Assembly: GCA_032249395.1 (NCBI GenBank)
Contig: JAVVFY010000002.1
Coordinates: forward strand, 4,239-68,238
Direction of reading: 5' to 3'
From: Candidatus Aenigmatarchaeota archaeon
GTDB taxonomy: Archaea > Aenigmatarchaeota > Aenigmatarchaeia > CG10238-14 > SpSt-28
DNA: 64,000 nucleotides
In this document: positions 1 through 64,000 of the stretch, piece by piece
How the letters are laid out: the number at the start of each line of letters is the position of its first letter
Position numbering within the stretch: the stretch's first letter is position 1
The notes under the pieces: model-generated
Told to the model about the DNA's origin: nothing
Seen by the model: only the letters and a program-made list of their open reading frames with translations
Databases searched by the model: none
Program-made: the position numbers and the translations under genes

Positions 1-488
1 TTGTCGCTAGATTTCTGATATTTGCTCCAAAAGAAAGCGAAAGGAGAAATGTTGGTGCAGCAATCTTAGTTGGTATAATAGCATACATAATTTATTTCTT
101 ATCAAACTTGCTTGTTCTTTATCTTTCTAGATTAAGAGAATTTTACGCTGATAGATTTTCTGGAGAGCATACAAATCCTCGAGCATTGGCAAGAGCTTTA
201 GCAAAAATAACTTATGGGTTATCAACTAGTGAAGATAGGATTGAAAATTCTGCAGTAAGATCGTTCTTTATTGCAGACCCAATAACGGCAACAAAAGAGA
301 TTTCAACATTCAGAAACGAATATGATGACTTAGAAATCGATGAAACTGAATTGAAAAAAGCAATGGAATGGGAGAAAAAGAATATATTCGCTCGGGTAGC
401 TGAAATATTTTCGACCCACCCACTGACTTTTAAAAGGATAAAGGCGCTTAAAGAACTGGAAGTAGAATTAAAGTCAAAAAATAAATAA
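1..488 (+). CDS. M48/HtpX-like zinc metalloprotease, C-terminal fragment (5' end outside window)
   Basis: Frame open from window start (frame 3, no stop before 488). C-terminal pattern SRxREFYADRFSGE...ALAKI...THPLTFKRI resembles the HtpX/M48 C-terminus. Confidence 0.5.
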   Translation, partial: VARFLIFAPKESERRNVGAAILVGIIAYIIYFLSNLLVLYLSRLREFYADRFSGEHTNPRALARALAKITYGLSTSEDRIENSAVRSFFIADPITATKEISTFRNEYDDLEIDETELKKAMEWEKKNIFARVAEIFSTHPLTFKRIKALKELEVELKSKNK

Positions 489-492
489 TTTT

Positions 493-1212
493 ATGAAATA
501 CTTGTTGCTCTCAAAAGATTTTAAAATTGTAGTAGAAGAGGGAAAAAGTAAAATATCGACTCATCTTGGAAATATTGATTTGAAGAACCTGAAAAAGAGA
601 AAGAAAATAAAATCGCATTTGGGAAAAGAATTTTTTGTAGTTAAACCAAACATTCTTGATTTAATAGAAGAAATGAAAAGAGGCGCACAAGTTATATTGC
701 CTAAAGATGTTGCAATTATAATTGCTTATACTGGTTTAATGCCTTACTGGAAAGTTTTAGATGTTGGAACTGGAAGTGCTTTCTCTTCAATATTTCTTGC
801 AAATTATTTGACTAAAGGAAAAGTTGTTACCTATGAAAAGGATGAAAGATTCTATAAAATTGCAAAAGAAAACATTGAGTTTTCGGAGTTGAAAAACATC
901 AAGATCGTAAAAAAAGATTTTCTTAAAGGAATTAAAGAAAAAGATTTTGACCTAATACTTCTTGATTTAGAAGAAGCAAACAAAGCGATAAAGATTGCTT
1001 ATAAATCTCTTAAAGTTGGTGGATATCTTGTTGTTTATTCACCGACCGTAAATCATTTGATGAAAGTTTGCAAAGAGATGAAAAAGTTTGATTTTACAGA
1101 GATGAAAATAGTTGAGAATATTGTTAGAGAGTGGCAATTTGAAAAAACTCTTAGACCAAAAACAAAAGGAATAATGCACACTGGCTTTATAACAATAGCA
1201 AGAAAGATTTAA
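493..1212 (+). CDS. trmI: tRNA (adenine-N1)-methyltransferase TrmI (GCD14 family)
   Basis: PKDVAIIIAYTGLMPYWKVLDVGTGSAFSSIFLA...KVVTYEKDERFYKIAKENI matches the TrmI N-terminal beta domain plus the class I SAM-binding motif. Confidence 0.7.
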   Translation: MKYLLLSKDFKIVVEEGKSKISTHLGNIDLKNLKKRKKIKSHLGKEFFVVKPNILDLIEEMKRGAQVILPKDVAIIIAYTGLMPYWKVLDVGTGSAFSSIFLANYLTKGKVVTYEKDERFYKIAKENIEFSELKNIKIVKKDFLKGIKEKDFDLILLDLEEANKAIKIAYKSLKVGGYLVVYSPTVNHLMKVCKEMKKFDFTEMKIVENIVREWQFEKTLRPKTKGIMHTGFITIARKI

Positions 1213-1710
1213 AAAATCATACAAACAAAACCTTTGCTCAAAAATGGAATTAAAGCACAAATTATTGCTAGGATATACCAACTTTTAATATTAATTGCTC
1301 CTTTAGTTGACTCTCCGTCTTCTCCCTATTCCTTCCAATTCTTTATTTCATTTACAAAAATACGTGGGATTGGAATAACGAATCAGCATCATAACCATCT
1401 TTACCATTTTTATCCAAAATGTAAATTACATCAAAACAAACCAATTATCGAAATGTTAATTATTATACCTTTTCTATTCCTACATAAAATCTGTTTCAGA
1501 CTTTTTCAATTCCTCTATCCTATTCTTAGCGCAACAAAACTCTCCGAACCAATTGGCTGTCTTGAAACCTTTGAATCAACCTCAATTCCAACTATTTCAA
1601 TATCATAAGAATATTTCTTACATTCTTCTTTAGTATCCTCGATTTCTACTGGATTTTTGAGCTTACTAAAACTTTCATTAATAGATTTGATAAAGAAATT
1701 AAAAATTGGT

Positions 1711-1785
1711 GGGGCCGTGGTGTAGCTTGGTTAGCACGCGAGCCTCGGGCGCTCGAAGTCCTGGGTTCAAATCCCAGCGGCCCCA
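1711..1785 (+). tRNA. tRNA-Pro (anticodon CGG)
   Basis: Manual fold: acceptor GGGGCCG/CGGCCCC, D-stem GTGT/GCAC, anticodon stem CGAGC/GCTCG with loop CUCGGGC, T-arm CTGGG-TTCAAAT-CCCAG, discriminator A. No encoded CCA. Confidence 0.85.
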
Positions 1786-1818
1786 ACTAGTTTATGAATT
1801 GATAAGAAAATTCATTTT

Positions 1819-2130
1819 ATGAGAAGAGGCAAAAAACCTGAGTGGCAAAGAAAGATTGCAAAAGAGAGAATAGAGATTCTTTTGAATCTAGCAAAAATCG
1901 AAGTAAAAAAGAATTTGGAAAGAGCAAGAAGATATGTAGAGTTAGCGAGAACGATTGGAAAGAGATACAATGTTAGACTAACAAGAGAACAAAAAGATTC
2001 TTTTTGTAAAAAATGTAATACTCCTTTAATTCCAAGCTTTACAATGAAGACTTGGCTGGATCCTCAAACTAAAACAAAAATTATTAAATGTCTAAAATGC
2101 AATTATATTTATAGAAAACCATATAAGTGA
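1819..2130 (+). CDS. rnp4: RNase P protein component 4 (Rpp21/Rpr2)
   Basis: RIAKERIEILLNLA...RARRYVELARTIGKRYNVRLTREQKDSFCKKC...CLKC: Rpr2 family with the C-terminal Zn ribbon. Confidence 0.75.
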   Translation: MRRGKKPEWQRKIAKERIEILLNLAKIEVKKNLERARRYVELARTIGKRYNVRLTREQKDSFCKKCNTPLIPSFTMKTWLDPQTKTKIIKCLKCNYIYRKPYK

Positions 2131-2134
2131 TAAT

Positions 2135-2365
2135 ATGAGAATGATAACCATATTGGCATTTTTGGTGATGTTTTTTTCTGCATTTGGTATTTTATTTATA
2201 TTTGACAATATAAATAAAATAGCAGAAGAATGTCAAAAAGGTCTGCTTAATCCAACTGTTTGTAGAAACTTCACCGGTTTTGGTATGAATGTGATAATGA
2301 TTCTTCTGATAATTGCAGGCTTCGTTTTAGTAATTTCCTCTACATTCTTTATAATAATTAGATGA
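2135..2365 (+). CDS. small two-TM membrane protein, hypothetical
   Basis: 76-aa ORF with two hydrophobic helices. No recognisable family. Confidence 0.25.
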   Translation: MRMITILAFLVMFFSAFGILFIFDNINKIAEECQKGLLNPTVCRNFTGFGMNVIMILLIIAGFVLVISSTFFIIIR

Positions 2366-2412
2366 CTACTTGCTAAAAGTAATATTTATAAGCTTTATTT
2401 ATAAGTGATATT

Positions 2413-3228
2413 ATGATTTCGGTATCCCAAAAAACGATGGATGCATTAAAATCGATAGGCTTAAACTTGTATGAAAGAAAATTGTGGGTAGCTCTTTTGG
2501 CTAGGGGTTCGTCTTCGGTAGGAGAGTTAGCCGATGCTGCAAATGTTCCAAGAAGTAGAGCTTATGACGTACTACAGAGTTTAGCAAATAAAGGTTTTGT
2601 TGTTCTACAGCCATCAAAACCATTAAAAGCTGTAGCTTTGCCTCCAGAAGAGGCTTTAGAAAGAGTAAAGAAAAGATTGGAAGAAGAATACAGAGAAGCT
2701 GTAGCGAGAATTGAAGAACTAAAAGCTAGTCCAGTAATTAGAGAACTAAAAGAAATATATCAAAAGGGAATCAAATCAATTTCTCCAGAAGAAATAACTA
2801 GCGCATTAAAGGGAAGAACTCTAGTATTCCAAAGATTGGAATCTATGTTTAAAGTAGCTTCAAAAAATATAAGCATAATTACAACTAATGAAGGATTGAA
2901 AGAATTAGTAGCTAATCATCTAGAACACTTAAAGCAAGCAAAAGAAAGAGGAGTAGAAATAAAAATTGTTGTCACACCAACAGAAGAAGCAAAAGAAGAG
3001 ATAAAAGCATTGAAAGATGTAGGAGATATCAGATTTATAAATGAAAAAGAAATTCCAATAAAAGGTAATATTGCAATAGTAGATAATAAGGAAGTCATTA
3101 TGGGATTGGTAAATCCTGAAGAAGAAAAAAGCGAAGAAATAGCAATTTGGACAAAAAGCCCGCACGCGGCAAGCAACGTATTAGCTCCTATTTTCAACCT
3201 AATATGGCAAAAGTCTAGATCAATTTAA
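2413..3228 (+). CDS. TrmB-family transcriptional regulator
   Basis: N-terminal wHTH LYERKLWVALLARGSSSVGELADAANVPRSRAYDVLQSLANKGFV is typical of TrmB. A C-terminal effector domain follows. Confidence 0.6.
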   Translation: MISVSQKTMDALKSIGLNLYERKLWVALLARGSSSVGELADAANVPRSRAYDVLQSLANKGFVVLQPSKPLKAVALPPEEALERVKKRLEEEYREAVARIEELKASPVIRELKEIYQKGIKSISPEEITSALKGRTLVFQRLESMFKVASKNISIITTNEGLKELVANHLEHLKQAKERGVEIKIVVTPTEEAKEEIKALKDVGDIRFINEKEIPIKGNIAIVDNKEVIMGLVNPEEEKSEEIAIWTKSPHAASNVLAPIFNLIWQKSRSI

Positions 3229-5039
3229 AAACCAGGTCTCTTAGAAACTTCAATCGGCAAATTAATCATCTTCTTTGGAAATTCTTTAGTCTCTTCTTCT
3301 ATTTCTTTTATTAGATCTTCCTCTATCATTTCCCTTATTTGACCTCTTTTTCTATCTCTAACCATTAATTTTTTACTTGCAATCTCCTTCTCCCCAAAAA
3401 CTATTATATAATTTATCCAAGAAGTTTCGGCGTCCCTCACTTTCTTCTCCACAGTCTCTTCCCTATCGTCTAAGTCGGCTCTAATCATCCTTTCTCTCAA
3501 CCTAACTACCAGTTTCTTTGCCTCTTCTATGTACTTACTTGAAACTGGTATTATTCTTACCTGAATAGGAGAGAGCCATAAAGGTAATGTTGGATTTTCC
3601 TCCTTTACTAAATTGTCGAAGATCGTGTACATAAATCTCTCCAAACTTCCTAAAATTGCAGTATGTAAAATTATTGGATGTCTTTTCTTCCCGTTGTTGT
3701 CAACATAAGTTATACCGAATCTCTCAGCATTACCTAAATCTATTTGAACTGTACCTATCTCTCTTGCTCTACCCAACTCATCTATAATATGATATTCTAT
3801 ATTCAAAACCCAATAGTAGTTTATTCCTGGAGGATAAACACAAATTAAAACCGGATAGTGTTCTCTTTCAAGCAACTTCATGAAAAATTCTCTATTTTTC
3901 TCCAAAAATTCTAAAGAAGTTAGGTTGTATAATGAAACATACTTTCTGCCTAGCTTTTCCATTTCTGAATGAATTGTTTTGTGTAAAATTAAAAACTGTT
4001 CTTTAGCTTCTTCCAAATCTTTACAAAAAACGTGAAGATCTGGCATCATAAGTCTCCTAACTCTGAATCCAAGTAAAAGCTCACCAGATTGCTCGAATCT
4101 ATAACTATCTGCAATCTCAAAAGCTCCAAAAGGCAAACTACTATAACTCAATTGCCAATGTTTTATCATAGCAAACTGTTGAAAGCATGCTGCATATCTT
4201 AGAACTAAATGTCTATCTTCTGACTTTGATACATACATTCTCTGACCAAATAAGGAAGCGTGTTCTGCGATAGCTTTCTCTTTTAAATTGAACATATTAG
4301 TTCCTCTCACAAAGTATACTGGAAATGGTAACTTAGAAACAACACTAGAAACATACTCCCCTAGCATATCCAAAATAAAAGCACCTAGAGGTCCATACCT
4401 CATATGACCCAAATCTGACATTTCTTCCCATTCAATTCCAAATTTCTTCATGAATTTTATATAAGAGGGTTCTGGATTTTCTCTTCCTTTAGCACCAAAA
4501 GCTTCCTGTTCCACTAAAATCTTAAAATCTTCTTCTCCTTCTTTAAACTTATATCTATCTACTTCAATTAAACTTCCATCTTTAGTTAAAACAAAGTACT
4601 TCTTCTCTATTTTTCTCTCTAAGGGTTTTCCTTTTATTATATCTTTTAACTGCTCCGCCAAAGGGTGTCCTTTAACTGAAAAACTTAATCTCTTTATCCA
4701 ACCGAAAGGTGCCCTATAGACTTCTATTCCCTTCTCTTTTGCCAACCTCTCCATTTCTATTAGTATTGAAAGAGATGTTGAAGGATCTGCAAGCCTATTA
4801 GAAAGATGAGCATATGGATAGATTAATATTTTATTAACTTTTAAGACTTTTAAAGACTTCTCTATTTCTTCTATGGCCATGTTAGCAAAGCTTTTATCAT
4901 CATCTTCTTCAATTGTGATTAGTAAAAGAAGGCATTCATCTATTCTTATTCTTCTTTTTTCTACTTCTTCTGCTGCACTCATTTCTTTTTGAATTGGTTC
5001 ATACTCAACAAAGTCTACATGAAGTTGCAATATCTTCAT
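3225..5039 (-). CDS. thrS: threonyl-tRNA synthetase, archaeal type with N-terminal DTD-like editing domain
   Basis: N-terminus MKILQLHVDFVEYEP is the archaeal ThrRS editing domain. Class II motif FRVRRLMMPDLHVFC corresponds to ThrRS MRVRGFTQDDAHIFC. A C-terminal anticodon-binding domain is present. Confidence 0.85.
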   Translation of the reverse strand: MKILQLHVDFVEYEPIQKEMSAAEEVEKRRIRIDECLLLLITIEEDDDKSFANMAIEEIEKSLKVLKVNKILIYPYAHLSNRLADPSTSLSILIEMERLAKEKGIEVYRAPFGWIKRLSFSVKGHPLAEQLKDIIKGKPLERKIEKKYFVLTKDGSLIEVDRYKFKEGEEDFKILVEQEAFGAKGRENPEPSYIKFMKKFGIEWEEMSDLGHMRYGPLGAFILDMLGEYVSSVVSKLPFPVYFVRGTNMFNLKEKAIAEHASLFGQRMYVSKSEDRHLVLRYAACFQQFAMIKHWQLSYSSLPFGAFEIADSYRFEQSGELLLGFRVRRLMMPDLHVFCKDLEEAKEQFLILHKTIHSEMEKLGRKYVSLYNLTSLEFLEKNREFFMKLLEREHYPVLICVYPPGINYYWVLNIEYHIIDELGRAREIGTVQIDLGNAERFGITYVDNNGKKRHPIILHTAILGSLERFMYTIFDNLVKEENPTLPLWLSPIQVRIIPVSSKYIEEAKKLVVRLRERMIRADLDDREETVEKKVRDAETSWINYIIVFGEKEIASKKLMVRDRKRGQIREMIEEDLIKEIEEETKEFPKKMINLPIEVSKRPGF

Positions 5040-5130
5040 TTATCTCCACCTCTTGTCAAAATTAAAGAAACACTAAATAATTTAACTATTAAAGAATAAA
5101 AGAAATCTAAACTAAAAAAGTGTTTGGTGT

Positions 5131-5319
5131 TCACCTTGCATAATTTTGTTTTACTTTTTTTATATTTAAGCTTTTCTTTTTAAGTAGTGAACTTAAGTAA
5201 GCTATCTTTTCCTGCCAAAATTTTGCCTCTTTTAGAGTTCTAGCTTGAAATAGGCATTCTTTTGCTATTTCCAGTTGCTCCATTATGTAATTTTTTTCTA
5301 AGTCAGCTTTACCTCTCAT
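5131..5319 (-). CDS. hypothetical small protein
   Basis: 62-aa ORF with predicted coiled-coil character. No family recognised. Confidence 0.15.
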   Translation of the reverse strand: MRGKADLEKNYIMEQLEIAKECLFQARTLKEAKFWQEKIAYLSSLLKKKSLNIKKVKQNYAR

Positions 5320-5410
5320 ATCACTATTTAGTAGTTAAATATTTAAGTTTTACTATTAAACAGTAATAATGATATTTTGTTTATATTTCTAACCTTATAA
5401 AAATAAAAAA

Positions 5411-6829
5411 ATGGATGCTAAATCGTTTCTTAAGAAAGTTCTTAAACAAATACTACCCGATAGAAAAACAGAGAGAGAGTTAAAAATCTTAGCCAAAAAA
5501 GTTTTATCTTTGGCAAAAAAGAAAGCAAAAAAATATAAAGCTGAAGCCATGATTGTTGGGAGCATAACCCGAGATACTTGGCTCCCCGATAAGAAAGAGT
5601 TTGACATCTTTATTCTTTTTCCACCCAATTTAACTATTCAAGAATTGGAAAAGTATGGTTTGGATATTGGCAAGCAAATCGTTAAAGAAATGAAAGGAAG
5701 TTTTACTTTAAAATATGCGCAACATCCGTATTTATCTGCAAAAATAAACGACGTAGAAGTAGATATTGTACCTTCATATAAAATAAGAGACGTATCAGAA
5801 ATGAAAAGTGCTGTAGATAGAACTCCATTTCATGTTAAGTACTTAGAAAAACATTTGAAGAAAAATCAAAGTAATGAAGTTAGACTCCTAAAAAAGTTTT
5901 TAAAATCTCACAACTTATACGGAGCTGATGCAAAGACGGAAGGGTTTTCTGGCTATTTGTGTGAGCTTTTGATAATAAAATATAAGACATTTTTAAACTT
6001 GTTAAAATCTGCTACAAAATGGAAGCTTCAGGAAATAATTGACATAGAAAATTTTTATAAAAAGGAAGAATACGAAGCAGTCAGAAGAATATTCAAAGAT
6101 CAGCCTTTAATAGTAATAGATCCTACGGACAAGAATAGAAATGTTGCTGCAGCTTTAAGCGTAGAAAATTTTTATAAATTCAAAAAAGTATCGGAAGAAT
6201 TTCTTATCAATCCTTGCGAGGAAACATTTTTTGGAAAAACGAATTATATTACTGATTTGGAGTTTTCTAGAATAATTTTGAAGAGAAACACAGAAATCCT
6301 TTTAATAAAATTTAAGCCACCAAAAGTTTCTCCAGACATACTTTGGCCTCAGCTAAGAAAATTTGCAAACCGTATTGAGAATATACTAGAAGAAAGAAAG
6401 TACGAGTTTAAAGTTTATGGAAAAGGTGTATACACTGACGAAAATGAATTAGCACTAGTTTTATTAGAAATGGAAGTAAATTCTTTACCGAATGTCCAAA
6501 AAATTATTGGACCTATTGTGTTTGACGAAAAAAACTCTAAATCATTTCTCGAAGCTCACAAAAATCCATTAGTTGGCCCTTATATTGAAGACAAAAGATG
6601 GGTAGTCGAGGTGGAGAGAAAATTCAAAACTGCTAAGGAAAAAATTGTTGACACCCTTAATAAGCCTTTAGATATACTTAAAGCTAAAGGGATACCAAAC
6701 TATATCGCTGAAGCTATATCAAAAGGTTTTGAAGTTATTAGCGGCGAAGAAATTGAAAAGCTATTAAGAGAAAGGAGAGATGTTGGAGTATTCTTTTATA
6801 ATTATTTCTACAAGAAAAAACTAATTTAA
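5411..6829 (+). CDS. cca: CCA-adding enzyme (class I archaeal tRNA nucleotidyltransferase)
   Basis: MIVGSITRDTWLPDKKEFDIFILFP carries the GS...D.D nucleotidyltransferase motifs. Length 472 aa fits the archaeal CCA enzyme. Confidence 0.8.
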   Translation: MDAKSFLKKVLKQILPDRKTERELKILAKKVLSLAKKKAKKYKAEAMIVGSITRDTWLPDKKEFDIFILFPPNLTIQELEKYGLDIGKQIVKEMKGSFTLKYAQHPYLSAKINDVEVDIVPSYKIRDVSEMKSAVDRTPFHVKYLEKHLKKNQSNEVRLLKKFLKSHNLYGADAKTEGFSGYLCELLIIKYKTFLNLLKSATKWKLQEIIDIENFYKKEEYEAVRRIFKDQPLIVIDPTDKNRNVAAALSVENFYKFKKVSEEFLINPCEETFFGKTNYITDLEFSRIILKRNTEILLIKFKPPKVSPDILWPQLRKFANRIENILEERKYEFKVYGKGVYTDENELALVLLEMEVNSLPNVQKIIGPIVFDEKNSKSFLEAHKNPLVGPYIEDKRWVVEVERKFKTAKEKIVDTLNKPLDILKAKGIPNYIAEAISKGFEVISGEEIEKLLRERRDVGVFFYNYFYKKKLI

Positions 6830-6831
6830 TA

Positions 6832-7755
6832 ATGATAGTTTTAACATTTTTGGGCACAGTATCAGGAATACCTAGCAAAGAAAGAAATCATCCAGCAATA
6901 GTTTTAGAGTATTTTTATTACAAAAAAGATACTTTGCTTTTTGATTGTGGTGAAGGAACACAAAAACAACTTATGAATGCTGGAATAAGCTTTATGGACA
7001 TAAGTAAGATTTTTATAACTCATTGGCATGCAGACCACTTTGGAGGATTAATACCATTACTACAAACTATGAACCTAGAAAAAAGGAGAAGCGAACTAAC
7101 AATATTCGGACCTGAAGCAAGTAGATTTGTTCAAACCATATTAAATTTAGGATATTTTGGATTGAGATTTCCTGTGAAAGCGGTAGACGTACCTTATGAG
7201 GGAAAACAAATTGTTAAAGTATATGAACACAAGTTATACGAAATACTTTCCATTCCGGTATTGCATACAATACCATCTGTTGCTTTCGCCTTTAAGGAAA
7301 AGGATGTGTGGAGGATCGATGAGAGAAGGCTAAAGGAATTGGGCTTGAAAAAAGGGAAGTGGCTAAAAGAATTGAAAGAAAAGGGAGAAGTTGTTTATAA
7401 CGGGAAAAAAATTAGGATAGAAGAAGTAGCAAAGCTTCAAAAGGGTTTAAAAGTTGTATATAGTGGAGATACAAAACCTTGCGATAACATTATAGAATTA
7501 TCAAAAGATGCTGATGTATTAATTCATGATGCAACCTTTTTGGAAGAAGATGAAGATACGCAAAAATATCATTCAAGTGTTAAAGATGCAGCAATAGTAG
7601 CAAAAAAGGCAAATGTCAAAAAACTGATTTTAACTCATATTAGTAGAAGATACAGAAATGATGATATAGAAAGAATTATAAATGAAGCTAAACAAGTCTT
7701 CGACAATGTTGAAGTTGCATATGATTTAATGAAAGTTGTTTTAAAAAGAGAATAA
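6832..7755 (+). CDS. rnz: ribonuclease Z (tRNA 3' endonuclease, metallo-beta-lactamase fold)
   Basis: HWHADHFGG matches the HxHxDH motif. Length 307 aa with the ...ILTHISRRY C-terminal region. Confidence 0.8.
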   Translation: MIVLTFLGTVSGIPSKERNHPAIVLEYFYYKKDTLLFDCGEGTQKQLMNAGISFMDISKIFITHWHADHFGGLIPLLQTMNLEKRRSELTIFGPEASRFVQTILNLGYFGLRFPVKAVDVPYEGKQIVKVYEHKLYEILSIPVLHTIPSVAFAFKEKDVWRIDERRLKELGLKKGKWLKELKEKGEVVYNGKKIRIEEVAKLQKGLKVVYSGDTKPCDNIIELSKDADVLIHDATFLEEDEDTQKYHSSVKDAAIVAKKANVKKLILTHISRRYRNDDIERIINEAKQVFDNVEVAYDLMKVVLKRE

Positions 7756-7886
7756 AAGAGCAAAATTATGAAGCATAAAAGCTAGTCTCTAGAGATAATT
7801 ATATTTATCTCTAGCCAAAAATGTCATTTTTTTGAACTTTATTTATAGTTTTTGTATTCTACAGAATATATTTCAGTGTGAATGAA

Positions 7887-8093
7887 TCATTCATAAATCA
7901 CATTAGCCTCCAGAACAATTGCTTTTCCTCCCCTCGCCCTTATAAAAGAAGCTATTTCTATTAATTTTTGAGTGCTTTCATGGGTCCAAACAGACTTCTG
8001 GATCATTCTTGCACCAATTTTGTTCAATTTTCTGTTTATCTTCAGTTTCAAAGCTGAAGAACCACTTCCAAGTTGAAAAATAATCAAATACAT
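7887..8093 (-). CDS. Cas2-like small protein, probably catalytically inactive, solo
   Basis: 68 aa. KINRKLNKIGARMIQKSVWTHE aligns to the Cas2 core RRRKVAKLLEGYGRRVQYSVFE. The conserved Asp of beta-1 (YDV) is replaced (IIFQL). No cas1 or array nearby. Confidence 0.3.
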   Translation of the reverse strand: MYLIIFQLGSGSSALKLKINRKLNKIGARMIQKSVWTHESTQKLIEIASFIRARGGKAIVLEANVIYE

Positions 8094-8617
8094 TATGATA
8101 CTTTAGTATCAAAAATATAAATACATTTATATACCGAAAAATATATATTAGTGTGAAGTAACGAAAAAGAATGAATCAAAAAATATATAATATAAAATAA
8201 ATTTTAAAAAAACAATATTATAAAATATAGTATGGTGTGAATATAAACTAAAGATAAAATAAGCTAAAGATAAAATTCGAAAAAGTGAAGATTTTGATAA
8301 CGTGAGATGAGTTAAAAATAAAATCTGGCGTTGAAAGGTATCAAAAAAATTTAATAAGATAAATTAAAAGTGATGAAAACCGTAGGTAAAATTCGAATCA
8401 AAAATATTGAAAATAAATAAAAAGAAAAGAAACAGAGATGTGAGAATTATTAAACATAAAAAATATAAAATCACAAAGTGATGAAATTAGGAAAAGCAAC
8501 TAACATCAGAAATAAAAATGAAAATTTAGAAAGCGTGATATAAACAATAGATAAATTCAAACAATATGAAGGTGAGAGTTCTGAACAAAAATTTAAATAC
8601 AAAAACTAATTACTTAG
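8094..8617. other. 524-bp extremely A-rich, C-depleted intergenic tract with recurrent GTGA(T/A)GA-like words
   Basis: Read directly from sequence. Strong purine-strand asymmetry with almost no C on the + strand. AAAGTGA(A/T)GA-like words recur at roughly 40-70 bp intervals. Confidence 0.5.
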
Positions 8618-9469
8618 ATGGGCGTGATATCTTTTATAAAGAAAATATTATTTGGAGAAAAACAACCTGAACGATTCAGCGATTCACAGCGATTTGAATC
8701 GATGAATCAATTGATTCGTATCGATTTGAATCGAGCTGAATCGGAAAGAATCGAGCTGAATCGAGCTGAATCGATGAATCAATCGATTGAATCGCCCAAA
8801 TCAACAATTATCTCTAGCGAAAAGGAGGAAAAACCAACAATTTCTATCGATAAAGAATCTCTTAAGGTTGGCATGGCAGCTGGCTATATCTCACGCTCCC
8901 TAATAAGTATAGAAGATGGAATAGAAAGGATAGAAATTTCAATGCCATCCAAAGAATGGATAACCATGAACATTCTTCCAAAAATAGAGCAAGTACAACA
9001 AGCAATATACAACATAAGGGAAATCCTAATGGATCATGAAAGAAACGAGGAAAAAAGATTTGAAGTATTATTAGAAGCAATAAACAAACTAAAAACTATG
9101 GCACCCTCACTACCAGAACCGATAAAAACTGAAATTTTATCTACAGTTGCGTCATTGAAATCTGCTACCCTAACTCCCAAAATGCAACAAATTCTCGACA
9201 TTCTCAAAGAAAGAAGAGAAATTAGTTACCAAGAACTTGCTGAAAAACTTGGAATAACAACAGATGGTCTAAGAGGTATACTCTCCAGAATGGTAAAAGT
9301 ATGTGACGAAATCGAGCGATTTGAAAAAGATGGTAAGGGATGGATAAGAATTAAATCGATTCAAAGCGATTTGAATCGATCAGAATCGCTAGATCAAAGC
9401 AGTAGACTAGAAATAAAAGAACAAAAAGAGGAAAATAAGGAAAATAAAGACCTTTCAGATATGCCATAA
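8618..9469 (+). CDS. winged-helix DNA-binding protein whose coding sequence carries GAATCGA motif clusters
   Basis: C-terminal wHTH ISYQELAEKLGITTDGLRGILSRM. The nucleotide motif clusters encode repeated RAES/NRAE peptide units. Confidence 0.5.
   Translation: MGVISFIKKILFGEKQPERFSDSQRFESMNQLIRIDLNRAESERIELNRAESMNQSIESPKSTIISSEKEEKPTISIDKESLKVGMAAGYISRSLISIEDGIERIEISMPSKEWITMNILPKIEQVQQAIYNIREILMDHERNEEKRFEVLLEAINKLKTMAPSLPEPIKTEILSTVASLKSATLTPKMQQILDILKERREISYQELAEKLGITTDGLRGILSRMVKVCDEIERFEKDGKGWIRIKSIQSDLNRSESLDQSSRLEIKEQKEENKENKDLSDMP
8672..8794. repeat. cluster of GAATCG(A)/CGATTC motifs including six phased 10-bp units (8721-8780)
   Basis: At least 12 copies of the hexamer/octamer in both orientations. 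8721-8780 reads as six units of pattern TCGAnnnGAA, for example TCGAGCTGAA. Confidence 0.75.
9308..9392. repeat. second cluster of the same GAATCGA/TCGATTC motif at the 3' end of the gene
   Basis: Contains AATCGAGCGATTTGA and AAATCGATTCAAAGCGATTTGAATCGATCAGAATCGC. Confidence 0.7.
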
Positions 9470-9667
9470 ATTCACACTCTCAATAATTTCGATTCAATAA
9501 GAGATAAAATGAAAAAGAAAAAATATTGAAAAACAGAAGAAAATAAGAAAAAATATAAAGGTTTAAAGAGTATGATTTTACCTTTTAGTCTCACTCACGA
9601 TCTATAGAATTGTAAAAAACGCGTTTCACAAACAATAACTTTTAAACACAAAAATACAAATTTGTGA

Positions 9668-10507
9668 ATGGAGGGAATCGAAAACATAGCAAAGATTCTT
9701 TGGAATTTGGGAATAACAATAACGAAAATAGAGAAAAATCGAATTTATGCAAAAGACTCTAACGGAGAGTTATTGATAAGAATTAGCAATGTCGGACCAA
9801 AAATCAAAACCTACGATAAGAGGATTATAGTTATTTCGCCGTACGCTGCAAAAAGAATTGAGGAGGAAAGAATGAAGAAAATAATAGAAGGATACTCACA
9901 ACCAGTATTCGTAAACAAGAAAAATCTCGAAGAGCTAGCCCCATCAACTCTATTCAAGATAGTAAATTATCTCAAGGAAAATCCTAATACTTACATAAAG
10001 AAGATCTCAGAAGACTTGAAAATTCACCCAGAGATAGTTAGAAGAAATTTGATAAAGATAAAAGATTACCTAGAAATAAAAGAATTTGAAAGTGGAATGA
10101 GTTTGCCAAAATTACCAAAGCTAATTTCTTTAAAAGAAGAAATACCTCCTGAAAAACTAACTGAACTCTCTAAAAATAAAATATCAATTTTACCAACTAG
10201 AAATAAAAGAAAAAGAAGAATTAGATACGAAAAAACAAGTAAATCTGAGGCCTTGTTTAAAGTACTGAAGTTTATAGAGGAAAACCCGGGAACTTACCTA
10301 AGAGAAATCTCACGAGAATTGAAAATATCTCCTTCTTTAGTTTACTCTTGTTTAAAAGAGGTAAACGAATTTCTAGAGCTCTCATCTCCCATAGGAAAAG
10401 AAGATATCGAACTACCAAATTTGCCGATTTCCATAAAGCTAAAACAAGGTTATACAGCTGAGGGAATTATAAGATACTTAAGATTCAGAAGAATGCTAAA
10501 GTTTTGA
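9668..10507 (+). CDS. protein with two winged-helix HTH domains, hypothetical regulator
   Basis: Two internal repeats: ENPNTYIKKISEDLKIHPEIVRRNL and ENPGTYLREISRELKISPSLVYSCL. Confidence 0.45.
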   Translation: MEGIENIAKILWNLGITITKIEKNRIYAKDSNGELLIRISNVGPKIKTYDKRIIVISPYAAKRIEEERMKKIIEGYSQPVFVNKKNLEELAPSTLFKIVNYLKENPNTYIKKISEDLKIHPEIVRRNLIKIKDYLEIKEFESGMSLPKLPKLISLKEEIPPEKLTELSKNKISILPTRNKRKRRIRYEKTSKSEALFKVLKFIEENPGTYLREISRELKISPSLVYSCLKEVNEFLELSSPIGKEDIELPNLPISIKLKQGYTAEGIIRYLRFRRMLKF

Positions 10508-11350
10508 ATTTTTTGTTTTTCCAGTAAGTCTACAAAAAGCACAAATTTCAGTATTAGTTGGTTCTCCACATATTTTACAAAACTTGAGTTGATCTTCATT
10601 TTCGAAATAGGCACTCATTTTTATTACAGAGTTCAAAAGTCTTTCCTTAAAGCCTGGAACTTCTGACTCAAGTTTATCTATAATATCATACCACTTGCTT
10701 GTTTTTTCATACAACTTTATCTTTTCCTTAAAGTATATGCAAAGACTTTCTTGAACGTACGGTACTCCAAGATTTTTTACAAATTCCTCATTTTCTTTTC
10801 TGCCAACAAAGAAAAGCGGTCTTATTTTTGTTAACAATTTTGGATTGTTGCTTTCCACTTTGGGCCTAAACTTACCTATCCAAGAATAGTTCATTCCAAG
10901 AATATTTTTGATGAAAAACACAAGAATATCATCTCCATGATGCCCAGTTGCTATCTTAGTTGCTCCAAGTTCTCTGGGAATTTTATTCATCAGATATCTT
11001 TTTATAACCCCACAATCGCTACAAACTGGTCTCCTATTCTTTTTTGCTATTTCGCGAAGATTGATACCTTCTTTCTTCAAATCGAATACAATAAGTTTTA
11101 CTCCAGCTAATTCGCATTGTTTTTCAACAATCTCCTGAATTTTTTCTGAACCAATAGTTCCAAGGTTTATGTGAAATCCTATTATTTCAAAATCCGAATT
11201 TCTCTCCTCCTTAAATTTTTTTAACACAAACAAAACCGCCGCACTATCCTTACCTCCGCTCAAGGCTACAAAAATCTTATCGCCTCTCTCAACAAGCCTG
11301 TACTTTTCAATCGTTCTAAAAATTTTATTTAAGTATTCGCTCTGATTCAT
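10496..11350 (-). CDS. PP-loop ATPase of TtcA/NcsA family (tRNA thiolation)
   Basis: SGGKDS PP-loop motif, CSDCG and a C-terminal CKICGE...CAFC zinc ribbon. Confidence 0.65.
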   Translation of the reverse strand: MNQSEYLNKIFRTIEKYRLVERGDKIFVALSGGKDSAAVLFVLKKFKEERNSDFEIIGFHINLGTIGSEKIQEIVEKQCELAGVKLIVFDLKKEGINLREIAKKNRRPVCSDCGVIKRYLMNKIPRELGATKIATGHHGDDILVFFIKNILGMNYSWIGKFRPKVESNNPKLLTKIRPLFFVGRKENEEFVKNLGVPYVQESLCIYFKEKIKLYEKTSKWYDIIDKLESEVPGFKERLLNSVIKMSAYFENEDQLKFCKICGEPTNTEICAFCRLTGKTKNSKL

Positions 11351-11585
11351 AAAAGAAATAGTAAATAAGTAAAATAATTAGTTAATGAAAGCTTTGATTG
11401 CAAACTTGGGCTTAATATTTCAAATTGCTGGTTTGCTCATGCTTCTTCCAATTATAACAGCCTATTATTATAGTGAGGCTGAACCAATGGTAGCTTTTCT
11501 GATTACTTCTATATCATTCTTTTCAAAGGCTTTATGATGAATACATTATCAGAAAGAAAAGAGTTAGATTATAAAACTTGAAGAA

Positions 11586-12224
11586 ATGGAAAAATATTTT
11601 GGGGAATTTAAAAATTTTCTAGGAAGAAGAATTCTTGATGTAGCCTGTGGTGTTGGATTATTTTCATTTTGGTTAGAGCAAAAAGGTTATGAAGTGGTCG
11701 GAGTTGATATAAACAAAAAAATGATAGAACTGGTGCTAAAAACAAAAAAGAAATATAAATTTAAATCTCAGTTTTTGTTAAGCGATGCGACAAATGTAAA
11801 ACTAGAAGGAGAATTTGATAGTGCAGTCATTTTTGGAAATACTCTTTTCGTTCTTTCACCAAAAACTTTTGTCAACATAATCAAAAACGTTAAGAAGCAT
11901 TTTAAGGAAAATGGCTATGTAATTATAAACTATAGAAGTTTGTTGGAGAAATTGGTAAATAAAGAATGGAAAGATGTATACTTTGATTCAGAGAGAATAG
12001 CTAGCTTTAATTTAAAGTATGATGACTCCAATGCTGGAATAACTAAGCTATATGTAGATCTGAATGGGGAGAAACTACCAATCAAAGAAACATTTTATGT
12101 ATGGTCAAGTGGATTTTTAGAGGCAATAATGGAAGCTTTAGGTTTTGTTTTAGTAAAAAGAATTAAAACTGAAGTTAGCATGTGCGAAGTTATGGATATT
12201 TATCAACTAAAATCAAAAGAGTGA
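11586..12224 (+). CDS. class I SAM-dependent methyltransferase
   Basis: ILDVACGVGLFSFWLEQKGYEVVGVDIN is motif I of the Rossmann-fold methyltransferases. Confidence 0.6.
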   Translation: MEKYFGEFKNFLGRRILDVACGVGLFSFWLEQKGYEVVGVDINKKMIELVLKTKKKYKFKSQFLLSDATNVKLEGEFDSAVIFGNTLFVLSPKTFVNIIKNVKKHFKENGYVIINYRSLLEKLVNKEWKDVYFDSERIASFNLKYDDSNAGITKLYVDLNGEKLPIKETFYVWSSGFLEAIMEALGFVLVKRIKTEVSMCEVMDIYQLKSKE

Positions 12225-12402
12225 AATTACAGAATTCTAGCAATAACAGAAGTTGATATATAAGTTTTGCTATAAGATTATTCTAATTTGATTTCAACTT
12301 TCTTCATAAGCTAAAGATAAATCGCATACAGTCCCAAGTACTCTCCCCAGAAAGGATTTTTATATGGCACTTACAATTTAACATTAGTAAATATAAATTA
12401 AG

Positions 12403-14424
12403 GTGGTAATAATGAAAGATAGAGATAAATTAAATGAATGTAATTTGATTACAAAAGCAAGAGACATAAGAAGATTAAGCGAAGAGGAATTTTTGTCTTT
12501 AACTAATCAAATAAAAGAACTAACAAAGAATTTTACTGAATTTAAGCAACTAATCAAAGAGAATAGTCAGATTTTGTTGATAATTAGATGTCTCACCGGA
12601 ATGAAAAGAAAAGATTTTGCTAGTGCTATAGGAATTAACGAAGAAATTTTAAGACAAATAGAAGTTGGTAGAAGGAAAATTAAAAATGAGAGTAAAATCG
12701 ATAAGATAAGCAAGAATTTGGAAGAAATTTTCTCTAAAATTTCTGAAATAAGCGTTGAAAATGCATTAGAGCTTTTCAAAGAAGTAGCAATCCCAACCGA
12801 TAATGAAAAAGTAGAGAAGATTAGAAGCGAGTTGGAAGAAATAAGCCTGCCCGAAGACCTTAGAAAAATGGATGAAGAACAATTTTTGAAAGTTTTTGAA
12901 TGGTTGAAAGAAAAAACAAATAACTTTAAGATTTTCCCAGAAGAGGTCTTTTTAGCAAAAAATCAGCTTATCCTAATTTTGAGGTGCGCTTTGGGAATGA
13001 CTAGACCTAGTTTTGCAAGAAAAGTTGGAATATTTCAAGAAACGTTAAGACATGTAGAAGCTGGGAGAAAAGGTCTACAGTTTTCACAAAAAACAGTCGA
13101 AGATTGGTGTAGAAAAATAAATGAATTTTTAAAAACCCAAGAAATCTCTCCGAATATCGAAAAATCGTTATCTATTTGGAAAGAAATAAGCATTCACCAA
13201 ACAGAAGAAAACATAACAGAAATAGAAAAAATAAAAAGCGAGATGAATAAGCTTGGATTGATTGACTGGGATAAAAAAGATTCAAAAATTTTACCTGAAT
13301 TTTTCAATTTCTTTAGAGAAAAAACAAATAACTTTACTATATTCCCAATTTCTCTTTTTCTAGCGGATAGTAGTCTATCGATATTTTTCATTAGATGTTG
13401 CAACGGAATGACGCAAAAGGAATTGGCAGAAAAAATTGGATGTACAAAAGATCTTATTAGACATCTAGAGAACAAACACGGAAGAATTGTGCATGCAGGA
13501 CCAGCACTAAGATGGATAAATAAATTACAAGCATTGCTGCCAAAAAACATAAATTTCGAAAAATTCGAACAAAATTGGAAGAAAATAATTTTTTCGAAGA
13601 TTGAAAATATAGAGAAAAAAGAATCTTTCAAAAGTTTATCTACAGAAGCAATTATTAGCAAAATAGAAGAATTGAAATCAAGAACAAACAATTTTAATGA
13701 GATAAGGGAAGTTTTAGAGAATGATGCTAGGAATATTTTCTTATTTAGAGTAATATGCAGAAAAAGAACAAAAGAACTGGCAAGAATATTAAAAATTGAA
13801 CCAAGCGAATTAAGGAGCTGGGAAGATGGGAAAAGAAGAATAAGTCCAGAAACGTTAGAAAAAATCGCTCCAATTCTGAAAGAAATGCTTAGAGATATTA
13901 AGATAGAGAAGGAGACAATATTAAGGAATTTAAAAGATATAAAAAAAGGTAAGATTTGTTTTAATAAAGATATACAAGTAAAAAATGGTATCAAGTTAGT
14001 TGAAAAACTTCCACCGACCGAATTAGAAAATAAAGTAATAAAAGTTCTGTCATCCAATAATATTCCATTCGAACTTCACGCTACAATAGATTTCAATGGT
14101 AAGTTCTTTAACGTAGATTTTGCTATTCCAAATTCACAGAAACCAAAAATAATAATTGAAGTTTTTGAGTCAAAAAGTAGTAATAGAAATTTAAAGACTA
14201 AATTAATAGTTACTGACCATAGATTTGTGGTTTTAAAAAGCAATAAACCGGATTTGAAAACTGCTATGATAGGTGAAACTAAATCTTTACTAACGGAAGA
14301 GTGGAGAGAACATATGCTTAAAGAAATTATAGCAACTGATTTTATAGTTTTAGGAGATAATGAGGATGTAGAATCCTCAATAAAAGATACTTTACTTAGT
14401 TTCATAAAAACCAACTTACAATGA
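12403..14424 (+). CDS. tetra-HTH (XRE-like) repeat protein with C-terminal PD-(D/E)xK nuclease-like domain
   Basis: Four modules, each beginning xxxKTNNF and followed by an HTH (LRCALGMTRPSFARKVGIFQETLRHVEAGRKG; CCNGMTQKELAEKIGCTKDLIRHLE and similar). The C-terminal VDFAIPNSQKPKIIIEVFESK resembles the Hjc/restriction-enzyme D...ExK core. Confidence 0.45.
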   Translation: MVIMKDRDKLNECNLITKARDIRRLSEEEFLSLTNQIKELTKNFTEFKQLIKENSQILLIIRCLTGMKRKDFASAIGINEEILRQIEVGRRKIKNESKIDKISKNLEEIFSKISEISVENALELFKEVAIPTDNEKVEKIRSELEEISLPEDLRKMDEEQFLKVFEWLKEKTNNFKIFPEEVFLAKNQLILILRCALGMTRPSFARKVGIFQETLRHVEAGRKGLQFSQKTVEDWCRKINEFLKTQEISPNIEKSLSIWKEISIHQTEENITEIEKIKSEMNKLGLIDWDKKDSKILPEFFNFFREKTNNFTIFPISLFLADSSLSIFFIRCCNGMTQKELAEKIGCTKDLIRHLENKHGRIVHAGPALRWINKLQALLPKNINFEKFEQNWKKIIFSKIENIEKKESFKSLSTEAIISKIEELKSRTNNFNEIREVLENDARNIFLFRVICRKRTKELARILKIEPSELRSWEDGKRRISPETLEKIAPILKEMLRDIKIEKETILRNLKDIKKGKICFNKDIQVKNGIKLVEKLPPTELENKVIKVLSSNNIPFELHATIDFNGKFFNVDFAIPNSQKPKIIIEVFESKSSNRNLKTKLIVTDHRFVVLKSNKPDLKTAMIGETKSLLTEEWREHMLKEIIATDFIVLGDNEDVESSIKDTLLSFIKTNLQ

Positions 14425-14446
14425 AAGATTGGATGTATTGAAGATT

Positions 14447-14842
14447 TTACACTCGACGACCCCTACGCCCGCCTTTCCTACGCATATATCCATGAACTAT
14501 TGGTGTAACATCTTCAATTAAACCTATTTTTAATCCAGCTTTTGCAAGAGCTCTTATAGCAGCTTGTGCTCCAGGTCCAGGAATTTTTGTCTTTATGCCT
14601 CCTGGAGCTCTAACTCTTATGTGCACCCCAGTAATTCCTTTAGCTAAAGCTTCTTCAGCGGCTTTCTTAGCAGCTAGCATAGCAGGGAAAGGCATCCCTC
14701 CCTCTCTATCCTTATCTGTCATCATTCCGCTAGAATACCTTGCTATTGTTTCAGCTCCACTCAAGTCTGTAATGTGAACTATTGTAGAATTAGGACTACT
14801 AAAAATGTGAGCTACCCCCCATCTCTCTTTCTTTTCACTCAT
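14447..14842 (-). CDS. rps11: 30S ribosomal protein S11 (uS11)
   Basis: [24 protein letters not shown]...SSGMM matches uS11. Confidence 0.85.
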
Positions 14843-15385
14843 CTAACCACCCTCTTTAACCTCAACGCTAACTTCAGCTTTGGGCTGTTGTGTTGGTTGT
14901 TCTTGTACTGTTGCTTTTGATGTATTTGGTTTTATGTCGCATGTTATTTTATCTTCTTCATCTCTACTAACCAAATAGCTTGGATATACAATCCTTCTTC
15001 CGTTAATTCTTACATGCCCATGGACGATAAACTGTCTTGCCTGCTTTATTGTATTTGCCAAACCCTTTTTATAAACAATAGTTTGTAATCTTCTATTCAA
15101 CAAGTCTTTAACAGTTAGGCTCAAAACATCATCTAGAGTGGCGCTTGGAGACGGTAATAAACCAAGCCTATACAACTTTTGAATCAAAACTTTCTCTTTT
15201 TCCTTATCTCTTCTTGCGTTTAACTCTCTAGCCATCCTTCTATACTTTCTTAACTCTTCCTTAGCTCTCCATAGTTCCTTTTTCCTTCTCAATCCAAATT
15301 CTATCATTATTCTTCTCTCTTCTTCCAATAGCTTCTTATCCCAAAGTTTCCTCGGCTTTTTATACTTTTTTCTAAATCTCTTCAT
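14843..15385 (-). CDS. rps4: 30S ribosomal protein S4 (uS4)
   Basis: RLQTIVYKKGLANTIKQARQFIVHGHVRINGRRIV is the uS4 S4 domain. Confidence 0.85.
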   Translation of the reverse strand: MKRFRKKYKKPRKLWDKKLLEEERRIMIEFGLRRKKELWRAKEELRKYRRMARELNARRDKEKEKVLIQKLYRLGLLPSPSATLDDVLSLTVKDLLNRRLQTIVYKKGLANTIKQARQFIVHGHVRINGRRIVYPSYLVSRDEEDKITCDIKPNTSKATVQEQPTQQPKAEVSVEVKEGG

Positions 15386-15391
15386 CGCTCA

Positions 15392-15994
15392 TCACTTCTT
15401 TTCTTCTTTCTTTTCTTTGGATTGCTGTTGAGCCAATTGTTTCATCTTTCCCCTCAAAACACCAACAGTCCTTCCATGTCTAAAATGACTTCTAGTCCTT
15501 TGACCCCTCACAGGCTGGCCATACATATGTCTAAAACCTTTGTAAGTTTTAAGCTCAATTTCTCTTTTTATATCCATACTTCTGAAAATATCAACATCAG
15601 GTCCGACCAAATGCATATCTAGCCCTGTTTCTGGATCTTTTCTTCTGTTAAATAAAAATGAAGGAATGTTATATTTTGCTGGATTTTTCAAACAATCTTC
15701 AATTTTTTCTATCTCCTCCGGGGTTAAAGTTCCTAACTTTCTATAAGCATCCAAACCAAGAGCAGCTATCACAGCCTTAGAAAAAGTGTAACTTACGCCT
15801 TTAATTCCGGTTAACCCGTAAAGAATATTTTTGTTAGCATCTAAGTCTGTATTTAAAATTCTAATTATTCCCTCTATTCTTTTTTCGGCTTTCTTTGGTT
15901 TTTTAATTTCTTCTTTGGGTTTTTCTTTTTTCTTTTTTTCCTCTTCAGCTTTTTCTTTTTCTTTTTCTATGTCTTTAACTCTAGATACTCCCAT
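15392..15994 (-). CDS. rps13: 30S ribosomal protein S13 (uS13) with K/E-rich N-terminal extension
   Basis: ILNTDLDANKNILYGLTGIKGVSYTFSKAVI matches uS13. Confidence 0.85.
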   Translation of the reverse strand: MGVSRVKDIEKEKEKAEEEKKKKEKPKEEIKKPKKAEKRIEGIIRILNTDLDANKNILYGLTGIKGVSYTFSKAVIAALGLDAYRKLGTLTPEEIEKIEDCLKNPAKYNIPSFLFNRRKDPETGLDMHLVGPDVDIFRSMDIKREIELKTYKGFRHMYGQPVRGQRTRSHFRHGRTVGVLRGKMKQLAQQQSKEKKEEKK

Positions 15995-16031
15995 ACTGTT
16001 GGAATTATCACTTAAGTTTAAAAATATTCGC

Positions 16032-16640
16032 TCATCTTTTTTTCTTAATGAAATTAATAATAGTTGTTTTACTTAGCCTATCAGCAATCTTTAAAGCTTT
16101 AGGATAATTGAAGTTTACCATTTTAAGAAAAACCTCCAAGCTTTCCATATCTATGTTAGAACCTATGCTTGCATAATATCTACCAAATTTTATACCAACT
16201 TTTTGCTGATCAACAAAAATGTAACTATCTTTTATTTCTCCGTAAAGAAAACTTTTTGCTATTCCAATTGTTGGTTTTCCAGTTAATATTCCTATTATAG
16301 TTGCTAAGCCCGCTTTTCTAGGATGAGCTAATCCATGGCCATCAACGAGGATTAAATCATAATCTTTATCTATTTTTTCAACAGCTTCTAACATTATTGG
16401 CGCTTCTCTAAGAAAAAGCAAACCAGGAATGTAAGGAAATTTAACTCTCTCTTTAACTAACAGCTCCTTCAAAACTTTTTCTTGTTTTAAATCATAAAGA
16501 ACGGCTGCACAAAAAGCTAAATCATCTTTATAAGAAATATCTAAAGCCAAAACCTTTTCAATGTTTTTTACTTTTTTGAATTCAACTAGCTTGCTTAAAA
16601 CTTTCTGAAGCTTAAAATAAAACTTTGTATTAACATTCAT
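16032..16640 (-). CDS. nfi: endonuclease V
   Basis: YIPGLLFLREAP...ILVDGHGLAHPRKAGLATIIGILTGKPTIGIAKS contains the conserved Nfi motifs. Confidence 0.8.
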   Translation of the reverse strand: MNVNTKFYFKLQKVLSKLVEFKKVKNIEKVLALDISYKDDLAFCAAVLYDLKQEKVLKELLVKERVKFPYIPGLLFLREAPIMLEAVEKIDKDYDLILVDGHGLAHPRKAGLATIIGILTGKPTIGIAKSFLYGEIKDSYIFVDQQKVGIKFGRYYASIGSNIDMESLEVFLKMVNFNYPKALKIADRLSKTTIINFIKKKR

Positions 16641-16771
16641 ACTAAAAATTGTCTTTCAAAAATTAACCTAACTACAAATTCCTACCATCTTCGGTATAGC
16701 TCATATACTGTTATAAGAATGAGCCCTCCTGTTATTACGAATGCTATTGTTAATTTGTCTCCGTAATGATA

Positions 16772-16969
16772 CTATAACCAATCGTCTAAATGATCTGCCA
16801 AAAATGCTTCCCACCAACTAACATTTGCAAGCTCTGGCCTTACTTTTACATTCACTGTTGCGCTTGCTTTTGCATAAAGTGAATAAACATAACCTGCAAA
16901 ACCACTAACTCCTCCTGCAGCTATATAGGATGTAATTGTTTTCACGCCTTCTTTAAATTTTCTCTTCAT
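16772..16969 (-). CDS. hypothetical small protein
   Basis: 65-aa ORF with no recognisable family. Confidence 0.15.
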   Translation of the reverse strand: MKRKFKEGVKTITSYIAAGGVSGFAGYVYSLYAKASATVNVKVRPELANVSWWEAFLADHLDDWL

Positions 16970-17007
16970 ATTAAAAGATAAATAAGGAAAAAATACTTTT
17001 TTATTCT

Positions 17008-17241
17008 CTATACTACTTTTACTGTAGCCTTGCTTGCTTTAAAACCTATTTTTGCATGCGTTCCGTCGCAATAAGGCTTGTTTTTAGATGCTCCACATCT
17101 ACAAAGAGCTGTAAGTATTTCTTTATCAACTTTTAATAGGTAAGGGTCATTTTCTACTGCCTCAATAACAACCCCTTTTCCTTTTTCTGCCATGATAACT
17201 ATAGGAGAATATTTTTTTGTATTTAAAAATGCTTTCTGCAA
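17008..17241 (-). CDS. CDGSH-type iron-sulfur domain protein
   Basis: CRCGASKNKPYCDGTH is the CDGSH motif. Confidence 0.7.
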   Translation of the reverse strand: MQKAFLNTKKYSPIVIMAEKGKGVVIEAVENDPYLLKVDKEILTALCRCGASKNKPYCDGTHAKIGFKASKATVKVV

Positions 17242-17348
17242 TATTCATTATAAACGAATTCGTTTAATTTAGTAAGTTAAAAAAATTAAATTATACCAAT
17301 AAAAATGAAAATGCAAAATTCAAACATATAAATAGTTTTTATCTGGGT

Positions 17349-18242
17349 TTGTATAACATGAGAATAAAGATTAAAGAAAAAGACTTAAAAATTGCAATTT
17401 ATGTAACATCTATCTTTCTCTTCGTAGAAATTTTTGGTGGATACCTTTTTGGAAGCGTTAGCCCAATAAGCGATGCTATTCATATGAGTAGGGATGTTTT
17501 TTCACTATACATTTCCTGGTTTGCGATAAATTTGGCTAAAAAATTGCCTACCAACAAAATGACTTTTGGTTATCATAGAGCCGAAGTCTTTGCGACTTTT
17601 ATTAATGGCTTAATTCTGATTGGAGTGTGCATTGTAATTCTATATAGTTCCTATTTAAGAATAGTTAATCCAAACGAAGTTAAAAGTATTGGAATGCTTT
17701 TTGTAGCATCTTTAGGATTTTTAGCAAACCTTTACGTCCTTAGAAAATTAAAGAAGTATGAAGATGACATAAATATAAAATCTGCATATCTACATGTATT
17801 AACTGATGCAATTTCTTCTATTTCCATTATAATTGGTGCTATAATAATATTTTTAACAGGATTTTATATCATAGACCCTTTACTAAGCATGGGCATAATT
17901 TTATTAGTGTTAATTAGTACGATAAAAATTGTAAAGGAATCAATAAACATACTTATGGAGGGGGTAGCAGGGAACGTCAATATAAGTAAAATTATTGAAG
18001 AGATGAAAAAAGTAGAAGGAGTTGTTAGTGTACATGATGTACATATATGGTCGCTATGTCCTAATGTCAACGTTTTAACTGCTCACATTTATACTTATAA
18101 TAAAAGCCTGTCCAACACTAAAAAGATAACTAAAATACTAAACAAAAAACTAAGAAAATTTAAAATATTCCATACAACTTTCCAATTTGAATGTGAAAAA
18201 TGCAAAAACAGTAGAAACATTGAAAGAATAGAACATCTATAA
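17349..18242 (+). CDS. cation diffusion facilitator (CDF) family metal efflux transporter
   Basis: Six TM helices. TFGYHRAEVFATFINGL and the HMSRD/H...D motifs are present, plus a C-terminal cytoplasmic domain. Confidence 0.75.
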   Translation: MYNMRIKIKEKDLKIAIYVTSIFLFVEIFGGYLFGSVSPISDAIHMSRDVFSLYISWFAINLAKKLPTNKMTFGYHRAEVFATFINGLILIGVCIVILYSSYLRIVNPNEVKSIGMLFVASLGFLANLYVLRKLKKYEDDINIKSAYLHVLTDAISSISIIIGAIIIFLTGFYIIDPLLSMGIILLVLISTIKIVKESINILMEGVAGNVNISKIIEEMKKVEGVVSVHDVHIWSLCPNVNVLTAHIYTYNKSLSNTKKITKILNKKLRKFKIFHTTFQFECEKCKNSRNIERIEHL

Positions 18243-18926
18243 ATGTAAAATTGGTAGTAGTAGATTTAAAATTTAAAAATAACATGCTCCTTCAGCGTAA
18301 TAAGCGACTTAATGTTAGAATGATTATAATAATTCTAATCCTTAATCTTTATTTTCAAATAGAGTTACTTTTTAAATTAATATACAATCTTTTTGCAAAT
18401 AAAACATTAGCAATTTTAGGTTACGCAGTATTTAAATATGTATTTAATTTAAAAATTTAAAAATTGAATACTTTTTGGTGAGCTTATGACGACAACGATA
18501 TTTGGACAATACATAGGATTTTGGTTTGGTACTTTAAGTGCAATATTCTTTTTACTTATTTTCTTAACTTGTAGAATTATGCCATTAAAGTTAATTAAAC
18601 TATGGGGAAGATTGTTCAACGTGGTGCATAAATGGGCATGGATTCTTGGCATTATTTCAGTTTTCTCTCATATAACTCTAATAACTTTAGCTTATGTTTT
18701 TGGAATTCGGCTATGAAAAGCAAATAAGCATGGTAATCAAAGTTAATAGTTATTGGATGTGTTAAGAATGTGGATTAAAATATGAAGATAAAAATTGGGC
18801 TGAAAAATGCGAAGCTTGGTGCAAAAAACATAAAAGTTGTAATTTAGAAATAACAAAACATGCCGTAAAAGTATAGAATAAAGTAAAAAAATTATTGTTA
18901 TATTTAAATTTAGCATAAAATAAAAT

Positions 18927-19283
18927 ATGAAAGTTTTTTGTGAAGTTATGTTGAAGCAAATATTCCCATCATTAAGAGCTAGTTTAGCTAGAGAGATGAT
19001 TAAAAGGTTTAAGATGAATCAAAAAGAAGTAGCAAAATATCTTGGAGTCTCTCAACCTGCAATATCTTATTATAAAAACAATTTAAGAGGAAAGTCTATG
19101 CTTTTTATTTCAAAAGAAAAAGCAATATCTATTGGAAAGAAGTTTTTAGAAAAAGCTATTAAAGAAAACACGAACATATATTTTAATATTTGCAATATTT
19201 GCAAAGAAGTTAGAAGAGAGGCATTTGGTAAAAAGATGCCAAAAGACTTTTTATGTCTAATTGAGATAAACAAGAAGATATAA
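18927..19283 (+). CDS. HTH domain protein, putative transcriptional regulator
   Basis: NQKEVAKYLGVSQPAISYY resembles a sigma-70 region-4/Tfx-like HTH. C-terminal CNICKEV cysteines are present. Confidence 0.35.
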   Translation: MKVFCEVMLKQIFPSLRASLAREMIKRFKMNQKEVAKYLGVSQPAISYYKNNLRGKSMLFISKEKAISIGKKFLEKAIKENTNIYFNICNICKEVRREAFGKKMPKDFLCLIEINKKI

Positions 19284-19338
19284 ATGAATAATTAATATAA
19301 AGGCAATGGAAAAGGATTTAAATACTAACAAAAATTAA

Positions 19339-19770
19339 TTGAAGATGAATCGACAAACTACAATCTTGATAATTGGAATATTAGTTATAATTGGCTTTAT
19401 AGCAATATTATCAAGTAGATATATTCTGGAAGCATTTCAAAACCAGAACGTTCAAACTACTATTAATGCAGTAACTCGACCTCCAGAAACACTATCGCAA
19501 CCAATTCAACAATCCCAACCTAGAATAATTGATGTGGAAATAAAAAATTTTGCTTTCAATCCAGAAACTATAAAAATAAAAGTCGGTGATACTGTAAGAT
19601 GGACTAACAAAGATTCTGTTCCCCATACTGCCACAGCTGACGATGGTAGCTTTGATACAGGTTATTTATCGTATGGGAAATCTAAAAGTATAACTTTTAG
19701 CAAATCGGGAACCTACGATTATTATTGTATACCACATCCTTGGATGAAAGGTAAAGTTATAGTAGAATAA
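19339..19770 (+). CDS. plastocyanin/azurin-like blue copper protein (cupredoxin) with N-terminal TM anchor
   Basis: Cu ligands in ...VPHTATADDGSFDTG...YDYYCIPHPWMKGKV (H...C..H..M). Confidence 0.7.
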   Translation: MKMNRQTTILIIGILVIIGFIAILSSRYILEAFQNQNVQTTINAVTRPPETLSQPIQQSQPRIIDVEIKNFAFNPETIKIKVGDTVRWTNKDSVPHTATADDGSFDTGYLSYGKSKSITFSKSGTYDYYCIPHPWMKGKVIVE

Positions 19771-19792
19771 AAAAAGTTATAGTAGAATAAAA
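19753..19792. repeat. perfect 20-bp tandem duplication (x2) spanning the cupredoxin stop codon
   Basis: AAAGTTATAGTAGAATAAAA is repeated twice with no mismatch. Confidence 0.9.
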
Positions 19793-20072
19793 TGGTAAAA
19801 CAAGCTATGCAATTAAAATTTAAAAATAGTTATTAAAAGAAATAGATTATCACAGAGATAAGCAAGAAACTCAAATTAAATCAAAGTTAAGCTTCCCATA
19901 ATTTAAAATGAATTAAATGTTGCGAATTCCATAGAAACAATACTATTATAAAGGTGAATGCGGAATAAGGGGTAATAAAAGGAGCGAATTTTAATTTAAT
20001 ATTCATACAGGCGTCGTTTTTCTTGTTAAGGCCTTATTTAATAGTTTTGTAATAAATATATGAGGTTAGACC

Positions 20073-20333
20073 ATGAGGAAAAAATACAAAATAATCTACT
20101 ATAGGGATGTGTGTATAGGCGCTGCTGGATGTGTAGCTGCGGCACCACAAATATGGGAACTTGATAAAGAGCGTAAAGCAGTTCTGAAAGGTGGTATTGA
20201 GACTGATGATCCGGATATTTTTGAGAAAGAAATAGATGAAGAAGAATTGCAAATTAATTTAGAAGCAGCCCAAGCTTGCCCAGTAAATGCAATTCATATA
20301 ATCGAAAAAGAAACAGGAAAGAAAATTATTTGA
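20073..20333 (+). CDS. small ferredoxin-like iron-sulfur protein
   Basis: CIGAAGCVAAAP...CPVNAI follows a mono-cluster ferredoxin pattern. Confidence 0.45.
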   Translation: MRKKYKIIYYRDVCIGAAGCVAAAPQIWELDKERKAVLKGGIETDDPDIFEKEIDEEELQINLEAAQACPVNAIHIIEKETGKKII

Positions 20334-20406
20334 TTACAAGTTTGATATCTTTTAATACTACTTGTGTGTTGTATCAATGTTTTTGAATCAAAAAACAAGA
20401 AATCTT

Positions 20407-21118
20407 ATGACGGCCAAAAGCGAAAATAAAGTTGCAATCGTTACAGGAGGCTCTAGAGGGATAGGAAAAAGCAATAGCTATTGCTTTAGCTAAAAAAGGT
20501 TATAATGTTGTCATTTGTTCTAGGAATAAAGACGAATTAAATAAAGCAAAAGAAGAATTAGAGAAATTTAATGTAAAGGTTCTTGCAGTCAAATGCGATG
20601 TTAGACATTATAAGCAAGTTAAGAATTTAGTAAAGAAAACAATAAAGGAATTTGGAAGAATTGACATTCTTATTAACAATGCTGGAATAGCTTTAAAGAA
20701 AAATGTTGTAGATACGAGCGAAGAGGAATGGGATAATATCATTGATACTAATTTAAAAGGACCTTTTCTATTTACAAAAGAAGTTCTACCTTTTATGATT
20801 AAACAAAAATCTGGTTGTATAGTTAACATAAGCTCTGGAGCTGGTAAAACTGGTTTTGCCGAATTTTCTGCATATTGTGCTAGTAAATTCGGTTTAATAG
20901 GATTTACAGAAAGTTTGGCAAAAGAAGTGAAAGATTATGGAATTAGAGTTTATGCAATTTGTCCTGGGCCGGTAGCCACAAAAATGCAAGAAGAAATAGT
21001 TGGAAAAATGTATCCTTTGATCAAACCTTTCATTCAAAAGCCAGAAGATGTAGCAAAGTTTGTTATAGAAGCAATAGAAGGAAAGTATGAAACTGGAAGT
21101 ATCATAGACACTTATTGA
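20407..21118 (+). pseudogene. short-chain dehydrogenase/reductase (SDR) disrupted by +1 frameshift in an A5 run
   Basis: MTAKSENKVAIVTGGSRGIGK then a frame loss at 20466-20470. Removing one A restores ...GKAIALALAKKGYNVVICSRN... through NAG and S...YxxxK to the C-terminus at 21118. Confidence 0.6.
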
Positions 21119-21167
21119 GATAACCTTGATAAAATGTTTCTCAACACAATCGCTTATAATAATAAAG

Positions 21168-21239
21168 TGGACCGGCCGGGATTCGAACCCGGAGCCTCCG
21201 CTTTGCAAGAGCGGCGATCTACCATTGATCTACCGGCCC
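21168..21239 (-). tRNA. tRNA-Ala (anticodon TGC)
   Basis: Reverse complement folds with acceptor GGGCCGG/CCGGTCC, including the G3:U70 Ala identity pair. Anticodon loop is CUUGCAA; T-arm CCGGG-TTCGAAT-CCCGG. Confidence 0.9.
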
Positions 21240-21278
21240 TTCTATAAAATATTGATTTAAAACGATAAATTAGTATAA

Positions 21279-22307
21279 TTAAATTTTTCTTCTAATTCTC
21301 CTCAAAAGCTCTATGTTATCGCAAGCCCTCTTAACGTGACAACCTTTGCAAACTCTTTCTACGTAATTTGGTAGCTTACTTTTTGGGGGAATTTTTCCAG
21401 TAGAATAAAAAATTTCTATTTTTCTCTTTAATTTAAAGAATTCTCTTTTTAATTTCTCATTTATTTCTACTCTAACTAGAGAATTCGTCTGAAAGTAGAC
21501 TATGTAAGAATATTTAACCTCCTTTCTAAAATAATTACTTAATAATATACTTTCTCCTATTGCTTGAAGTAAATGCTCTTTTTTAATTCTACCTTTAAAC
21601 TCAGCATATTTAATTTCGATTGGAACTAAATCATCATTTTTAAACCCTATAACGTCTATAGAACCAATGACACCATCTTTTATTGATTCTATAGTTTTTT
21701 CTGAATATATTTTAATGAAGTTCTCCTCTTTTATCAGTTCTAAAAATCTCTTAAGAAATTCCTCTAATGTCTTTTTTTCAATTTGTATTAAGCCTTCATA
21801 CTTTTTTAAAACTTGTTCTACAGATTTTGATATCAAAAAATTTTCGTCTTTTTCTACACTCATGTTATCTAACATTAATTTCAATGCAAAATGAACGGCT
21901 TCTCCATCCCAAACTTTCCCTATTTTCTCTTTTTCCTGTCTTGAGAGAACAATCTTCTCTAACCATAATCTTCTTGGACACTGATAAAACTTAGCAACTT
22001 CTAGTGGAGTAATAAAAACCTTTTTAATTCTTCTTATTCTACCTATAAATCTATTCTTTAAATCTGAAATGATATCATCTGGAATTTTACCAATTTTAAC
22101 AATTCCTTTCCTGCTTTCTATTAGTTTTCTAGAAGAAAGTTCTTGCAAAATCAAAAATAGATAGTCAGAGGATACTATACTGTTTTCAAAACAAATCATT
22201 ATAATATCATCTATCTTCAACTCTTTTCCTTCATTTCTTCTTAATATATCAATTATTTTATCGAATACATTCTCTTCAATCACTAATTCTAACCTAATAA
22301 AAATCAC
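21279..22307 (-). CDS. Cas4-family (DUF83) PD-(D/E)xK nuclease with ~100-aa N-terminal extension
   Basis: FYQCPRRLWL N-terminal Cys motif, a RecB-like core (DVIG...VPIEIKYAE) and a C-terminal Cys triad (CKGCHVKRAC). Confidence 0.55.
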   Translation of the reverse strand: MIFIRLELVIEENVFDKIIDILRRNEGKELKIDDIIMICFENSIVSSDYLFLILQELSSRKLIESRKGIVKIGKIPDDIISDLKNRFIGRIRRIKKVFITPLEVAKFYQCPRRLWLEKIVLSRQEKEKIGKVWDGEAVHFALKLMLDNMSVEKDENFLISKSVEQVLKKYEGLIQIEKKTLEEFLKRFLELIKEENFIKIYSEKTIESIKDGVIGSIDVIGFKNDDLVPIEIKYAEFKGRIKKEHLLQAIGESILLSNYFRKEVKYSYIVYFQTNSLVRVEINEKLKREFFKLKRKIEIFYSTGKIPPKSKLPNYVERVCKGCHVKRACDNIELLRRIRRKI

Positions 22308-22315
22308 CGCTTAGA

Positions 22316-22477
22316 TTATTGCATCTTTTTTATCCACTTTAACTTTTCTTTTTTCCTTCCCATAAGATAGTATCTTTCGCACTTTCGGGAACAAAAGTAT
22401 AGTATCTCTCCTTTAGTTCTTACAAAAATTTTCCCTGTACCTGGTCTTATTTCTGAATTACAAAAACTACATATCAT
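22316..22477 (-). CDS. rpl24e: 50S ribosomal protein L24e
   Basis: Translated by hand; the ORF is below the track threshold. [37 protein letters not shown] is the L24e zinc-ribbon signature. Confidence 0.75.
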
Positions 22478-22481
22478 AAGA

Positions 22482-22688
22482 TTACCTTTGTTCCAACTTT
22501 AAAGCTACCTCCATTTCTATTTCTCTTAACATTAATATATCTCCAACTCTAACTGGACCAACAACATTTCTTATCAAAATCTTCCCGACTTCAGGACCTT
22601 CTATCAATCTACATCTAACTTGTTTAACACCTTTTACTCCTGAAGCTTCCAGAACTTCTATCACTTCGGCTGCGTAAGCATCTTTCAT
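22482..22688 (-). CDS. rps28e: 30S ribosomal protein S28e
   Basis: AEVIEVLE...[33 protein letters not shown] matches S28e. Confidence 0.8.
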
Positions 22689-22701
22689 TCAAATCACTTC
22701 T

Positions 22702-23124
22702 TTATTTCCTTATTTCCTTTATTTCTCTTATAATATCTTCCAATAATTTAGAATATTCTCCTGCATCTATTATAGCAACAGTAGCTGCAGATACTTCAAT
22801 CCCTGATGCTTTTCCAAGTTCAAGTTTAGATGGAACATATGTATAAGGAACCCCCTTTTCTTCGCATAAAGGAGGCAGATGCATAACTATTTCCTCTGGC
22901 TCAACATCCATAGCGATAACAACAAGCTTCGCTTTTCCCCTATCTACTGCTTTAGTAACTTCATTAGTACCTCTTCTAATCATTTTTTCCTCCAACGTCT
23001 TTCCCTCTTTTTTTAATGCCTCCTCTTTATTTTTTTGTAACGCAGCAACAGATTCTACCAACTTCAAAGTTTTCTTAATTAATTCTTCTGTTGGCTCAAA
23101 CTTCACATATGCTTTCTTCTCCAT
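22702..23124 (-). CDS. rpl7ae: 50S ribosomal protein L7Ae
   Basis: [46 protein letters not shown] matches L7Ae. Confidence 0.85.
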
Positions 23125-23434
23125 TCACATCGCCCCCTCTTTATTAATTTTTTAAATACCTTTAAATTTAAAGCCCAATCTAACTTCAGTTTTTTTAAAT
23201 ATAAATAATTTCATGGTATTAAAACATATAAATATCTAAAAAGGCGAAAAAGTATTAATCCAAAAAGAAAAGAATATTACAACCAGTACAACTTTAAGTT
23301 CTCTTTAAATTAACTTTGTCTTTTTATTTTGGATAATGAAGCAGACATCGTACTCAATGGGTATAAACCAAGAATACATAGAAAGGAAGATTTATTAAAA
23401 AACTAAACATAGCGAAATGCGTCCACAAAGTAAA

Positions 23435-25096
23435 TTATTTATGTGCAAAGTAAAAAGTAAAAGTCTTTTTATCGTCTAGTCTACAAAAGCCAATCCTATA
23501 AAATTGAACTATATCTCCCTCTTTTAATTCCTTAATTCCTCCTTCAGCTATAGCTTCTTTCTCTTTTCCATTTGGCATAACTATTATTATATTGACATTT
23601 GGTGACGATACCCAATGTATTTTTGGTATTTCTTGAGTTACTTCTTCGCTAATAAACTTAGATACCTCCTCTAATTTTATAGTACACATTCCTATTAAAC
23701 CAACAATGCTTCCTTTCAATTTTTCAAAATCCTCTTTTTCTACGTATATTTCTTTTGGGTTGACTAATATTTCTCTTACTCCTCTGTCCAAAAAGTCTGG
23801 ATGACGTCTAATAGAAATTTTTTCTATAGGATAATCAAGTTCTATTCTGAAAGGATTCAAAACTGCGAAGTATCTGTTGGCAATTTTATCAACAATTTTT
23901 CTATTTTCAGAGTATAGTATTTCTATTGGCATTGTGATATCGGCTTCGCTCAATCCTAACTTTAAAATAAAATTCCTTATAGCCTCCGGTTGGAATCCTC
24001 TCTTTCTTAAGGATTGTAAACTCCATGTTCTAGGATCGTCCCACCCTTTTATTTCTCCTTTCTCGATCATTTTCCTAGTTTTTGATTTACTAAGCTTAGC
24101 ACCCTCCTCCTTAAGTTTTAATAAACCATAGTGAATAAATTTTGCTTTTCTCCAACCAAAAATGTTCCAAATGTATTCTTGCATCATATCCTCTATTACG
24201 AGCTCCTTTCCTCTCAATATATGAGTAGTTCCAATAAGATAATCATCTATTGCCCAAGAAAATTCCAACATAGGCCAAACTCTATATTTTCTCCCAACTC
24301 TTGGATGTTCCCTCTCGCTAATTCTAAGCAAAACTCTATCCCTAAATGCTGGATTAGGATGCTTCATATCAGTTTTTAATCTAACCACCGCTTTTCCTTC
24401 TTCTATCTTTCCTTCTAACATTTGTTTAAATAATTCTAAGTTTTCTTCTACGGTTCTTTTTCTACATAAACATTCAATACCTAATCTTCTATTCTTTTTT
24501 ATTTCATCTTTACTGCAAGTACAAACATAGGCTTTTCCAATTTTTATTAACTCCTCCGCATATTTATAGTAAATCTCAAGTCTGTCAGATTTATACATAA
24601 CTTCATGATATTCTACACCAAGCCAATCTAAACCATCTTTTATAAGTTCATACGCTTCCTTATCTATAGGCTTCTCTTCGCTTCCAATAGTATCGTCATA
24701 AAATAAAATGAGCTTCCCACCATATCTTTTAACATAATAGTCGTTAAGTATTGCCATTCTTGCGTTTCCTATATGAAGAGGTCCGGAAGGAAAAGGAGCC
24801 AACCTCATTATAACCTTTCCGTATTCTGCTGACTCTAATTCTGGCAAAATTTCCTTCTTTTCTTCTTTTTTAACTTCATGAATACCTAATTCAAAAATCT
24901 TCTTTTCTATTTCGCTAGTAGACATAGAATTTACTTCAGTAACAACATCCTTAACAATCTCTATTAAATCCTTAATTTTTCCCTTAGCATCCGGCACCTC
25001 TGCCAAAATCTTTTTTATTACTGCATCCTGACTAGCTTTCCCATATTTTTTTGCATTTAGCAAAGAATATTTTAGTGCTATCTCCCTCAAATCCAT
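23435..25096 (-). CDS. gltX: glutamyl-tRNA synthetase (archaeal type)
   Basis: Class I HIGH-type motif (PSGPLHIGNARMAILN) and a KMSKS-type motif (AKLSKSK). Confidence 0.85.
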   Translation of the reverse strand: MDLREIALKYSLLNAKKYGKASQDAVIKKILAEVPDAKGKIKDLIEIVKDVVTEVNSMSTSEIEKKIFELGIHEVKKEEKKEILPELESAEYGKVIMRLAPFPSGPLHIGNARMAILNDYYVKRYGGKLILFYDDTIGSEEKPIDKEAYELIKDGLDWLGVEYHEVMYKSDRLEIYYKYAEELIKIGKAYVCTCSKDEIKKNRRLGIECLCRKRTVEENLELFKQMLEGKIEEGKAVVRLKTDMKHPNPAFRDRVLLRISEREHPRVGRKYRVWPMLEFSWAIDDYLIGTTHILRGKELVIEDMMQEYIWNIFGWRKAKFIHYGLLKLKEEGAKLSKSKTRKMIEKGEIKGWDDPRTWSLQSLRKRGFQPEAIRNFILKLGLSEADITMPIEILYSENRKIVDKIANRYFAVLNPFRIELDYPIEKISIRRHPDFLDRGVREILVNPKEIYVEKEDFEKLKGSIVGLIGMCTIKLEEVSKFISEEVTQEIPKIHWVSSPNVNIIIVMPNGKEKEAIAEGGIKELKEGDIVQFYRIGFCRLDDKKTFTFYFAHK

Positions 25097-25146
25097 AAAA
25101 ATCTTAAAATTGAATAATATTTAAATAACAATACATAAAGTCCTAT

Positions 25147-25428
25147 ATGGGAAGCGATAAACCATTAACTTATTTTCTGCATGTGAAACCAATCAAAATT
25201 CTACTTGCCTTAAGAAATGGACCAAAATATGTAGCAAGAATAGCAAAAGAGGCAGATATAACTTATTCTCATGCAATAAAGTTATTAGACATTTTTAATG
25301 AGTTAGGTCTAGTAGAATTCGAAGAAAAAGGAAGAATAAAAATGGTTAAACTAACACTTTCAGGAGAAGAAATTGCAAGAGCTTGTGAGAATTTGGTTTC
25401 AAAGCTTTCTAAGTTGAAAAAATCTTAA
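25147..25428 (+). CDS. small winged-helix protein, putative transcriptional regulator
   Basis: 93-aa ORF with KYVARIAKEADITYSHAIKLLDIFNELGLVEF, a wHTH-like segment. Confidence 0.35.
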   Translation: MGSDKPLTYFLHVKPIKILLALRNGPKYVARIAKEADITYSHAIKLLDIFNELGLVEFEEKGRIKMVKLTLSGEEIARACENLVSKLSKLKKS

Positions 25429-25430
25429 AA

Positions 25431-26354
25431 TTATTCTAAAATAGTTACGTGTTTCATTCCCTTAGAATACCATTCTCTAAGCTGATCTTCCGTATAAAGC
25501 TCGTATTCATTAGCTAAATATCTTGAATGACCTGTTAATCTATCAACTATCGGTGCTGGTACACCACCTGAAATTAATTGAGTTTTGAACCATTTTCTTA
25601 AACAATGAGCATGCAACGAATATCTTTTACCAATTTTTTTAGAATATTTTCTAAAAACTCTCTCTAATAAATAGTGAATATTTTGATAGCTCATAGGCTT
25701 ACCATCTTCTCTGGCTATAACCGGAGAGTTTTCATTCAATTCTTCACCCAAACTTCTTCTTTGATTCAAATATTCTTGCAGAAAATTCTTCGCCTCTATG
25801 CTAATAAAAGTTATTCTAGACTTTCTCTCCTTAGCTCCAATACCTTTTATTTTAACAGATGGTATTTCTTTAGACAAGTCAATATCCCCAAGCCTCAAAT
25901 TATGAAGCTCCCCAATTCTAATTCCTGAAGAAGCAAGAATTGTTATAATGACCTTCATTCTTAAATCTACTTCCAACAATATTTTCTTTAAATCCTCCTT
26001 ATTCGGTAAAACATCTTCATGTACATTAAATATTTTTAGTGGAATGTCAACATTAACCGCCAATCCATTTGCACTAAAGAATTTCTTTAAAGACGATAAC
26101 CAAGCTGCTACAGTCTTTGGAGCTAAATTTTTCCCAGCCAAGTAAACACCAAAATCTTTTACTATCTCATTTTGATTTTGATTTTTTCTAACTTCTTCAA
26201 TAAAAGAATCCAAATCTTGGATCTGCTTATAAACAACAAACTTAAGTAGACCTTTTAAATAAGTTTTTTTAGTGTTCTCACTTCTCGTTAATAAGTTAAG
26301 CTCTCCAAGCATTTTTTTAACGCTTTCGAAATTCTCTATATCTTTAATCTTCAT
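25431..26354 (-). CDS. tyrosine recombinase, XerA/XerC-like (phage integrase family)
   Basis: Box I SSGIRIGEL. Box II HCLRKWF...LTGHS...YLANEY carries the R...HxxR...H...Y catalytic pattern. Confidence 0.7.
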   Translation of the reverse strand: MKIKDIENFESVKKMLGELNLLTRSENTKKTYLKGLLKFVVYKQIQDLDSFIEEVRKNQNQNEIVKDFGVYLAGKNLAPKTVAAWLSSLKKFFSANGLAVNVDIPLKIFNVHEDVLPNKEDLKKILLEVDLRMKVIITILASSGIRIGELHNLRLGDIDLSKEIPSVKIKGIGAKERKSRITFISIEAKNFLQEYLNQRRSLGEELNENSPVIAREDGKPMSYQNIHYLLERVFRKYSKKIGKRYSLHAHCLRKWFKTQLISGGVPAPIVDRLTGHSRYLANEYELYTEDQLREWYSKGMKHVTILE

Positions 26355-26372
26355 TAAAATTATAAAAATTTT

Positions 26373-26561
26373 CTATTTTTTAACTTTGATTGCATTAACT
26401 GGACACATATTTGCAACTTCTTTTATTTTCTCCAAATGAGCTCCATCTTCATTTCTTACTATTGCTTTACCATCGTCTTCCATCTCAAAAACTTCTGGCA
26501 ACATAGATGCACACAAACCACAACCTATGCAAATATCTTTATCTACCCACACTTTTGGCAT
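26373..26561 (-). CDS. 4Fe-4S ferredoxin, small
   Basis: CIGCGLCASMLPEVF...CPVNAI. Confidence 0.55.
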   Translation of the reverse strand: MPKVWVDKDICIGCGLCASMLPEVFEMEDDGKAIVRNEDGAHLEKIKEVANMCPVNAIKVKK

Positions 26562-26604
26562 AAATATCCCCTTATTAAGATTATTTGCTAAATATTTAAG
26601 GCAA

Positions 26605-27459
26605 TCAATATCTTATTACTTTCTTTATAACTTCTGGAATAAATTCAATCAAATCTGTTGGCAGAATTCCTTCGCTTAACTTTTTAGAAGCTAGCTCACC
26701 GGCTTTACCATTAACAAAAGCTGCAGCACATGCAGCAGTAAAATTATCTACTTTTCTAGCTAAATAAGCAGCAAGAATTCCAGCCAAAGTATTACCAAAA
26801 CCAGCCTTTGTCATTGTTGTTGAACCAGAAGTATTTATAGCAACTCTAGTACCATCAGAAATAACATCAAAATGACCCTTTAATAAAACTGTTACTGAAT
26901 ATTCTTTTGCAAAATTTTTGACAGCATTTATTCTTTCATTCAAATCATTACTAACTTTTATCCCACTTAAAACAAAAAATTCGTAAGAATGTGGAGTCAA
27001 AACAAAATTTTTTCCTCTTAACTCATTTTTGTATTTCGCAAAAGCATATATTGCGTCATCGTCTATAACTACCGGCTTATCTATTCTCTTTAAGTACTCG
27101 AAAATTGCCTCCATAACTTTTTCGTCTCTTGTTAAACCACCACCTACTTCAATAGCATCTCTTTTATAAGAAATTTTAACAAGCTCTTCTATAACTTCAT
27201 TCGAAAGAAAATCTCCTTTAAAAGGATGAACCATTAAGTTTGGAGAATAACTTGCTATTATTTTAGAAGCTTCCTCAGGAGCAGCAATTGTAACCCAATC
27301 CACCCCAGCTCTATAAGCAGACAAAGCTACTAAAATTGGTGTTGTTGGATAAAGTTTACTTCCTCCTATAACCAACAAATTTCCAAAATCATGCTTGCGA
27401 GCCCAATCGTCTCTTTTTTTATAAATTTTTTTCAATATACTCCAATCAACTTTTTCCAT
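26605..27459 (-). CDS. nnrD: ADP-dependent NAD(P)H-hydrate dehydratase (YjeF C-terminal domain family)
   Basis: LVIGGSKLYPTTPILVALSAYRAGVD...GSTTMTKAGFGNTLAGILAAYLA shows ribokinase-like-fold YjeF-C motifs. Confidence 0.6.
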   Translation of the reverse strand: MEKVDWSILKKIYKKRDDWARKHDFGNLLVIGGSKLYPTTPILVALSAYRAGVDWVTIAAPEEASKIIASYSPNLMVHPFKGDFLSNEVIEELVKISYKRDAIEVGGGLTRDEKVMEAIFEYLKRIDKPVVIDDDAIYAFAKYKNELRGKNFVLTPHSYEFFVLSGIKVSNDLNERINAVKNFAKEYSVTVLLKGHFDVISDGTRVAINTSGSTTMTKAGFGNTLAGILAAYLARKVDNFTAACAAAFVNGKAGELASKKLSEGILPTDLIEFIPEVIKKVIRY

Positions 27460-27526
27460 AAAAATCTTTTTATTAATTTCTAAAAAAGCTTAAAAACTTT
27501 TCTTTTAGTTTTCAAAATAAATAAAA

Positions 27527-28564
27527 GTGGTGTTTATGGTAAACGTTGCTGTTCATGGAATAGGAACAATCGGAAAAAGAATTGCTCATGCAGTAAAATT
27601 GCAGAAGGACATGAAGTTGAAAGCAATAGTTGGATATTCTCCAGATGCAACAATAAAAACACTTTTGGAACCGCATGGCCCACTATATGGCACAGATCTT
27701 TATGCAACAAATGAAGAGTCGCTAAAGAAATTCAGAGACGCTAAAATGATTGTCAATGGAACTTTAGAAGACCTTTTGAAAAAGGGAGAAATTGATGTAA
27801 TAATTGATGCAACACCAGAAGGTTTAGGAAAAGAATACAGAGACAAATACTACTCCAAGTACAACGTTAAAGCAATATTTCAAGGTGGAGAAGATGCAGA
27901 TGTTGCAGAGATGACTTTTAATGCAATAGTAAATTATGAAAAAGCTTTTGGAAAAAAATTCATTAGAGTTCCCAGTTGCAATACAACAGGTTTAATAAGA
28001 ACTTTAAGCGCAATCGAAAAGTTTGGAATTGCTTATGTTTTCGTTGCTATTGCGAGAAGAGCAGCAGATCCTCATGAATATAAAAAAGGTCCAATAAATG
28101 CAGTTGAATTTGAGGAGGTACCATCTCATCATGGAGAAGATGTTAGAACAGTTTTAACAAACTTAAACATCTTCACAATGGCCATAAAAGTTCCAACTAC
28201 TCTGGCTCATACTCATATGGTAGAAGCAACACTTATGAAAAAAGTTAGCAAAGAAGATATAATAAAAGCATTTGAAGATCAAACAAGAGTTGTTTTGTTA
28301 GACATGAAAGAGTATCCAGCTACATCTAAAATTATAGAAAAGTTCAGAGATTATTGCAGGCCTAGAAATGATATGTATGAAATTGTTGTATTAAGAGATA
28401 GCATAAGCGTAGAAGGAAATAAAGTAAGATGGATGCAAGTTGTTCATCAGGAAGCTGATGTTATTCCAGAAAACATTGATGCTATAAGAGCTATAACTGG
28501 AATAGAAAATGACAAGTGGAAAAGCATAAAAATGACGAATGAAAGTTTAGGAATTCTGAAATAA
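27527..28564 (+). CDS. gap: glyceraldehyde-3-phosphate dehydrogenase, archaeal type II
   Basis: VAVHGIGTIGKRIA N-terminal Rossmann segment and the active-site VPSCNTTGL. Confidence 0.85.
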   Translation: MVFMVNVAVHGIGTIGKRIAHAVKLQKDMKLKAIVGYSPDATIKTLLEPHGPLYGTDLYATNEESLKKFRDAKMIVNGTLEDLLKKGEIDVIIDATPEGLGKEYRDKYYSKYNVKAIFQGGEDADVAEMTFNAIVNYEKAFGKKFIRVPSCNTTGLIRTLSAIEKFGIAYVFVAIARRAADPHEYKKGPINAVEFEEVPSHHGEDVRTVLTNLNIFTMAIKVPTTLAHTHMVEATLMKKVSKEDIIKAFEDQTRVVLLDMKEYPATSKIIEKFRDYCRPRNDMYEIVVLRDSISVEGNKVRWMQVVHQEADVIPENIDAIRAITGIENDKWKSIKMTNESLGILK

Positions 28565-28606
28565 ACTCTTTTCTTCTTTTCTTTTTAATTTTTCTACTTC
28601 TTATAT

Positions 28607-28692
28607 GGGCCCGTAGCCTAGCAAGGATAAGGCGCCGGGCTTCGGAATTAGAGGATACCCGGAGATCGTGGGTTCAAATCCCACCGGGCCCA
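28607..28692 (+). tRNA. tRNA-Arg (anticodon TCG) with an 11-nt intron (28646-28656) at canonical position 37/38
   Basis: Acceptor GGGCCCG/CGGGCCC. Anticodon stem CCGGG/CCCGG encloses 18 nt, read as CUUCGG + intron AATTAGAGGAT + A. T-arm GTGGG-TTCAAAT-CCCAC. Confidence 0.7.
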
Positions 28693-28908
28693 AAATGAGT
28701 GCTTATTATTCACCTCTTCTTTTTTAACCTAATTTATAATAGTTTTTCAACTAAAGAGTTTAAACCAATAGTCTTTTTACAATAGTTATTATTAGATTGG
28801 TATTCGTAGCAACAGGATAAACTGCAAAAATACGAAGAAGGTTTGGGAGTTAGAGAAAATTTCATCCTCTGGAACTAGAACCCTAACGGGCTCAAAATTA
28901 AGTTTCTA

Positions 28909-29292
28909 TTATTTCTTCGCTTCCTCTTTTTTCTTTGCTTTTTTCTTTTCTTTCTTTTCTACTTTTTCTTCGCTCTCTACTTTTTCTTCCTTAGCCTGCG
29001 CTTGTTTCTTTAATTCAGCTGCTGAAGGCAATTTCAATCCAAATTTTTCGACTAAACCGCTATTCTTCCATGCTTCTAATAGTTCTTCGTCGCTCACATC
29101 TTCTTTTATTTCTAGCTTATATTGCAAAGGTTGTAAATGAATGACGTTTGCTCTTCTTCTTTTAACTCCAGTTAAAGCCTTTGGTCCGCTTACGATAACA
29201 AAATTCTTATCAACTTTTTTAACGACCACGCAATATTTCCCTTTTTCTTTCCCGACAGTTTTAACACAAACTTGTCCTATCTCCATTTTCAT
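28909..29292 (-). CDS. rpl14e: 50S ribosomal protein L14e with K/E-rich C-terminal tail
   Basis: GQVCVKTVGKEKGKYCVVVKKVDKNFVIVSGPKALTGVKRRRANVIHLQP is the KOW domain of L14e. Confidence 0.7.
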   Translation of the reverse strand: MKMEIGQVCVKTVGKEKGKYCVVVKKVDKNFVIVSGPKALTGVKRRRANVIHLQPLQYKLEIKEDVSDEELLEAWKNSGLVEKFGLKLPSAAELKKQAQAKEEKVESEEKVEKKEKKKAKKKEEAKK

Positions 29293-29750
29293 CTAACCCC
29301 CAACATTTTATCAATAATAAAAGTTAATACTAAACATAAAATAGCATATACATATATTAAACTAACTTTATTTGGAAAAGAAAAAGGTAGATAGACGTAA
29401 TAGCCAGAATAATTAAACGACACCCAAGAAAAAAATAAAATTCCTATTAATAGCGAAAAGATAGCTACTTTAATATTTTCTTTAATTAACTTTATGTTGG
29501 CATCTGCAAGTTCTCCCATTAATCTATTAAATTCTTTTTTGTTTTTGTCCTTTAATATATTAATTTTCCTACTAATAGCATCTATTTTTTCTTTTATTTC
29601 GACAAAGTTTCTATTACTAAAAACTTTTTTCTTGTAAAAAGATGTAATGATGGAAAAAGCAAGAGAAAGTATTAAAATTTGTATTAAAGGAGGAAATATA
29701 GTAATAGGAAATAAAAATATATCTGCTATTTTTGAGATGTAAACTATCAT
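29289..29750 (-). CDS. DUF106-family membrane protein (archaeal YidC/Oxa1-like insertase homolog)
   Basis: TM-coiled coil-TM architecture. Positioned immediately downstream of secY, as in conserved archaeal clusters. Confidence 0.45.
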   Translation of the reverse strand: MIVYISKIADIFLFPITIFPPLIQILILSLAFSIITSFYKKKVFSNRNFVEIKEKIDAISRKINILKDKNKKEFNRLMGELADANIKLIKENIKVAIFSLLIGILFFSWVSFNYSGYYVYLPFSFPNKVSLIYVYAILCLVLTFIIDKMLGVR

Positions 29751-31193
29751 TCAACCACCAAACAACTTCTTAACGATTTCAGGCATCCCTTCAATATCCT
29801 CATTTCTAATAATTTCATAGTAATTATAAATAATCATCACGCTTAACAATAAACCAACCCCACCCCCAATAACTCCAAACAAATCACCAATCACAGCTAA
29901 ACACCCGACAAAAAATCCACCTAAAACTGATAAAGGTGGTATGTACTTGTTTAAAACGTGTTCTATAACCCTTTGGTCTCTTCTATATCCAGGTATTTGC
30001 ATACCTATTATTGTCAATTGTTCGGCAACAGATTTGGCATTCATACCACTGGTCTCAACCCAAATTACAGAAAATATTGTAGTAAGGATAATCATTATAG
30101 TTGAATAAATTATAATCCTCATTATTTCTTTACTCGTTATACCTTCTACCATCAAATTAAAAATACTTGTTGGAGTGGAAATATAATATGCAAAGCCACT
30201 TATAGCATTTCCGTTTTCGTCAAAACATCCTAGTAAGCCACACATTCTGCCATCAATATTAGTTAACCCAACTCTAGACATTAATTGCAAATTAGCTAGA
30301 AAAGCAAAAGCAAAAATAACAGGGATGTTGCTAGTATAAAGGAGTTTTAAACTCCACGTTCTTCCGAATCCTCTAAATGCGGAAAAAGCCAACGGTATAT
30401 CAACGCTTATGCCTTGAATAAAAACAACTATTAAAAATAATATGCCGGTAGAAATTATTGGAAATAGAGCCAGTAATGCATTTTTTGGATTATTGCTATA
30501 GAAGTTTATTAACATATCCCAAAATAGTCCTACAGGCAAGTTGGTTGAAGATGGAATGCACATAGATATACTACGAATTGAGCATTCAGGTGGGAAAGGC
30601 GAAAATATTCTAACGAATATTTGTGTAGATATACCGGCAACTATGAAAAGGCTTATTCCAGATCCAAGACCCCATTTGCTTACTAGATCATCCATCAAAA
30701 TTACTAAAAATCCTCCTAGAGCAATTTGAAAAACAACAAAAGGTAAAAGAAGTGTCGTTGTAGTTAAAGGACCGAATATTACGTATGCAAATGCCTCTAT
30801 TACACAGAAGATAAGAGCTAATAACTTCATCCAACTCTGAAACTTTTTTCTTCCTTCGGGCTTAGTAGTGTCTAAAGGTAGTATTTTTGAGCCAACTAAC
30901 AACTGAAGAATTATTCCAGCTGTAACTATAGGACCTATTCCCAAAGTCAATAAACTTCCGAATCTCGCACCAAGTAAATGCTGGATTGTTAGAAAAAATT
31001 GAGCTTGGGGGGTTAGTGCTAGTCCTATAACTGGAACGTATGATAAAAAGATGTATATAAATAATGTCACCAATGTCCACTTTAGTTTTTCTTTAAAGCT
31101 TAATCTATATAAAGGTGGCGAAACTATAGGAAAATATTTTACTAGTTTTTCAATAGTATTACCAATCTGCATAAATATTCTTCTACTTTGCAT
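29751..31193 (-). CDS. secY: preprotein translocase subunit SecY
   Basis: GIGPIVTAGIILQLLVGSKI with 10 TM helices; 480 aa. Confidence 0.9.
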   Translation of the reverse strand: MQSRRIFMQIGNTIEKLVKYFPIVSPPLYRLSFKEKLKWTLVTLFIYIFLSYVPVIGLALTPQAQFFLTIQHLLGARFGSLLTLGIGPIVTAGIILQLLVGSKILPLDTTKPEGRKKFQSWMKLLALIFCVIEAFAYVIFGPLTTTTLLLPFVVFQIALGGFLVILMDDLVSKWGLGSGISLFIVAGISTQIFVRIFSPFPPECSIRSISMCIPSSTNLPVGLFWDMLINFYSNNPKNALLALFPIISTGILFLIVVFIQGISVDIPLAFSAFRGFGRTWSLKLLYTSNIPVIFAFAFLANLQLMSRVGLTNIDGRMCGLLGCFDENGNAISGFAYYISTPTSIFNLMVEGITSKEIMRIIIYSTIMIILTTIFSVIWVETSGMNAKSVAEQLTIIGMQIPGYRRDQRVIEHVLNKYIPPLSVLGGFFVGCLAVIGDLFGVIGGGVGLLLSVMIIYNYYEIIRNEDIEGMPEIVKKLFGG

Positions 31194-31596
31194 TAAAATG
31201 AGTTATTATAACGTTTCCACCTTTTTCCTTTAGTTTTTCTATGGCCTTTTTAGAAGCTTCTTTAACTTCTACAATAATAGGATACTCGACGTTTCCTCTC
31301 CCCAATAATTTATCATATCCTAATTCATTCAGATTTATCTTCAAGTTTTCTGAGCTTATATTCTTTTCTTCAATCATTTTTTTTACTAAATCGTTAAGTT
31401 CGTCTAAGTTTATTACGGATTTTTCTTTCCTAAGAGGATACTTGAAACCTTTCTCACGCTCCTTCCATTTCATTTTGTGCTTATGTAAACTAACATTTCC
31501 TCTACCACCCCTCGAGCCTCCACCCCTCCACTTAGCATGTCTACCATGGTAAGTTCTTTCGCCTCTTCTCCTCTTTTTCTCTCTTCTAACTACCAT
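31183..31596 (-). CDS. rpl15: 50S ribosomal protein L15 (uL15)
   Basis: RRGERTYHGRHAKWRGGGSRGGRGN matches uL15. Confidence 0.85.
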   Translation of the reverse strand: MVVRREKKRRRGERTYHGRHAKWRGGGSRGGRGNVSLHKHKMKWKEREKGFKYPLRKEKSVINLDELNDLVKKMIEEKNISSENLKINLNELGYDKLLGRGNVEYPIIVEVKEASKKAIEKLKEKGGNVIITHFNAK

Positions 31597-32061
31597 CTAA
31601 ATCATCCTTCTAAGTAACTCATTAATTTCTTTGCCTCTATAACCCAGATCGCCTTTTGGCCAATGTTCCTTTATACTTTTTAAACCTTTAGAAGGCGGTC
31701 TTAAGCGAAAGAATGGGTGAAATGCCTCAAACTGCTTTAATATTACCCTACCGGATAATAAAGCGTCTGCAAACTCCTCAAAACTGTTAAATCCTGTTAT
31801 TTTTCTCAAATCTTCCTCACTCACTTTCTTGTTCCCTTCTCCTTTCATCCTCAATCTCTTTCTGAGCAATTGTATTAGTGTATCTCTATCTATTTCTCCA
31901 TAAGTGATGAAATCTTTTACCTTTTCAAGCATTCCCCTTATAGAATCTGTTTCTGGTAAAATATTACAGAAATATAGCCTTTTCAATCTCAAGAGCTTCA
32001 ACGTATCTTCTATTTTTCTTGGAACTCCAACAACTCCTCTAATTCTTATAACTGCATACAT
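31597..32061 (-). CDS. rpl30: 50S ribosomal protein L30 (uL30)
   Basis: MYAVIRIRGVVGVPRKIEDTLKLLRLKR matches uL30. Confidence 0.85.
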   Translation of the reverse strand: MYAVIRIRGVVGVPRKIEDTLKLLRLKRLYFCNILPETDSIRGMLEKVKDFITYGEIDRDTLIQLLRKRLRMKGEGNKKVSEEDLRKITGFNSFEEFADALLSGRVILKQFEAFHPFFRLRPPSKGLKSIKEHWPKGDLGYRGKEINELLRRMI

Positions 32062-32067
32062 TAGCTA

Positions 32068-32769
32068 TCACCTTTGGTATATGTACAAATTTTTAAAAGC
32101 TTTGTAAATTGCGGTTATTAAATTTATATGAGTACTAGTTTTTCCAAAAGTTTTTACCCAGATATCTTTAATTCCAGCCAATCTTAAAATTTTCTTGCTC
32201 TCGTCGTCGGCAACTAGCCCAACACCTTTTGGAGCTGGCATTAAAACTACTTTCACGCTTCCGCATTTGCCCTCAGTCTTAAATGGTATTGAATGTGGCG
32301 TTTCACAACCACATTCCCAACTACCACAACCTCTCAAAACTTTTATTATGTTCATTTTTGCTCTTCTTCTAGCTTTTTCGACAGCCCTTCTTGCATCCAC
32401 AGAAACTCCTTTACCAATACCAACATATCCGTCTTCATTTCCGACAACAATAAATGCAGACATTCTAAATCTTCTTCCAGATTTAGTAACCCTTGCAGTG
32501 ATTCTAATTGGAATTCTCTGTGCTCCACCTCCCTTTCCTGTTCTTTTTCCAATAAGTATAAACTCTTCTTTTAATCCGGGTAAAAGATAATCAACAATCT
32601 CTGGTTCTAATATTCTTTTTCCACTTTCCAAAATCTCATCAATACTCTTTATTTTACCTGCTAAAACGTCTCTGCCAAGCTGAGTTTTGGGTTTCCAGGC
32701 CTTTTCCACCCTAGATAAGCTACCTTCTTCCGAAATTTCAGCTTCTCCTTTTTCACTATTTTCCCCCAC
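32068..32769 (-). CDS. rps5: 30S ribosomal protein S5 (uS5)
   Basis: AFIVVGNEDGYVGIGKGVSVDARRAVEKA matches uS5. Confidence 0.9.
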   Translation of the reverse strand: MGENSEKGEAEISEEGSLSRVEKAWKPKTQLGRDVLAGKIKSIDEILESGKRILEPEIVDYLLPGLKEEFILIGKRTGKGGGAQRIPIRITARVTKSGRRFRMSAFIVVGNEDGYVGIGKGVSVDARRAVEKARRRAKMNIIKVLRGCGSWECGCETPHSIPFKTEGKCGSVKVVLMPAPKGVGLVADDESKKILRLAGIKDIWVKTFGKTSTHINLITAIYKAFKNLYIYQR

Positions 32770-33274
32770 TAAACATCACCTCAATATTCCTTTTTACTTC
32801 TTCAAAATTTTTAGCTACTTCCTCGCTTATATGCAAACCTTTTATTCTATCTTCAGTAGGAAACATTTCCTCACTACAAGGAACATTTAAACCTGCATCT
32901 ATTGCTCCCTTGGCAAAAGCATACATCCTTCCTCCTTTAGTAGATGTGTAAAGACCAATATCTAAAACTGCTTCCTTAACTCCTTTTGATAAAGCCATTT
33001 TGCCCAATAAATATCCAGTTAAATAACTTGCTGGCGTATTATCACAAGCAAATTTCCATCCGTATTTTTTCAAAATTTTTGAGGTTATTCCAACTAGCGT
33101 CACATCTCCTTTTTTATCAAAATTGATAATTTGGCCAATTATATACTTTAAAGTCTTCCTATAGACAAGCCTCGGTTTTTCGGATAAAAGCAACTTTAAT
33201 CTTTTCTTATAGTTTGTTTTGCCTTCTCTTCTTCTTCTAAAATGAATTCTGTATGTTGGTGATATCTTTGGCAT
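32756..33274 (-). CDS. rpl18: 50S ribosomal protein L18 (uL18)
   Basis: YRIHFRRRREGKTNYKKRLKLL matches uL18. Confidence 0.85.
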   Translation of the reverse strand: MPKISPTYRIHFRRRREGKTNYKKRLKLLLSEKPRLVYRKTLKYIIGQIINFDKKGDVTLVGITSKILKKYGWKFACDNTPASYLTGYLLGKMALSKGVKEAVLDIGLYTSTKGGRMYAFAKGAIDAGLNVPCSEEMFPTEDRIKGLHISEEVAKNFEEVKRNIEVMFSGGK

Positions 33275-33706
33275 TTACTCACCCTTTATAAGTTTATGCT
33301 GCTCTAAGTATAGCTTCATATGTGCTCTACTCTTAAACATTCCACCTTTTATCCATTTTCTGACAAGCTTATAAGTTTTGTTGTCAATCTTACCTTTTTC
33401 CTTAAGTTCTCTTGCAAATTCTCTCAAACTTCTAACAAGATTTATCCATCTTCTTTTTCTAGGAACAATAGAATATTTCTTACCTTTTTTGCTTCCTTCA
33501 TATCTTCTCTTTTTCTTCTTCTCCTTCGGCTTCTTAAGTTTCTCCTTCCTGGCCTTTATATAACCTCTCTCTATAAGCCTTCTTATATCAGCTTTAGTAA
33601 CGGCTTTCTCAATCTCATCAATTTTAGTAGGATCGAACCAAATTTTACTTTCTCCAACCTTCAATATCTCTGCTGCAAGCCTTCTTTGTGTCTTCATTTC
33701 GATCAC
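33275..33706 (-). CDS. rpl19e: 50S ribosomal protein L19e
   Basis: QRRLAAEILKVGESKIWFDP matches L19e. Confidence 0.85.
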   Translation of the reverse strand: MIEMKTQRRLAAEILKVGESKIWFDPTKIDEIEKAVTKADIRRLIERGYIKARKEKLKKPKEKKKKRRYEGSKKGKKYSIVPRKRRWINLVRSLREFARELKEKGKIDNKTYKLVRKWIKGGMFKSRAHMKLYLEQHKLIKGE

Positions 33707-34053
33707 TCATTCAAGATTTTTATTTTTAGTTCTTTTGCCTTTTTAACTATTTCCTCTCTTTTTTTCTTACCAACTGTAGCTGCTATTCTTATTGCTTCTT
33801 TTGAAGGATCTATTCTCTCTAAATCTTTCAGATTTCTAACAAGAACCTCTTTAAAACCAGATGGATGTAAACCTCTAACTTCTTTTGGCTGTCTATAACC
33901 AATGTCTGGCATTTTAGGTTTGCTTTTCTCTTTCTGTCTAACTTTGCTATGCAATCCTCTAGGCCTTCTCCAACTTTCTTTTATCCTTTTTATAGTTCCG
34001 GCCAAAGGTCTTCTAAATTCTGGAATTTTTCTTTTTTTAATCATATTTACCAC
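33703..34053 (-). CDS. rpl32e: 50S ribosomal protein L32e
   Basis: WRRPRGLHSKVR...GYRQPKEVRGLHPSGF matches L32e. Confidence 0.85.
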   Translation of the reverse strand: MVNMIKKRKIPEFRRPLAGTIKRIKESWRRPRGLHSKVRQKEKSKPKMPDIGYRQPKEVRGLHPSGFKEVLVRNLKDLERIDPSKEAIRIAATVGKKKREEIVKKAKELKIKILNE

Positions 34054-34477
34054 TCCAGTATGTTCCTCCTTTCTTCTTCCACTTCAAATAATCTTGAAGT
34101 ATTTTCGCATGATCAAAAGCAAAATCAATACTTTTAGCGTCTTTAATATTAATCCACATTGCTTCAGTTTCAAAAGAATTTTTAGTTTTTGTTGTTTTTG
34201 GTCTGCAAATAAATACTACGCTAATAGTATGACCTCTTGGGTCTCTATCTTTTTTTGAATAAACGCCAAGAATCTCTTTTGGTTCTACCTTAATACCTGT
34301 TTCCTCGAAAGTCTCTCTAACAACACAATCTTCTATAGATTCTCCATATTTCAAATGCCCTCCTGGAAAAGCAAACTTGCCTATAAATGGGGGAATTCTC
34401 CTTTTAACTAGTAAAATCTTTCCCTTTCTCTCAGCTATACAATCCGCTGTAATTCTTGTATAAGGAAATAACATCAC
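34037..34477 (-). CDS. NUDIX hydrolase
   Basis: Nudix box GKFAFPGGHLKYGESIEDCVVRETFEETGIKV (GX5EX7REUXEEXGU). Confidence 0.75.
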   Translation of the reverse strand: MMLFPYTRITADCIAERKGKILLVKRRIPPFIGKFAFPGGHLKYGESIEDCVVRETFEETGIKVEPKEILGVYSKKDRDPRGHTISVVFICRPKTTKTKNSFETEAMWINIKDAKSIDFAFDHAKILQDYLKWKKKGGTYWSGKYD

Positions 34478-35022
34478 TCTTCACCTTTACTAACTATAAA
34501 TATACCATCTTGGAACACTCTCCTATCTTTGCCAACAATTCTTGTTGCTTGTTCTATATTACCAGCGGTTTGACCTACAGCATCAATATCAATACCAGAA
34601 ACTAATATTTCTTGTCCTTTTATTTCAACTTTTGTGTTTCCTATAATTTTTGCCTCTCTGGGCTTTCTTTCTCCCAAGAAATTTTGAATTATAACTCTAT
34701 CTCCTTCAACTTTAACGGTTATTGGAAAGTGTGAATAGATTATCTTTAGCTTATACACATAACCTTTTGTAACACCCTCAATCATATTTCTTATGTGAGC
34801 AGCAATAGTTCCAGCTATGGCTTTTATTTTTCTTCTCTCATTCTCAGTATAAACTCTAACCTTTCCTTCAACAAGCTCAACTTTGACGTCTTTAGGTATT
34901 ATGAAGCTCTTTTCTAATTCTCCCTTTGGTCCAACAACCTTAACACTATTTCCTCTAATTTCAACCTTTACTTCTTGTGGCACTTTAACTTCTTTAACAA
35001 ACATATAAATCACTAATAACAA
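34474..35022 (-). CDS. rpl6: 50S ribosomal protein L6 (uL6)
   Basis: Two-domain uL6 pattern: VKVEIRGNSVKVVGPKGEL ... IEQATRIVGKD. Confidence 0.85.
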   Translation of the reverse strand: MLLVIYMFVKEVKVPQEVKVEIRGNSVKVVGPKGELEKSFIIPKDVKVELVEGKVRVYTENERRKIKAIAGTIAAHIRNMIEGVTKGYVYKLKIIYSHFPITVKVEGDRVIIQNFLGERKPREAKIIGNTKVEIKGQEILVSGIDIDAVGQTAGNIEQATRIVGKDRRVFQDGIFIVSKGEE

Positions 35023-35399
35023 TATGCTAAAAGTTTTCCTCCTAAATGCAGACTTTTAGCAGTCTTATGATCCATAACGCCCTTACTAGTTGTTAAAATT
35101 AAAATTCCAACATCTCTAGCGGGTAAAAATCTTTTTTCCCATTTTTCAAATTCATCAACTCTAACACTAAATCTTGGTTTAATAACGTTTGTATCTATAA
35201 TCTTTCCTTTTAACTCAATTTTAAATATTCCAGATTTTCCGTCGTGTATCAACTCGTAAGCCCCTATGTAATCGTGTTGCTGCAGTACTTTCAAAACCCT
35301 TTCTATCAATTTACTCGCTTTTACAAAGCATTCCTTCTTTCCAATCCTATCAGCATTCTTTATTGCGCTCAATGCGTCAGCAAGCAAATCGTGCCTCAT
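35013..35399 (-). CDS. rps8: 30S ribosomal protein S8 (uS8)
   Basis: DLLADALSAIKNA...ILILTTSKGVMDHKTA...GGKLLAYCY matches uS8. Confidence 0.85.
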   Translation of the reverse strand: MRHDLLADALSAIKNADRIGKKECFVKASKLIERVLKVLQQHDYIGAYELIHDGKSGIFKIELKGKIIDTNVIKPRFSVRVDEFEKWEKRFLPARDVGILILTTSKGVMDHKTAKSLHLGGKLLAYCY

Positions 35400-35439
35400 A
35401 ACTAAACATTTTGGTTTAAAAGTTTAAAACTATTATCCT

Positions 35440-35512
35440 TGCGCCAGCCGGGATTTGAACCCGGGCTCCGAGCTTGGAAGGCTCGTGTCCTACCAGGCTA
35501 GACGACTGGCGC
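35440..35512 (-). tRNA. tRNA-Gly (anticodon TCC)
   Basis: Reverse complement folds with acceptor GCGCCAG/CTGGCGC. Anticodon stem CGAGC/GCTCG, loop CUUCCAA. T-arm CCGGG-TTCAAAT-CCCGG. Confidence 0.85.
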
Positions 35513-35688
35513 ATTATTATTGTTATTTTTTACAATCTAAAAAGATTTATGGAAAGAGAAAGATTTATAAAGAAAAAGATTGAAGAATTGAAAGAAAAAT
35601 TGCCAGGTATTGATGAAAAATCTCTAGAAAAAGATCTAATTCCATTAGAAGGAAACGAAATTGGGATAAAAATAAAAAAGAAAAAGAT

Positions 35689-36177
35689 TTAGAATTTATA
35701 TCCAATTTTCCTCAAAAATTCTTTTCTTTCTTGAATTTCTTTTTCTCCTTCTATTCCCTTTGATTTGAAACCATCAATCACTCCAAGAATTCCCCTTCCT
35801 TGCTCAGTTTCTGCGACTATAACTTGAACTGGGTTTCCAGTCGCACAGTAAATATTCGCCACCTCTGGAACCTCTTTTAATCTAGGAACTACGTTTATAG
35901 GATAGGCATTTCTCATGAAAATTAAGAAAGTATGACCTGCCGCTATTTCAAAAAGTTTTTCTGTTGCTAATTTCTCTAATTCCTCATCATTTCCACTATG
36001 TCTTATTAAACAAGGTCCGGAAGCTTCTGCAAAGGCTAAGCCAAACTTAATATTTGGAACACAATTCACTAGACACTCATGAATATCTTCTACCGTCTTT
36101 ATGAATCCTGCGTGTCCTATTATAACTTGTGTATCCTTTGGAACATCAATATTAATAACTTTTATTTCGACTTCCAT
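35689..36177 (-). CDS. conserved archaeal ~160-aa protein (possibly adenosine-specific kinase / DUF355-like family)
   Basis: GHAGFIKTVEDIHECL...IKFGLAFAEASG...NIYCATGNPVQVIV...GRGILGVIDG is a pattern I recall from that archaeal family. Unverified. Confidence 0.3.
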   Translation of the reverse strand: MEVEIKVINIDVPKDTQVIIGHAGFIKTVEDIHECLVNCVPNIKFGLAFAEASGPCLIRHSGNDEELEKLATEKLFEIAAGHTFLIFMRNAYPINVVPRLKEVPEVANIYCATGNPVQVIVAETEQGRGILGVIDGFKSKGIEGEKEIQERKEFLRKIGYKF

Positions 36178-36227
36178 ATTTTTCGTAAAAGTTACAAGAT
36201 TTAAAATTTTTTAAAAGACCACTAGTT

Positions 36228-37394
36228 TTATCCACTAATCATTGATTCAAAAAACTTTTGGAAATCTTTATCCTTTTCCAAAACTTTAAAGTAAGGTAAA
36301 AATTCGGTTCTTATTTTTTTGGTGGAACAATTTAGAAGTTTTGAAAGCTTCTTCAATTTTTCTTTTTCCTGTTCTCTTTCTTCTTTGCTAGAAGCCAAAT
36401 ATCTTAGTTTTGCTGGAAATTGATATTTTGTAAATTTTCTGTACATCTCATCCTTTGCTAAAGAAACTCCAGCTGTCATTAAGTCATTCATATACCTCAT
36501 GAGCTTCCAATAGTTTCTGCTCATTATTCTAGCTCTAAACAAATCGGCTTTTGCTAAAGCTTCATAAGCTCTTGCAATCTCTTCTGGCTTTTCATATTCA
36601 TTTGGAATATTCTCTTCTATCCACCACATTATAATTTCTGGTTCTAAATCAACATTGGCAATACTTAATTTAGCTCCAATTAAAGAAGTTGTTTTAAACA
36701 AAATTTTCAGTGCTTCAAACATATCTCTTTCTCTTTCTCTATAGCCGAGAACCTCTAAATCTTTCAAAGTTATTTTCTTTTTTCCTCTTGCGATAGTTTC
36801 TAAATCATTTATAGCTGCTCTCAAATCTCCCTCGCTCCTCTTCGCCAATTGGTTTAAAACTTCTTTGTCGTACTCTATGCCTTCTTTTTCACAAATTTCC
36901 TTTAGCTTTTTCTCAATATCCCAAACTGGTATATCTCCAAATGGAATTAACTCACAATACTCTCTCAATACTCTTAATTTCGGATCATACGGATCGTTTG
37001 CAGTTAAAACAACAGGATGTTTACTTTTTTTAATTATTTCAATAATTGCTTGAATTCCTCCAGCATCTTCTTTTCCGGAGATTCCATCAACCTCATCTAT
37101 CAAAAATATTCTTCCTTTTTTGAAAAAACTAGCAACTGCAGAAGCATGACCAAAAACCTCTTCTATTTGTTTCTTACTTCTAACATCACTGGCATTCATT
37201 TGAATTAACTCTAAATTTTTATCATTAGCAAAAGCTTCAACCAGACAAGTTTTTCCTGTACCTGGCTTACCATATAGCAATGCTGCATTGGAACCGGGTT
37301 TCCAATTTCTGTACCATTCTAAAAATTTTGCCAAAGCTTCTTTTTGGTCTACAAAATCCTTCAAACTTTTTGGTCTATATTTTATCGTAAACAT
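36228..37394 (-). CDS. rfcL: replication factor C large subunit
   Basis: KYRPKSLKDFVDQ...LLYGKPGTGKTCLVEAFA...FLIDEVDGI: AAA+ clamp-loader large subunit. Confidence 0.8.
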   Translation of the reverse strand: MFTIKYRPKSLKDFVDQKEALAKFLEWYRNWKPGSNAALLYGKPGTGKTCLVEAFANDKNLELIQMNASDVRSKKQIEEVFGHASAVASFFKKGRIFLIDEVDGISGKEDAGGIQAIIEIIKKSKHPVVLTANDPYDPKLRVLREYCELIPFGDIPVWDIEKKLKEICEKEGIEYDKEVLNQLAKRSEGDLRAAINDLETIARGKKKITLKDLEVLGYRERERDMFEALKILFKTTSLIGAKLSIANVDLEPEIIMWWIEENIPNEYEKPEEIARAYEALAKADLFRARIMSRNYWKLMRYMNDLMTAGVSLAKDEMYRKFTKYQFPAKLRYLASSKEEREQEKEKLKKLSKLLNCSTKKIRTEFLPYFKVLEKDKDFQKFFESMISG

Positions 37395-37396
37395 AC

Positions 37397-39622
37397 TTAC
37401 TTCTTTCCTTTAGATTGAGCATGCAACCAAAAGCTTGCTAGTAGACTTTCTAATTGTATTAACTCATTTGCACCCTCTGAAATTCTAAAATCAACTTCTC
37501 CACATTTTTCTATTAACTCAACTTTTGCTCTATCATCTATATTCAAAGAAGGAATTTGTCTGTGAATTTCTGCAATTATATCACTTCCAGCTAAACCCTT
37601 CTTGATAATCATTTCTCCTAGCATCTTTCTAGCTTCTATGAATTTTCCATTCAAAGCTAAATCAAGCATTTGCCTAACTTCTTGCGGCTTTGCTAAAGAA
37701 GCTGCCTCATAAATAGTATCTTCAGTTATTTTTTCTCCTAGAGCAGAAGCTATTTGCAATATATTAGCTGTTCTCCTTAAATCTCCTTCAACAATTCTAA
37801 CAACAGCCCTTATTCCATCTTCTGTTATTTTTAATTTTTCCCCTTCGACAATTCTTCTAACATACTCTTCAACGTGCTCATCGTCTAAAGCTTTAAATCT
37901 AAAAACGGCACATCTCGATTGAATTGGTTCAATAATTTTGCTAGAATAATTACAAATCAATATAAATCTTGAAATGCTTGCATACATTTCCATCATTCTT
38001 CTTAAAGCTTGTTGAGCGTCACTTGTCATTGCATCGGCTTCATCTAAAATTATTAATTTAAACGGAACGTCTCCTATAGCAACAGTCCTAGCAAATTCTT
38101 TCACCTGACCTCTTATAACATCTATACCTCTTTCATCTGAGTTGTGTAAAAGAACTGGGACATTACCAGCAAAAAACATCTCATTACCTGGAACACTAAC
38201 ATCATAAACGAACCCCTCATAGTCTATAATTTCCAATTTCTTGACTTTCAGTACATGTATATCTGAAGAAACGAGCTTTTCCAAAAATTCTACAGTGAAC
38301 TTCTCTTTTTCATCTAATTTTTCCCTATCAACCATCTCTAAAATCTCTTTTAGAATGTTTTTCGAAACCCTTCTCTTCTTTTCATAAAGTTGATGTCTCA
38401 ATTTATATCTCCAATTTCCTTTTATTTTCCTTTCAATATCCGTTAAAAGCTTTACTACAATTTCGGCTGGCAACAATTCGCTTTTCTTCCATTTCATAGC
38501 TCCTTTCCATATCAGTCTTACCTCTCTTTTGAAAATAGATGACTCAATGCCAGAAGTCCTAGCTAACCAAACAACATCAGTTAACAATTCTCTTGAGACA
38601 GAAGATATTCTAACAACTTTATTCCATTCTCCGCAGCCATCTCCATCTGCCAAACCTTTTAGGTAGTTTATTCTTTCTTTGATTGAAGAATGAAAAACAA
38701 ACGATGGTACCCTCTTGTTATCTGCAATAAAAGGTTTACCATCATAAAAGTTTTCTTTCATAAATTTTGCTAAATTAGTGCTTAAAAGTCTAAGGTGAAT
38801 TGCCGATAGTTTTTTTCTATTAAAACCAGAACCAACTAATCTTTCATAAACACTTATTCCTAAATCATTTGCAAAATTTTTGATTTCATTTATAAGATTC
38901 GTTTCGTGAGCACCAAAGGTATATACTACTTGACCTGACGTGTTTCCTTTAAATCCTACACACCCTTCTGCAGTAAACAATCCAAAAGAATAGAAAAGGT
39001 TGTCTGCTTTAAAAGTAGTTATGTTTGTTGGCAGATTTGCTTCAAGATTAGAGACAAAACTTATAATGTAATCTCCTTCTTTTAACTCACTTGCAGATTT
39101 TGGCTTTAAACCATTTTTGTCTAACACCATCACGGAATGGTTTCCAGTAAGTTTTAGTTCGCCTCCACCCTCAAATCTAATTTTTAATATCTTGTTAACT
39201 TTGTGTCTTATTATTTTTGAAACTTTTTCCCATTTTACCTTTAGATTATTATCCACCGTGAGAACCTCTAAATTGTTAACATCTTTGTAAAATTCGTTTT
39301 CCTTAAAATAGATACTATCAAGCTCCTCAAAATTTGTCCTTTTTATTTTTCCGTTAATTTTTACTAAGATAGGTGTATCTTTTGAAACTGATGCATTGAG
39401 CTGTAATACATTTTGCCTCCATTGTTCGCCATATAATTCTCTAGCTAAAACTAATGCAAGAGTTGTTTTTCCTGTACCTGGTGGCCCTGCGAAAAGCATG
39501 TGCGGTATGTTTTTGCTTTTAGCAAAAGCCTTTACCCTTTCAACAACGTTCTCCTGATTAATTATTTCGTCAAATTTTTTTGGTCTATACTTTTCTGCCC
39601 AAACCTCAAACTCTTTTGCCAT
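37397..39622 (-). CDS. rfcS: replication factor C small subunit containing a 417-aa LAGLIDADG intein
   Basis: Exteins EKYRPKKFDEII...AGPPGTGKTT...LQLNA | SDERGIDVIRGQ...DEADAM...SRC join to give the canonical LNASDERGID. The intein (residues 78-494) starts SVSKDTPILV, ends VLLHN, and has two LAGLIDADG-like blocks (FGLFTAEGCVG, LKGLADGDGCG). Confidence 0.85.
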   Translation of the reverse strand: MAKEFEVWAEKYRPKKFDEIINQENVVERVKAFAKSKNIPHMLFAGPPGTGKTTLALVLARELYGEQWRQNVLQLNASVSKDTPILVKINGKIKRTNFEELDSIYFKENEFYKDVNNLEVLTVDNNLKVKWEKVSKIIRHKVNKILKIRFEGGGELKLTGNHSVMVLDKNGLKPKSASELKEGDYIISFVSNLEANLPTNITTFKADNLFYSFGLFTAEGCVGFKGNTSGQVVYTFGAHETNLINEIKNFANDLGISVYERLVGSGFNRKKLSAIHLRLLSTNLAKFMKENFYDGKPFIADNKRVPSFVFHSSIKERINYLKGLADGDGCGEWNKVVRISSVSRELLTDVVWLARTSGIESSIFKREVRLIWKGAMKWKKSELLPAEIVVKLLTDIERKIKGNWRYKLRHQLYEKKRRVSKNILKEILEMVDREKLDEKEKFTVEFLEKLVSSDIHVLKVKKLEIIDYEGFVYDVSVPGNEMFFAGNVPVLLHNSDERGIDVIRGQVKEFARTVAIGDVPFKLIILDEADAMTSDAQQALRRMMEMYASISRFILICNYSSKIIEPIQSRCAVFRFKALDDEHVEEYVRRIVEGEKLKITEDGIRAVVRIVEGDLRRTANILQIASALGEKITEDTIYEAASLAKPQEVRQMLDLALNGKFIEARKMLGEMIIKKGLAGSDIIAEIHRQIPSLNIDDRAKVELIEKCGEVDFRISEGANELIQLESLLASFWLHAQSKGKK
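38141..39391 (-). mobile_element. intein with LAGLIDADG homing-endonuclease domain inside rfcS
   Basis: Boundaries inferred from extein continuity. C-terminal HN plus a +1 Ser. Confidence 0.7.
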
Positions 39623-39654
39623 AATTCTTTATTTCTTTTTCTTCATTAAAAACT

Positions 39655-42255
39655 TTAAACCAATGCTGCAGTTCCTCCGGAATGCCATGATACTCTCGGT
39701 CTTATAACAACTGTGAAAACTTTCTCTAAGTTATCATCTAAAATCAGAGCTGCACCAGGCCATCTTGGTAGAGAATTCAAGTAAGCTTCTAATTCTTCCT
39801 GCATATAGGTTTGCATAACGGCATGAAGTGCTTGAATATCATCTCTGGATGTAAGTCTAAAGGAAATTACAATATCTGTTTGACTTAAAATCTCCTGATG
39901 TATTTTATTAGGCATTTGTGTTATAACTACTAAACCTACTCCAGGTTCTCTACCTTGTTTTGCAATTATTTTTATTGGTTCACTACTAGCAACTTCTTTA
40001 TCGCTTGGTATAAAGTTATGAGCCTCTTCTAAAATCAACCAAACTATTGGAAATGTGAATTTCGGTTTTTCTCCGGTTATTTTAAACTTTTCTTCTTCTT
40101 TTCTGGCTAAAACTCTTAATCTATAAATTTCTCTTGCTATTAATGCTACTAACAAATTTCTCAATTCTTCTGATCTCATTCTGGAAACATCTATAACAGT
40201 TATCTTTCCTGGCTCGGCTATTTCTTCTATTTTTGTTCCTTCCTTCACAATAAGTTTCCACTCGTTAGCAACAGATAACAAACTTACCAAAGCGTCTCTA
40301 ACTTCTTTTTTCGTTTCTTCATCTTTTCTAATTTCTTCAATCAAGTCAGTCAAATCAAATTTCTCTTTTTCTCTTTGAAGTTTTGTAAAATTTTTTTCAA
40401 GAGCAACTCCTTCTTCACTTAATCTATCCAACCTGAAAGCCAATAATATTTCTTCTGGAGTTAATTCACTTAAACTCAAAGCAATAGTTCCATCAACTGG
40501 AACTCCAGCATTTTTATAGCTCTCTAGCTGACCAATAGGAACTAAAACTTTTAGATTTGTTAAACCTTTCGGCTCCAATTGCCATTCCTTCAATAAATTC
40601 TTTTGTTGTTCATTAGGATATTTCATACTCCAGTAAATTCCAACTGGATCGACAACAATAAAAGACATTTTGTTTCTGTATTCATCTGGCAAAAAAGAAA
40701 ATTCTTCAAGAATTGCTCCTGCAGAGTATGAATTGTGTAAAATTACACCATTACCAACAAAATTGTGCTCATCGTTTACGGTAATGTCAAATACTTTTGT
40801 TCTTTCATTAATTGTAGTCTTCTCAACAACTTTTACCCAAACGATGTCTGGAGAGGAAATTTTAAGTAGATATTCATCATTAAAATATTCTCCGATTTTT
40901 CTGATTGTCGATTTCAAAGGATTATACTTGTATTTTGTAGAAACACCTTTCCAATTCTTATATCCCAGAGCTTTACCTATCTCTTTTTTCGAGTATTTTT
41001 CTTTTATGTATTTCCATATTGATTTTGGCAAATAATCGAAATTTGAATGATATTTTCTATTGTTGGCTAAAATCTCACTTATTAGTTTCTCTTTTCCTGG
41101 AAAACCTATATGAGTTATGAACTTTTTAATAGATTCTTTATCTGTAACAAAAAGAGTATAGTAAGTTTCTCCTTTAACCTTTTTCTCTCTTATGTATGAA
41201 AATATACCAAATCTGAGAAGCAAATAGAAAACTCCTTCTACCATTTTTCTGGATTTAGAAGCATACTCCAAAACATAAACTTGTTTACCTCTACTTTTTT
41301 TCTTGTATAGCGAGCCATCTCCTATAAACAAACATCGAAGGAAAAGGGCAATTTTTTTGTTAGAAAGAGAAAAGATAAACGAAGGTATAAACTTTTCTCC
41401 AGCTTTTTTGTTTTTTAATCCAAGCGATTCTAACCAGTTTAGCAGACTATTTCTCTCAAATATTAATCTAGATCCTTTAGAAAATTTACCATTTGGTAAT
41501 CGTCTAACATTATTCTCTTTAAGTTTTAGTTTAGTACCAACAACACGATATGTCGATGGATTACTCTTCATTCTCACTACTTTGAGACTTTTGTCAAACT
41601 TTTTCACACATTCTATAAAATCGTTAACAACTTCTTTGCTAGAATTTGTAAACCACACAAATGTTTTCCCTATGGTTCCTTCTGATAATATGTATCCTAA
41701 CAATTTTATCTTTTCATCTTCGATGTTATCAGTTCCTTCTACCGGAAAATAAGATGCAACAGCTATAACATCACCTTCTTTAATATCTTCAGCTCTTTTC
41801 CAACCAAAAGGAGTTAAGATCGGGTGTTCTTTTGTGACTTTTATCTCTATTCCATTCCAAAGTTTCATTTTTATTATGCTATCTACTTCTCTCTCAAAAA
41901 AATCGATAGCTTTAGAGGGCTTTATTTTAAAGTTGTCTTGATTTAGTGAAAGCACTCTAGAAATTTCTCTTTTCTTAACTAATTCCTCGATAGGCAAAAG
42001 TCTTCCATCTCCAAGTTGCACTAGAGTATCTCCAGTTACACACTTTCCGCTACCCCTTTTTCCACAAATCAAAATAACGTGAATTTTCAAGAAATCTAGA
42101 TAAACTTTTGTTGTTAAATGAGCATCTTCTCCTTTTCCAACAATGTGTTTACCAATATAACCAGCACCTATATTTCCAAACTTCTCCAAATCTTTTCTTT
42201 CTCTACCAACAACAGTTGGATAAGCTTTAACAATATCCTCATAAAATTCTTCCAT
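39655..42255 (-). CDS. HerA-like (DUF87) P-loop ATPase containing a 437-aa LAGLIDADG intein in the Walker A motif
   Basis: Extein GKRGSGK | SYSAGAILEE restores a GxxGSGKS P-loop. Walker B is LILEEAHNFIP, as in HerA/FtsK-like ATPases. Intein runs CVTGDTLV...VILHN with LAGLIDADG-like blocks (LGYILSEGTIG, FLRCLFIGDGS). Confidence 0.6.
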   Translation of the reverse strand: MEEFYEDIVKAYPTVVGRERKDLEKFGNIGAGYIGKHIVGKGEDAHLTTKVYLDFLKIHVILICGKRGSGKCVTGDTLVQLGDGRLLPIEELVKKREISRVLSLNQDNFKIKPSKAIDFFEREVDSIIKMKLWNGIEIKVTKEHPILTPFGWKRAEDIKEGDVIAVASYFPVEGTDNIEDEKIKLLGYILSEGTIGKTFVWFTNSSKEVVNDFIECVKKFDKSLKVVRMKSNPSTYRVVGTKLKLKENNVRRLPNGKFSKGSRLIFERNSLLNWLESLGLKNKKAGEKFIPSFIFSLSNKKIALFLRCLFIGDGSLYKKKSRGKQVYVLEYASKSRKMVEGVFYLLLRFGIFSYIREKKVKGETYYTLFVTDKESIKKFITHIGFPGKEKLISEILANNRKYHSNFDYLPKSIWKYIKEKYSKKEIGKALGYKNWKGVSTKYKYNPLKSTIRKIGEYFNDEYLLKISSPDIVWVKVVEKTTINERTKVFDITVNDEHNFVGNGVILHNSYSAGAILEEFSFLPDEYRNKMSFIVVDPVGIYWSMKYPNEQQKNLLKEWQLEPKGLTNLKVLVPIGQLESYKNAGVPVDGTIALSLSELTPEEILLAFRLDRLSEEGVALEKNFTKLQREKEKFDLTDLIEEIRKDEETKKEVRDALVSLLSVANEWKLIVKEGTKIEEIAEPGKITVIDVSRMRSEELRNLLVALIAREIYRLRVLARKEEEKFKITGEKPKFTFPIVWLILEEAHNFIPSDKEVASSEPIKIIAKQGREPGVGLVVITQMPNKIHQEILSQTDIVISFRLTSRDDIQALHAVMQTYMQEELEAYLNSLPRWPGAALILDDNLEKVFTVVIRPRVSWHSGGTAALV
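40732..42042 (-). mobile_element. intein with LAGLIDADG homing-endonuclease domain inside the HerA-like ATPase gene
   Basis: Canonical Cys1 ... HN / Ser+1 boundaries, read from the translation. Confidence 0.7.
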
Positions 42256-42287
42256 AAAAATTATTTCTCTGATAAATTATTATTGAT

Positions 42288-42374
42288 GGGGCCGTAGTCT
42301 AGCTTGGTCTAGGACGCCACCTTGGGGAATTATACAAAATGGTGGTAACCCGAGTTCAAATCTCGGCGGCCCCA
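42288..42374 (+). tRNA. tRNA-Pro (anticodon GGG) with a 12-nt intron (42328-42339)
   Basis: Acceptor GGGGCCG/CGGCCCC. Anticodon stem CCACC/GGTGG encloses 19 nt, read as UUGGGG + intron AATTATACAAAA + U. T-arm CCGAG-TTCAAAT-CTCGG. Confidence 0.7.
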
Positions 42375-42412
42375 AAATTGTTTTTTAATTATTCGAAACT
42401 ATTAGTATTGAT

Positions 42413-43417
42413 ATGAAAATTGCTTTCTATGAGGTAAGAGAAGACGAAAAGGAGTATTTTAAAGATAAGTTGAAAAATTTTGAGCTATTATTCTTTTCCG
42501 ATCCTATTAAAGAAGATAATGTTGTTTATGATGCTGATATCATATCTATTTTCGTAGATTCCAAAATAAACAAGAATTTATTAGATAAACTTAAGAACAC
42601 CAAACTCATTTGCACGAGATCTACAGGTTATGATCACATAGACTTAGAAGAGTGTAAAAAAAGAGGAATAGTTGTATCAAATGTTCCCAGCTATGGTATT
42701 GAAACTGTTGCCGAACACACATTTGCTCTCATCTTGGCTGCGTCTAGAAGGCTAATCGAAAGTTTTGAAAGAACTAGAAAAGGAGAATTCTCAAACAAAA
42801 ATTTGACTGGGTTTGAACTAAGGGGAAAAACAATTGGAATAATAGGAGCTGGGAAAATAGGAAGGAGGGTTGCGGAAATAGCAAAAGCTTTTGGAATGAG
42901 AGTTTTAGCATATGATATTTTCCAGAACATAGATGAGGCAAAAAGAATTGGATATGAGTATGTTCCGCTAGATACTTTATTGAAAGAATCAGACATAATA
43001 ACACTTCATGCCAATTTAACAAAAGAAAATTATCACATGATAAACAAAGACGCTTTTGAAAAAATGAAAGATGGTGTAGTAATAGTTAACACTGCTAGGG
43101 GAGCAATAATAGATACTGAGGCTCTTATAAAATATTTGAAATCCGGAAAAGTTTCTTATGCGGCATTAGATGTTTTAGAGGCCGAGCCAGAAATAAAAGA
43201 AGAAATGCAAGTTTTTGAAAAAGAACAAGATATTATTCAAATAAAAAAATTACTTTTCAATCACATTCTATTCGAAATGGAAGACAGATTAGAGAGAGTA
43301 ATAATAACTCCGCATAATGCTTTCAACAGCAAAGAAGCGCTTGAAGAAATAAAGAGAACGACAGTTGATAATATCATCTCATTCATAAATGGCAAACCCA
43401 TTAATGTTGTGGTGTGA
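42413..43417 (+). CDS. D-isomer-specific 2-hydroxyacid dehydrogenase family (e.g. glyoxylate/hydroxypyruvate reductase or PGDH-like)
   Basis: NAD-binding GKTIGIIGAGKIGRRVA, with catalytic R/E/H regions typical of the family. Confidence 0.75.
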   Translation: MKIAFYEVREDEKEYFKDKLKNFELLFFSDPIKEDNVVYDADIISIFVDSKINKNLLDKLKNTKLICTRSTGYDHIDLEECKKRGIVVSNVPSYGIETVAEHTFALILAASRRLIESFERTRKGEFSNKNLTGFELRGKTIGIIGAGKIGRRVAEIAKAFGMRVLAYDIFQNIDEAKRIGYEYVPLDTLLKESDIITLHANLTKENYHMINKDAFEKMKDGVVIVNTARGAIIDTEALIKYLKSGKVSYAALDVLEAEPEIKEEMQVFEKEQDIIQIKKLLFNHILFEMEDRLERVIITPHNAFNSKEALEEIKRTTVDNIISFINGKPINVVV

Positions 43418-43481
43418 TTCTTTAATAGATTAAATAGATTAAGCGGTCAAAAATGTTATTTTAAGCTGTTTAGATTATATT

Positions 43482-44054
43482 ATGGGCAACGAACTAGTAG
43501 AGAAAATTAGAAACATAGTTATAGATGTCTGCAAACAACTGGAAAGACTCGATGATTATAATTATCATATATCTGTTGTAGAAAATCTTGCTGTAGATCT
43601 TGGAAAAAGATTTGGTGCAGACGAAGAAATACTGAGGATTGCGGCTTTATTACATGAGATATGAAGAATTAAATTTGGTTCGGAGAGACATGAAGAAACA
43701 GGAGCAATAGAAGCTGAGAAGATTTTGAAAGAATTGAAGTTAGAAGAAAAGACGATAGAAAAGATTATAGAGTGTATAAAAGAGCATAGACATGAAAAAC
43801 CAACAATTCCTGTTTCTTTAGAAGCCAAAATCTTGAAGATTGCAGATGCATACTCACATTTCAAAAAACCTTTGGAGATTGCTTATATGGCAGTTAAGAT
43901 GGGTTTTGGATTAGAGGAAAGCTTATTGTGGATGAAGAATAAACTAGAAAAAGACTTGAAGTTTTTGAAGGAGATGAGCAACGAATTAGATATAAAAGAT
44001 GTTATAGAAGAATGTGAGAAGAAATATGAATGCTTCTCATGCTTATTAAGTTAG
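43482..44054 (+). pseudogene. HD-domain phosphohydrolase interrupted by an in-frame TGA (43662-43664)
   Basis: ORFs 43482-43664 and 43725-44054 are in the same frame. Read-through gives ...AALLHEI*RIKFGSERHEETG... The stop sits at the Gly position of the HD-family H-D-I-G-K motif. Confidence 0.5.
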
Positions 44055-44144
44055 TTTCTTATGAATTTCTATAGAGGGGACGTAGTCTAACTTGGCTAGG
44101 ACGCCGGCCTTGGGCGCCGGGAATCTGGGTTCAAATCCCAGCGT
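43939..44144. repeat. 206-bp direct repeat, copy A (3' end of HD gene + intergenic + tRNA-Pro-TGG)
   Basis: Identical to 46232-46437 as far as I can read. The copies diverge only in the last 5 nt of the tRNA acceptor arm. Confidence 0.85.
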
Positions 44145-44149
44145 CCCCA
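44076..44149 (+). tRNA. tRNA-Pro (anticodon TGG), copy A
   Basis: Acceptor GGGGACG/CGTCCCC. Anticodon stem CCGGC/GCCGG, loop CUUGGGC. T-arm CTGGG-TTCAAAT-CCCAG. Confidence 0.85.
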
Positions 44150-44196
44150 TTTCACAATTGATAAATATTTATAAAGTAAGGAAAACCGTAAAACAC

Positions 44197-44820
44197 ATGA
44201 AAGAAGATTCTATAAAAAAGTCGATGACAAAAGTTGTCCTTTATATTGTTCTAACAATAATTGTATTGGCTGTAGTTAAATGGGTTTTTAATGATGGTGT
44301 AAAAATTATAGCTAACTTGACACATTATAACGGGATTTATGGCCTAAAAGATTATGAGCTCTATACAAACTTGCTAGTAATTATTGTATTTGGTTGGATG
44401 ATAATTAACTCACTGGCTTCTAAATTTTAACTAATTTTTAATGAGAAATATGGTGAATATACGGCAGCTGCAATAAGAAGCCTTGTAAGAATTTTAGGAG
44501 TTGGTGGATTAATAGCTGGAATTGCAGGTTTAGTTGGTGGTGGAGTCGCCGCTGTTGCACTAGGTGGTTTTATAGGAATGGTAATAGGTTTTGCTACTCA
44601 ACAAGTTTTGGGTCAAGCAATAGCTGGTTTGTTTATAATGATTACAAGACCATTTAAAATTAATGACGTCGTAGATGTGGCTGGAGAAAGTGAAGTTGTG
44701 GTCAAGGATATAACATCATTGTTTACTGTAGTAGAGAGAAAATATGGATTGATAGATTTAGTACCAAGTTCTATGATTATTAGTCAAAAAATTGTATTCA
44801 GAAATACATCTGGTAAATAA
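44197..44820 (+). pseudogene. MscS-like small mechanosensitive channel interrupted by in-frame TAA (44428-44430), also C-terminally short
   Basis: TM1-TM2 ORF (MKEDSIKK...) then TAA, then the same frame continues ...GGFIGMVIGFATQQVLGQAIAGLFIMITRPFKINDVVDVAG (MscS TM3 and beta domain). Confidence 0.45.
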
Positions 44821-44834
44821 AAAATACAATGATA

Positions 44835-45623
44835 TTACTCGTATTTTTTAAAAACAACTTCTTTACCATTTTCTATTAATCTGGCCTCTATTTCCACCAT
44901 ATCATCTATACCAGAGGTTTTTATTTTACTTTTTAGCAACTCATCAACCTGAAATATCCCTGCAGGATTTGACATTACTATAACTATCTTTATTGGTTTT
45001 TTATTTCCCTCTAGAATCTCTACCTTTTCTATTGCTAAGGCAGATACAGAGTGTATGTCGATTTTCCCTAATTTGAATGGTATTCTTGCTCTACCCTTTT
45101 CCATATCTAAAGCATCTGCAATTTTAACTATTCCAGCTTCAATAGTAAATGGTTCTATATCTGCTTCATGAGAAAAAATAGCATGTAAAACTTCAAACTT
45201 TATTATATCTTTTTTTTCATCATCGTAAACTCCAGAAAGAAGCTCATCTAATATCTTATCTGCAATAACTATAGAAAAGAATGGATGATATTTCCTATGA
45301 ACAACATGACCAATATCATGCAACAATGAAGCTAAAGTTACGACGACTTCTGCGTCATCTATTCCCATATTATAGTTCTTAACAATGCTTGGAGTTATTC
45401 CCTTTTTTACCAATATTCTAAGTATTGTTAACGCATGATTGGCAACTATCTTCACATGGACTGGTCCATGATCATTATAACCAAGTCTATCTATTGCGTT
45501 TATATTAGAAGATTTAAGTAGAGTCAATAATCTTGTATTTTTGTTTATATTAGAAACTAGCTTAAGCAATTTTTCATTTCCATTATATGTAACCCCAAAA
45601 AAATTCCCAGATTTGTTTTCCAT
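44835..45623 (-). CDS. HD-domain protein (metal-dependent phosphohydrolase)
   Basis: HGPVHVKIVANHAL ... LLHDIGH ... H...D motifs. Confidence 0.6.
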   Translation of the reverse strand: MENKSGNFFGVTYNGNEKLLKLVSNINKNTRLLTLLKSSNINAIDRLGYNDHGPVHVKIVANHALTILRILVKKGITPSIVKNYNMGIDDAEVVVTLASLLHDIGHVVHRKYHPFFSIVIADKILDELLSGVYDDEKKDIIKFEVLHAIFSHEADIEPFTIEAGIVKIADALDMEKGRARIPFKLGKIDIHSVSALAIEKVEILEGNKKPIKIVIVMSNPAGIFQVDELLKSKIKTSGIDDMVEIEARLIENGKEVVFKKYE

Positions 45624-45683
45624 TTTCCATCACCTCTTTTAAGAGTTTATTTTAAGCTGAAAATTTAAATATTTTAAAAGTTC

Positions 45684-46229
45684 TTAGCTGCTGGAATAGT
45701 AATATATCCTTAATATGTTGTTGCTGAACAAAACATTACCTTCACTTATTAGAGAGACTGAAACATTGTTATTTGGATATAATAAAAGTGGATTACCTGC
45801 TAAGTCTCTGGTTATGTTAATGTGAAAAGTTCTAAACATAGGTTTACCAATGAACACTATTTGGTTGTTAAACTTGATCCGGATTGATGGAAGTTGTTGA
45901 GAATCCGACACTAAGATAGAAGAAAATCCTAATGCATAGAAATTATCGATCTCCCATCTAGAAAGCGGAACCTCAAATATATATGGATAGGACTTATACT
46001 TAACTTTAACTTCTGCTCTCACTACATGGTATGACGTTTTAAATAAAATTCCAAAACCCTCATTCTCTGCCTCAAGTCTAACAAAGTTAATTTCTTTTAA
46101 ATAGCTCAAATTCAAAGATATTTCCTCAAAGTATCCGCCACTTTCAATCTTATTTCTATAAATAACATTGCCGTTAAGTTTGACCACAAAATATCCAGGT
46201 CCGCCTACTTCATCTAAAATTAAATTCAA
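45684..46229 (-). CDS. N-terminally truncated paralog of the secreted protein encoded at 48060-49160
   Basis: GYFVVKLNGNVIYRNK...SYPYIFEVPLSRWEIDNFYALGFSS aligns with residues ~190-366 of the 366-aa protein. The ORF starts exactly at the edge of repeat copy B. Confidence 0.45.
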   Translation of the reverse strand: MNLILDEVGGPGYFVVKLNGNVIYRNKIESGGYFEEISLNLSYLKEINFVRLEAENEGFGILFKTSYHVVRAEVKVKYKSYPYIFEVPLSRWEIDNFYALGFSSILVSDSQQLPSIRIKFNNQIVFIGKPMFRTFHINITRDLAGNPLLLYPNNNVSVSLISEGNVLFSNNILRIYYYSSS

Positions 46230-46231
46230 TT

Positions 46232-46437
46232 ATAAACTAGAAAAAGACTTGAAGTTTTTGAAGGAGATGAGCAACGAATTAGATATAAAAGATGTTATAG
46301 AAGAATGTGAGAAGAAATATGAATGCTTCTCATGCTTATTAAGTTAGTTTCTTATGAATTTCTATAGAGGGGACGTAGTCTAACTTGGCTAGGACGCCGG
46401 CCTTGGGCGCCGGGAATCTGGGTTCAAATCCCAGCGT
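46232..46437. repeat. 206-bp direct repeat, copy B
   Basis: See copy A. Confidence 0.85.
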
Positions 46438-46442
46438 TTCCA
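46369..46442 (+). tRNA. tRNA-Pro (anticodon TGG), copy B with variant 3' acceptor strand (CGTTTCC; two G-U pairs)
   Basis: Identical to copy A through position 68. The 3' end differs, so possibly a relic copy. Confidence 0.55.
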
Positions 46443-46478
46443 CTTGAATTAATTAAGTTTAATATTCAGAATATCTAT

Positions 46479-47357
46479 ATGGATACGCTAGTAATTAGTG
46501 GTATAAACTCTATAAATCTTGCAAAAAGGATTGGAAGAAGAATAAAAGCGAAATTTATAAGTTTAGAATATAAGAAGTTTCCAGATGGTGAACTATACCT
46601 TAGATTGAAAAGCAAAATAAATAAAGGAAACGTAATTTTAGTGGAAACTCTTTACCCTCAAAACGATTCTATAATAGAGCTTCTTTTTTTGCTTGATCTA
46701 ATTAACGAGTTTAAACCAAAGAGTGTTACTCTTGTTTTACCATATTTCGCATACGCCAGACAACACAAAAGATACAGAAATTTTGAAGCAATTTCTGCAA
46801 AAACTCTTGCTAAACTAATCCAGAGCTTTGGAATCAATAAAATAATAGCAGTTAATCTACATTCCGAAGAAGTAATAAAATTTTTTGATATACCTGTTGT
46901 AAATTTAGCTGCAGAGAAATTAATAGCTGAATATTTCTTAAGTAAAAACCTAAAAAATCCTTTTGTTTTAATTCCAGACCAAGAGAGAGAAGAAATGGCA
47001 AAGAACGCAGCAGAAATTTTAAAATGCGAATATTCTTTTCTAAAAAAATATAGAAGCAGAGTTACTGGAGAAATAAAAACTGAAATTTTTAAAGATTTTG
47101 ATTTGAAAGGCAAAGATGTCATTATTCTAGATGACATAATAAGCAGTGGAAAAACAATGTTAAATGCAATTAAGATAGTTAAAAAGAAAAAAGCTAGGAA
47201 AATATTTGTTTCATGTGTTCATTACATCCCTTCGAGTATATACAAGAAATTTTTAAAACTCGGCGTTAAAGAAGTTGTAGCTACAAACACAATTCCTTCG
47301 GAAATAAGCAAAATAGATATCTCTCCATTAATTTCAAAAGAGATTGAAAATTTATAA
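46479..47357 (+). CDS. prs: ribose-phosphate pyrophosphokinase (PRPP synthetase)
   Basis: PRPP-binding loop VIILDDIISSGKTM, plus an N-terminal Prs domain. Confidence 0.8.
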   Translation: MDTLVISGINSINLAKRIGRRIKAKFISLEYKKFPDGELYLRLKSKINKGNVILVETLYPQNDSIIELLFLLDLINEFKPKSVTLVLPYFAYARQHKRYRNFEAISAKTLAKLIQSFGINKIIAVNLHSEEVIKFFDIPVVNLAAEKLIAEYFLSKNLKNPFVLIPDQEREEMAKNAAEILKCEYSFLKKYRSRVTGEIKTEIFKDFDLKGKDVIILDDIISSGKTMLNAIKIVKKKKARKIFVSCVHYIPSSIYKKFLKLGVKEVVATNTIPSEISKIDISPLISKEIENL

Positions 47358-47380
47358 AATAGAAGAATTAAATTAGAGTA

Positions 47381-48058
47381 ATGGAAATAGTTAAAGAAAT
47401 TATAGAAAATCCAACGAAAATTGCAAACTACATTGAACATACTAACGTTAAAGTTGAATCCACAAAGAAAGATATTGAAAATTTGTGTAAAGAGGTTTTA
47501 AAGTATAATTTTTATGGTGCTGTTGTTCTTCCTTACCATGTAAAGCTAGCAAGAAAAATTTTGAAGAATAAAGCTAAAGTTATAACTGTTATTGGATTTC
47601 CCTACGGTATACAAAGCACAAGAGCTAAGGTTGCCGAAGTAGAAGATGTTTTTGAATATGTAGATGAGTTTGATATGGTATTTAATAGAAACGCATTTCT
47701 CAACAAAGATTATAAATTAGTTGTAAAGGATATTAAATCTGTAGTAAATGCAGCAAAACCAAAAGTAGTAAAAGTAATAATAGAAACTCCATCTCTAACA
47801 AAAGAGCAAATAAAAATTGCTTCTAAGCTTGTGATTAGAGGTAATGCTCACTTTGTTAAAACTGCAGTAGGATATAGCGGAGCAGCTAAAGTCGAAGACG
47901 TTAAAATCATAAAAAGAGTAGTGGGTGACAAAATAAAAATTAAAGCGTCTGGGGGGATAAAGGATTTTAATCAGGCACTAGAAATGATAAAAGCTGGTGC
48001 CGATAGAATAGGAAGTTCTCACGGAGTTGATATTATAAAAACTTCACAAAAGATCTAA
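47381..48058 (+). CDS. deoC: deoxyribose-phosphate aldolase
   Basis: VKVIIETPSLT...AHFVKTAVGY (Schiff-base Lys)...KASGGIKD. Confidence 0.8.
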   Translation: MEIVKEIIENPTKIANYIEHTNVKVESTKKDIENLCKEVLKYNFYGAVVLPYHVKLARKILKNKAKVITVIGFPYGIQSTRAKVAEVEDVFEYVDEFDMVFNRNAFLNKDYKLVVKDIKSVVNAAKPKVVKVIIETPSLTKEQIKIASKLVIRGNAHFVKTAVGYSGAAKVEDVKIIKRVVGDKIKIKASGGIKDFNQALEMIKAGADRIGSSHGVDIIKTSQKI

Positions 48059-48059
48059 G

Positions 48060-49160
48060 TTAAGTGGAATATGAGTATATTTTAACTATATTGTTGCTAA
48101 AATAGATTTCTCCTTCTGTAAGCAAAGAAATTGAAACTTTGTTTGAAGGAGATAATAAAAGATTGTTACCCATTAAATCTTTAGTTATATTCAATCTAAA
48201 AGCAGTAATTGGAAGTTTTCCTATAAACACTTTTTGATTATTGACTTTGATTTCAACTGAGGGATAACCTTGTTGTACCAATGTAGAAGAAAACTCCAAA
48301 GCATAGAAATTATCTATTTCGCTTTGAGACAAAGGAACTTCAAAGGAAAAAGGCATAGATTTATACTTAACTATAACTCTAGCATCAAAAATATTGTAAG
48401 ATGTTTTAGATAAAACTCTGAATCCTTCATTTTTTACTTCAATATTTATAAAATTCATTTCTTTTATCTCGCTCACATTTATAGGTATCTCTTCAAATCC
48501 TTGAGTAGCTTTTTTCATAAATATAACATTTCCATTGAATTTGACTACTAAAAGACCGGAACCTTTAACATCTGCTATGGCTATTTTAATTTTAGCTTCC
48601 TCGATCTCCATTCTTTCTGGCTTTAAAATAAGCGTTGCCGACTTCGAGGAGAATAAGGACCTTTCAACTATAAAATCAGACTTACTATCTACTATTTTCT
48701 CATTTCCAAAATTAGAAACTTTAAAATCTTCTATAGAAAATGAGCGAGAGGTTAAAGTTAAAGTTGGTGCAACGTATACTTTAACATAAATTGCGTCTTC
48801 TCCACCTTTACCTCTAGCTATTATATAACCTGAATACGTACCATAACCAGTTGGAGAATTTAGAATTGCTTTTATTTCTTTTTCTCCTATAACATTAAAG
48901 TTGTTCTCGCTAAACGAGATTATTTGTGAAAGAGTTTCGTTAGCGATCAGATTTACGTTTGTCAGGTTTCCTATGACTTTAAACGTTATTGTTTTTTGAG
49001 AGTTTGGTAGCATTCTTATTGAAATGCTTCTTGGTTCCAAAGAAGGAGGCAATTCTTGAGGAGTCGCCCAAAAAATAAGCATAATTCCTATGAAGACTAA
49101 CGCACCTAATAAAATGAAGACAAACTCATCTATTATCATTTGTTTTGCCTGAGATTTCAT
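48060..49160 (-). CDS. secreted/membrane-anchored protein of unknown function (N-terminal TM; paralog of 45684-46229)
   Basis: N-terminal hydrophobic anchor FVFILLGALVFIGIMLIF. The C-terminal domain is shared with the truncated paralog. Confidence 0.4.
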   Translation of the reverse strand: MKSQAKQMIIDEFVFILLGALVFIGIMLIFWATPQELPPSLEPRSISIRMLPNSQKTITFKVIGNLTNVNLIANETLSQIISFSENNFNVIGEKEIKAILNSPTGYGTYSGYIIARGKGGEDAIYVKVYVAPTLTLTSRSFSIEDFKVSNFGNEKIVDSKSDFIVERSLFSSKSATLILKPERMEIEEAKIKIAIADVKGSGLLVVKFNGNVIFMKKATQGFEEIPINVSEIKEMNFINIEVKNEGFRVLSKTSYNIFDARVIVKYKSMPFSFEVPLSQSEIDNFYALEFSSTLVQQGYPSVEIKVNNQKVFIGKLPITAFRLNITKDLMGNNLLLSPSNKVSISLLTEGEIYFSNNIVKIYSYST

Positions 49161-49193
49161 AAATTATGTTGAAAATAAGAAATAAAAATGAAA

Positions 49194-49382
49194 TTAGCCA
49201 TTAATCTTCTTCAATCTAGTTATATAACCGGCAACAACGTTTCTAAGTTTTTTGGAAGGAATGTCTACATATTTTTTAACAATTTCCTTATTTTTCTCAA
49301 AATCTGTAGTAAACTCATCCTTATGTTCTCTATAGAGTTTCTCTCCAATGTTCTTTATCATTGTTGTTTTTATCCTTCCCAC
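49194..49382 (-). CDS. rps17e: 30S ribosomal protein S17e
   Basis: MGRIKTTMIKNIGEKLYREHKDEFTTDFEKNKE matches S17e. Confidence 0.8.
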   Translation of the reverse strand: MGRIKTTMIKNIGEKLYREHKDEFTTDFEKNKEIVKKYVDIPSKKLRNVVAGYITRLKKING

Positions 49383-49390
49383 TATATCAC

Positions 49391-49951
49391 CTATGGTTTC
49401 AATCTTTTTATTTCATAATATGTGACATCATTTTCCTTATCTACTACAGCCCAAACAAAAGTAGCCCTTATGTTATGAGCTAATCTTACTGCTCTTGACA
49501 TTTCTGGTAAAGAGAATGCTGCTTCTTCTGGAACAGCATGAACAATAAACTTAGTATGCTCAAAAGGCGCCTTAGGTCCTCTTTTTATCTTTACCCCTTT
49601 CTCATAAACTCTGAAATGGGCACCAAATTTATAGCCAGTTTTAACCAAATATCCTTTATTTCTTAAATCTGAGTAGACAACATACTGAGCATGGAACTGA
49701 TTTAATCTACTTTCTCCTACTTTCATCATCTCTCTCAAATCTAGCATTCTTTTTTTATTGTTTTCCGTTACATAAATTTTTAACTTTCCTTTCTCGAGCA
49801 AATAAGTAGCTTCTATTAAATCTAACTCCAATCTTTCTGGAGCTTCTAGCGGCATTGGTTTTCCATAGCCGTGCTCATAGTATAAATTCGCCGCTTCCTT
49901 ATCCCATATTATGACTCTTTCTTCTATCAATTCTCCTTCGAAAGCTTTCAT
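49391..49951 (-). CDS. endA: tRNA-splicing endonuclease EndA
   Basis: GYLVKTGYKFGAHFRVY...H...K catalytic triad region. Start moved to the internal Met (MKAFEG) because the longer ORF overlaps tRNA-Arg. Confidence 0.7.
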   Translation of the reverse strand: MKAFEGELIEERVIIWDKEAANLYYEHGYGKPMPLEAPERLELDLIEATYLLEKGKLKIYVTENNKKRMLDLREMMKVGESRLNQFHAQYVVYSDLRNKGYLVKTGYKFGAHFRVYEKGVKIKRGPKAPFEHTKFIVHAVPEEAAFSLPEMSRAVRLAHNIRATFVWAVVDKENDVTYYEIKRLKP

Positions 49952-49992
49952 AATAATATTTAGATCTTGCTTGTTATAGATTTTAACATAAT

Positions 49993-50078
49993 TGCCCCCG
50001 CCGGGATTTGAACCCGGGCCACCGGCTTTTCGCAGAAAACCGCAAGCCGGGGTTCTATCCAATCTAAACTACGGGGGC
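49993..50078 (-). tRNA. tRNA-Arg (anticodon GCG) with a 12-nt intron (50028-50039)
   Basis: Reverse complement folds with acceptor GCCCCCG/CGGGGGC. Anticodon stem CCGGC/GCCGG encloses 19 nt, read as UUGCGG + intron + A. T-arm CCGGG-TTCAAAT-CCCGG. Confidence 0.7.
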
Positions 50079-50117
50079 GTAATACAATTATTTAAAAAAC
50101 GAAACGAATAAAGAAAG

Positions 50118-50276
50118 ATGAGATGCACAAGCTGCAACATAGAAGTTAAGTCAAAAGAGAATTTTGTTATATTTGATTGTCCAAAATGTGGTAAGGTTAA
50201 AATAGTTAGATGTAACTCTTGTAAATCTTTAGGAAGAAAATATAGTTGTAACGAATGTGGTTTTGTTGGACCATAA
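50118..50276 (+). CDS. Zn-ribbon protein (COG2888-like), conserved upstream of aEF-1beta
   Basis: Hand-translated 52 aa: MRCTSCNIEV...CPKCGK...CNSCKS...CNECGF. Four CxxC pairs. Confidence 0.55.
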   Translation: MRCTSCNIEVKSKENFVIFDCPKCGKVKIVRCNSCKSLGRKYSCNECGFVGP

Positions 50277-50307
50277 TAGTTTTATATAAATTTTCCATAT
50301 CTTTAGA

Positions 50308-50562
50308 ATGGCAAAAGTACTAGTAACATTAAGAGTAATGCCTGAGGATGTTAATACAGATTTAGAAAGTATAAAAAACGAAATATCATCTAAAATTGGT
50401 GCTCAAATAAAAGAAGTTCCAATAGCTTTCGGTATCGTTTCTCTTTATGTTTCTACAATTATTGAAGATAAAGAAGGTGAAATAGAAAGAGTAGAAAAAT
50501 TACTTAAAGAAATAAAAGGGGTTGGCGAGATAGAAGTGCTAGAAATAACTAGAACTTTATGA
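50308..50562 (+). CDS. ef1b: elongation factor 1-beta (aEF-1B)
   Basis: MAKVLVTLRVMPEDVNTDLESIK...FGIVSLYV...GVGEIEVLEITR matches aEF-1B. Confidence 0.8.
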   Translation: MAKVLVTLRVMPEDVNTDLESIKNEISSKIGAQIKEVPIAFGIVSLYVSTIIEDKEGEIERVEKLLKEIKGVGEIEVLEITRTL

Positions 50563-50608
50563 GTTTTTATTTTTACAATACAATTGTATTACAGGGCAGA
50601 GATGCCTA

Positions 50609-50636
50609 CCATAGAAAGAATCAACTCTTTCTATGG
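50609..50636 (+). other. perfect 10-bp stem hairpin (CCATAGAAAG ... CTTTCTATGG) downstream of ef1b, after a T-rich tract
   Basis: Inverted repeat read directly from sequence. Preceded by GAGTTTTTATTTTTAC immediately after the stop codon. Confidence 0.4.
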
Positions 50637-50687
50637 TTATTAGCTCGATGATAAGAGGGCTCTGAACTAAAGGGGGTTAAGGTTTAA

Positions 50688-50948
50688 ATGTTGTTTGAAA
50701 AAAGAGGTTTCGTAAGAAGATTTGCAAGAAATAATGCTCCCAAGCCTGTTAAAGTTGGAGAAGAATATGATGTAGAAATAACAGAGACCGGAAGTAAAGG
50801 AGATGGAATTGCTAGGATAAAGAATTTCGTAGTGTTTGTTCCAGGAAGCAAGAAAGGAGAAAAGAAGCACATAAAAATAAAGGAAGTTAGAACCAAGTTC
50901 GCTATAGGAGAAATTATCGAATACACTAAAAATCTTGCAGAAGGTTAA
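50688..50948 (+). CDS. TRAM-domain protein
   Basis: EITETGSKGDGIARIKNFVVFVPGSKKGE is a TRAM OB-fold signature. Confidence 0.6.
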   Translation: MLFEKRGFVRRFARNNAPKPVKVGEEYDVEITETGSKGDGIARIKNFVVFVPGSKKGEKKHIKIKEVRTKFAIGEIIEYTKNLAEG

Positions 50949-51657
50949 TAAAGCGTTTAGAATCGTTTAACATGAAAACATTATTAAAATAAACAAATAT
51001 TTCTTTCGACTTTAATTTTTTTATTTTTTCTTTCATTTCCCTCATTTCATCATCGTTATATTGATGATAATAGTTTATTTTTCCATTTTTGTAAGAACCA
51101 TGAAGTCTGAAGTATGAAATTTTTTTCGTGACAGTAGGCAACCTTTGATTCAAATCGCAAACGTCTATTACCTCAAATTTCTTGCAGAATTTTTTTATAT
51201 CATCTTTGTTCCAGCCTCTTAACTCAACACCAATTTCAAAATCTTCCCTCTCAATATTCCTAAAGAATTTTTCAGCGTTTTCCCAGTTCTCATTATTACT
51301 CTTAAAACTTTCTGGAAGTTGAATAACAATAACTTTTGTTTTTAAAATTTTTGCATACTCTACCATCTTTCTCCAAAATTCAAAAACCTCTCTAGTTGGT
51401 TTTAAATATCCGACTCTCTCCTTGAATTTTGAGACATCGATGTTAGATCTTTTCCAAGTTCTCGATTTATGAGGATGTGTAATTCCTTGGAATGCTTTGA
51501 AATTAAAAATGAAATCTTCCTTAGCCATTTTTCTCCATTTATTCAAAAGCTTCACATCCAATATTTTATAGAATGTTTGTTGAATTTCAACTGTATCGAA
51601 ATCTGAGAAATATTTTTTTATGGATTCAGGAAAACCGCATGTACCAACATATATCAT
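50926..51657 (-). CDS. DUF72 (UPF0759) family protein
   Basis: N-terminal MIYVGTCGF plus TIM-barrel-like spacing typical of DUF72. Confidence 0.6.
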   Translation of the reverse strand: MIYVGTCGFPESIKKYFSDFDTVEIQQTFYKILDVKLLNKWRKMAKEDFIFNFKAFQGITHPHKSRTWKRSNIDVSKFKERVGYLKPTREVFEFWRKMVEYAKILKTKVIVIQLPESFKSNNENWENAEKFFRNIEREDFEIGVELRGWNKDDIKKFCKKFEVIDVCDLNQRLPTVTKKISYFRLHGSYKNGKINYYHQYNDDEMREMKEKIKKLKSKEIFVYFNNVFMLNDSKRFINLLQDF

Positions 51658-51687
51658 AGATTAATTTTACAAAAAACTATAAAATTA

Positions 51688-52149
51688 ATGAAGATCAAAA
51701 GCTCTCTAGTATCGCAACTTTTAGATATAACTATAATATTGCTAACACTTATAACAATAGTGTTTTTAAAGATATACTACGATTTCGAACCGTTCAAACC
51801 TTCAATTCAATTTTTGCTAGTCTTATTACTTTTAGCTGCGGATTTGTATGTACTTAACGACCTAATAATAAGAAGAATATATACATACGAAATAGATGAT
51901 GCTGGAGTAAAAGAAAATTTCACTATCTTTTCAAAAAGAGAAACATTTATACCATATTATAACATAACTAACGTTGAGTTGAAAAAATCGTTCATTGGAA
52001 GAGTGTTAAATTATGGAAACGTAGAAGTAAGCTCTCCTAAAACAAAAATTATACTTATAGGAATTAAGGACCCTGAAAGAATATACAATAAGATTAAAGA
52101 AAAGATTGAAATGTTTAAAACCAAAATAAAAGAAAATGAAGAGCATTAA
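51688..52149 (+). CDS. membrane protein with bacterial-type PH (DUF304-like) domain
   Basis: Two TM helices, then YEIDDAGVKENFTIFSKRETFIPYYNITNVELKKSFIGRVLNYGNVEV. Confidence 0.45.
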   Translation: MKIKSSLVSQLLDITIILLTLITIVFLKIYYDFEPFKPSIQFLLVLLLLAADLYVLNDLIIRRIYTYEIDDAGVKENFTIFSKRETFIPYYNITNVELKKSFIGRVLNYGNVEVSSPKTKIILIGIKDPERIYNKIKEKIEMFKTKIKENEEH

Positions 52150-53428
52150 AGTTTATATTGAAACGTATGGATGTAGCGCAAACAAATCGGATACAGAAAT
52201 AATGATGGGTCTGCTTAAAGGAGCGGGATTTCAAATAGTAGAATCTCCAGATACTTCAGAGATAAACATAATAAATACATGCATTGTTAAAACACCTACA
52301 GCAAAAAGAATGGAAAGAAGAATAAAATTTCTCAGCAATTTGAACAAACCGTTAATAGTTGCTGGATGTATGGCAAAGTCGGAACCTGAAAGAATAGATA
52401 AATTTGCCCCAAAAGCTAGCAAAATAACTCCAAACGCCGTAGCTAATATAGTTGAAGTTGTAGAAAGGACACTAAAAGGAGAGAAAGTATTCTATGATAA
52501 AAGCGATATAGAAAAAGTCTTATTACCAAAGATATCATTCAATAAAATAATATCTATAGTTCAAATAGCCTCTGGTTGTCTATCTGCATGTACATTCTGC
52601 GAAACAAAAATATCGAGAGGTATTCTAAAAAGTTTTAGACCTTCATCTATAATAGAAAGAATAAAAAAAGATTTGAAGGAGGGGTTCAAAGAATTCTGGA
52701 TTACTTCTCAAGATAATGGTTGTTACGGGTTTGATTTGAATGTTAATCTAGCTGAGCTTTTGAAAAAAATTGTAGAGTTAGATGGAGAGTTTATAGTTAG
52801 AGTTGGAATGATGAATCCTTTTCATTTAATTAAAAACAAAGAGTTAGTTAATGGTTTAATTGAAGTTTACAAGTCAGAAAAGATATTTAAGTTCCTACAC
52901 ATTCCTCTACAATCCGGAAGCAATAAAGTTTTGAAAGATATGAGAAGAGGATATACAGTTGAGGAATTTGAAGAAATAGTAAAAGCTTTTAGAAAAGAGA
53001 TTAAAGATGTCACAATTGAAACTGATATAATAGTTGGGTATCCTACAGAAACTGAGGAAGATTTTGAAAAAACAGTAGAAGTTATAAAAAATATTAAACC
53101 TGACGTAGTAAATATTTCTAAATTTTCACCTAGACCAAAAACCCCTGCAGCTAGTTTAGCTACTTTGCCCCCAGAAATTGTAAACAAGAGGAGCAAAATT
53201 TTGTTTAAATTAACTAGAGAGATTTCGATGAATAAAAACAAATCTTTGATTGGGAAAATAACTAAAGTTTTCGTAGATGAAGTAGGAAAAGAAAAAAGCT
53301 ATATAGCGCGCACTTTACAATACAAACCTGTAGTGATAAAAACTGAAGAAAAAATATTTGGAAAATTCGTAGACGTAGAAATTGTTGATGTAAAATCTAA
53401 TTATCTCGAAGGAAAACTTGTTATTTAA
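52136..53428 (+). CDS. mtaB: MiaB-like radical-SAM tRNA methylthiotransferase (archaeal MtaB/CDKAL1-type)
   Basis: N-terminal MTTase domain (ETYGCSANKSD), radical SAM SGCLSACTFC, and a C-terminal TRAM domain. Confidence 0.8.
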   Translation: MKSIKVYIETYGCSANKSDTEIMMGLLKGAGFQIVESPDTSEINIINTCIVKTPTAKRMERRIKFLSNLNKPLIVAGCMAKSEPERIDKFAPKASKITPNAVANIVEVVERTLKGEKVFYDKSDIEKVLLPKISFNKIISIVQIASGCLSACTFCETKISRGILKSFRPSSIIERIKKDLKEGFKEFWITSQDNGCYGFDLNVNLAELLKKIVELDGEFIVRVGMMNPFHLIKNKELVNGLIEVYKSEKIFKFLHIPLQSGSNKVLKDMRRGYTVEEFEEIVKAFRKEIKDVTIETDIIVGYPTETEEDFEKTVEVIKNIKPDVVNISKFSPRPKTPAASLATLPPEIVNKRSKILFKLTREISMNKNKSLIGKITKVFVDEVGKEKSYIARTLQYKPVVIKTEEKIFGKFVDVEIVDVKSNYLEGKLVI

Positions 53429-53603
53429 TCAATGGAATACTTTAAAAACTATTATCCCAAACATCAATATGATAGAGACAAAAATAAAGTTATACTTCAT
53501 TAAAAGAAGTGATTGAATGTCAGCTTTTTTAATAATTGTTTTTAGACAAATAGTATTCATTCATTTAATGCCGACAATAGGGAATATGTAAGGAGGTGAC
53601 TGA

Positions 53604-53765
53604 ATGTCGATCTTTTGGGATGTACTTTTTGCAAACCTGGTTTCTGGAGCACTAAACACGCTATTTTTCTGGACTTTTCCAATAATCCTTTTCTTTGTAT
53701 TAAAGAGGATTCTCGGAAAGCGGTGGAGGAAAATTGAGAAGATAATTAGAAAGGTAGCTAAATGA
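53604..53765 (+). CDS. small membrane protein, hypothetical
   Basis: 53-aa hand-called ORF preceded by an AAGGAGGTGA Shine-Dalgarno-like sequence; one TM helix. Confidence 0.25.
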   Translation: MSIFWDVLFANLVSGALNTLFFWTFPIILFFVLKRILGKRWRKIEKIIRKVAK

Positions 53766-54063
53766 ATTTTCTCATAACTTATGCTAATCCAATGAAAGAT
53801 AACAAATTTAGATACAAGCGAATAGAGAAATTATCGATTGGTTAGGTAAGAAAAACCGCTACGTTACTTTAGTTGCTACAAAAGGTAGCGAGGAGTTTAA
53901 AATTTTTGAAACTCTAAACACTAACTATACAATTCCAGGAATTCTGAGAAAAGAAGAACAAGCAAAGAACACGGTTGCAAAGTTGCTTAAAAATTAAAGT
54001 TTTGAAGTTACTCAATCTTGAGTAAAAATTTGTTATTTAAGCTATATTTTCAAAAAAATTATA

Positions 54064-55539
54064 ATGAGAAAGATCGAAAAAATAGAACAAATAGCAAAAA
54101 AGAGAGGATTCATTTTTGCATCAAGCGAAATTTATGGTGGCTTAAGCGGAACCTATGATTTCGGACCATTAGGCACTCTACTTAAAAACAAAATTATAGA
54201 GTTTTGGAGAGACTTTTTTGTAAAAAGCGAAGACAATATATTTGAAATTGAAACCAGTCTAATTATGCCAGAAAAAGTTTTTGAAGCTTCGGGCCACTTA
54301 AAGGGATTTATTGACCCTATAACTCAATGTAAAAAATGTAAGAGTATATTTAGGGCAGACAACATAATAGAAGAATCTATAAAAATGTTTGTTGAAGGGT
54401 TGAGCAGCGAAGAATTAACAAAAATAATAAGAGAAAAAAACGTTAGATGTCTTAAGTGTGGTGGGGAGTTGGATGACGTAAAAGTTTTTAATTTGATGTT
54501 CTCTATGAATGTCGGTGCTCTAGGAGATACAAAAGGTTATTTAAGACCTGAAACTGCCCAAGGCATATTTGTTAACTTCAAAAACATATTAGTTGCTACT
54601 AGAGCTAAACTTCCATTTGGAGTGGCTCAAATTGGAAAATCTTTTAGAAATGAAATCTCGCCAAGACAATGGCTAATAAGATTGAGAGAATTTACACAAG
54701 CAGAAATAGAATTTTTTATAAATCCTGAAGAGAGAACCTTTGAAAAATTAAAAGATTACGAAAATGTAAAAATAAGAGTTTTAAGTAGAGAAGCACAAAA
54801 ATCTGGAAAACCAGAAGAAGAAATGAGTGTTAGAGAAGCCTTGGAGAAAGGAATTATTCCTTCTGAATATTTGGCCTATTTCATTGCAAAAGAACAAATT
54901 TTCTACGAATCTTTAGGTATACCAAAAGAGGCAATAAGATTTAGACAGTTATTGCAAGAAGAAACTCCACATTATAGTAAAGGGAATGTTGATATGGAAA
55001 TTCTTTTTGATTTTGGTTGGAAAGAAGTTGTTGGGAATGCTTATAGAAGCGATTATGATTTGAAAAAACATTCTGAATATTCAAAAACCGATTTGTCCTA
55101 TGTTTTGGAGAACGGAAAAAAGATTATTCCACACGTTGTTGAGCCTAGCTTCGGAATTGAAAGAACTATTTATGCTATACTTTTATATTCTTTTGTTGAA
55201 GATAAAGAAAGAGGATGGGATTGGTTTAAATTCAATCCAAAAATAGCTCCAATAAGTGTTGCTGTGTTTCCGTTGCTAAATAAAAAAGAAATGGTTGAAA
55301 AATCTATAGAGTTGTTTAAACATATAAAGAAGTATTTTGATGTTATATTTGATAAAAGTGGTTCTATTGGAAAAAGATACGCAAGAAGTGACGAAATTGG
55401 CATACCATATGCTATAACCATAGACCATCAAACTTTCGAAGACAACACTGTAACCATAAGAGATAGAAACACTACGAAGCAAGAAAGGGTTAAAATTGAA
55501 GAACTTATAGACAAACTAACTAATCTTTTGAAGGTCTAA
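54064..55539 (+). CDS. glyS: glycyl-tRNA synthetase (archaeal/eukaryotic alpha2 type)
   Basis: YGGLSGTYDFGPLGTLLKNKI...FRNEISPRQ...GIERTIYAIL class II motifs, plus a C-terminal anticodon-binding domain. Confidence 0.85.
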   Translation: MRKIEKIEQIAKKRGFIFASSEIYGGLSGTYDFGPLGTLLKNKIIEFWRDFFVKSEDNIFEIETSLIMPEKVFEASGHLKGFIDPITQCKKCKSIFRADNIIEESIKMFVEGLSSEELTKIIREKNVRCLKCGGELDDVKVFNLMFSMNVGALGDTKGYLRPETAQGIFVNFKNILVATRAKLPFGVAQIGKSFRNEISPRQWLIRLREFTQAEIEFFINPEERTFEKLKDYENVKIRVLSREAQKSGKPEEEMSVREALEKGIIPSEYLAYFIAKEQIFYESLGIPKEAIRFRQLLQEETPHYSKGNVDMEILFDFGWKEVVGNAYRSDYDLKKHSEYSKTDLSYVLENGKKIIPHVVEPSFGIERTIYAILLYSFVEDKERGWDWFKFNPKIAPISVAVFPLLNKKEMVEKSIELFKHIKKYFDVIFDKSGSIGKRYARSDEIGIPYAITIDHQTFEDNTVTIRDRNTTKQERVKIEELIDKLTNLLKV

Positions 55540-56028
55540 AATTAATGAAGCAAAGACTTCATTCCACCTCTCTCTTTCTAGCCATATAAATTTGCCATAT
55601 TCTTTATATTCATCTACATAATTTCTATGAACAACAGCTATAACAATTTTGTTGCTTTTTAAGATGTCTTTAATTTTATCTTCGAACTTTTTACTAAATA
55701 ACTCCATTTTTCCTATTTCATCTACAACAATAAATCTACACTCTTTTTCTGCAACCTCTAAAGCAGGAATAGCCACGTCTTCAAAAATGCCTACATCTAC
55801 AAAATACTTTCCAACTCTGTAGTTAGTATTATAATAAATGCTAGCAAATACTTTCTCTTTTAGATTTAATAAATCAACAACCTTAAAACCTATTCTAATT
55901 CTTCCTTCTCTTACTTCTGGAGAAATTATGCCTCCAACTTTGATGTTTTTCTTTTTTAAAAATTCTATTAACTTAACAACTAAAGTTGATTTTCCGGAAG
56001 CAGGTGGCCCGCTAATCAAAAACTTCAT
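55516..56028 (-). CDS. THEP1-family nucleoside-triphosphatase
   Basis: MKFLISGPPASGKSTLVVKLIEFL Walker A. About 170 aa, typical of the archaeal NTPase family. Confidence 0.65.
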   Translation of the reverse strand: MKFLISGPPASGKSTLVVKLIEFLKKKNIKVGGIISPEVREGRIRIGFKVVDLLNLKEKVFASIYYNTNYRVGKYFVDVGIFEDVAIPALEVAEKECRFIVVDEIGKMELFSKKFEDKIKDILKSNKIVIAVVHRNYVDEYKEYGKFIWLERERWNEVFASLILDLQKIS

Positions 56029-56055
56029 AAGCTTATTAATTTTTAATAAGATATA

Positions 56056-56616
56056 ATGATAATGAGTCTTGAAAAAATGATCGAACTAGCAAACATTATA
56101 CAAGATGAAGAACTTAAGAAAAAAACTATAGAAATATTGAAAGATATAAAGCTAACTCATCCTACGCTTAAAAATTATGAAAGGGAAGATCCAGAAAAAG
56201 TTAAAACACCTTTTGTCGTAAATGATACCATAGTTATAAGAGAATTGACAAACCATACTGTTAGCGTTACTGAAGCATGTATAAAAATCGCTGAAGTAAT
56301 TGAAAAAAATTACGGGTTTAAAGTTAACAAAGATGCTTTAGTGGCTGGTGCCTTGCTTCACGATATAATGAAAGTTTATGAGTTTAAAGATGGTAGACCA
56401 ACAAAAATTCTATTTGACCATTCAGCTTTAGGTTTTGGAGAACTGTACAAAAGAGGATTTCCAGAAGAAGTTTTACATTTGGTAATATCGCATGCTGCCC
56501 CATCAACAAATCCACCAAGAACACTAGAAGCATTAATATTGCACTACGTTGATACTTTACTAGCTTTGGCAGAATTTGGAATATATTCTCAAATAGTAGA
56601 AAAAGAGGAGAAATAG
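56056..56616 (+). CDS. HD-domain phosphohydrolase
   Basis: H...HD (AGALLHDIMK) ... D motifs. Confidence 0.6.
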   Translation: MIMSLEKMIELANIIQDEELKKKTIEILKDIKLTHPTLKNYEREDPEKVKTPFVVNDTIVIRELTNHTVSVTEACIKIAEVIEKNYGFKVNKDALVAGALLHDIMKVYEFKDGRPTKILFDHSALGFGELYKRGFPEEVLHLVISHAAPSTNPPRTLEALILHYVDTLLALAEFGIYSQIVEKEEK

Positions 56617-57678
56617 ATGAAAAAATTTATAAAACCTGCTATAAGCTTTTTAAAAAAAGTTAAAGGAGATTTAGCTATAGTTTTCGGCCACGATTGCGAT
56701 AGCATTGCTTCTGCTTCAATAATTTATAAGTTGGCAAAAAATTTAGCGCTAAAACCAAAATTGATTGTTTCCACACACAATTTTGAAATTGATGAAAAAA
56801 CGGAGAATCGCATCAAAAAATTTGAAAATATAGCAATACTTGATATTGGAGATACGCCAGAAGAAAGAATAAATAGAATTGCTTCATCCAAAAATCTCTT
56901 AATTATTGACCATCATATTCCGAAAAAATATAATTGCTACTATGTAAATCCAAGACTTTATAACAAGAACGTTTATATACCAACCAGCTATATATCGTGG
57001 TTAATTTACAAAGAGTTTTTTGACGATAAAGATATTTTATGGATTGCTGCATTTGGAACTCTTGGCGACTTCGGTGCAAAATACAACAAAGACTTGTTTA
57101 AAAGGTTAAGAGAGAAAAATCCTGAATTAATTGGAAAAGTTAGAATTGATGATAGAGAACTGTTTGAAAGGAGCACAATAGGAAAAATAGCAAAAATGGT
57201 TGATTCTCATAGAATTTTTGAAGGAATAAAAGGTGTGGAATACGTAACAAAGCTTGTAGCAAACTCTAATTCATATCTAGATTTGTTGAATGACAAAAAA
57301 ACAAATAAAATATATGAAAAACTAGGAAAAGCATTCAAAAATGAACTGAAAAGACTTAAAGAAAGAAAAATAGAAATTGGAGAATATTTAATTTATGAGA
57401 TAAAGAGTAAAATTAACCTTAAATCGTCGCTAGCTAGCTATTTGCCAAAGATTTTTCCAAAAATGATAATATTTGTAGCACAAAAATCTAAAGAAGGATA
57501 CTATGAGGTTAGCGTTAGAAGAGGTATTAAAAGAAAAGTTAACTTAGCTAAACTTGTTAAAGAAATAAGTAAAAATATTAGAGCTAAAGGTGGTGGACAT
57601 CCCAGTGCTGCAGGAATGAGAATAGATGATTTAAAGGAACTAGTTGAATTCTTAAAAAATAAAAAAAGAAAGAAATAG
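56617..57678 (+). CDS. DHH/DHHA1-family phosphoesterase (nanoRNase/pAp-phosphatase-like)
   Basis: DHH motifs (GHDCDSIAS, LLIIDHH) and the DHHA1 GGGHPSAAG. Confidence 0.65.
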   Translation: MKKFIKPAISFLKKVKGDLAIVFGHDCDSIASASIIYKLAKNLALKPKLIVSTHNFEIDEKTENRIKKFENIAILDIGDTPEERINRIASSKNLLIIDHHIPKKYNCYYVNPRLYNKNVYIPTSYISWLIYKEFFDDKDILWIAAFGTLGDFGAKYNKDLFKRLREKNPELIGKVRIDDRELFERSTIGKIAKMVDSHRIFEGIKGVEYVTKLVANSNSYLDLLNDKKTNKIYEKLGKAFKNELKRLKERKIEIGEYLIYEIKSKINLKSSLASYLPKIFPKMIIFVAQKSKEGYYEVSVRRGIKRKVNLAKLVKEISKNIRAKGGGHPSAAGMRIDDLKELVEFLKNKKRKK

Positions 57679-57681
57679 CAA

Positions 57682-57984
57682 TCATTTAGTTAAAACAATA
57701 TCAATTGTTGAAACATTAACTTTTCCTTTTCCTTCTACTTCCCTTTCTTCAGTTCCTAGGTCTATTCTCTTTATTTTAACATCTGGCATAAACCTTCTTT
57801 GAATTACTTGAGCTACGTCTACCGCTCTTGATATGCTTTTTCCTCTTGCTTTAATGTGAACTTCTTTTTGGCCACTTGTGAACTGAGTTATTACTGCTAA
57901 AACGTAGCTCATAGTTGGTTTTTTACCTATGAATACAACGTTATCAGCTTGTTGTTCTTTTGCTTCTTCTGACACTATCAACAC
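57682..57984 (-). CDS. albA: DNA/RNA-binding protein Alba
   Basis: [19 protein letters not shown]...[11 protein letters not shown] matches Alba. Confidence 0.8.
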
Positions 57985-58051
57985 CTCCCTACTTTAAAGA
58001 TATCAATTAAAATATAGTTTTAAAATAATTTAAAATTTCTAAAACATCTCA

Positions 58052-58972
58052 TTACAGTTTGAACTCTTTTACAACCTTTCTCTTATTCTCAACGCCTTTA
58101 GCGTCTAAGACCTGAAATGCTAAATCTTTTAATTTAGGATATAAAGCACCATATTTCTCTGAGAGCCTATTTACTTCTCTTTCTATGTCTTCGGAACTCA
58201 GATTGTCTACCCTCTTCTGAAGTTCATCCAATTTAGATTGTAATTCATTCCAAACATTTTCATAAGTCTTAAATGTCTTAACATATTCTTTTGTTGCGAC
58301 TACAAACCCTCTAAAGAAAACTCCGATCAGAAAAATCGCTGCGAAAACTACGACACTAAATATACCCATAAAGCTAAAGAGTACCCAAACAGTCTTCACA
58401 AACCAACCCATTGGAATTGTCAAAAATGCAATAATAAAAGCCAAAACTCTGTTAACATTGGGAGATACATGAGTAAATACTTCTAACATTTGTAGAAATG
58501 TCCAAACAAGAGTGTAAATAGCAGCAAAGGGTAAAATAAACAAATAAATTATTGCTGGAACGTACATCCATTGCTCGGGTAACCCAAGCATTAGAAAAAC
58601 GTTAGCTGCGAGGGGTGGTAAAGGAGAAACTTTCATATTTTCTGGTACCTCTAATATAGTTGGATAAGGAATAAAGAGTGGTAGCATGAATAGCAAAAAT
58701 AAAACAACTGCGTATAAAATTAAACCAAGATTTATGCCTCCTCCTCCTGGTAAACCTGGTAAACTCGGCATGCCACCTTTAGCTACTATAAAAAGCAAAA
58801 CTATGAAACCTAAAATGAACAAAACAGGTATTAAATCTTTAGCAATGTTAACTAATGTTTCTCTGATTTCATTCATTGTTGTTGTTCCTCCACCAGACTG
58901 AGCTAAAGAAACATTTATAGTTAAAAGTAGGAAAAATAACAGAAAAACTAATACTTCTTTAATTTTCTCCAT
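58052..58972 (-). CDS. polytopic membrane protein with Gly/Pro-rich loop and C-terminal coiled coil, hypothetical
   Basis: Signal/TM N-terminus, then GMPSLPGLPGGGGIN, several TM helices, then ELQSKLDELQKRVDNL. Confidence 0.3.
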   Translation of the reverse strand: MEKIKEVLVFLLFFLLLTINVSLAQSGGGTTTMNEIRETLVNIAKDLIPVLFILGFIVLLFIVAKGGMPSLPGLPGGGGINLGLILYAVVLFLLFMLPLFIPYPTILEVPENMKVSPLPPLAANVFLMLGLPEQWMYVPAIIYLFILPFAAIYTLVWTFLQMLEVFTHVSPNVNRVLAFIIAFLTIPMGWFVKTVWVLFSFMGIFSVVVFAAIFLIGVFFRGFVVATKEYVKTFKTYENVWNELQSKLDELQKRVDNLSSEDIEREVNRLSEKYGALYPKLKDLAFQVLDAKGVENKRKVVKEFKL

Positions 58973-59009
58973 TTTACTTAATTGTTTTAAATATTTAAAA
59001 GCTTTCTTT

Positions 59010-59258
59010 TTATCTTTTTTTCAAAAAGTAAAAAGAAAGAATTATAAAAATTATAAAAATCAAAAGGGCTGAAAATGAAAAGAAAGCTAATATAAAAGTT
59101 TTATAATAGTAAAAAGAACCAATAACAAAAAAAGAGGAAACCAAAGCTATTATTAAATTAATACTCCTTTCAAAAAATCTAATCTTGCTCAAAATACCAT
59201 AAACAATTAGGAATGAGAGGAATGAAAATGATAGAGCCAAAATATCCTCAATCATCAA
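59010..59258 (-). CDS. small membrane protein, hypothetical
   Basis: 82 aa with two TM helices. Confidence 0.2.
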   Translation of the reverse strand: MMIEDILALSFSFLSFLIVYGILSKIRFFERSINLIIALVSSFFVIGSFYYYKTFILAFFSFSALLIFIIFIILSFYFLKKR

Positions 59259-59749
59259 AACACCTTTTCTCTAGCTTTTTTATACCATTCCTCCTCATCA
59301 ATCTTAATTCCACTTATTTTCGCTAAACTTTCCGCCTCAGAAATTTTTTCTCTTATCGCTTTCTTAATTTCTTGTCTTTTCCCCTCGTCTTTCCCCACTT
59401 CAAGCTCTTTAGTTAATCTTTCTACATCTTCCTTTAGTTTCTTTAGCCTCTCCTTCCCTGTTATAACAGAAGTAGAATACTTTAAAATTCCCAACAAATA
59501 AAGAGAAACAAAAACCAAAACAGTTAAAGCAGCTGCTAAATAAGGCAAAACTTTAGTTAAACCAAAAGAATAAAGGGAAAATACAGAAATAGAAGAAATA
59601 GTTAAAGCAGTTAAAGAGTAATATAAATTTCCAACATTTCCAAATATGTTAGAGCGCTTGAGAAAAACGAATAATATCAAGTAGAAAAGAATTAGAGGTA
59701 AAAATATGGAAAATATGAACTCATTTAGTTCTAAGCTAAATATTTCCAT
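59255..59749 (-). CDS. membrane protein with C-terminal coiled coil, hypothetical
   Basis: Four TM helices then KERLKKLKEDVERLTKELE. Confidence 0.3.
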   Translation of the reverse strand: MEIFSLELNEFIFSIFLPLILFYLILFVFLKRSNIFGNVGNLYYSLTALTISSISVFSLYSFGLTKVLPYLAAALTVLVFVSLYLLGILKYSTSVITGKERLKKLKEDVERLTKELEVGKDEGKRQEIKKAIREKISEAESLAKISGIKIDEEEWYKKAREKVF

Positions 59750-59794
59750 AAAATAGTTTTCTTAACAATAAATAAACGTAAAACAAAATAAGAG

Positions 59795-61894
59795 ATGAGT
59801 CTTCTTGACAAGCTAATTAAAGATAGTTGGAAAAACCGGATAAGAGAAAAATTGGAAGATCTTTACAGAATTAAAGACGAGTGGAGAGGCAACATAAGAG
59901 AAAAAATAGATCAGTTATATACTTTGTCAAAATCAGAAACCTTTTTAAGCACTATAAACAGAATAAGCGAGTATTCGCTAAAATCTTCAGCATTCCTATT
60001 AATAACAACATTTGCCTTCTATCCTGGATTTGTTTCTAAAATTTTTTGGGCATTCCTAATATTATTTGTTATATTGGCATTAGCATCTATAGCATTAAAA
60101 ATTTTCTTCCCAACCGCAATAATAAGAGCTACTATTTCAACTTTTCTTGGCGCCGATCCTCTCACTTCTGTTTTAAAATCGATTGGAGCGATCCTCCTAA
60201 TGCTTCTTTTTACTATATTTTTACCCTCCCCAAATTACTTTAAAACGTTCGAACCAATAGGAGAGCTTCCAGTTTATATTTTGTTTTTATTATCAGTTCT
60301 AGCATCATTCTTCCTTGCATCCTTAAGATTTCCGCAAATTTTTGTTTTTGGAGCAGCATACATTATTTTCTTATACTTTGTATTACCAATTTCGATTTTC
60401 GCAGCAACAACAAAAACTTGCATAGAAAGCAAATCTCTATCTTCCATTCAAATACCTTTACTCTCAAGCGCAACAGATAGGTATTCTTGTCAAAGGTTGA
60501 CTAAATCTTCTTTAATGTTAACTGGAAAAGTTGAAACTATACCTTCTACTTCTGGAATTGATGTTAAAATTGGTTTAACACAAATGAATCCGTTGCCTGC
60601 TGGAAAAACTTTTAAAGAAGTTTTCATAATTACTAATAATTATCAAAAAAATGTAACATTAAATAGAATTTACCCGTATTTGAGAAGTTCATATTATAAT
60701 GTGCTATTTGTACCTAAAGACTACCAACAGAAAAAAACAATGCTACTTACTAAAGAAAATTACGGAGAACAAATAGTTTTTGACCCGTTTCAGCTAGATA
60801 TTATAGTGCCTAGTGATAAAAGATGTAAGATAACCCAAGAATGGATGAAAGAACGAGGGTATGTTTCTGAATGTTCTTATGAAAATCCGTGTGAAGAAAA
60901 AAATGGTTTAAAAGCTGCTTGTGTTCAAGTAGGAACGTATTCGTGCAAATGTGTTGATTGGGTAGAAGCTACTTGTAGTGGGGCTCCTTTGAATTTGATA
61001 ATTGATATGAGGCACACCGGATTCCTAAATGGTAGGGGAGCTCTATATTATTTTGAGGATTATAATCCTGCTTCTCTCCCTTCTTATAGATACATCCAAT
61101 ATCCTGCGGAAATTACAATATATTTCACGCCAAACCCTTGGTTTCAAAAAAGATATGCTGAATACATAGATGAAATCTATATGTTCGCCCAGATAAAATT
61201 TTACTCAAAACAACCACGAATAACAAGACTCTCTGTAGAGCCAATAACAACAATAGTAAATATAACAGACGAAATTAACAATGTAGTAATAACAGAATCT
61301 ATAGGAATAAGGAAGAAAGATTGCAATTTGAAGGAAAAAATGGAAGAAATAAACTATGCTTTAAGTAGTAAGGGAGAATGGACTGGAGTTTTGTGCACGT
61401 TTTATCCGCCATCAATAAATGTTGAAGTTAAAAACTTAACTGATGGAAGTACGATCGCTACTACTTCTGTATCGCTCTTGCTAATAAATCAGTACTGCAA
61501 CGCTGAATACATAAACCTATCTTCATACAAAAGTTCTGCAGAAGCATTAGTAAAATACTATGAAAACCTTAGAGTAATAGAATCTTTAAGTAAGGATATA
61601 AGAAGGACTATAGATAAATATGGATTTTGTTCTTATTTGAAAGGAGAAAAAGAAAAGGAAGAAATGAGAAAAAAGAGAATAATAGAAAATAACATAAAAA
61701 GAATATATGTTTATGTTAGTTTTGATTACGTAACTTCGCAATATTTTGTTTCAAGAAATATTTATCCTTATTATACTCCAGCTTGCGAAGGAAAACAAGT
61801 AGCAAAGCAACCTGAAGAAAGTAGAGAAGCTTCTGAAGAAAAGAAAGAAGAACTGCAAACAAGCATTTCTGAAATGTTCCCAGAAATACTATAA
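59795..61894 (+). CDS. large membrane-anchored protein with Cys-containing extracellular domain, hypothetical
   Basis: About 220 aa of TM helices followed by a ~480-aa soluble region with CEEKNGLKAACVQVGTYSCKCVDWVEATCSG. Confidence 0.35.
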   Translation: MSLLDKLIKDSWKNRIREKLEDLYRIKDEWRGNIREKIDQLYTLSKSETFLSTINRISEYSLKSSAFLLITTFAFYPGFVSKIFWAFLILFVILALASIALKIFFPTAIIRATISTFLGADPLTSVLKSIGAILLMLLFTIFLPSPNYFKTFEPIGELPVYILFLLSVLASFFLASLRFPQIFVFGAAYIIFLYFVLPISIFAATTKTCIESKSLSSIQIPLLSSATDRYSCQRLTKSSLMLTGKVETIPSTSGIDVKIGLTQMNPLPAGKTFKEVFIITNNYQKNVTLNRIYPYLRSSYYNVLFVPKDYQQKKTMLLTKENYGEQIVFDPFQLDIIVPSDKRCKITQEWMKERGYVSECSYENPCEEKNGLKAACVQVGTYSCKCVDWVEATCSGAPLNLIIDMRHTGFLNGRGALYYFEDYNPASLPSYRYIQYPAEITIYFTPNPWFQKRYAEYIDEIYMFAQIKFYSKQPRITRLSVEPITTIVNITDEINNVVITESIGIRKKDCNLKEKMEEINYALSSKGEWTGVLCTFYPPSINVEVKNLTDGSTIATTSVSLLLINQYCNAEYINLSSYKSSAEALVKYYENLRVIESLSKDIRRTIDKYGFCSYLKGEKEKEEMRKKRIIENNIKRIYVYVSFDYVTSQYFVSRNIYPYYTPACEGKQVAKQPEESREASEEKKEELQTSISEMFPEIL

Positions 61895-61940
61895 TCTTGA
61901 TCAAAACTTTATATAATATAATAATTGAGAAATTAAAGTT

Positions 61941-62243
61941 ATGAGGGAAATACTTTATATTGTTGCAAGCGCTGCAGTAGTCGTTATATCAATATACATT
62001 CTTATAAAGTTGGGTTTCATTCCTTTTGCTGGCACAGTTAGTAAACAAGATTGCATAAACAATATAATGCTTGCCTGTGATGAATATAGAAGTAAAGGCA
62101 AAGTAGACGCTTTTAACAAAATTAGTAGTGGTTGTGCAGATATTGTAGAATCTGGATCTCTAAAAGAATGTTTAAGAAAGGATATCAAGGAGGAATTAAA
62201 AAGACAATATTGTAGTGAGCTCTGTAAAGAGTTCGGACTATGA
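61941..62243 (+). CDS. small N-terminally anchored Cys-rich protein (paralog of the next gene)
   Basis: Shares six conserved Cys with 62285-62611: QDC...ACDEYR...AF...C.D...C...YC..LC. Confidence 0.35.
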   Translation: MREILYIVASAAVVVISIYILIKLGFIPFAGTVSKQDCINNIMLACDEYRSKGKVDAFNKISSGCADIVESGSLKECLRKDIKEELKRQYCSELCKEFGL

Positions 62244-62284
62244 CCATAAAATAAAGTATTTAAATACGAAAAATAACAGGATTA

Positions 62285-62611
62285 ATGAGGGGGATCACTT
62301 TAGAAACTGGTGTGATATTAGTAGTTTTGCTATTAATTGTGGCACTTCTATTCTACTACCTTTATATTAATTTTGTATCCTCACAAAAAACCCTTACAGG
62401 ACAACAATGCGATGCCCTATTAAACACTGCATGCCAGGCCTACCGACAAGGAACTCCTCCTGGTGCGGCTTTTAAAAATGTGCCAAATGAATGTGTAGAT
62501 GTAGGAAATCGGCAGCATTTGAGTGCGTGTAAGGAAGGCAATAGAGAAGCATGTGAGATTATATGCGAACTATGGATAGTAGGAGAACCAGAAGAATTTG
62601 GAGTAATATAA
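62285..62611 (+). CDS. small Cys-rich protein with pilin-like (class III signal peptide-like) N-terminus
   Basis: MRG|ITLETGVILVVLLLIVALLFYYLY resembles a prepilin-type leader with Glu at +4/+5 and a hydrophobic stretch. The Cys pattern is shared with 61941-62243. Confidence 0.35.
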   Translation: MRGITLETGVILVVLLLIVALLFYYLYINFVSSQKTLTGQQCDALLNTACQAYRQGTPPGAAFKNVPNECVDVGNRQHLSACKEGNREACEIICELWIVGEPEEFGVI

Positions 62612-62634
62612 GAATCTCTTAAGGTGAAACTTCG

Positions 62635-63849
62635 ATGTGGAATAATAAAATTAAGTTTTATTCGTTTACTTTATTTCTTATCTCGCTTTTTTTACTTTTG
62701 TTAGCATCTTCTTTAACACTCGCAACAAACGTTCAAAGTCAATCTCAGAGCCTAGAAACTTTGGAGATAAAGCTTGGGAAAGGATGGAACATGGTATCTT
62801 TTCCATTTGAAAAGGCATATATATTTTTCAACGAAAGTGATTGCTACTTTCTATTCAACTTCGCAGGAAAATTAAAAGACCCAACTAAAAGGGCTTTTAG
62901 AGAAAGATACGAACCATACAACCTAAACCAAGAGAAAGATGAGCTTGGGGGAATACCACTAGTTATTTATTCTTATGAAGAGTGTACTCTAAAAGTTAAA
63001 GGAAGCGGAAGACTTACCGCAAATGAAATAAATAAGAGAGAAAATTTGGTGAATTTAACAAAGGGGTTGAATCACATACCAATTCCTTATGGCGGAATTC
63101 AACTAACTCAACTAAAGGATTGTACAATCAACAGTGTTATGTATTACAATTCCTCAGAAGTATTTTACAAATGGTATAGATGGGAGCCTCTCGGATTCGG
63201 CCAAATAAAATTCTCTAAATCAAACGATACCAAAACATGGAGTGAAATATCAACATTAGATAACTATTATTTGCCACATGGAATAAGCGTATTTATAGAC
63301 GTAAAGGAGAAATGTAAATTAAGGTTTAGTGAAGAATCAACACAAACAGCTGTAACAACAACTACAACTACTCAGCAGACAACAGGTCAAGTAAAAGTAA
63401 TAGAAATAGAGTGTCATAATAGAAATGATTGGGATTCGTGTCCTAATAGAGTATATAATTTTGGAATTAGGGAAAACGAAAAAATTATAATATATAATTG
63501 CAATGCAACACAATTAGCAACTGAGCTTGGTGATTATTATTATACCTCTCGACTTTATTTTAATGTATCAACACAGAAAAACCAGAAATGCAAACTTGAA
63601 TGGAAAGTTGAATCATCCAATGCTGATCAGGGTTATTATCTTCGCATTTACACAAGTTCTACATCCTGTCCTCCTTATCCGTATGATTGTATGAGCTTCG
63701 GAGAAGGGAATAATATTAAAATCGCTAAATGTACAAATGAAAGTTTCTCTGGAACCTCATATTCACTTGTGGCTGTAGACTCTCCAAGAAAACCATCACC
63801 AAAAGATACAATCTTTAACGTATCGGTTTCAATTACCGATTGCAAATAA
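62635..63849 (+). CDS. secreted protein with signal peptide, Thr-rich linker and multiple Cys, hypothetical
   Basis: N-terminal signal (LFLISLFLLLLASSLTLA) and TAVTTTTTTQQTTGQ. Confidence 0.35.
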   Translation: MWNNKIKFYSFTLFLISLFLLLLASSLTLATNVQSQSQSLETLEIKLGKGWNMVSFPFEKAYIFFNESDCYFLFNFAGKLKDPTKRAFRERYEPYNLNQEKDELGGIPLVIYSYEECTLKVKGSGRLTANEINKRENLVNLTKGLNHIPIPYGGIQLTQLKDCTINSVMYYNSSEVFYKWYRWEPLGFGQIKFSKSNDTKTWSEISTLDNYYLPHGISVFIDVKEKCKLRFSEESTQTAVTTTTTTQQTTGQVKVIEIECHNRNDWDSCPNRVYNFGIRENEKIIIYNCNATQLATELGDYYYTSRLYFNVSTQKNQKCKLEWKVESSNADQGYYLRIYTSSTSCPPYPYDCMSFGEGNNIKIAKCTNESFSGTSYSLVAVDSPRKPSPKDTIFNVSVSITDCK

Positions 63850-64000
63850 ATAAAACTATAATGGTCTCCAACTATAATCATTGCTCGTTATAACTTCAAA
63901 AATTAAAGAAATGTTTCTAAACTTAGTAGTTCCTTCTAATTTGTCAAAAACTGGATATTGATCTTTAGTAGTAATATTAACGCTAGCACTAACTGCAGCA

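Follow-up and report, generated by a model that had tools for sequence, protein, structure and literature searches.

The gene at positions 8618 to 9469 (+ strand) of the window, by which we mean the whole 64-kb stretch of DNA analysed here, encodes a 283-aa Aenigmarchaeota-specific protein with a winged-helix DNA-binding domain (hereafter T), and it carries within its own boundaries two dense clusters of the hexamer GAATCG and its complement CGATTC that are kept by selection at the DNA level. Judging by analogy with the O gene of phage lambda, we consider it on balance somewhat probable that the two clusters are helically phased arrays of cognate double-stranded DNA sites for the T product itself. 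The core idea of the original prediction, that this winged-helix gene harbours a DNA-level array and is not ordinary coding sequence, was borne out, with binding by the product putative.

The density of GAATCG/CGATTC in the ORF 8618-9469 is approximately 150 times that in the rest of the window, which is AT-rich (∼31% GC). Fourteen of the 19 exact copies in the 64 kb lie within 8672-9680 (nine at 8672-8794 and three at 9357-9388), and the finding of at least 12 exact copies in the ORF has a Poisson probability of ∼1e-16. Only five copies fall in the other ∼63 kb, so that the motif is not, as the original prediction had allowed, randomly frequent elsewhere. The 5-bp core AATCG/CGATT occurs 13 times in 8672-8794 and seven times in 9310-9388, compared to about once per kb elsewhere, and the copies are spread over the two strands and the three reading frames. 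If up to one mismatch is accepted, the 5′ and 3′ clusters hold 18 and 7 copies, respectively, which agrees with the ∼15 and ∼6 copies first counted under a loose definition.

The 5′ array (8672-8794, not assigned to a strand) contains 13 of the 5-bp cores, nine of them within exact hexamers, and encodes residues 19-59 of a disordered linker. Inside it, at 8728-8773 on the + strand, five GAATCG copies in the same orientation start at 8728, 8738, 8748, 8758, and 8768, in exact steps of 10 bp with variable spacers, and TRF reported periods of 10 and 20 at the repeats. Six phased 10-bp units had been proposed from position 8721; five of them match TCGRnnnGAA (one with TCGG), and the sixth (TCGATGAATC) is out of register by 2 bp. 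The 3′ array (9354-9390, likewise without strand) contains five cores, encodes the disordered tail SIQSDLNRSES and is built as nested inverted repeats, ATCGATTC AA AGCGATT TG AATCGAT CA GAATCGCT. A minor pair, AATCGAGCGATT (9310-9321, no strand assigned), lies in the wing-coding part and derives from the CGA codon of the invariant Arg234; only the closest relatives have the pair, and the remaining clade members use AGA for this residue in the alignment. Altogether up to ∼20 sites may be present at +55 to +177 and +737 to +773, with none in the promoter.

The T protein consists of an N-terminal amphipathic helix, a disordered linker, a helical domain, an ArsR/MarR-like winged helix and a disordered tail. 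The N-terminal helix (MGVISFIKKILFGEK, 8618-8662, + strand) is conserved in the alignment and was modelled by AF2 as a helix over residues 3-12; its hydrophobic moment has a family mean of 0.57 vs. 0.34 for shuffled segments, and it is a candidate membrane- or partner-binding element. The linker that follows was modelled with low confidence over residues 13-78 (pLDDT <50 over 13-73). The helical domain (8852-9169, + strand, residues 79-184) is conserved and contains no motif copy; AF2 gave helices at residues 79-108, 120-164, and 169-184 with pLDDT of 80-92, no match was found among Pfam families and PDB sequences, and the domain is probably an oligomerisation module. The winged-helix domain (9176-9352, + strand, residues 187-245), whose recognition helix begins TTDGLRGILSRMVK, gave the sole Pfam match of the protein (HTH_24, residues 190-226), and the fold matches the ArsR/MarR class of wHTH transcription factors. 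In the AF2 model both clusters thus fall on disordered segments, the 5′ one on the linker and the 3′ one on the tail. The window has a single copy of T. The family is small: clustering at 50% identity yields 114 groups in a set of 1.8 billion proteins, and all members whose organism is named by the source are from Aenigmarchaeota. The organism of the window is uncultured, and the best protein match belongs to a Candidatus Aenigmarchaeota MAG. Annotation pipelines name these proteins merely "winged-helix regulator" or "hypothetical protein", and our literature search for the family or for such an arrangement in Aenigmarchaeota or DPANN found no relevant prior description.

Codon usage and substitution patterns both indicate that the DNA sequence of the clusters is what selection keeps. 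When 8660-8797 and 9305-9392 are counted together as repeat sequence, arginine is encoded by CGN in 7 of 9 repeat codons vs. 20 of 583 (3.4%) in the long ORFs of the window (p = 6e-9), and serine by TCG in 7 of 11 vs. 58 of 772 (7.5%) (p = 5e-6). In a codon alignment of 13 close-clade genes, the mean pairwise identity at third codon positions is 0.86 in the motif cores, 0.67 in the spacers and 0.65 elsewhere in the gene (p = 1e-5 for cores against the rest of the gene). Among strains that are 93-97% identical, residues 100-245 of T are near-invariant and the substitutions cluster at the spacer codon, LNR-[A/F/S/T/V/N]-ES; in two variants exactly 10 aa are missing, an indel that equals three 10-bp units.

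The same pattern was found across the family. Of the homologs at the 60 loci collected, ∼50, without exception from Aenigmarchaeota, carry arrays at these two places, directly behind the N-terminal helix and directly behind the winged-helix domain, again with copies on both strands and in three frames. The 5′ cluster is dense and starts 35-65 nt past the ATG in nearly all homologs, and in most of them a second cluster follows directly after the winged-helix-coding part. In the window and these homologs taken together, the motif is concentrated at the two ends of the gene, within 240 nt of its start and 160 nt of its end; it is nearly absent from the middle and rare in the flanks. Neither 63 kb of this genome nor ∼305 kb flanking the homologs showed a second array; others may lie in the rest of the genome, which is a reservation about the T-binding reading. 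The motif is lineage-specific: GAATCG in the clade of the window; GAGTCG/GACTCG in locus L023; CGATAC in L001, L003, and L027; AATCAATC in L004, L008, L034, L037-39, L047, and L049-52; AAAGCGAT in L005, L006, and L028; AAGCGCTT in L029-35, L044, L056, and L060; AATCGATT in L007; and AAATCGA in L009 and L010. Within one gene the two arrays covary, the motif of the 5′ cluster agreeing far better with that of its own 3′ cluster than with those of other lineages (diagonal score of 55 vs. 23 expected, permutation p = 5e-5). Many copies in L023 have changed from GAATCG to GACTCG and from CGATTC to CGAGTC, that is, in both orientations. We also considered a restriction or methylation site and rejected it: TCGA, GCGC, and ATCGAT lie within several of the motifs, but the AATCAATC class has none of them.

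The arrays are helically phased. Same-strand copies are spaced by 10-11, 20-22, or 32 bp in the GAATCG, GAGTCG, CGATAC, AAAGCGAT, AAGCGCTT, and AAATCGA lineages, and when spacings were taken from unbiased 5-mers in 39 non-redundant genes, the histogram had peaks at 10 (56 cases), 11 (12), and 21 bp (10); only 29 of 208 spacings are divisible by 3. The AATCAATC lineages are built from 4-bp units in blocks of 19-23 bp and have no clean 10-11 bp spacing, a point against binding by T. The 3′ array is also independent of coding: in L002, L004, L007, L032, L034, L037, L038, L039, and L047, where the protein ends soon after the winged helix, it lies across or after the stop codon as non-coding DNA. 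Further departures that speak against T as the binder are L005 and L006, with a mid-gene cluster in place of the 3′ cluster, and L041, L046, and L048, with only 2-3 motif copies each.

A TATA-like box, TTTAAATA (8592-8599, + strand), is located ∼20-25 nt 5′ of the ATG in an upstream block of the alignment that is conserved in relatives, which suggests that it is the promoter and that the mRNA is leaderless or near-leaderless. In the 200 nt 5′ of the ATG there are no motif hexamers in the window or in nearly all lineages, and the operator palindrome over the own promoter that is the hallmark of ArsR/MarR regulators is absent at T. A TATA-like box that no motif copy overlaps is atypical for archaeal repressors and counts against the T-binding interpretation. 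Further upstream the A-rich tract of the original prediction was confirmed: the non-coding region 8094-8617 (no strand assigned) carries conserved GTG(A/T)(G/T)A boxes, A makes up 54% of the + strand over the last 560 nt ahead of the ATG, and the gap of 862 nt to the nearest long ORF is ∼24% GC. All loci examined have an AT-rich gap of 300-1800 bp 5′ of T, and no AT-rich stretch is found inside T next to an array.

Downstream, at 9668-10507 (+ strand), lies the adjacent gene that had been described as a double-wHTH gene; it does encode two winged helices, preceded by an N-terminal domain. In most lineages this partner is ∼90 aa with one winged helix and is often convergent with T. It is the only conserved neighbour (39 of 55 loci, in either orientation). 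The double-wHTH protein of the window gave matches to generic wHTH folds only, and no specific similarity to the WH domains of Rep or Orc proteins, the two-WH initiators RepA, RepE, and pi included. Two motif copies close to its start (9490 and 9675) are not conserved in relatives, and we rejected them as operators of the partner gene on this ground. The remaining neighbours in the window are housekeeping genes (PP-loop ATPase, Met aminopeptidase, acylphosphatase, Rpo5-like), to which we add, presumably and from their own sequences without a family search, a CCA-adding enzyme and RNase Z. No relatives of T were found in IMG/VR viral contigs or PLSDB plasmids. The T locus is chromosomal and not part of a mobile element: an origin from a plasmid, virus, or other mobile element was rejected on these two counts, and the integrated element proposed in the original prediction gives way to a conserved Aenigmarchaeota gene. 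Proteins of the ParB, ParA, SegA, or RepA type are absent.

The recognition helix of T varies with the motif. Its start is class-specific: TD in the GAATCG class, KD...LRS in the GAGTCG variant, [VI]DS in the CGATAC class, [EQ][DS]A in the AATCAATC class (EDG in L047) and [VIT]S in the AGCG classes, with ES in L030 as the one exception, where T and its arrays may have been exchanged together. The recognition helix of the partner, LHHKTVSRL, is constant in most of the AAGCGCTT, AATCAATC, AATCGATT, and AAAGCGAT loci, and in pairs from the same genomes the partner is 71-88% identical and T 43-65%. This covariation of helix and motif, which consists of a handful of independent contrasts and is confounded by phylogeny, favours T itself as the predicted reader of the arrays.

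Other explanations of the clusters were weighed against binding by T. The DNA might merely spell out a peptide that is repeated for a function of its own, for example [DE]LNR[AS]ES, and a DLNRS[EQ]S-like tail is indeed seen in several lineages, but such similarity of the tails arises because similar DNA is read in a fixed frame. We rejected this explanation, which we rate as extremely improbable, on the reading of the motif in three frames and on both strands, on the rare codons in the repeats and on the non-coding 3′ arrays of many lineages: the second array persists past the stop codon and the arrays are therefore not there for the peptide. The linker peptides are moreover unrelated across lineages (ESMNQ, RYESI, INQSQ, EALQSD, KSDVEAIV), so that the homologs conserve the DNA motif while the peptide varies, the opposite of the translated repeat that the original prediction had named as a possible way to fail. 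A functionless by-product of microsatellite-like slippage or gene conversion in a tolerant linker is very unlikely in our estimate. It would agree with the disordered nature of the encoded peptide, with whole-unit indels between close relatives, with the concerted change in L023 and with the resemblance of the AATCAATC lineages to tetranucleotide repeats, where (AATC)3-5 runs are broken by CAA. With regard to a contingency locus for phase variation, which is defined by a long unbroken tract of short units near the 5′ end whose changes in length shift the frame, these AATCAATC tracts are short, the remaining lineages have none, and all observed T genes are in frame. Slippage, however, homogenises whole units, whereas here only the cores are invariant: the spacers vary from one to the next in the same gene and also from strain to strain. 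Neither does it make inverted copies, or account for a second cluster of the same motif ∼600 bp away in coding or non-coding sequence, or for a 10-11 bp unit that is found in independent lineages and motifs even though only multiples of 3 keep the frame. A function in RNA, as mRNA hairpins or 5′-3′ pairing for translation or stability or as sites for an RNA-binding protein, is distinctly unlikely. The strong folding of the clusters as RNA is nonetheless a point against the T-binding reading: a nested hairpin is formed by the 3′ cluster, and the folding energy of the 5′ cluster is -48 kcal/mol (z = -3.9). The two clusters share arms of 24-29 nt that are 76-88% complementary, so a role at the mRNA level keeps some weight; arrays after the stop codon could still fall in a 3′ UTR, and the joint switch of A to C and T to G in L023 would be compensatory in RNA as well. 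Against this, both strands fold equally well, because any inverted motif has this property, and nearly all copies in L005 and L006 are direct, so that they form no hairpins. The same-strand period of 10-11 bp is the helical repeat of B-DNA and has no obvious meaning in RNA, many palindrome centres are 1-2 nt, too tight for RNA loops and typical of dimer sites, and Rfam gave no family in 7500-11000 at E ≤ 1.

The arrays might also be bound by another protein, either the partner winged helix or a replication initiator, with the locus serving as an origin or centromere together with the AT-rich region; this we consider quite unlikely. The partner gene is adjacent to T in 39 of the 55 loci, and the AT-rich gap 5′ of T, present at all loci checked, would place iterons beside an AT-rich tract in the classic layout of an origin. 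Origins within initiator genes are known (PMC7466680; PMC3155836). But the partner helix is constant over four motif classes (in most loci) where that of T varies by class, and the partner shows generic wHTH fold matches only. No Orc1/Cdc6, ParA/SegA, or RepA-like gene is nearby, T does not lie where gene strands diverge in the window, and the motif copies near the partner start are not conserved. GC skew and strand bias in the window reflect coding-strand effects only, with no switch at T, and this measure gave no sign of an origin there.

Our preferred reading, binding of the arrays by T, would work as follows. The arrays would be double-stranded DNA sites on one face of the helix, maintained by selection at the DNA level, and would occupy the only sequence-tolerant parts of the gene, the disordered linker and the tail past the winged helix. 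The ArsR/MarR-like winged helix of T, oligomerised via the central helical domain, would bind both arrays cooperatively, and as the 5′ and 3′ arrays bracket ∼560-650 bp, they might be bridged into a loop. Protein and sites would co-evolve as one unit, and therefore each lineage would have its own motif. The immediate consequence may be autoregulation via a roadblock or loop 3′ of the near-leaderless promoter. Since the 64 kb and ∼300 kb around the homologs show no other array, the functional product may be the nucleoprotein complex itself, as a single chromosomal landmark that is possibly tied to the membrane or to a partner by the N-terminal amphipathic helix. We infer the identity of the binder, the cooperativity, the looping and the cellular role of the arrays from these patterns.

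A more far-reaching possibility, which we regard as unlikely, is that T and its arrays are a self-contained chromosomal landmark of Aenigmarchaeota. One high-affinity nucleoprotein complex, built on the gene of its own protein, would mark one locus, either as a centromere-like anchor tied to the membrane by the N-terminal amphipathic helix or as an organising centre or non-Orc origin. Because reader and sites pass on together, each lineage would rewrite the specificity. If true, such a landmark, tether, or origin would reveal a new way in which minimal archaea organise their chromosomes, and the system is conserved across a DPANN lineage in which almost nothing is known on chromosome organisation or gene control. 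If T is the binder, the gene would be a natural case of overlapping codes, with a coding sequence that doubles as a phased array of binding sites. At least six pairs of motif and recognition helix occur naturally in the family, which makes it a series for the study of winged-helix specificity and a possible source of orthogonal protein/operator pairs for engineering.

Several known systems share one aspect each with T (P1 repA, ParR/parC, TubR/tubC, and Noc). In ParR/parC and TubR/tubC, a small protein (a winged helix in the case of TubR) coats phased repeats of 10-12 bp beside its own gene, and the nucleoprotein complex is structural and also autoregulatory. Phased arrays, putatively bound by T, are present here, but the type II/III partition systems have a gene for an NTPase motor (ParM, TubZ) adjacent and T loci have no actin-like or tubulin-like NTPase gene next to them; their repeats lie in promoter regions, whereas those of T are in coding sequence. 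No gene for a Walker ATPase was found in the neighbourhoods examined near any T locus. Plasmid P1 has the iteron arrays incC and incA on either side of repA, with autoregulation and looping or handcuffing. It resembles T in that the gene of the binding protein (putative for T) has an array at each end, both made of one and the same iteron, and differs in that its 19-bp iterons lie outside the coding sequence and that RepA is a plasmid initiator with two WH domains, whereas T is chromosomal and has one WH and a novel helical domain. Noc of Bacillus subtilis tethers DNA to the membrane through an N-terminal amphipathic helix. The combination of such a helix with a DNA-binding domain, sequence-specific in Noc, recurs in T; Noc is, however, a ParB-fold CTPase with many sites chromosome-wide, and T has an unrelated fold and one site locus in the DNA seen here. 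T has no ParB match in Pfam or NCBIfam, and its motif differs from the 16-bp parS palindrome. ArsR/MarR autoregulators normally have one or two palindromes that overlap the promoter; the T sites are intragenic, and T has an extra N-terminal helix, linker, and helical domain. To our knowledge, none of P1 repA, ParR/parC, TubR/tubC, and Noc shares the family of T, the bracketing by two arrays, the short cores spaced one turn apart and the location on an archaeal chromosome.

The closest analogue of the arrangement is the lambda O gene with its internal iterons. In lambda the iterons encode the interdomain linker of O, and each of the lambdoid phages has its own iteron/O specificity. The two systems differ in several respects: O is unrelated to T in sequence and lacks a winged helix of this type; in lambda a single central array of 19-bp iterons is followed by an AT-rich tract inside the gene, and T has two arrays that bracket the structured domains, with cores of 5-8 bp at a spacing of 10-11 bp; T is found in an archaeal chromosomal setting, and the replication role seen for lambda is not in evidence for T. 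What they have in common is that the coding sequence holds an array of sites for its own product (putatively in the case of T), placed at T in segments with pLDDT <50 and unconstrained peptides, as is expected of intragenic iterons. In both, gain or loss of sites changes residues outside the DNA-binding part, as in the indels of 10 aa in T. A repC gene that contains its own oriV has also been described (PMC3155836), and the O genes of lambdoid phages hold the iterons of their own origin, where additional iterons lengthen the protein by residues that play no part in DNA binding (PMC7466680).

The A-rich non-coding region upstream of the winged-helix gene T, which carries the motif arrays inside its own coding sequence, contains a further short sequence element, the GTG(A/T)(G/T)A box. 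These boxes lie at 7876, 8151, 8235, 8302, 8440, 8535 and 8572, all on the forward strand, and the density over 7876-8577 amounts to ∼8 in 750 bp vs. ∼0.9 expected; close relatives keep the boxes. The TATA-like box of T is preceded by one of them at a distance of 10-15 nt, and the TATA-like box of the partner gene, the neighboring winged-helix gene, has another upstream of it. Downstream of T, in the stretch 9472-9622, the box recurs in reverse orientation at 9472 and 9589, together with GTTTCACAAA at ∼9613. The GTG(A/T)(G/T)A boxes may constitute a second regulatory motif on both flanks of the T module. At 8093-8135, the same upstream region harbors a conserved palindrome, GATACTTTAGTATC, which adjoins a TTTATATA box immediately before a small conserved ORF on the reverse strand (7887-8093). 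Together, the two elements probably make up the promoter and operator of this ORF.

One of the homologous loci, L030, was compared with L039, L049, L052 and L029. The L030 partner gene shares 86-88% identity with the partner genes of L039 and L049, genomes of the AATCAATC array class. The L030 T gene bears AAGCGCTT arrays and is nearer to that of L029 (62%) than to that of L049 (48%). T and its embedded arrays may be swapped between genomes as one unit. The T homologs of L028, L030 and L031 are 343-349 aa in length. An additional C-terminal domain of ∼110 aa extends beyond the tail in these proteins, as exemplified by GVEIKLVSDTSSLEKGMGQLLLAKISYNL in the T homolog P0054; here, too, the second motif cluster directly follows the winged helix, a position that in these genes is mid-gene.

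Elsewhere in the window, a 673-aa protein (12403-14424, forward strand) combines a tandem series of XRE/Cro-type HTH modules, at least four in number, with a domain at its C-terminal end; Pfam matches are to HTH_3 (three matched stretches) and HTH_31 (two). This multi-HTH architecture is unusual.

The reverse strand at 36228-42255 carries an 866-aa ORF and the genes for two neighboring Walker-A proteins, which are 388 and 741 aa long. This group ends at a switch in gene orientation, where the cumulative GC skew reaches its minimum (∼42.3 kb). For seeking a replication origin within the window, this switch point is a more plausible site than the T locus. Judged solely by length and first residues, the Walker-A pair resembles the small and the large RFC subunit.

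Follow-up and report, generated by a model that had tools for sequence, protein, structure and literature searches.

The window analysed here (the whole stretch of DNA under study, 64,000 nucleotides long) contains a gene that encodes four XRE-type helix-turn-helix (HTH) modules followed by a C-terminal domain with a predicted PD-(D/E)xK nuclease fold. We tentatively interpret it, with a little less than even confidence, as a free-standing selfish element that resembles homing endonuclease genes and targets the 3' end of rps11; its nuclease activity, its target position and homing itself are what we infer from comparative evidence. The homing interpretation draws on the architecture of the protein, the fold and acidic triad of its last domain, the fixed chromosomal site, clean insertions and deletions, incongruence, recoding of the rps11 tail, and purifying selection; its selfish aspect is suggested by the behaviour of the gene at one site, where closely related genomes may have it, lack it, carry another allele or retain a degraded copy. 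The first-pass annotation had offered a guided nuclease, a defence or addiction component, or a regulator. The evidence points to an option that it did not name, a site-specific selfish nuclease gene of the homing type. We consider it possible, and hold with more reserve, that the gene belongs to a new family of free-standing homing endonucleases of archaeal chromosomes in which a PD-(D/E)xK domain is steered by one to four XRE-HTH modules to the rps11 3' end, and that the rival alleles and the recoding record an ongoing single-site arms race across a DPANN phylum.

Coordinates of the gene, its predicted domains and residues, and the adjoining features (window positions).
Feature	Position	Strand	Remarks
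Putative expression signals	12357..12407	+	By sequence inspection; upstream of ATG 12412
TATA-like TTTTTATATGG, putative	12357-12367	+	By sequence inspection
Shine-Dalgarno-like GGTGGT, putative	12402-12407	+	By sequence inspection
ORF of the 4xHTH-nuclease protein	12403..14424	+	673 aa from GTG 12403; stop codon 14422-14424
HTH module 1	12439..12807	+	aa 13-135; N-terminal helix, TKNF motif, XRE helix-turn-helix, two C-terminal helices
HTH module 2	12832..13209	+	aa 144-269; the family's most conserved module; LPEDLRKM..WLKEKTNNF..NQLILILRCALGMTRPSFARKVGI
HTH module 3	13243..13608	+	aa 281-402
HTH module 4	13600..13959	+	aa 400-519
C-terminal PD-(D/E)xK-fold nuclease-like domain	13966..14421	+	aa 522-673
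E542	14026-14028	+	Kept in 78/79 relatives; in helix 540-551
D572 (VDF)	14116-14118	+	Kept in 79/79 relatives; in strand 567-575
E586 (IIEV)	14158-14160	+	Kept in 79/79 relatives; in strand 583-590
K612	14236-14238	+	In the conserved helix motif
Spacer between convergent stop codons	14425..14446	.	22 bp
rps11 stop codon and last 12 codons	14447..14485	-	Synonymously recoded in occupied loci; proposed target or immunity region
rps13-rps4-rps11 operon	14447..15994	-	rps13 15392-15994, rps4 14843-15385, rps11 14447-14842

The open reading frame begins with GTG. ATG 12412 is probably the true start, giving a protein of 670 aa, because the GGTGGT and TATA-like sequences lie upstream of it and because database protein P0001, which is 99% identical to the window protein, is 670 aa long and begins MKDRDK. 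Pfam HTH_3 (PF01381) matched four separate stretches of the window protein (E=3e-19, 69.2 bits against a cutoff of 23), and HTH_31, HTH_19 and HTH_26 also scored above their cutoffs. Self-alignment and a module HMM delimit four modules of ~125 aa each, which together with the Pfam matches confirms the number and type of modules first proposed. Each module consists of a helix (DLRKMxEEQF..WLKEKT), an NNF motif, the XRE HTH and two more helices; the TNNF element that had been described as the start of each module is preceded by the N-terminal helix. Relatives have one to four modules ahead of a single nuclease domain. Specific NCBIfam models all scored far under their cutoffs in the window protein (aMBF1 TIGR00270, 19.7 bits against 110; Wmk, 24.5 against 300). 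An aMBF1-like, ribosome-binding identity, raised by a JGI label on relative P0016 and by the ribosomal protein gene neighbours, was rejected because its score falls so far short of the cutoff and because the gene runs antisense, is dispensable and undergoes allele swaps.

The last ~150 aa are modelled by structure prediction as alpha-beta-beta-beta-alpha-beta-alpha-beta-alpha (pLDDT 88.5), which contains the alpha-beta-beta-beta-alpha-beta core of the PD-(D/E)xK superfamily. The top structural matches of this model are PD-(D/E)xK nuclease domains and include those of Can2/Card1/Cdn1, the R2 restriction-like endonuclease, XPF/Hef/Mus81 and restriction enzymes, the best PDB match being Can2 (E=2.6e-4, TM 0.55). 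Fold matches in a viral library were to PD-(D/E)XK, DUF559, Vsr and mismatch endonucleases, including a group I intron-associated VSR homing endonuclease and a phage HTH_XRE-nuclease protein. The confident model and its nuclease fold neighbours agree with the fold first assigned to this domain. Membership of the Hjc family in particular, which had also been suggested, did not hold, as there is no Hjc Pfam match and the fold neighbours are generic or Vsr/DUF559-like.

The predicted fold places D572 on beta-2, E586 on beta-3 and E542 on helix 1, the positions expected of PD-(D/E)xK acids. Each is kept in 23/23 sequences of the rps11 subfamily, the wider set of relatives that keeps the triad spans 21-57% identity, and the E..D..E spacing is 30 and 14 residues. 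D572 and E586 are the acidic residues that the first-pass annotation had pointed out, and they prove to be the invariant ones; the lysine that it had named with them, K591 of EVFESK, is a lysine in only 8/23 subfamily sequences. At the ExK position two residues past the beta-3 acid, the window protein has F588 and lysine is absent from the rps11 subfamily (F, T or S in 23/23), but distant family members do keep a canonical EAK, EVK, ELK or ECK. Because the beta-3 lysine is missing throughout the subfamily, catalysis would be non-canonical or the domain could be inactive. Three basic positions, K/R600, R/K607 and K612, are each conserved in 23/23 subfamily sequences, and the helix motif D605-H606-R607-F608..K612 is conserved; it is possible that one of these residues is a relocated substitute for the lysine. 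A weak profile match to T7 endonuclease I places E542 and D572 on its E20 and D55, which we take to be catalytic residues of that enzyme.

Sequence searches of Pfam, NCBIfam, PADLOC and PDB with the C-terminal domain returned nothing over threshold, PDB sequence and profile searches reaching E>=0.15 at best, and the Hjc, Vsr and DUF559 Pfam models matched neither the query nor any of 42 relatives. The sub-threshold Pfam matches among these relatives were HSDR_N_2 (5/42), EcoRII-C (3/42), AHJR-like (1/42) and DUF7431 (1/42), the last dismissed at 19.9 bits against 27 in a single relative. A word-indexed profile search likewise contributed nothing further. No homing endonuclease model in Pfam or sequence in PDB qualified as a match, and the relationship to that class is at the level of fold. 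A search for literature on archaeal free-standing homing endonucleases or Aenigmatarchaeota HTH-nucleases found nothing relevant. The suspicion that the family is undescribed is thus borne out, as its nuclease domain has no Pfam, NCBIfam or PADLOC model and no description that we could find. PADLOC-DB models matched the HTH part of the protein only, with 0 matches to the nuclease domain.

All relatives with an organism name belong to Aenigmatarchaeota, and none was found among viral contigs, phage records or plasmid records. The source of the window is a hot-spring member of this phylum, and the gene is resident in its chromosome. The only flank constant in all members of the rps11 subfamily is rps13-rps4-rps11. 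Every member examined (30-odd) converges on the rps11 stop codon, antisense to rps11, at a distance ranging from an 18-bp overlap to a gap of ~130 bp and mostly within 30 bp. Linkage of rps11 to rpoD is otherwise near-universal, and the observation already made in the first-pass annotation, that the gene occupies the place expected of rpoD, was the most informative clue. Relatives carry the gene exactly between the two, with rpoD on its far side in loci L005, L006, L012, L046, L059, L063, L065, L080 and L093. There is no rpoD within the 64-kb window; members of the window's clade no longer have rpoD next to the gene, which is nevertheless still beside rps11. Neighbours on the side away from rps11 vary from locus to locus, and the region downstream of rps11 is rearranged in the window's clade, with differing neighbours in L001, L002, L015, L016 and L018. 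The methyltransferase gene adjacent in the window is of a generic type (Methyltransf_25/11, small-molecule/RNA class I) and is missing at most loci. An Endonuclease V gene and a Cas4-like PDDEXK_1 gene lie near the locus in several relatives.

Neither Rfam nor tRNA scanning returned a match at the locus, so the site is neither a known RNA element nor an integration site of the tRNA type. The cassette ends of the window, L022 and L046 show neither terminal inverted repeats nor target-site duplications, and the window protein has no Pfam transposase domain; an IS or transposon identity was rejected on these grounds. Restriction-modification was rejected because there is no conserved methyltransferase partner.

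We surveyed 80 rps11-anchored loci, and on an S11 tree, which was built on only 131 aa, the gene is patchily distributed. The gene occupies 22 of these loci and in 43 rpoD directly follows rps11. Paired loci differ by clean indels: relative to L016, which is empty (38 bp), L022 has a 2305-bp insert beginning at the rps11 stop, and the distance between flanks is 16 bp in L075 and 1322 bp in L046, and 19 bp in L057 and 1312 bp in L063. L061 is a 1157-bp deletion derivative that retains the 3' end of the nuclease. Of the 26 occupied loci that could be assessed, about 12 carry frameshifts, internal stops or truncations or survive as remnants, with intact neighbouring ribosomal protein genes, although some of the frameshifts sit in A-runs and may be assembly errors. 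In the 260-800 bp rps11-rpoD gaps of some "empty" loci, remnants were not detectable except in L019. Among intact copies dN/dS is 0.10-0.41, indicating that these are under purifying selection.

Alleles at the site have also been exchanged. Flanks of 84-96% identity enclose unrelated allele classes (26-35% identity), and the cassettes are sharply delimited. Several alleles occur together in some hot-spring samples, such as Ga0080004, which contains L014, L027 and L039. L029 and L002 have flanks 96% identical and HTH-nuclease proteins 31% identical, and L014, whose allele has three modules to the window's four, matches the window at 87% in its flanks (92% in the methyltransferase) and at 33% in the HTH-nuclease protein. 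Between L014 and L029 the flanks are 84% and the proteins 69% identical. DNA homology between the window and L014 ends exactly at the rps11 stop (14448) and returns at 12432; the upstream signal region and first ~10 codons are 92% identical in nucleotides, even though the L014 allele is unrelated. L011 is 96% identical in module 2 only. Module number tracks rps11 clades at a deep level, the four- and three-module forms occurring mainly where S11 is >90% identical; a three-module form is also present in L008 and L012 (S11 75-82%), with two-module forms elsewhere. The locus thus has two genomic attributes of the homing class: a single site in a conserved locus with empty alleles and sharp boundaries, and signs of horizontal spread, in a gene history discordant with that of the flanks and marked by degenerate copies.

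The end of rps11 itself differs in codon usage at occupied loci. Arginine is encoded by CGN in 54% of cases in the last 12 codons compared with 9% in the gene body (paired p=2.5e-5), and the non-arginine GC3 is 0.50 in the tail and 0.27 in the body; the rps11 gene of the window has CGN at 4/6 arginines in the tail and 0/6 in the rest of the gene. At empty loci the CGN fractions are 23% in the tail and 19% in the body, a difference that is not significant, and empty loci of the same clade have 0/6 CGN in the tail. L014 is an intact occupied locus with an unrecoded tail. The recoding could also have arisen through linkage to the cassette or co-conversion with it, through GC-biased repair, or through constraints that convergent transcription imposes. 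The 22-bp spacer falls within a segment (14424-14452) that nearly repeats, in inverted orientation, an internal stretch of rps11 (arm 14503-14518). The resulting inverted repeat, which encloses the rps11 tail, is pronounced in the window and in only a few alleles besides.

An unlikely alternative is that the protein is a host transcription or chromatin factor of the rps13-rps4-rps11/rpoD operon, with the HTH array binding intergenic DNA and the nuclease-fold domain, perhaps no longer able to cut, mediating oligomerisation or clamping DNA. Such a factor might conceivably terminate, insulate or regulate convergent transcription, or give rpoD its own promoter. The phylum-wide conservation of the place beside rps11 and rpoD, the dN/dS values, the missing ExK lysine and the correlation of module number with host clade all fit this role, as do the recognition of XRE regulators only by Pfam and JGI and the presence of the restriction-modification controller C.BclI among the HTH fold matches. 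An E/D/E triad kept in 78-79/79 relatives at 21-57% identity would be difficult to account for if the domain neither catalysed a reaction nor bound metal, and a host factor would not be expected to be cleanly absent from close relatives and most rps11 loci, broken in about half of the assessable copies, or replaced by unrelated allele classes inside near-identical flanks. Moreover, the window's clade has lost rpoD adjacency yet keeps the gene next to rps11, and the tail recoding has no obvious regulatory rationale.

Hypervariable, mosaic alleles whose cassettes are exchanged between lineages would also be expected of a stand-alone defence or self/non-self nuclease, either an HTH-guided restriction-like enzyme or an addiction element, residing in a hotspot downstream of rps11 and diversifying in an arms race with viruses or mobile elements. 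This account seems improbable to us. Presence/absence polymorphism, the rearranged neighbourhood in the window's clade, fold neighbours that include CRISPR-ancillary nucleases and restriction enzymes, and the PADLOC matches to the HTH part are consistent with it. However, the nuclease domain has no PADLOC match, no partner gene is conserved, the cassettes at the site are all of one family rather than mixed systems, and the single site in a core ribosomal protein/RNA polymerase operon, held across lineages with S11 68-99% identical, is unlike a defence-island distribution; the tail recoding is also left unaccounted for. A structure-specific repair or recombination nuclease (an Hjc- or T7 endonuclease I-like junction or flap enzyme), HTH-tethered and at this locus by historical accident, is very improbable, because the Hjc/T7 endonuclease I-like triad spacing, the weak T7 endonuclease I match, the repair-type genes nearby in several relatives (Endonuclease V, Cas4-like) and the inverted repeat of the window are outweighed by the lack of any Hjc/resolvase family match at threshold, by dispensability, pseudogenes, allele swaps and site-binding unexpected of a repair enzyme, and by four sequence-reading HTH modules that favour sequence over structure specificity.

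Several observations count against a selfish homing gene as well. The target site is one that we infer from synonymous recoding alone, and module number tracking rps11 clades together with purifying selection is equally compatible with a host function and prolonged vertical residence. The beta-3 lysine is absent, the L014 tail is unrecoded and there are no viral, phage or plasmid copies. To our knowledge, free-standing homing genes occur in phages and organelles and not in archaeal chromosomes, and homing requires DNA exchange between cells, which we do not know to be documented for these archaea.

If the gene is a homing element, its four XRE HTH modules, arranged like beads on a string, would read a long asymmetric DNA site located at or next to the rps11 3' end in genomes without the gene or with another allele. 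The PD-(D/E)xK domain would cut or nick there, with E542, D572 and E586 binding metal and a basic residue of the following helix (K/R600, R/K607 or K612) taking the place of the usual beta-3 lysine. The occupied chromosome would then serve as template for recombinational repair, so that the gene is copied flush with the rps11 stop in antisense orientation. Occupied chromosomes may be shielded by the insertion and by the synonymous changes in the final ~12 codons of rps11. Rival allele classes, differing in their module sets, would replace each other by recombination in the conserved flanks, and copies that no longer home would decay and then be deleted.

Most known homing endonuclease genes reside in introns, inteins, phages or organelles. 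One that stands free in a core ribosomal protein/RNA polymerase operon of cellular archaea would widen the known habitats of such elements, imply that DPANN archaea regularly exchange and recombine DNA, and explain the broken rps11-rpoD linkage in Aenigmatarchaeota. If each module reads its own DNA segment, the family would represent naturally modular, re-assortable DNA recognition coupled to a nuclease, and one to four reassorting HTH modules with one nuclease domain would amount to a natural experiment in modular recognition, of possible interest for enzyme engineering. Should the gene prove not to be selfish, this is still an uncharacterised phylum-specific family with a catalytic-looking triad, and the locus is still unusual in having hypervariable alleles at one address and a synonymous-site footprint in a ribosomal protein gene.

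The HTH half of the protein resembles XRE/Cro-C1 regulators, including restriction-modification controller proteins, in having a bona fide HTH_3 in every module; C.BclI is a fold neighbour of one module, and weak NCBIfam similarity to the tandem-HTH Wolbachia protein Wmk, HipB and aMBF1 is attributable to the HTH alone. It differs in that one chain holds four modules, each including an N-terminal helix and a TNNF motif peculiar to the family, and in the nuclease-fold domain fused at the C-terminus. That domain shares the common core with generic PD-(D/E)xK nucleases such as T7 endonuclease I, archaeal Hjc and the Can2/Card1 nuclease domains, as well as the helix 1 glutamate, beta-2 aspartate and beta-3 glutamate at Hjc-like spacing. 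It lacks family-level sequence membership with any of them, all Pfam matches being sub-threshold, and in the rps11 subfamily the ExK lysine. It is joined to sequence-reading HTH modules, in contrast to a structure-specific or cOA-activated enzyme.

PD-(D/E)xK and Vsr-like EDxHD nucleases are recognised homing endonuclease families (PMC6083498, PMC3239194), represented by the restriction-endonuclease-fold homing enzymes I-Ssp6803I (PD-(D/E)xK) and I-Bth0305I (Vsr-like EDxHD) (PMC6083498, PMC3239194, PMC3384342). The likeness to these enzymes lies in the restriction-endonuclease fold, a VSR homing endonuclease being among the viral-library fold neighbours. Both are intron-encoded and without HTH arrays, unlike the HTH-nuclease gene, and sequence comparison detects no similarity to them; the HTH-nuclease protein has no contiguous EDxHD motif, carries another residue in place of the beta-3 lysine, and belongs to a subfamily that conserves a DH(R/K)F..K helix motif. 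T4-like phages carry free-standing homing genes between conserved genes, with flank co-conversion and immunity by target polymorphism, and the encoded proteins are modular, with a nuclease domain and a tethered multi-part DNA-binding region (PMC2988022, PMC2790892). In contrast to these Seg (GIY-YIG) and Mob (HNH) "intronless homing" genes, the present gene resides in a cellular archaeal chromosome and not a phage, is antisense to its neighbours, and encodes a PD-(D/E)xK fold behind an N-terminal array of one to four full XRE HTH modules instead of NUMOD, zinc-finger or HTH pieces; its cleavage and homing are putative. It shares with them the insertion of a single gene between conserved genes, presence or absence among close relatives, frequent defunct copies and the modular protein plan, and flank co-conversion and carrier immunity through target-site differences complete a set of features that all have genomic counterparts at the rps11 locus.

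The HTH-nuclease gene lies in low-GC archaeal DNA (~31% GC across the window) beside rps11. Translation more likely starts at ATG 12412 than at GTG 12403, given the TATA-like box and GGTGGT motif and the 670-aa length of P0001, a database protein that is 99% identical to the window protein. Residue numbers below count from GTG 12403.

Features of the HTH-nuclease gene and its upstream flank (L014 is a related locus)
Feature	Position	Strand	Remark
Class I SAM methyltransferase gene	11586-12224	+	92% identical to L014
Methyltransferase-HTH-nuclease intergenic region and first ~10 codons	12225-12432		92% identical to L014
TATA-like box	12357-12367		upstream of ATG 12412
GGTGGT motif	12402-12407		upstream of ATG 12412
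HTH-nuclease ORF	12403-14424	+	673 aa from GTG

Four separate stretches of the protein match Pfam HTH_3 (E=3e-19, 69 bits against a cutoff of 23), and self-alignment and a module HMM agree with the four XRE-type HTH modules described in the first-pass annotation, with limits of ~125 aa each at aa 13-135, 144-269, 281-402, and 400-519. In each module, an N-terminal helix that terminates with (E/S)(K/R)T(N/K)NF precedes the XRE HTH and two further helices. In the full-length AlphaFold model the modules agree locally (pLDDT 84.7), with no fixed arrangement between them (pTM 0.44). An exhaustive HMMER search of 1.84 billion representatives recovered only 68 relatives, with lengths clustering at ~260, ~395, ~520, and ~670 aa, which correspond to one, two, three, and four HTH modules plus one nuclease domain; some short entries are fragments, and a few distant proteins have two nuclease domains. 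All organism-named members are Candidatus Aenigmatarchaeota. The MAG 'Bin S16' is ~96% identical to the window, and several relatives were sampled from Great Boiling Spring at 85 C.

No above-threshold sequence family was found for residues ~522-673 in Pfam, NCBIfam, PADLOC, or PDB; membership of the Hjc family is not supported. A model of this domain built with 13 homologues was confident (pLDDT 88.5, pTM 0.83) and has an alpha-beta-beta-beta-alpha-beta-alpha-beta-alpha fold. Its top Foldseek match in the PDB is the nuclease domain of Can2 (E=2.6e-4), followed by Cdn1, Card1, the R2-element restriction-like endonuclease, XPF/Hef/Mus81/FANCM, and two restriction enzymes, Ecl18kI and EcoT38I; small GTPases were also matched, which we read as alpha/beta noise. 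A viral structure library gave 22 matches at E<=1e-3, the named ones being PD-(D/E)XK, DUF559, and Vsr or mismatch endonucleases and restriction enzymes, and the matches include an intron-associated Vsr homing endonuclease and a 256-aa phage HTH_XRE protein. E542 and R/K607 are each conserved in 78 of the 79 family sequences compared, D572 and E586 in every one, and K612 in 74. Weak sequence signals to HSDR_N_2, EcoRII-C, AHJR-like proteins, and T7 endonuclease I agree in pointing to this superfamily; the T7 endonuclease I alignment runs through its catalytic residues E20 and D55. The PD-(D/E)xK fold suggested in the first-pass annotation is thus supported by fold matches, conserved acidic residues, and weak signals from the same superfamily. 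The canonical D..ExK motif and the lysine K591 of that annotation are not supported: K591 is not conserved in the family, and all 23 rps11-linked sequences have F, T, or S in place of the ExK lysine. In these, D605-H606-(R/K)607-F608 of the next helix and K612 are essentially invariant. More distant family members keep EAK, EVK, ELK, or ECK.

Members with one to four modules were gathered by four independent routes (exact-protein look-up, genome scan, rps11-anchored metagenome scan, and cluster look-up). All DH(R/K)F-subfamily members run antisense to rps11, and the two genes meet at the rps11 stop codon; their ends overlap by up to 18 bp or lie up to ~130 bp apart, in most cases no more than 30 bp. 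In archaea, rpoD normally follows rps11. It is the far-side neighbour of the gene in nine loci (L005, L006, L012, L046, L059, L063, L065, L080, and L093), indicating that the gene interrupts an rps13-rps4-rps11-rpoD operon that is elsewhere continuous. In the window's clade, rpoD is no longer next to the gene and the far flank is variable, with the rps11 junction constant; no rpoD homologue was detectable within the window's 64 kb. Displacement of rpoD from its place after rps11 had been noted from the sequence and is borne out by these loci.

The region downstream of rps11 is rearranged in the window's clade, and the neighbours differ in L001, L002, L015, L016, and L018. An endonuclease V gene (16032-16640, minus strand) lies immediately upstream of the rps13-rps4-rps11 operon, a linkage conserved in L001-L004, and a Cas4-like PDDEXK_1 gene occurs further on in relatives. 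The window also carries an adjacent pair of winged-helix (HTH_24/ArsR-like) genes on the plus strand (8618-9469 and 9668-10507; 283 and 279 aa), matched by a pair of the same lengths in L002 (139-990 and 1189-2028). In L005 (919-1281), L006 (1064-1270), L008 (665-853), and L093 (4525-4812), a small ORF (62-120 aa) sits between rpoD and the two- or three-module gene; that of L006 is the first half of an HTH module, frameshifted. Three distant relatives are sited away from rps11. P0068 (L096) keeps a canonical ExK; P0056 (L095, 1090-2553) has one HTH module and two nuclease domains and lies directly upstream of a FEN-1/XPG gene; and P0050 (L097) is one of two divergently transcribed genes of identical length (277 aa; 475-1308 and 1419-2252), the other of which may be a paralogue.

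In the 80 loci with S11 closest to that of the window, rpoD directly follows rps11 in 43 (median distance ~27 bp) and the HTH-nuclease gene is present in 22; the others are rearranged or cut by contig ends. Occupied and empty loci are interleaved in the S11 tree, which is rough because the protein is short. Pairwise DNA comparison revealed clean indels: 38 bp in L016 against a 2305-bp insert starting at the rps11 stop codon in L022, 16 bp in L075 against 1322 bp in L046, and 19 bp in L057 against 1312 bp in L063. Roughly 12 of ~26 assessable occupied loci have disrupted copies beside intact r-protein genes, with frameshifts or fragments (L006, L010/L013, L027, L035, L036, and L066), in-frame stops (L012 and L063), 5' truncations (L031 and L032), or remnants only (L019 and L061, the latter a deletion derivative retaining ~133 bp of the nuclease 3' end). 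Both L010 frameshifts fall in A-runs and could be assembly errors. The single stops in L012 (6574-6576) and L063 (4660-4662) split otherwise intact halves and could be nonsense mutations in a decaying copy or, possibly, sites of read-through or recoding. Intact copies are under purifying selection (dN/dS 0.10-0.41, with dS near saturation).

The window's neighbour proteins (EndoV, PP-loop ATPase, and methyltransferase) are 74-92% identical to their counterparts in relatives, but identity is only 27-77% in the HTH modules and nuclease domain. The alleles fall into at least four classes (window/L039/L027; L011/L017/L002; the three-module L014/L029; and L001), whose distribution disagrees with that of the flanks: identity between L029 and L002 is 96% in the flanks and 31% in the protein, compared with 84% and 69% between L014 and L029. 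Between the window and L014, DNA homology is 83% up to the rps11 stop (14448) and 92% from 12432 leftwards, with no DNA similarity in between. Because the 92% identity extends ~10 codons into the gene, the cassette's 5' recombination boundary falls just within the ORF. L011 is 96% identical in nucleotides to the window over module 2 only, indicating that alleles are mosaics. In the window, L022, and L046, the cassette ends carry neither terminal inverted repeats nor target-site duplications.

In 26 non-redundant occupied loci, we compared the last 12 rps11 codons with the remainder of each gene. Arginine is encoded by CGN in 54% of cases in the tail versus 9% in the body (paired Wilcoxon p=2.5e-5), and non-arginine GC3 is 0.50 versus 0.27 (p=6e-5). 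In 39 rpoD-adjacent loci, neither CGN (23% versus 19%) nor GC3 (0.39 versus 0.34) differs significantly. Within the window's clade, CGN is used at 0/6 positions in the empty loci (L015, L016, L018, L021, and L023) and 4/6 in the window; the three-module class (L014, L029, and L020) leaves the central 'GGA AGA AGA GG' unrecoded. This pattern is expected if the target lies in the conserved rps11 3' end and carriers are shielded by synonymous changes, or if co-conversion carries the tract along with the cassette; other possible sources are GC-biased repair and convergent-transcription constraints. The spacer past the rps11 stop nearly duplicates, in inverted orientation, a segment within rps11 (codons ..IGLIEDVTP; 14424-14452 and 14503-14518), with arms 15/16 complementary bracketing the 50-nt recoded tail. 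It also occurs downstream of rps11 in L002, L027, L001, and L032 and is absent from most other loci; the L002 version spans 42 nt and codes for the HTH-nuclease's own C-terminal tail (z=5.1 versus shuffles). The repeat could be an insertion or repair relic, a hairpin or cruciform, or chance.

We tentatively read the HTH-nuclease gene as a free-standing homing endonuclease-type gene, with confidence kept a little short of even because cleavage and target are predictions, the beta-3 lysine is missing, and module number is congruent with host clade at a deep level. A host gene of long residence would show this congruence too. An operon-linked DNA-binding regulator whose nuclease fold has been repurposed is unlikely, a hypervariable nuclease of defence or self/non-self type, sited in a recombination hotspot, slightly more so, and a tethered structure-specific repair nuclease is very improbable.

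The homing reading is favoured by features that together fit the life cycle worked out in T4-like phages for free-standing homing endonuclease genes (PMC2988022, PMC2790892). The gene combines a nuclease fold bearing a conserved, predicted metal-binding triad with a variable array of tandem DNA-reading modules, and it occupies a single fixed position in a conserved operon. Empty sites are clean, some copies are decaying, alleles are replaced via flank recombination, intact copies are under purifying selection, and the adjacent essential gene carries a synonymous-site footprint. The architecture and locus are undescribed in the curated families, defence catalogue, and literature searched, and we class these HTH-tethered PD-(D/E)xK nucleases, with their homing-type genomics, as a new family. 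Homing enzymes with PD-(D/E)xK and Vsr-like folds are already known (PMC6083498, PMC3239194, PMC3384342); for such a family, we regard both the host (cellular DPANN archaea) and the site (the rps11/rpoD junction) as unexpected.

Follow-up and report, generated by a model that had tools for sequence, protein, structure and literature searches.

A perfect repeat carrying tRNA-Pro(UGG) in an Aenigmatarchaeota archaeon probably marks a recombination seam between two versions of one chromosomal locus

A direct repeat that includes most of a tRNA-Pro(UGG) gene occurs twice in the 64,000 nucleotides of DNA analysed here (the window), which come from a hot-spring Aenigmatarchaeota (DPANN) archaeon, and a segment of disrupted and truncated genes lies between its copies. 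An earlier note on this DNA had read the arrangement as the usual signature of an integrative element targeted to a tRNA gene, with a segmental duplication or an insertion by homologous recombination being equally possible. Which of these processes, if any, accounts for the locus is the question considered here.

A repeat search and pairwise alignment bore out the reported repeat, since positions 43939-44144 and 46232-46437 are 100% identical over 206 bp, with a start-to-start spacing of 2293 bp. A perfect repeat of this length is far beyond chance expectation in a genome of 31% GC. It consists of 137 nt of upstream DNA (the 3' end of the HD-domain gene HD1 and a spacer) and the 5' ~69 nt of tRNA-Pro(UGG) (tRNA positions 1-68), and homology extends to 44149 and 46442 with only 2 mismatches. 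Both tRNA genes are full length, and the repeat copies differ solely at the tRNA 3' end.

Relatives have this locus in two versions. The type I order (L046 and L044) is 2-hydroxyacid dehydrogenase (2-Hacid_dh), HD1, tRNA-Pro, (MscS), HD2, Sec_I, S17e and EndA, with the genes intact. The type II order (L047 and L021) is 2-Hacid_dh, tRNA-Pro, (PNP), prs, deoC, Sec_II, S17e and EndA, and HD1 is reduced in type II relatives to a vestige of 20-45 nt. L021 and L034 agree with L047 as type II relatives; L034, which belongs to the same species as L021, was the single contig matched when metagenomes were scanned with the 69-nt tRNA sequence. The slot from tRNA-Pro(UGG) to Sec exists in five cassette states across L043, L044/L037, L046, L047 and L021, namely nothing, HD2, MscS-HD2, prs-deoC and PNP-prs-deoC. 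In the window, a type I copy in decay is joined head to tail to a type II copy, with the following features.

42288-42374, + strand, tRNA-Pro(GGG) with a short intron, the left switch point, where type II-like gives way to type I-like sequence (Rfam tRNA, 53.3 bits)
42413-43417, + strand, 2-hydroxyacid dehydrogenase, type I allele (Pfam 2-Hacid_dh)
43482-44054, + strand, HD1 pseudogene, HD-domain phosphohydrolase (Pfam HD, 2.1e-14)
43939-44149, + strand, repeat copy A: HD1 3' 137 nt, spacer and tRNA-Pro(UGG), perfect to 44144, with CC at 44145-44146
44076-44149, + strand, tRNA-Pro(UGG) copy A (ARAGORN; Rfam 64.9 bits; MFE -35.1 kcal/mol)
44197-44820, + strand, MscS-like channel pseudogene (Pfam MS_channel_2nd), with TAA at 44428-44430
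44835-45623, - strand, HD2, an intact HD-domain protein of 262 aa (Pfam HD)
45684-46231, - strand, Sec_I', the C-terminal half of the type I membrane-anchored or secreted protein, 5'-truncated at the seam
46231-46232, no strand, illegitimate junction between the middle of Sec_I and the 3' part of HD1, with no microhomology
46232-46442, + strand, repeat copy B: HD1 3' fragment and tRNA-Pro(UGG), perfect to 46437, with TT at 46438-46439
46369-46442, + strand, tRNA-Pro(UGG) copy B (ARAGORN; Rfam 60.2 bits; MFE -29.4 kcal/mol, cloverleaf unchanged)
46443-49075, no single strand, type II block collinear with L047: tRNA 3' flank, prs, deoC and most of Sec_II
46479-47357, + strand, prs
47381-48058, + strand, deoC
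48060-49160, - strand, Sec_II, the resident Sec
49075-49995, - strand, second type I patch: 5' end of the Sec gene, S17e and EndA
49194-49382, within the - strand type I patch, S17e
49391-49951, within the - strand type I patch, tRNA-splicing endonuclease EndA
49993-50078, - strand, tRNA-Arg(GCG) with an intron, the right switch point, where type II-like sequence resumes (Rfam 54.5 bits)

The tRNA-Pro(GGG) gene was missed by ARAGORN and found by Rfam. Every relative is itself mosaic, and the type I relatives are contigs of 3.7-4.4 kb only.

Decay of the type I copy is seen in both HD1 and MscS. HD1 carries an in-frame TGA at 43662-43664 (G61*; GGA to TGA relative to L046), its HD motif has become HE (GAT to GAG relative to L046), and a further Pro to Ser change lies beside the stop. 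Eleven relatives have an intact HD1 of 190 aa with LLHDIGRIKFGP, where the window reads LLHEI*RIKFGS, and the stop is common to all assemblies of the window's population. The earlier note had listed this left HD gene and overlooked that it is a pseudogene. It had correctly described the MscS-like gene as broken by an in-frame TAA (44428-44430), where L046 has TAC for Tyr78 (Y78*); MscS of L046 is intact, with 207 aa, and is 89% identical to the window's copy. Both premature stops are single recent point mutations. HD2, the HD-domain gene that had been placed inside the segment, is indeed present there and has 99.2% nucleotide identity to L046, with an equivalent position in L046, L044 and L037. 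Recoding of the in-frame stops (for example TGA as Gly) was considered and rejected, as the standard code leaves the other genes of the window intact; the loss of the catalytic Asp of HD1 and the Pro to Ser change also argue against it.

Sec_I' ends at 46231, so that its truncation point is the repeat edge, as described earlier. It aligns to residues 191-366 of the resident Sec_II with 56% identity, and shows 94.5% amino acid identity to the C-terminal half of the L044 protein and 95.6% nucleotide identity to L046. It had been called a 5'-truncated paralog of the resident gene; the truncation stands, but with 94.5% identity to type I Sec against 57% to the resident Sec, Sec_I' is, judged by these identities, an ortholog from the other locus version and not an old in-genome paralog. 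This bears on the reading that an HD1-tRNA-...-Sec duplication arose long ago within this genome, its paralogs having since diverged while the tRNA module alone was kept identical. Such a history would give the head-to-tail units of HD1', tRNA, cargo and Sec, and Sec copies that are 56% identical. However, the two units of the window each match a different single-copy relative at 94-99% identity, and the two units in tandem were found in none of the 10 or more related loci; the divergence between the units therefore arose between lineages. Together with the recent origin of the premature stops, this makes an old duplication highly improbable. A simple tandem duplication of a common parent also fits poorly, because the cargo of the two units differs (MscS-HD2 and prs-deoC) and the Sec halves are 57% identical to each other, each being 92-95% identical to a different lineage.

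Could the tandem arrangement be an artefact of assembly, either a chimera of type I and type II strains joined through the tRNA, or a chromosome with a single repeat accompanied by a free 2.3-kb circle? Type I and type II lineages do occur in sister samples (L045, L046 and L047, from the same JGI project series), MEGAHIT contigs end in the repeat, and contig L011 is a circular permutation of the middle and the repeat, which a loop in the assembly graph would also produce. L011 would also fit a free circle or a tandem array. Strain switching inside the repeat, however, cannot yield the Sec_I'/HD1' junction, which recurs in at least 10 independent assemblies (JGI, ENA and Logan). Both novel junctions and both tRNA 3' ends are likewise found across at least 10 such assemblies, the TT of tRNA copy B itself in 6. 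Private mutations of the block (HD1 G61*, MscS Y78* and G44007) also distinguish it from the L046 strain. Among the contigs examined from different samples and assemblers, five span one whole repeat as the window predicts, running from left flank through repeat to middle (L007/L016 and L019) or from middle through repeat to right flank (L001 and L008), and none runs from left flank through repeat to right flank. The full linear order of left flank, repeat, middle, repeat and right flank rests on the window and on paired-end-resolved contigs that each span one repeat. A contig look-up with the 109-aa open reading frame of the HD1 C-terminus gave no new arrangement. The 206-bp repeat is real, and an artefactual tandem order is very improbable.

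Affinity along the locus changes abruptly. Informative sites place the left switch, from L047-like to L035/L046-like sequence, at about 42250-42350, and the nucleotide identity of 2-Hacid_dh is 97% to L046 and 91% to L035, whereas the type II relatives L021 and L047 reach only 77-80%. Collinearity with L046 (window 43062-46231, 95.5%) halts exactly at 46231, where L046 runs on into the N-terminal half of Sec. From 45 nt upstream of tRNA copy B the window is collinear with L047 (46331-49390; 94.7% overall and 96-99% per 200-nt window), and informative sites are almost all L047-type as far as ~49050. The second type I patch is 94-99% identical to L044 compared with 67-84% to L047. Segment and sliding identities and informative sites locate switches at ~42300, 46231/46438, ~49075 (49050-49100) and ~49995 (49990-50000), and the closest relative changes within 50-100 nt at tRNA-Pro(GGG), tRNA-Pro(UGG), the Sec 5' end and tRNA-Arg.

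Taken together, these comparisons suggest that the repeat is probably a recombination seam at which two alternative versions of a chromosomal locus lie in tandem, head to tail, the 206-bp sequence being the HD1-3'/tRNA module common to both units. The segmental duplication or recombinational insertion proposed earlier is supported in this modified form, with two diverged locus versions juxtaposed. The order HD1', tRNA, cargo and Sec occurs twice with a single novel junction at 46231/46232, the topology of a tandem duplication. At this point the window reads TTCAATT/ATAAACT, Sec of L046 reads TTCAATT/TAGCATC and HD1 reads ATGAAGA/ATAAACT; comparison with L046 Sec and HD1 revealed no microhomology.

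The most likely mechanism combines one illegitimate join with homologous exchanges anchored on tRNA genes. The join would have made the Sec_I'/HD1' junction, either when 2293 bp of a type I chromosome were duplicated in tandem or when a 2.3-kb type I fragment circularised and then integrated Campbell-style via HD1/tRNA homology. The cargo of one unit would have been exchanged by homologous recombination with the other lineage's DNA, with tRNA genes and Sec as anchors, gene conversion would have kept the repeat copies identical (concerted evolution), and the redundant type I genes (HD1, MscS and the truncated Sec) would have decayed. The two repeat copies share a private G (44007) as well as the anticodon-stem pair of type II (with L043 as outgroup). 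The CC to TT change of copy B lies 3 nt from the homology edge, where conversion would reach least. If recombination between the repeats removed the middle, the mutated tRNA 3' end would be the only one left, so that selection may act against loss of the decaying block. On the other side, the type II pair in the anticodon stem of copy A demands an extra gene conversion or an unsampled type I donor, and neither intermediate (a tandem type I duplication, or HD1-tRNA-prs) was found among relatives or population contigs.

A sub-variant of this explanation orders the events differently and predicts that an empty site once existed. Here an ancestor with the order HD1, tRNA-Pro and prs would have taken up a circularised 2.3-kb fragment (HD1', tRNA, MscS, HD2 and Sec_I') by a single crossover within the 206-bp homology, which corresponds to the homologous-recombination insertion of the earlier note. 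A circle opened inside the repeat would have exactly the topology of the 2293-bp unit with its single repeat copy, the junction without microhomology is what end-joined circularisation predicts, the repeats are 100% identical, and L011 connects middle, repeat and middle, as would equally be expected from a graph loop. Yet the predicted HD1-tRNA-prs site, the empty site that the earlier note had suggested looking for, is absent from every relative and from the window's population as examined; L047 has instead 2-Hacid_dh, tRNA-Pro and prs, and HD1 has been lost from type II relatives apart from the vestige. We consider this order of events possible but rather unlikely.

An integrase-inserted, tRNA-targeted element or genomic island, since degraded and with the repeats as attL and attR, would account for tRNA-bearing direct repeats around a segment that holds pseudogenes, and the slot downstream of tRNA-Pro(UGG) is variable among relatives. 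The segment itself speaks otherwise. Open reading frames and Pfam searches detected only MscS, HD and a Sec fragment inside it, which upholds the earlier remark that no integrase lies there, and no integrase, transposase or recombinase, nor any excisionase, replication or viral gene, was seen in the segment or ~10 kb to each side. The GC content of 0.29-0.35 is the same as in the flanks, indicating native composition, and no viral or plasmid relative was found in IMG/VR or when viral contigs were scanned with the tRNA 3' half and HD2. The repeat holds the 5' part of the tRNA together with 137 nt of the upstream gene, and its copies diverge towards the 3' end of the tRNA, which is the reverse of what att sites would show. 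On its left side copy B interrupts a gene, at a point that is unrelated in sequence to the tRNA. The cargo of MscS, HD2 and Sec is an intact native neighbourhood in type I relatives, following tRNA-Pro(UGG) in L046, L044 and L037 (HD2 in all three). An origin as an integrative element is thus extremely unlikely. An attR-like degenerate remnant of the tRNA 3' end upstream of prs in L021 was also rejected, as it showed only ~64% similarity in AT-rich DNA, and in L047 prs directly follows the tRNA, the flank being that of the window.

The two tRNA 3' ends, CGTCCCCA in copy A and CGTTTCCA in copy B, had been reported to differ in the last 5 nt; the difference is in fact two adjacent C to T changes, at tRNA positions 69 and 70. 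The L047 tRNA ends in GCGTCCCCA followed by CTTGAATTAATTAAG, with the flank as in copy B, so that only 2 substitutions separate them. A deletion of 4-5 nt at the 3' end of copy B, as suggested by L021, was ruled out by the identical length and flank of L047, leaving a change of CC to TT. In copy A, whose 3' flank is identical to that of L046, the acceptor stem is intact (G3:C70 and G4:C69), and C69 and C70 are present in relatives as well. In copy B, C69U and C70U give G4•U69 and G3•U70, with A73 retained.

Archaeal ProRS recognises the Watson-Crick pairs G1-G3:C70-C72 of the acceptor stem. Copy B departs from the pairs expected of a functional tRNA-Pro (G3•U70, G4•U69), and it has the AlaRS identity set (G3•U70, A73, G1:C72 and G2:C71) at 46369-46442; the window's own tRNA-Ala (21167-21239) likewise has G3•U70 and A73. 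The upstream 137+ nt are identical in copies A and B, which suggests that both have the same promoter. The change in copy B may be simple decay of a redundant gene copy. An unlikely alternative is that copy B would be an expressed tRNA with a Pro anticodon and an Ala identity set, fixed in the population (at least 10 metagenomes), that causes low-level Pro to Ala mistranslation and locks in the 2.1-kb block. If so, loss of this block between the repeats would leave the cell with a copy B-type tRNA as its sole one. In yeast, tRNA-Pro(UGG) with C70U (SUF9 G3:U70) is charged with Ala by AlaRS, is not a ProRS substrate and gives about 6% Pro to Ala substitution (Hoffman et al. 2016, PMC5389508). 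Copy B shares C70U in a tRNA-Pro(UGG), and G3•U70 with A73; unlike SUF9 it also has C69U and belongs to an archaeal host.

The locus offers a counter-example in which tRNA-bearing repeats around pseudogenes would be the scar of recombination between locus versions and not a degraded integrative element. It also reveals mosaicism on a fine scale in uncultivated Aenigmatarchaeota, in which the patches are 1-4 kb long and the switch points sit on three tRNA genes; this suggests frequent homologous exchange between lineages that are 20-40% apart in some genes. Finally, copy B is a natural tRNA-Pro(UGG) C70U variant with the change that causes Pro to Ala mistranslation in yeast, and any such effect would be testable in environmental tRNA or proteome data.

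Among known systems, tRNA-targeted islands (those of bacterial tyrosine integrases and the archaeal SSV and pNOB8 types) resemble the locus in that a tRNA-bearing repeat brackets the segment and the slot next to the tRNA is variable. In contrast to these, the window has no integrase, a 206-bp repeat with the 5' part of the tRNA rather than a 3' att core, a second repeat fused to the middle of an unrelated gene, and cargo and composition that are native. In replacement-type flexible genomic islands, described in pangenome studies of marine bacteria and archaea, homologous exchange takes place at conserved flanks. The locus likewise shows alternative cassettes between conserved anchors, MscS-HD2 and prs-deoC (with or without PNP) sharing the slot between tRNA-Pro and Sec, and sharp affinity switches at the anchors; it differs in that an extra illegitimate junction has placed both alternatives in tandem, one of them in decay. 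Homology-facilitated illegitimate recombination and Campbell-type single-crossover integration occur in naturally transformable bacteria and, to our knowledge, have not been demonstrated in DPANN archaea. The locus resembles them in having one junction without homology while its other boundaries are homologous, and in the direct repeat of the anchor that flanks the acquired DNA.

A repeat search and pairwise alignment confirmed the 206-bp perfect direct repeat described in an earlier note, positions 43939-44144 being identical to 46232-46437 at a spacing of 2293 bp. Homology extends to 44149/46442 with two mismatches, and these are the only two positions at which the tRNA copies differ, not the last 5 nt as had been thought. 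In each repeat copy, tRNA-Pro(UGG) is preceded by 137 nt that take in the end of an HD-domain reading frame and a spacer. The features of the repeat and of the 2.1-kb segment that it brackets (the middle) are as follows.

43482-44054, left HD gene (HD1), broken by a TGA at 43662-43664
44076-44149, tRNA-Pro(UGG) copy A (ARAGORN; Rfam 64.9 bits), 3' end CGTCCCCA
44428-44430, in-frame TAA in the MscS-like gene of the middle
44835-45623, minus strand, second HD gene (HD2) of the middle, intact, 262 aa
45684-46231, minus strand, Sec_I', which keeps 181 C-terminal codons and is related (56% identity) to the 366-aa protein encoded at 48060-49160; its cut end falls precisely on the repeat edge
46369-46442, tRNA-Pro(UGG) copy B (ARAGORN; Rfam 60.2 bits), 3' end CGTTTCCA
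48060-49160, minus strand, Sec_II, the resident full-length gene for a conserved membrane/secreted protein (Sec)

The broken MscS-like gene and the truncation of the Sec relative at the repeat edge, the latter by alignment, were thus borne out, and nothing integrase-like was seen among the ORFs and Pfam matches of the segment, again as the earlier note had it. Its description did not include the break in HD1. Compared to intact relatives, the stops in HD1 (GGA to TGA, G61*) and MscS (TAC to TAA, Y78*) are one point change each, and HD1 additionally carries a GAT to GAG change that destroys the HD motif. A 59-aa chimeric ORF (46168-46347, plus strand) begins antisense to Sec_I' and continues into the second copy of the HD1 3' end; it is probably meaningless.

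Exact-protein look-ups recovered contigs with 99.9-100% identity to the window, which stem from more than 10 samples and were built by three assembly pipelines. MEGAHIT contigs were broken within the repeat. JGI contigs traverse it, with L007/L016 and L019 reading left flank, repeat, middle, and L001 and L008 reading middle, repeat, right flank, which is the order in the window. Every relevant assembly contains the junction of the truncated gene with the HD 3' fragment, and likewise the TT form of copy B; this check for an assembly artefact, made on contigs, supports the arrangement. None of the contigs recovered by these look-ups joined the left flank through a single repeat to prs. One contig, L011 (Ga0079996_117772, 2392 bp), whose ends overlap by 99 nt, is a circular permutation of the 2293-bp unit (middle plus repeat); it may stem from a loop in the assembly graph, from a genuine circle or from a tandem array. 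Most other assemblies of the population (44578 region; L007-L015) have gene calls of 96 aa, not 80 aa, for the downstream MscS fragment and of 167 aa, not 181 aa, for the Sec fragment; these contigs show one or two mismatches to the window and no gaps, and the lengths may come from a mismatch or from start codons being called differently.

Scanning genomes with the prs protein assigned the window to Candidatus Aenigmatarchaeota (DPANN), with L021 (92%) as closest MAG contig. Homologue searches with HD1 and prs, together with context look-ups, yielded ten related loci, which sort into two versions of the neighbourhood.

Type I, L046: 2-Hacid_dh, HD1 (intact, 190 aa), tRNA-Pro, MscS (intact, 207 aa), HD2, Sec (371 aa)
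Type I, L044: HD1, tRNA-Pro, HD2, Sec, S17e, EndA
Type I, L037 and L043: reduced forms
Type II, L047: HerA, tRNA-Pro(GGG), 2-Hacid_dh, tRNA-Pro(UGG), prs, deoC, Sec, S17e, EndA
Type II, L021 and L034: the order of L047 with an extra PNP-like gene

In type II loci, the HD1 3' end is reduced to a vestige of 20-45 nt upstream of the tRNA. The PNP_UDP_1-like gene (~900 bp; L021 2598-3496), found only in L021 and L034, lies between tRNA-Pro(UGG) and prs, is flanked in L021 by ~13-nt AT-rich sequences in imperfect direct repeat (TTATTTAAAGTTT / TTAATTAAATTT), and is a further indel in the slot downstream of this tRNA. In four contigs from other populations (L035, L036, L039 and L040) the sequence ends inside or just past tRNA-Pro(UGG), which suggests polymorphic cargo 3' of the tRNA in those samples as well.

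Window positions 43062-46231 are collinear with L046 at 95.5% identity, and the alignment ends exactly at 46231; past this point L046 has the N-terminal half of its own Sec gene. The Sec_I' protein is 94.5% identical to the C-terminal half of the L044 Sec and 57% identical to the full-length Sec of the window, which is itself 91.5% identical to that of L021. Because of this collinearity and the match to type I Sec, the cargo is native, the ordinary type I neighbourhood of tRNA-Pro(UGG) now in decay. Its composition is also native, and scans of IMG/VR viral contigs, made with HD2 and the tRNA 3' half, found no relative. The structure lacks the defining marks of the tRNA-targeted integrative element that had been proposed, namely an integrase, att geometry and foreign cargo. 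At the nucleotide level HD2 is 99.2% identical to L046, against 93-96% for MscS and Sec' on either side of it, and only 76% identical to L044, in other respects a close type I relative; the pattern suggests strong constraint or else a separate, recent exchange.

Sliding-window identities and three-way informative sites revealed a mosaic.

Up to ~42300: L047-like (type II), HerA and upstream, with the switch inside tRNA-Pro(GGG)
~42300-46231: type I, 2-Hacid_dh to the truncated Sec_I
46438 to ~49075: L047-like (type II), prs, deoC and most of Sec_II
~49075-49995: L044-like (type I), Sec 5' end, S17e and EndA
Beyond ~49995: L047-like (type II), beginning at tRNA-Arg

Three of the four homologous switch points fall on tRNA genes, which are the most conserved sequences on offer as recombination anchors. 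Genes at or beside the outer switches are listed below.

39655-42255, minus strand, HerA/DUF87-like ATPase with a LAGLIDADG intein (~40725-42040)
42288-42374, plus strand, tRNA-Pro(GGG) with a short anticodon-loop intron (Rfam 53.3 bits; missed by ARAGORN)
49993-50078, minus strand, intron-containing tRNA-Arg(GCG) (ARAGORN '???'), a recombination switch point

ARAGORN miscalled the homologue of tRNA-Pro(GGG) in relatives as tRNA-Gly(GCC). The HerA intein is present in L047 and L035 and missing in L021 and L034, and the neighbouring RFC gene has an intein too. The gene for the tRNA-splicing endonuclease EndA (49391-49951) directly adjoins tRNA-Arg(GCG).

From 45 nt upstream of the copy B tRNA across prs, deoC and Sec (46331-49390), the window is collinear with L047 (94.7%), whose tRNA-Pro(UGG) ends in ...CCCAGCGTCCCCA; next come CTTGAATTAATTAAGTTTAATATTCA... 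and prs, a flank shared with the window. Since L047 shares both flank and collinearity, copy B is the tRNA at the type II position and carries two adjacent C to T changes (C69U and C70U). A 4-5-nt deletion at its 3' end, an idea taken from L021, proved wrong, as L047 has this flank and differs by the two substitutions. A G at 44007, absent from all relatives, occurs in both repeat copies, as does a C..G anticodon-stem pair that is the type II state, type I relatives and the outgroup L043 having G..C. These shared states indicate that the copies were probably homogenised by gene conversion. Homology ends only 3 nt past the CC to TT change of copy B, a place that conversion would be least likely to reach.

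All boundaries other than 46231|46232 fall in homologous sequence. This junction has zero microhomology and requires one illegitimate joining event, because strain switching within the repeat could not produce it. In one route, a 2293-bp tandem duplication from the 3' part of HD1 to mid-Sec would arise in a type I chromosome, and the cargo of the second unit would then be replaced homologously by type II DNA anchored in the tRNA and Sec. In the other, homologous replacement would come first, giving HD1-tRNA-prs, and a circularised 2.3-kb type I fragment would integrate Campbell-style. Both routes yield the observed product; no intermediates of either were found among the recovered loci, the type I contigs being short. 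A replacement of cassettes through homologous recombination at conserved anchors, plus one illegitimate join, fits the structure. Of the segmental duplication also considered in the earlier note, it shows the tandem topology but not a common origin of the two copies.

The processes are known ones, with a new example in a little-studied archaeal group, and leave one testable curiosity, the G3•U70 tRNA-Pro of copy B. All sequence upstream of it within the repeat is that of copy A; its cloverleaf is retained, yet is 5.7 kcal/mol less stable, and the simplest reading is that copy B is a redundant gene copy in decay. Recombination between the repeats would leave the cell only the copy B tRNA and, if that tRNA is harmful or useless, this may be the reason that all samples still have the decaying block. 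C70U creates G3•U70 which, with A73, G1:C72 and G2:C71, makes up the alanine identity set, also found in the window's own tRNA-Ala. Copy B bears the identical change in the same tRNA as the yeast tRNA-Pro(UGG) with C70U, which is a substrate of AlaRS and not of ProRS, and which gives ~6% Pro to Ala substitution (PMC5389508).
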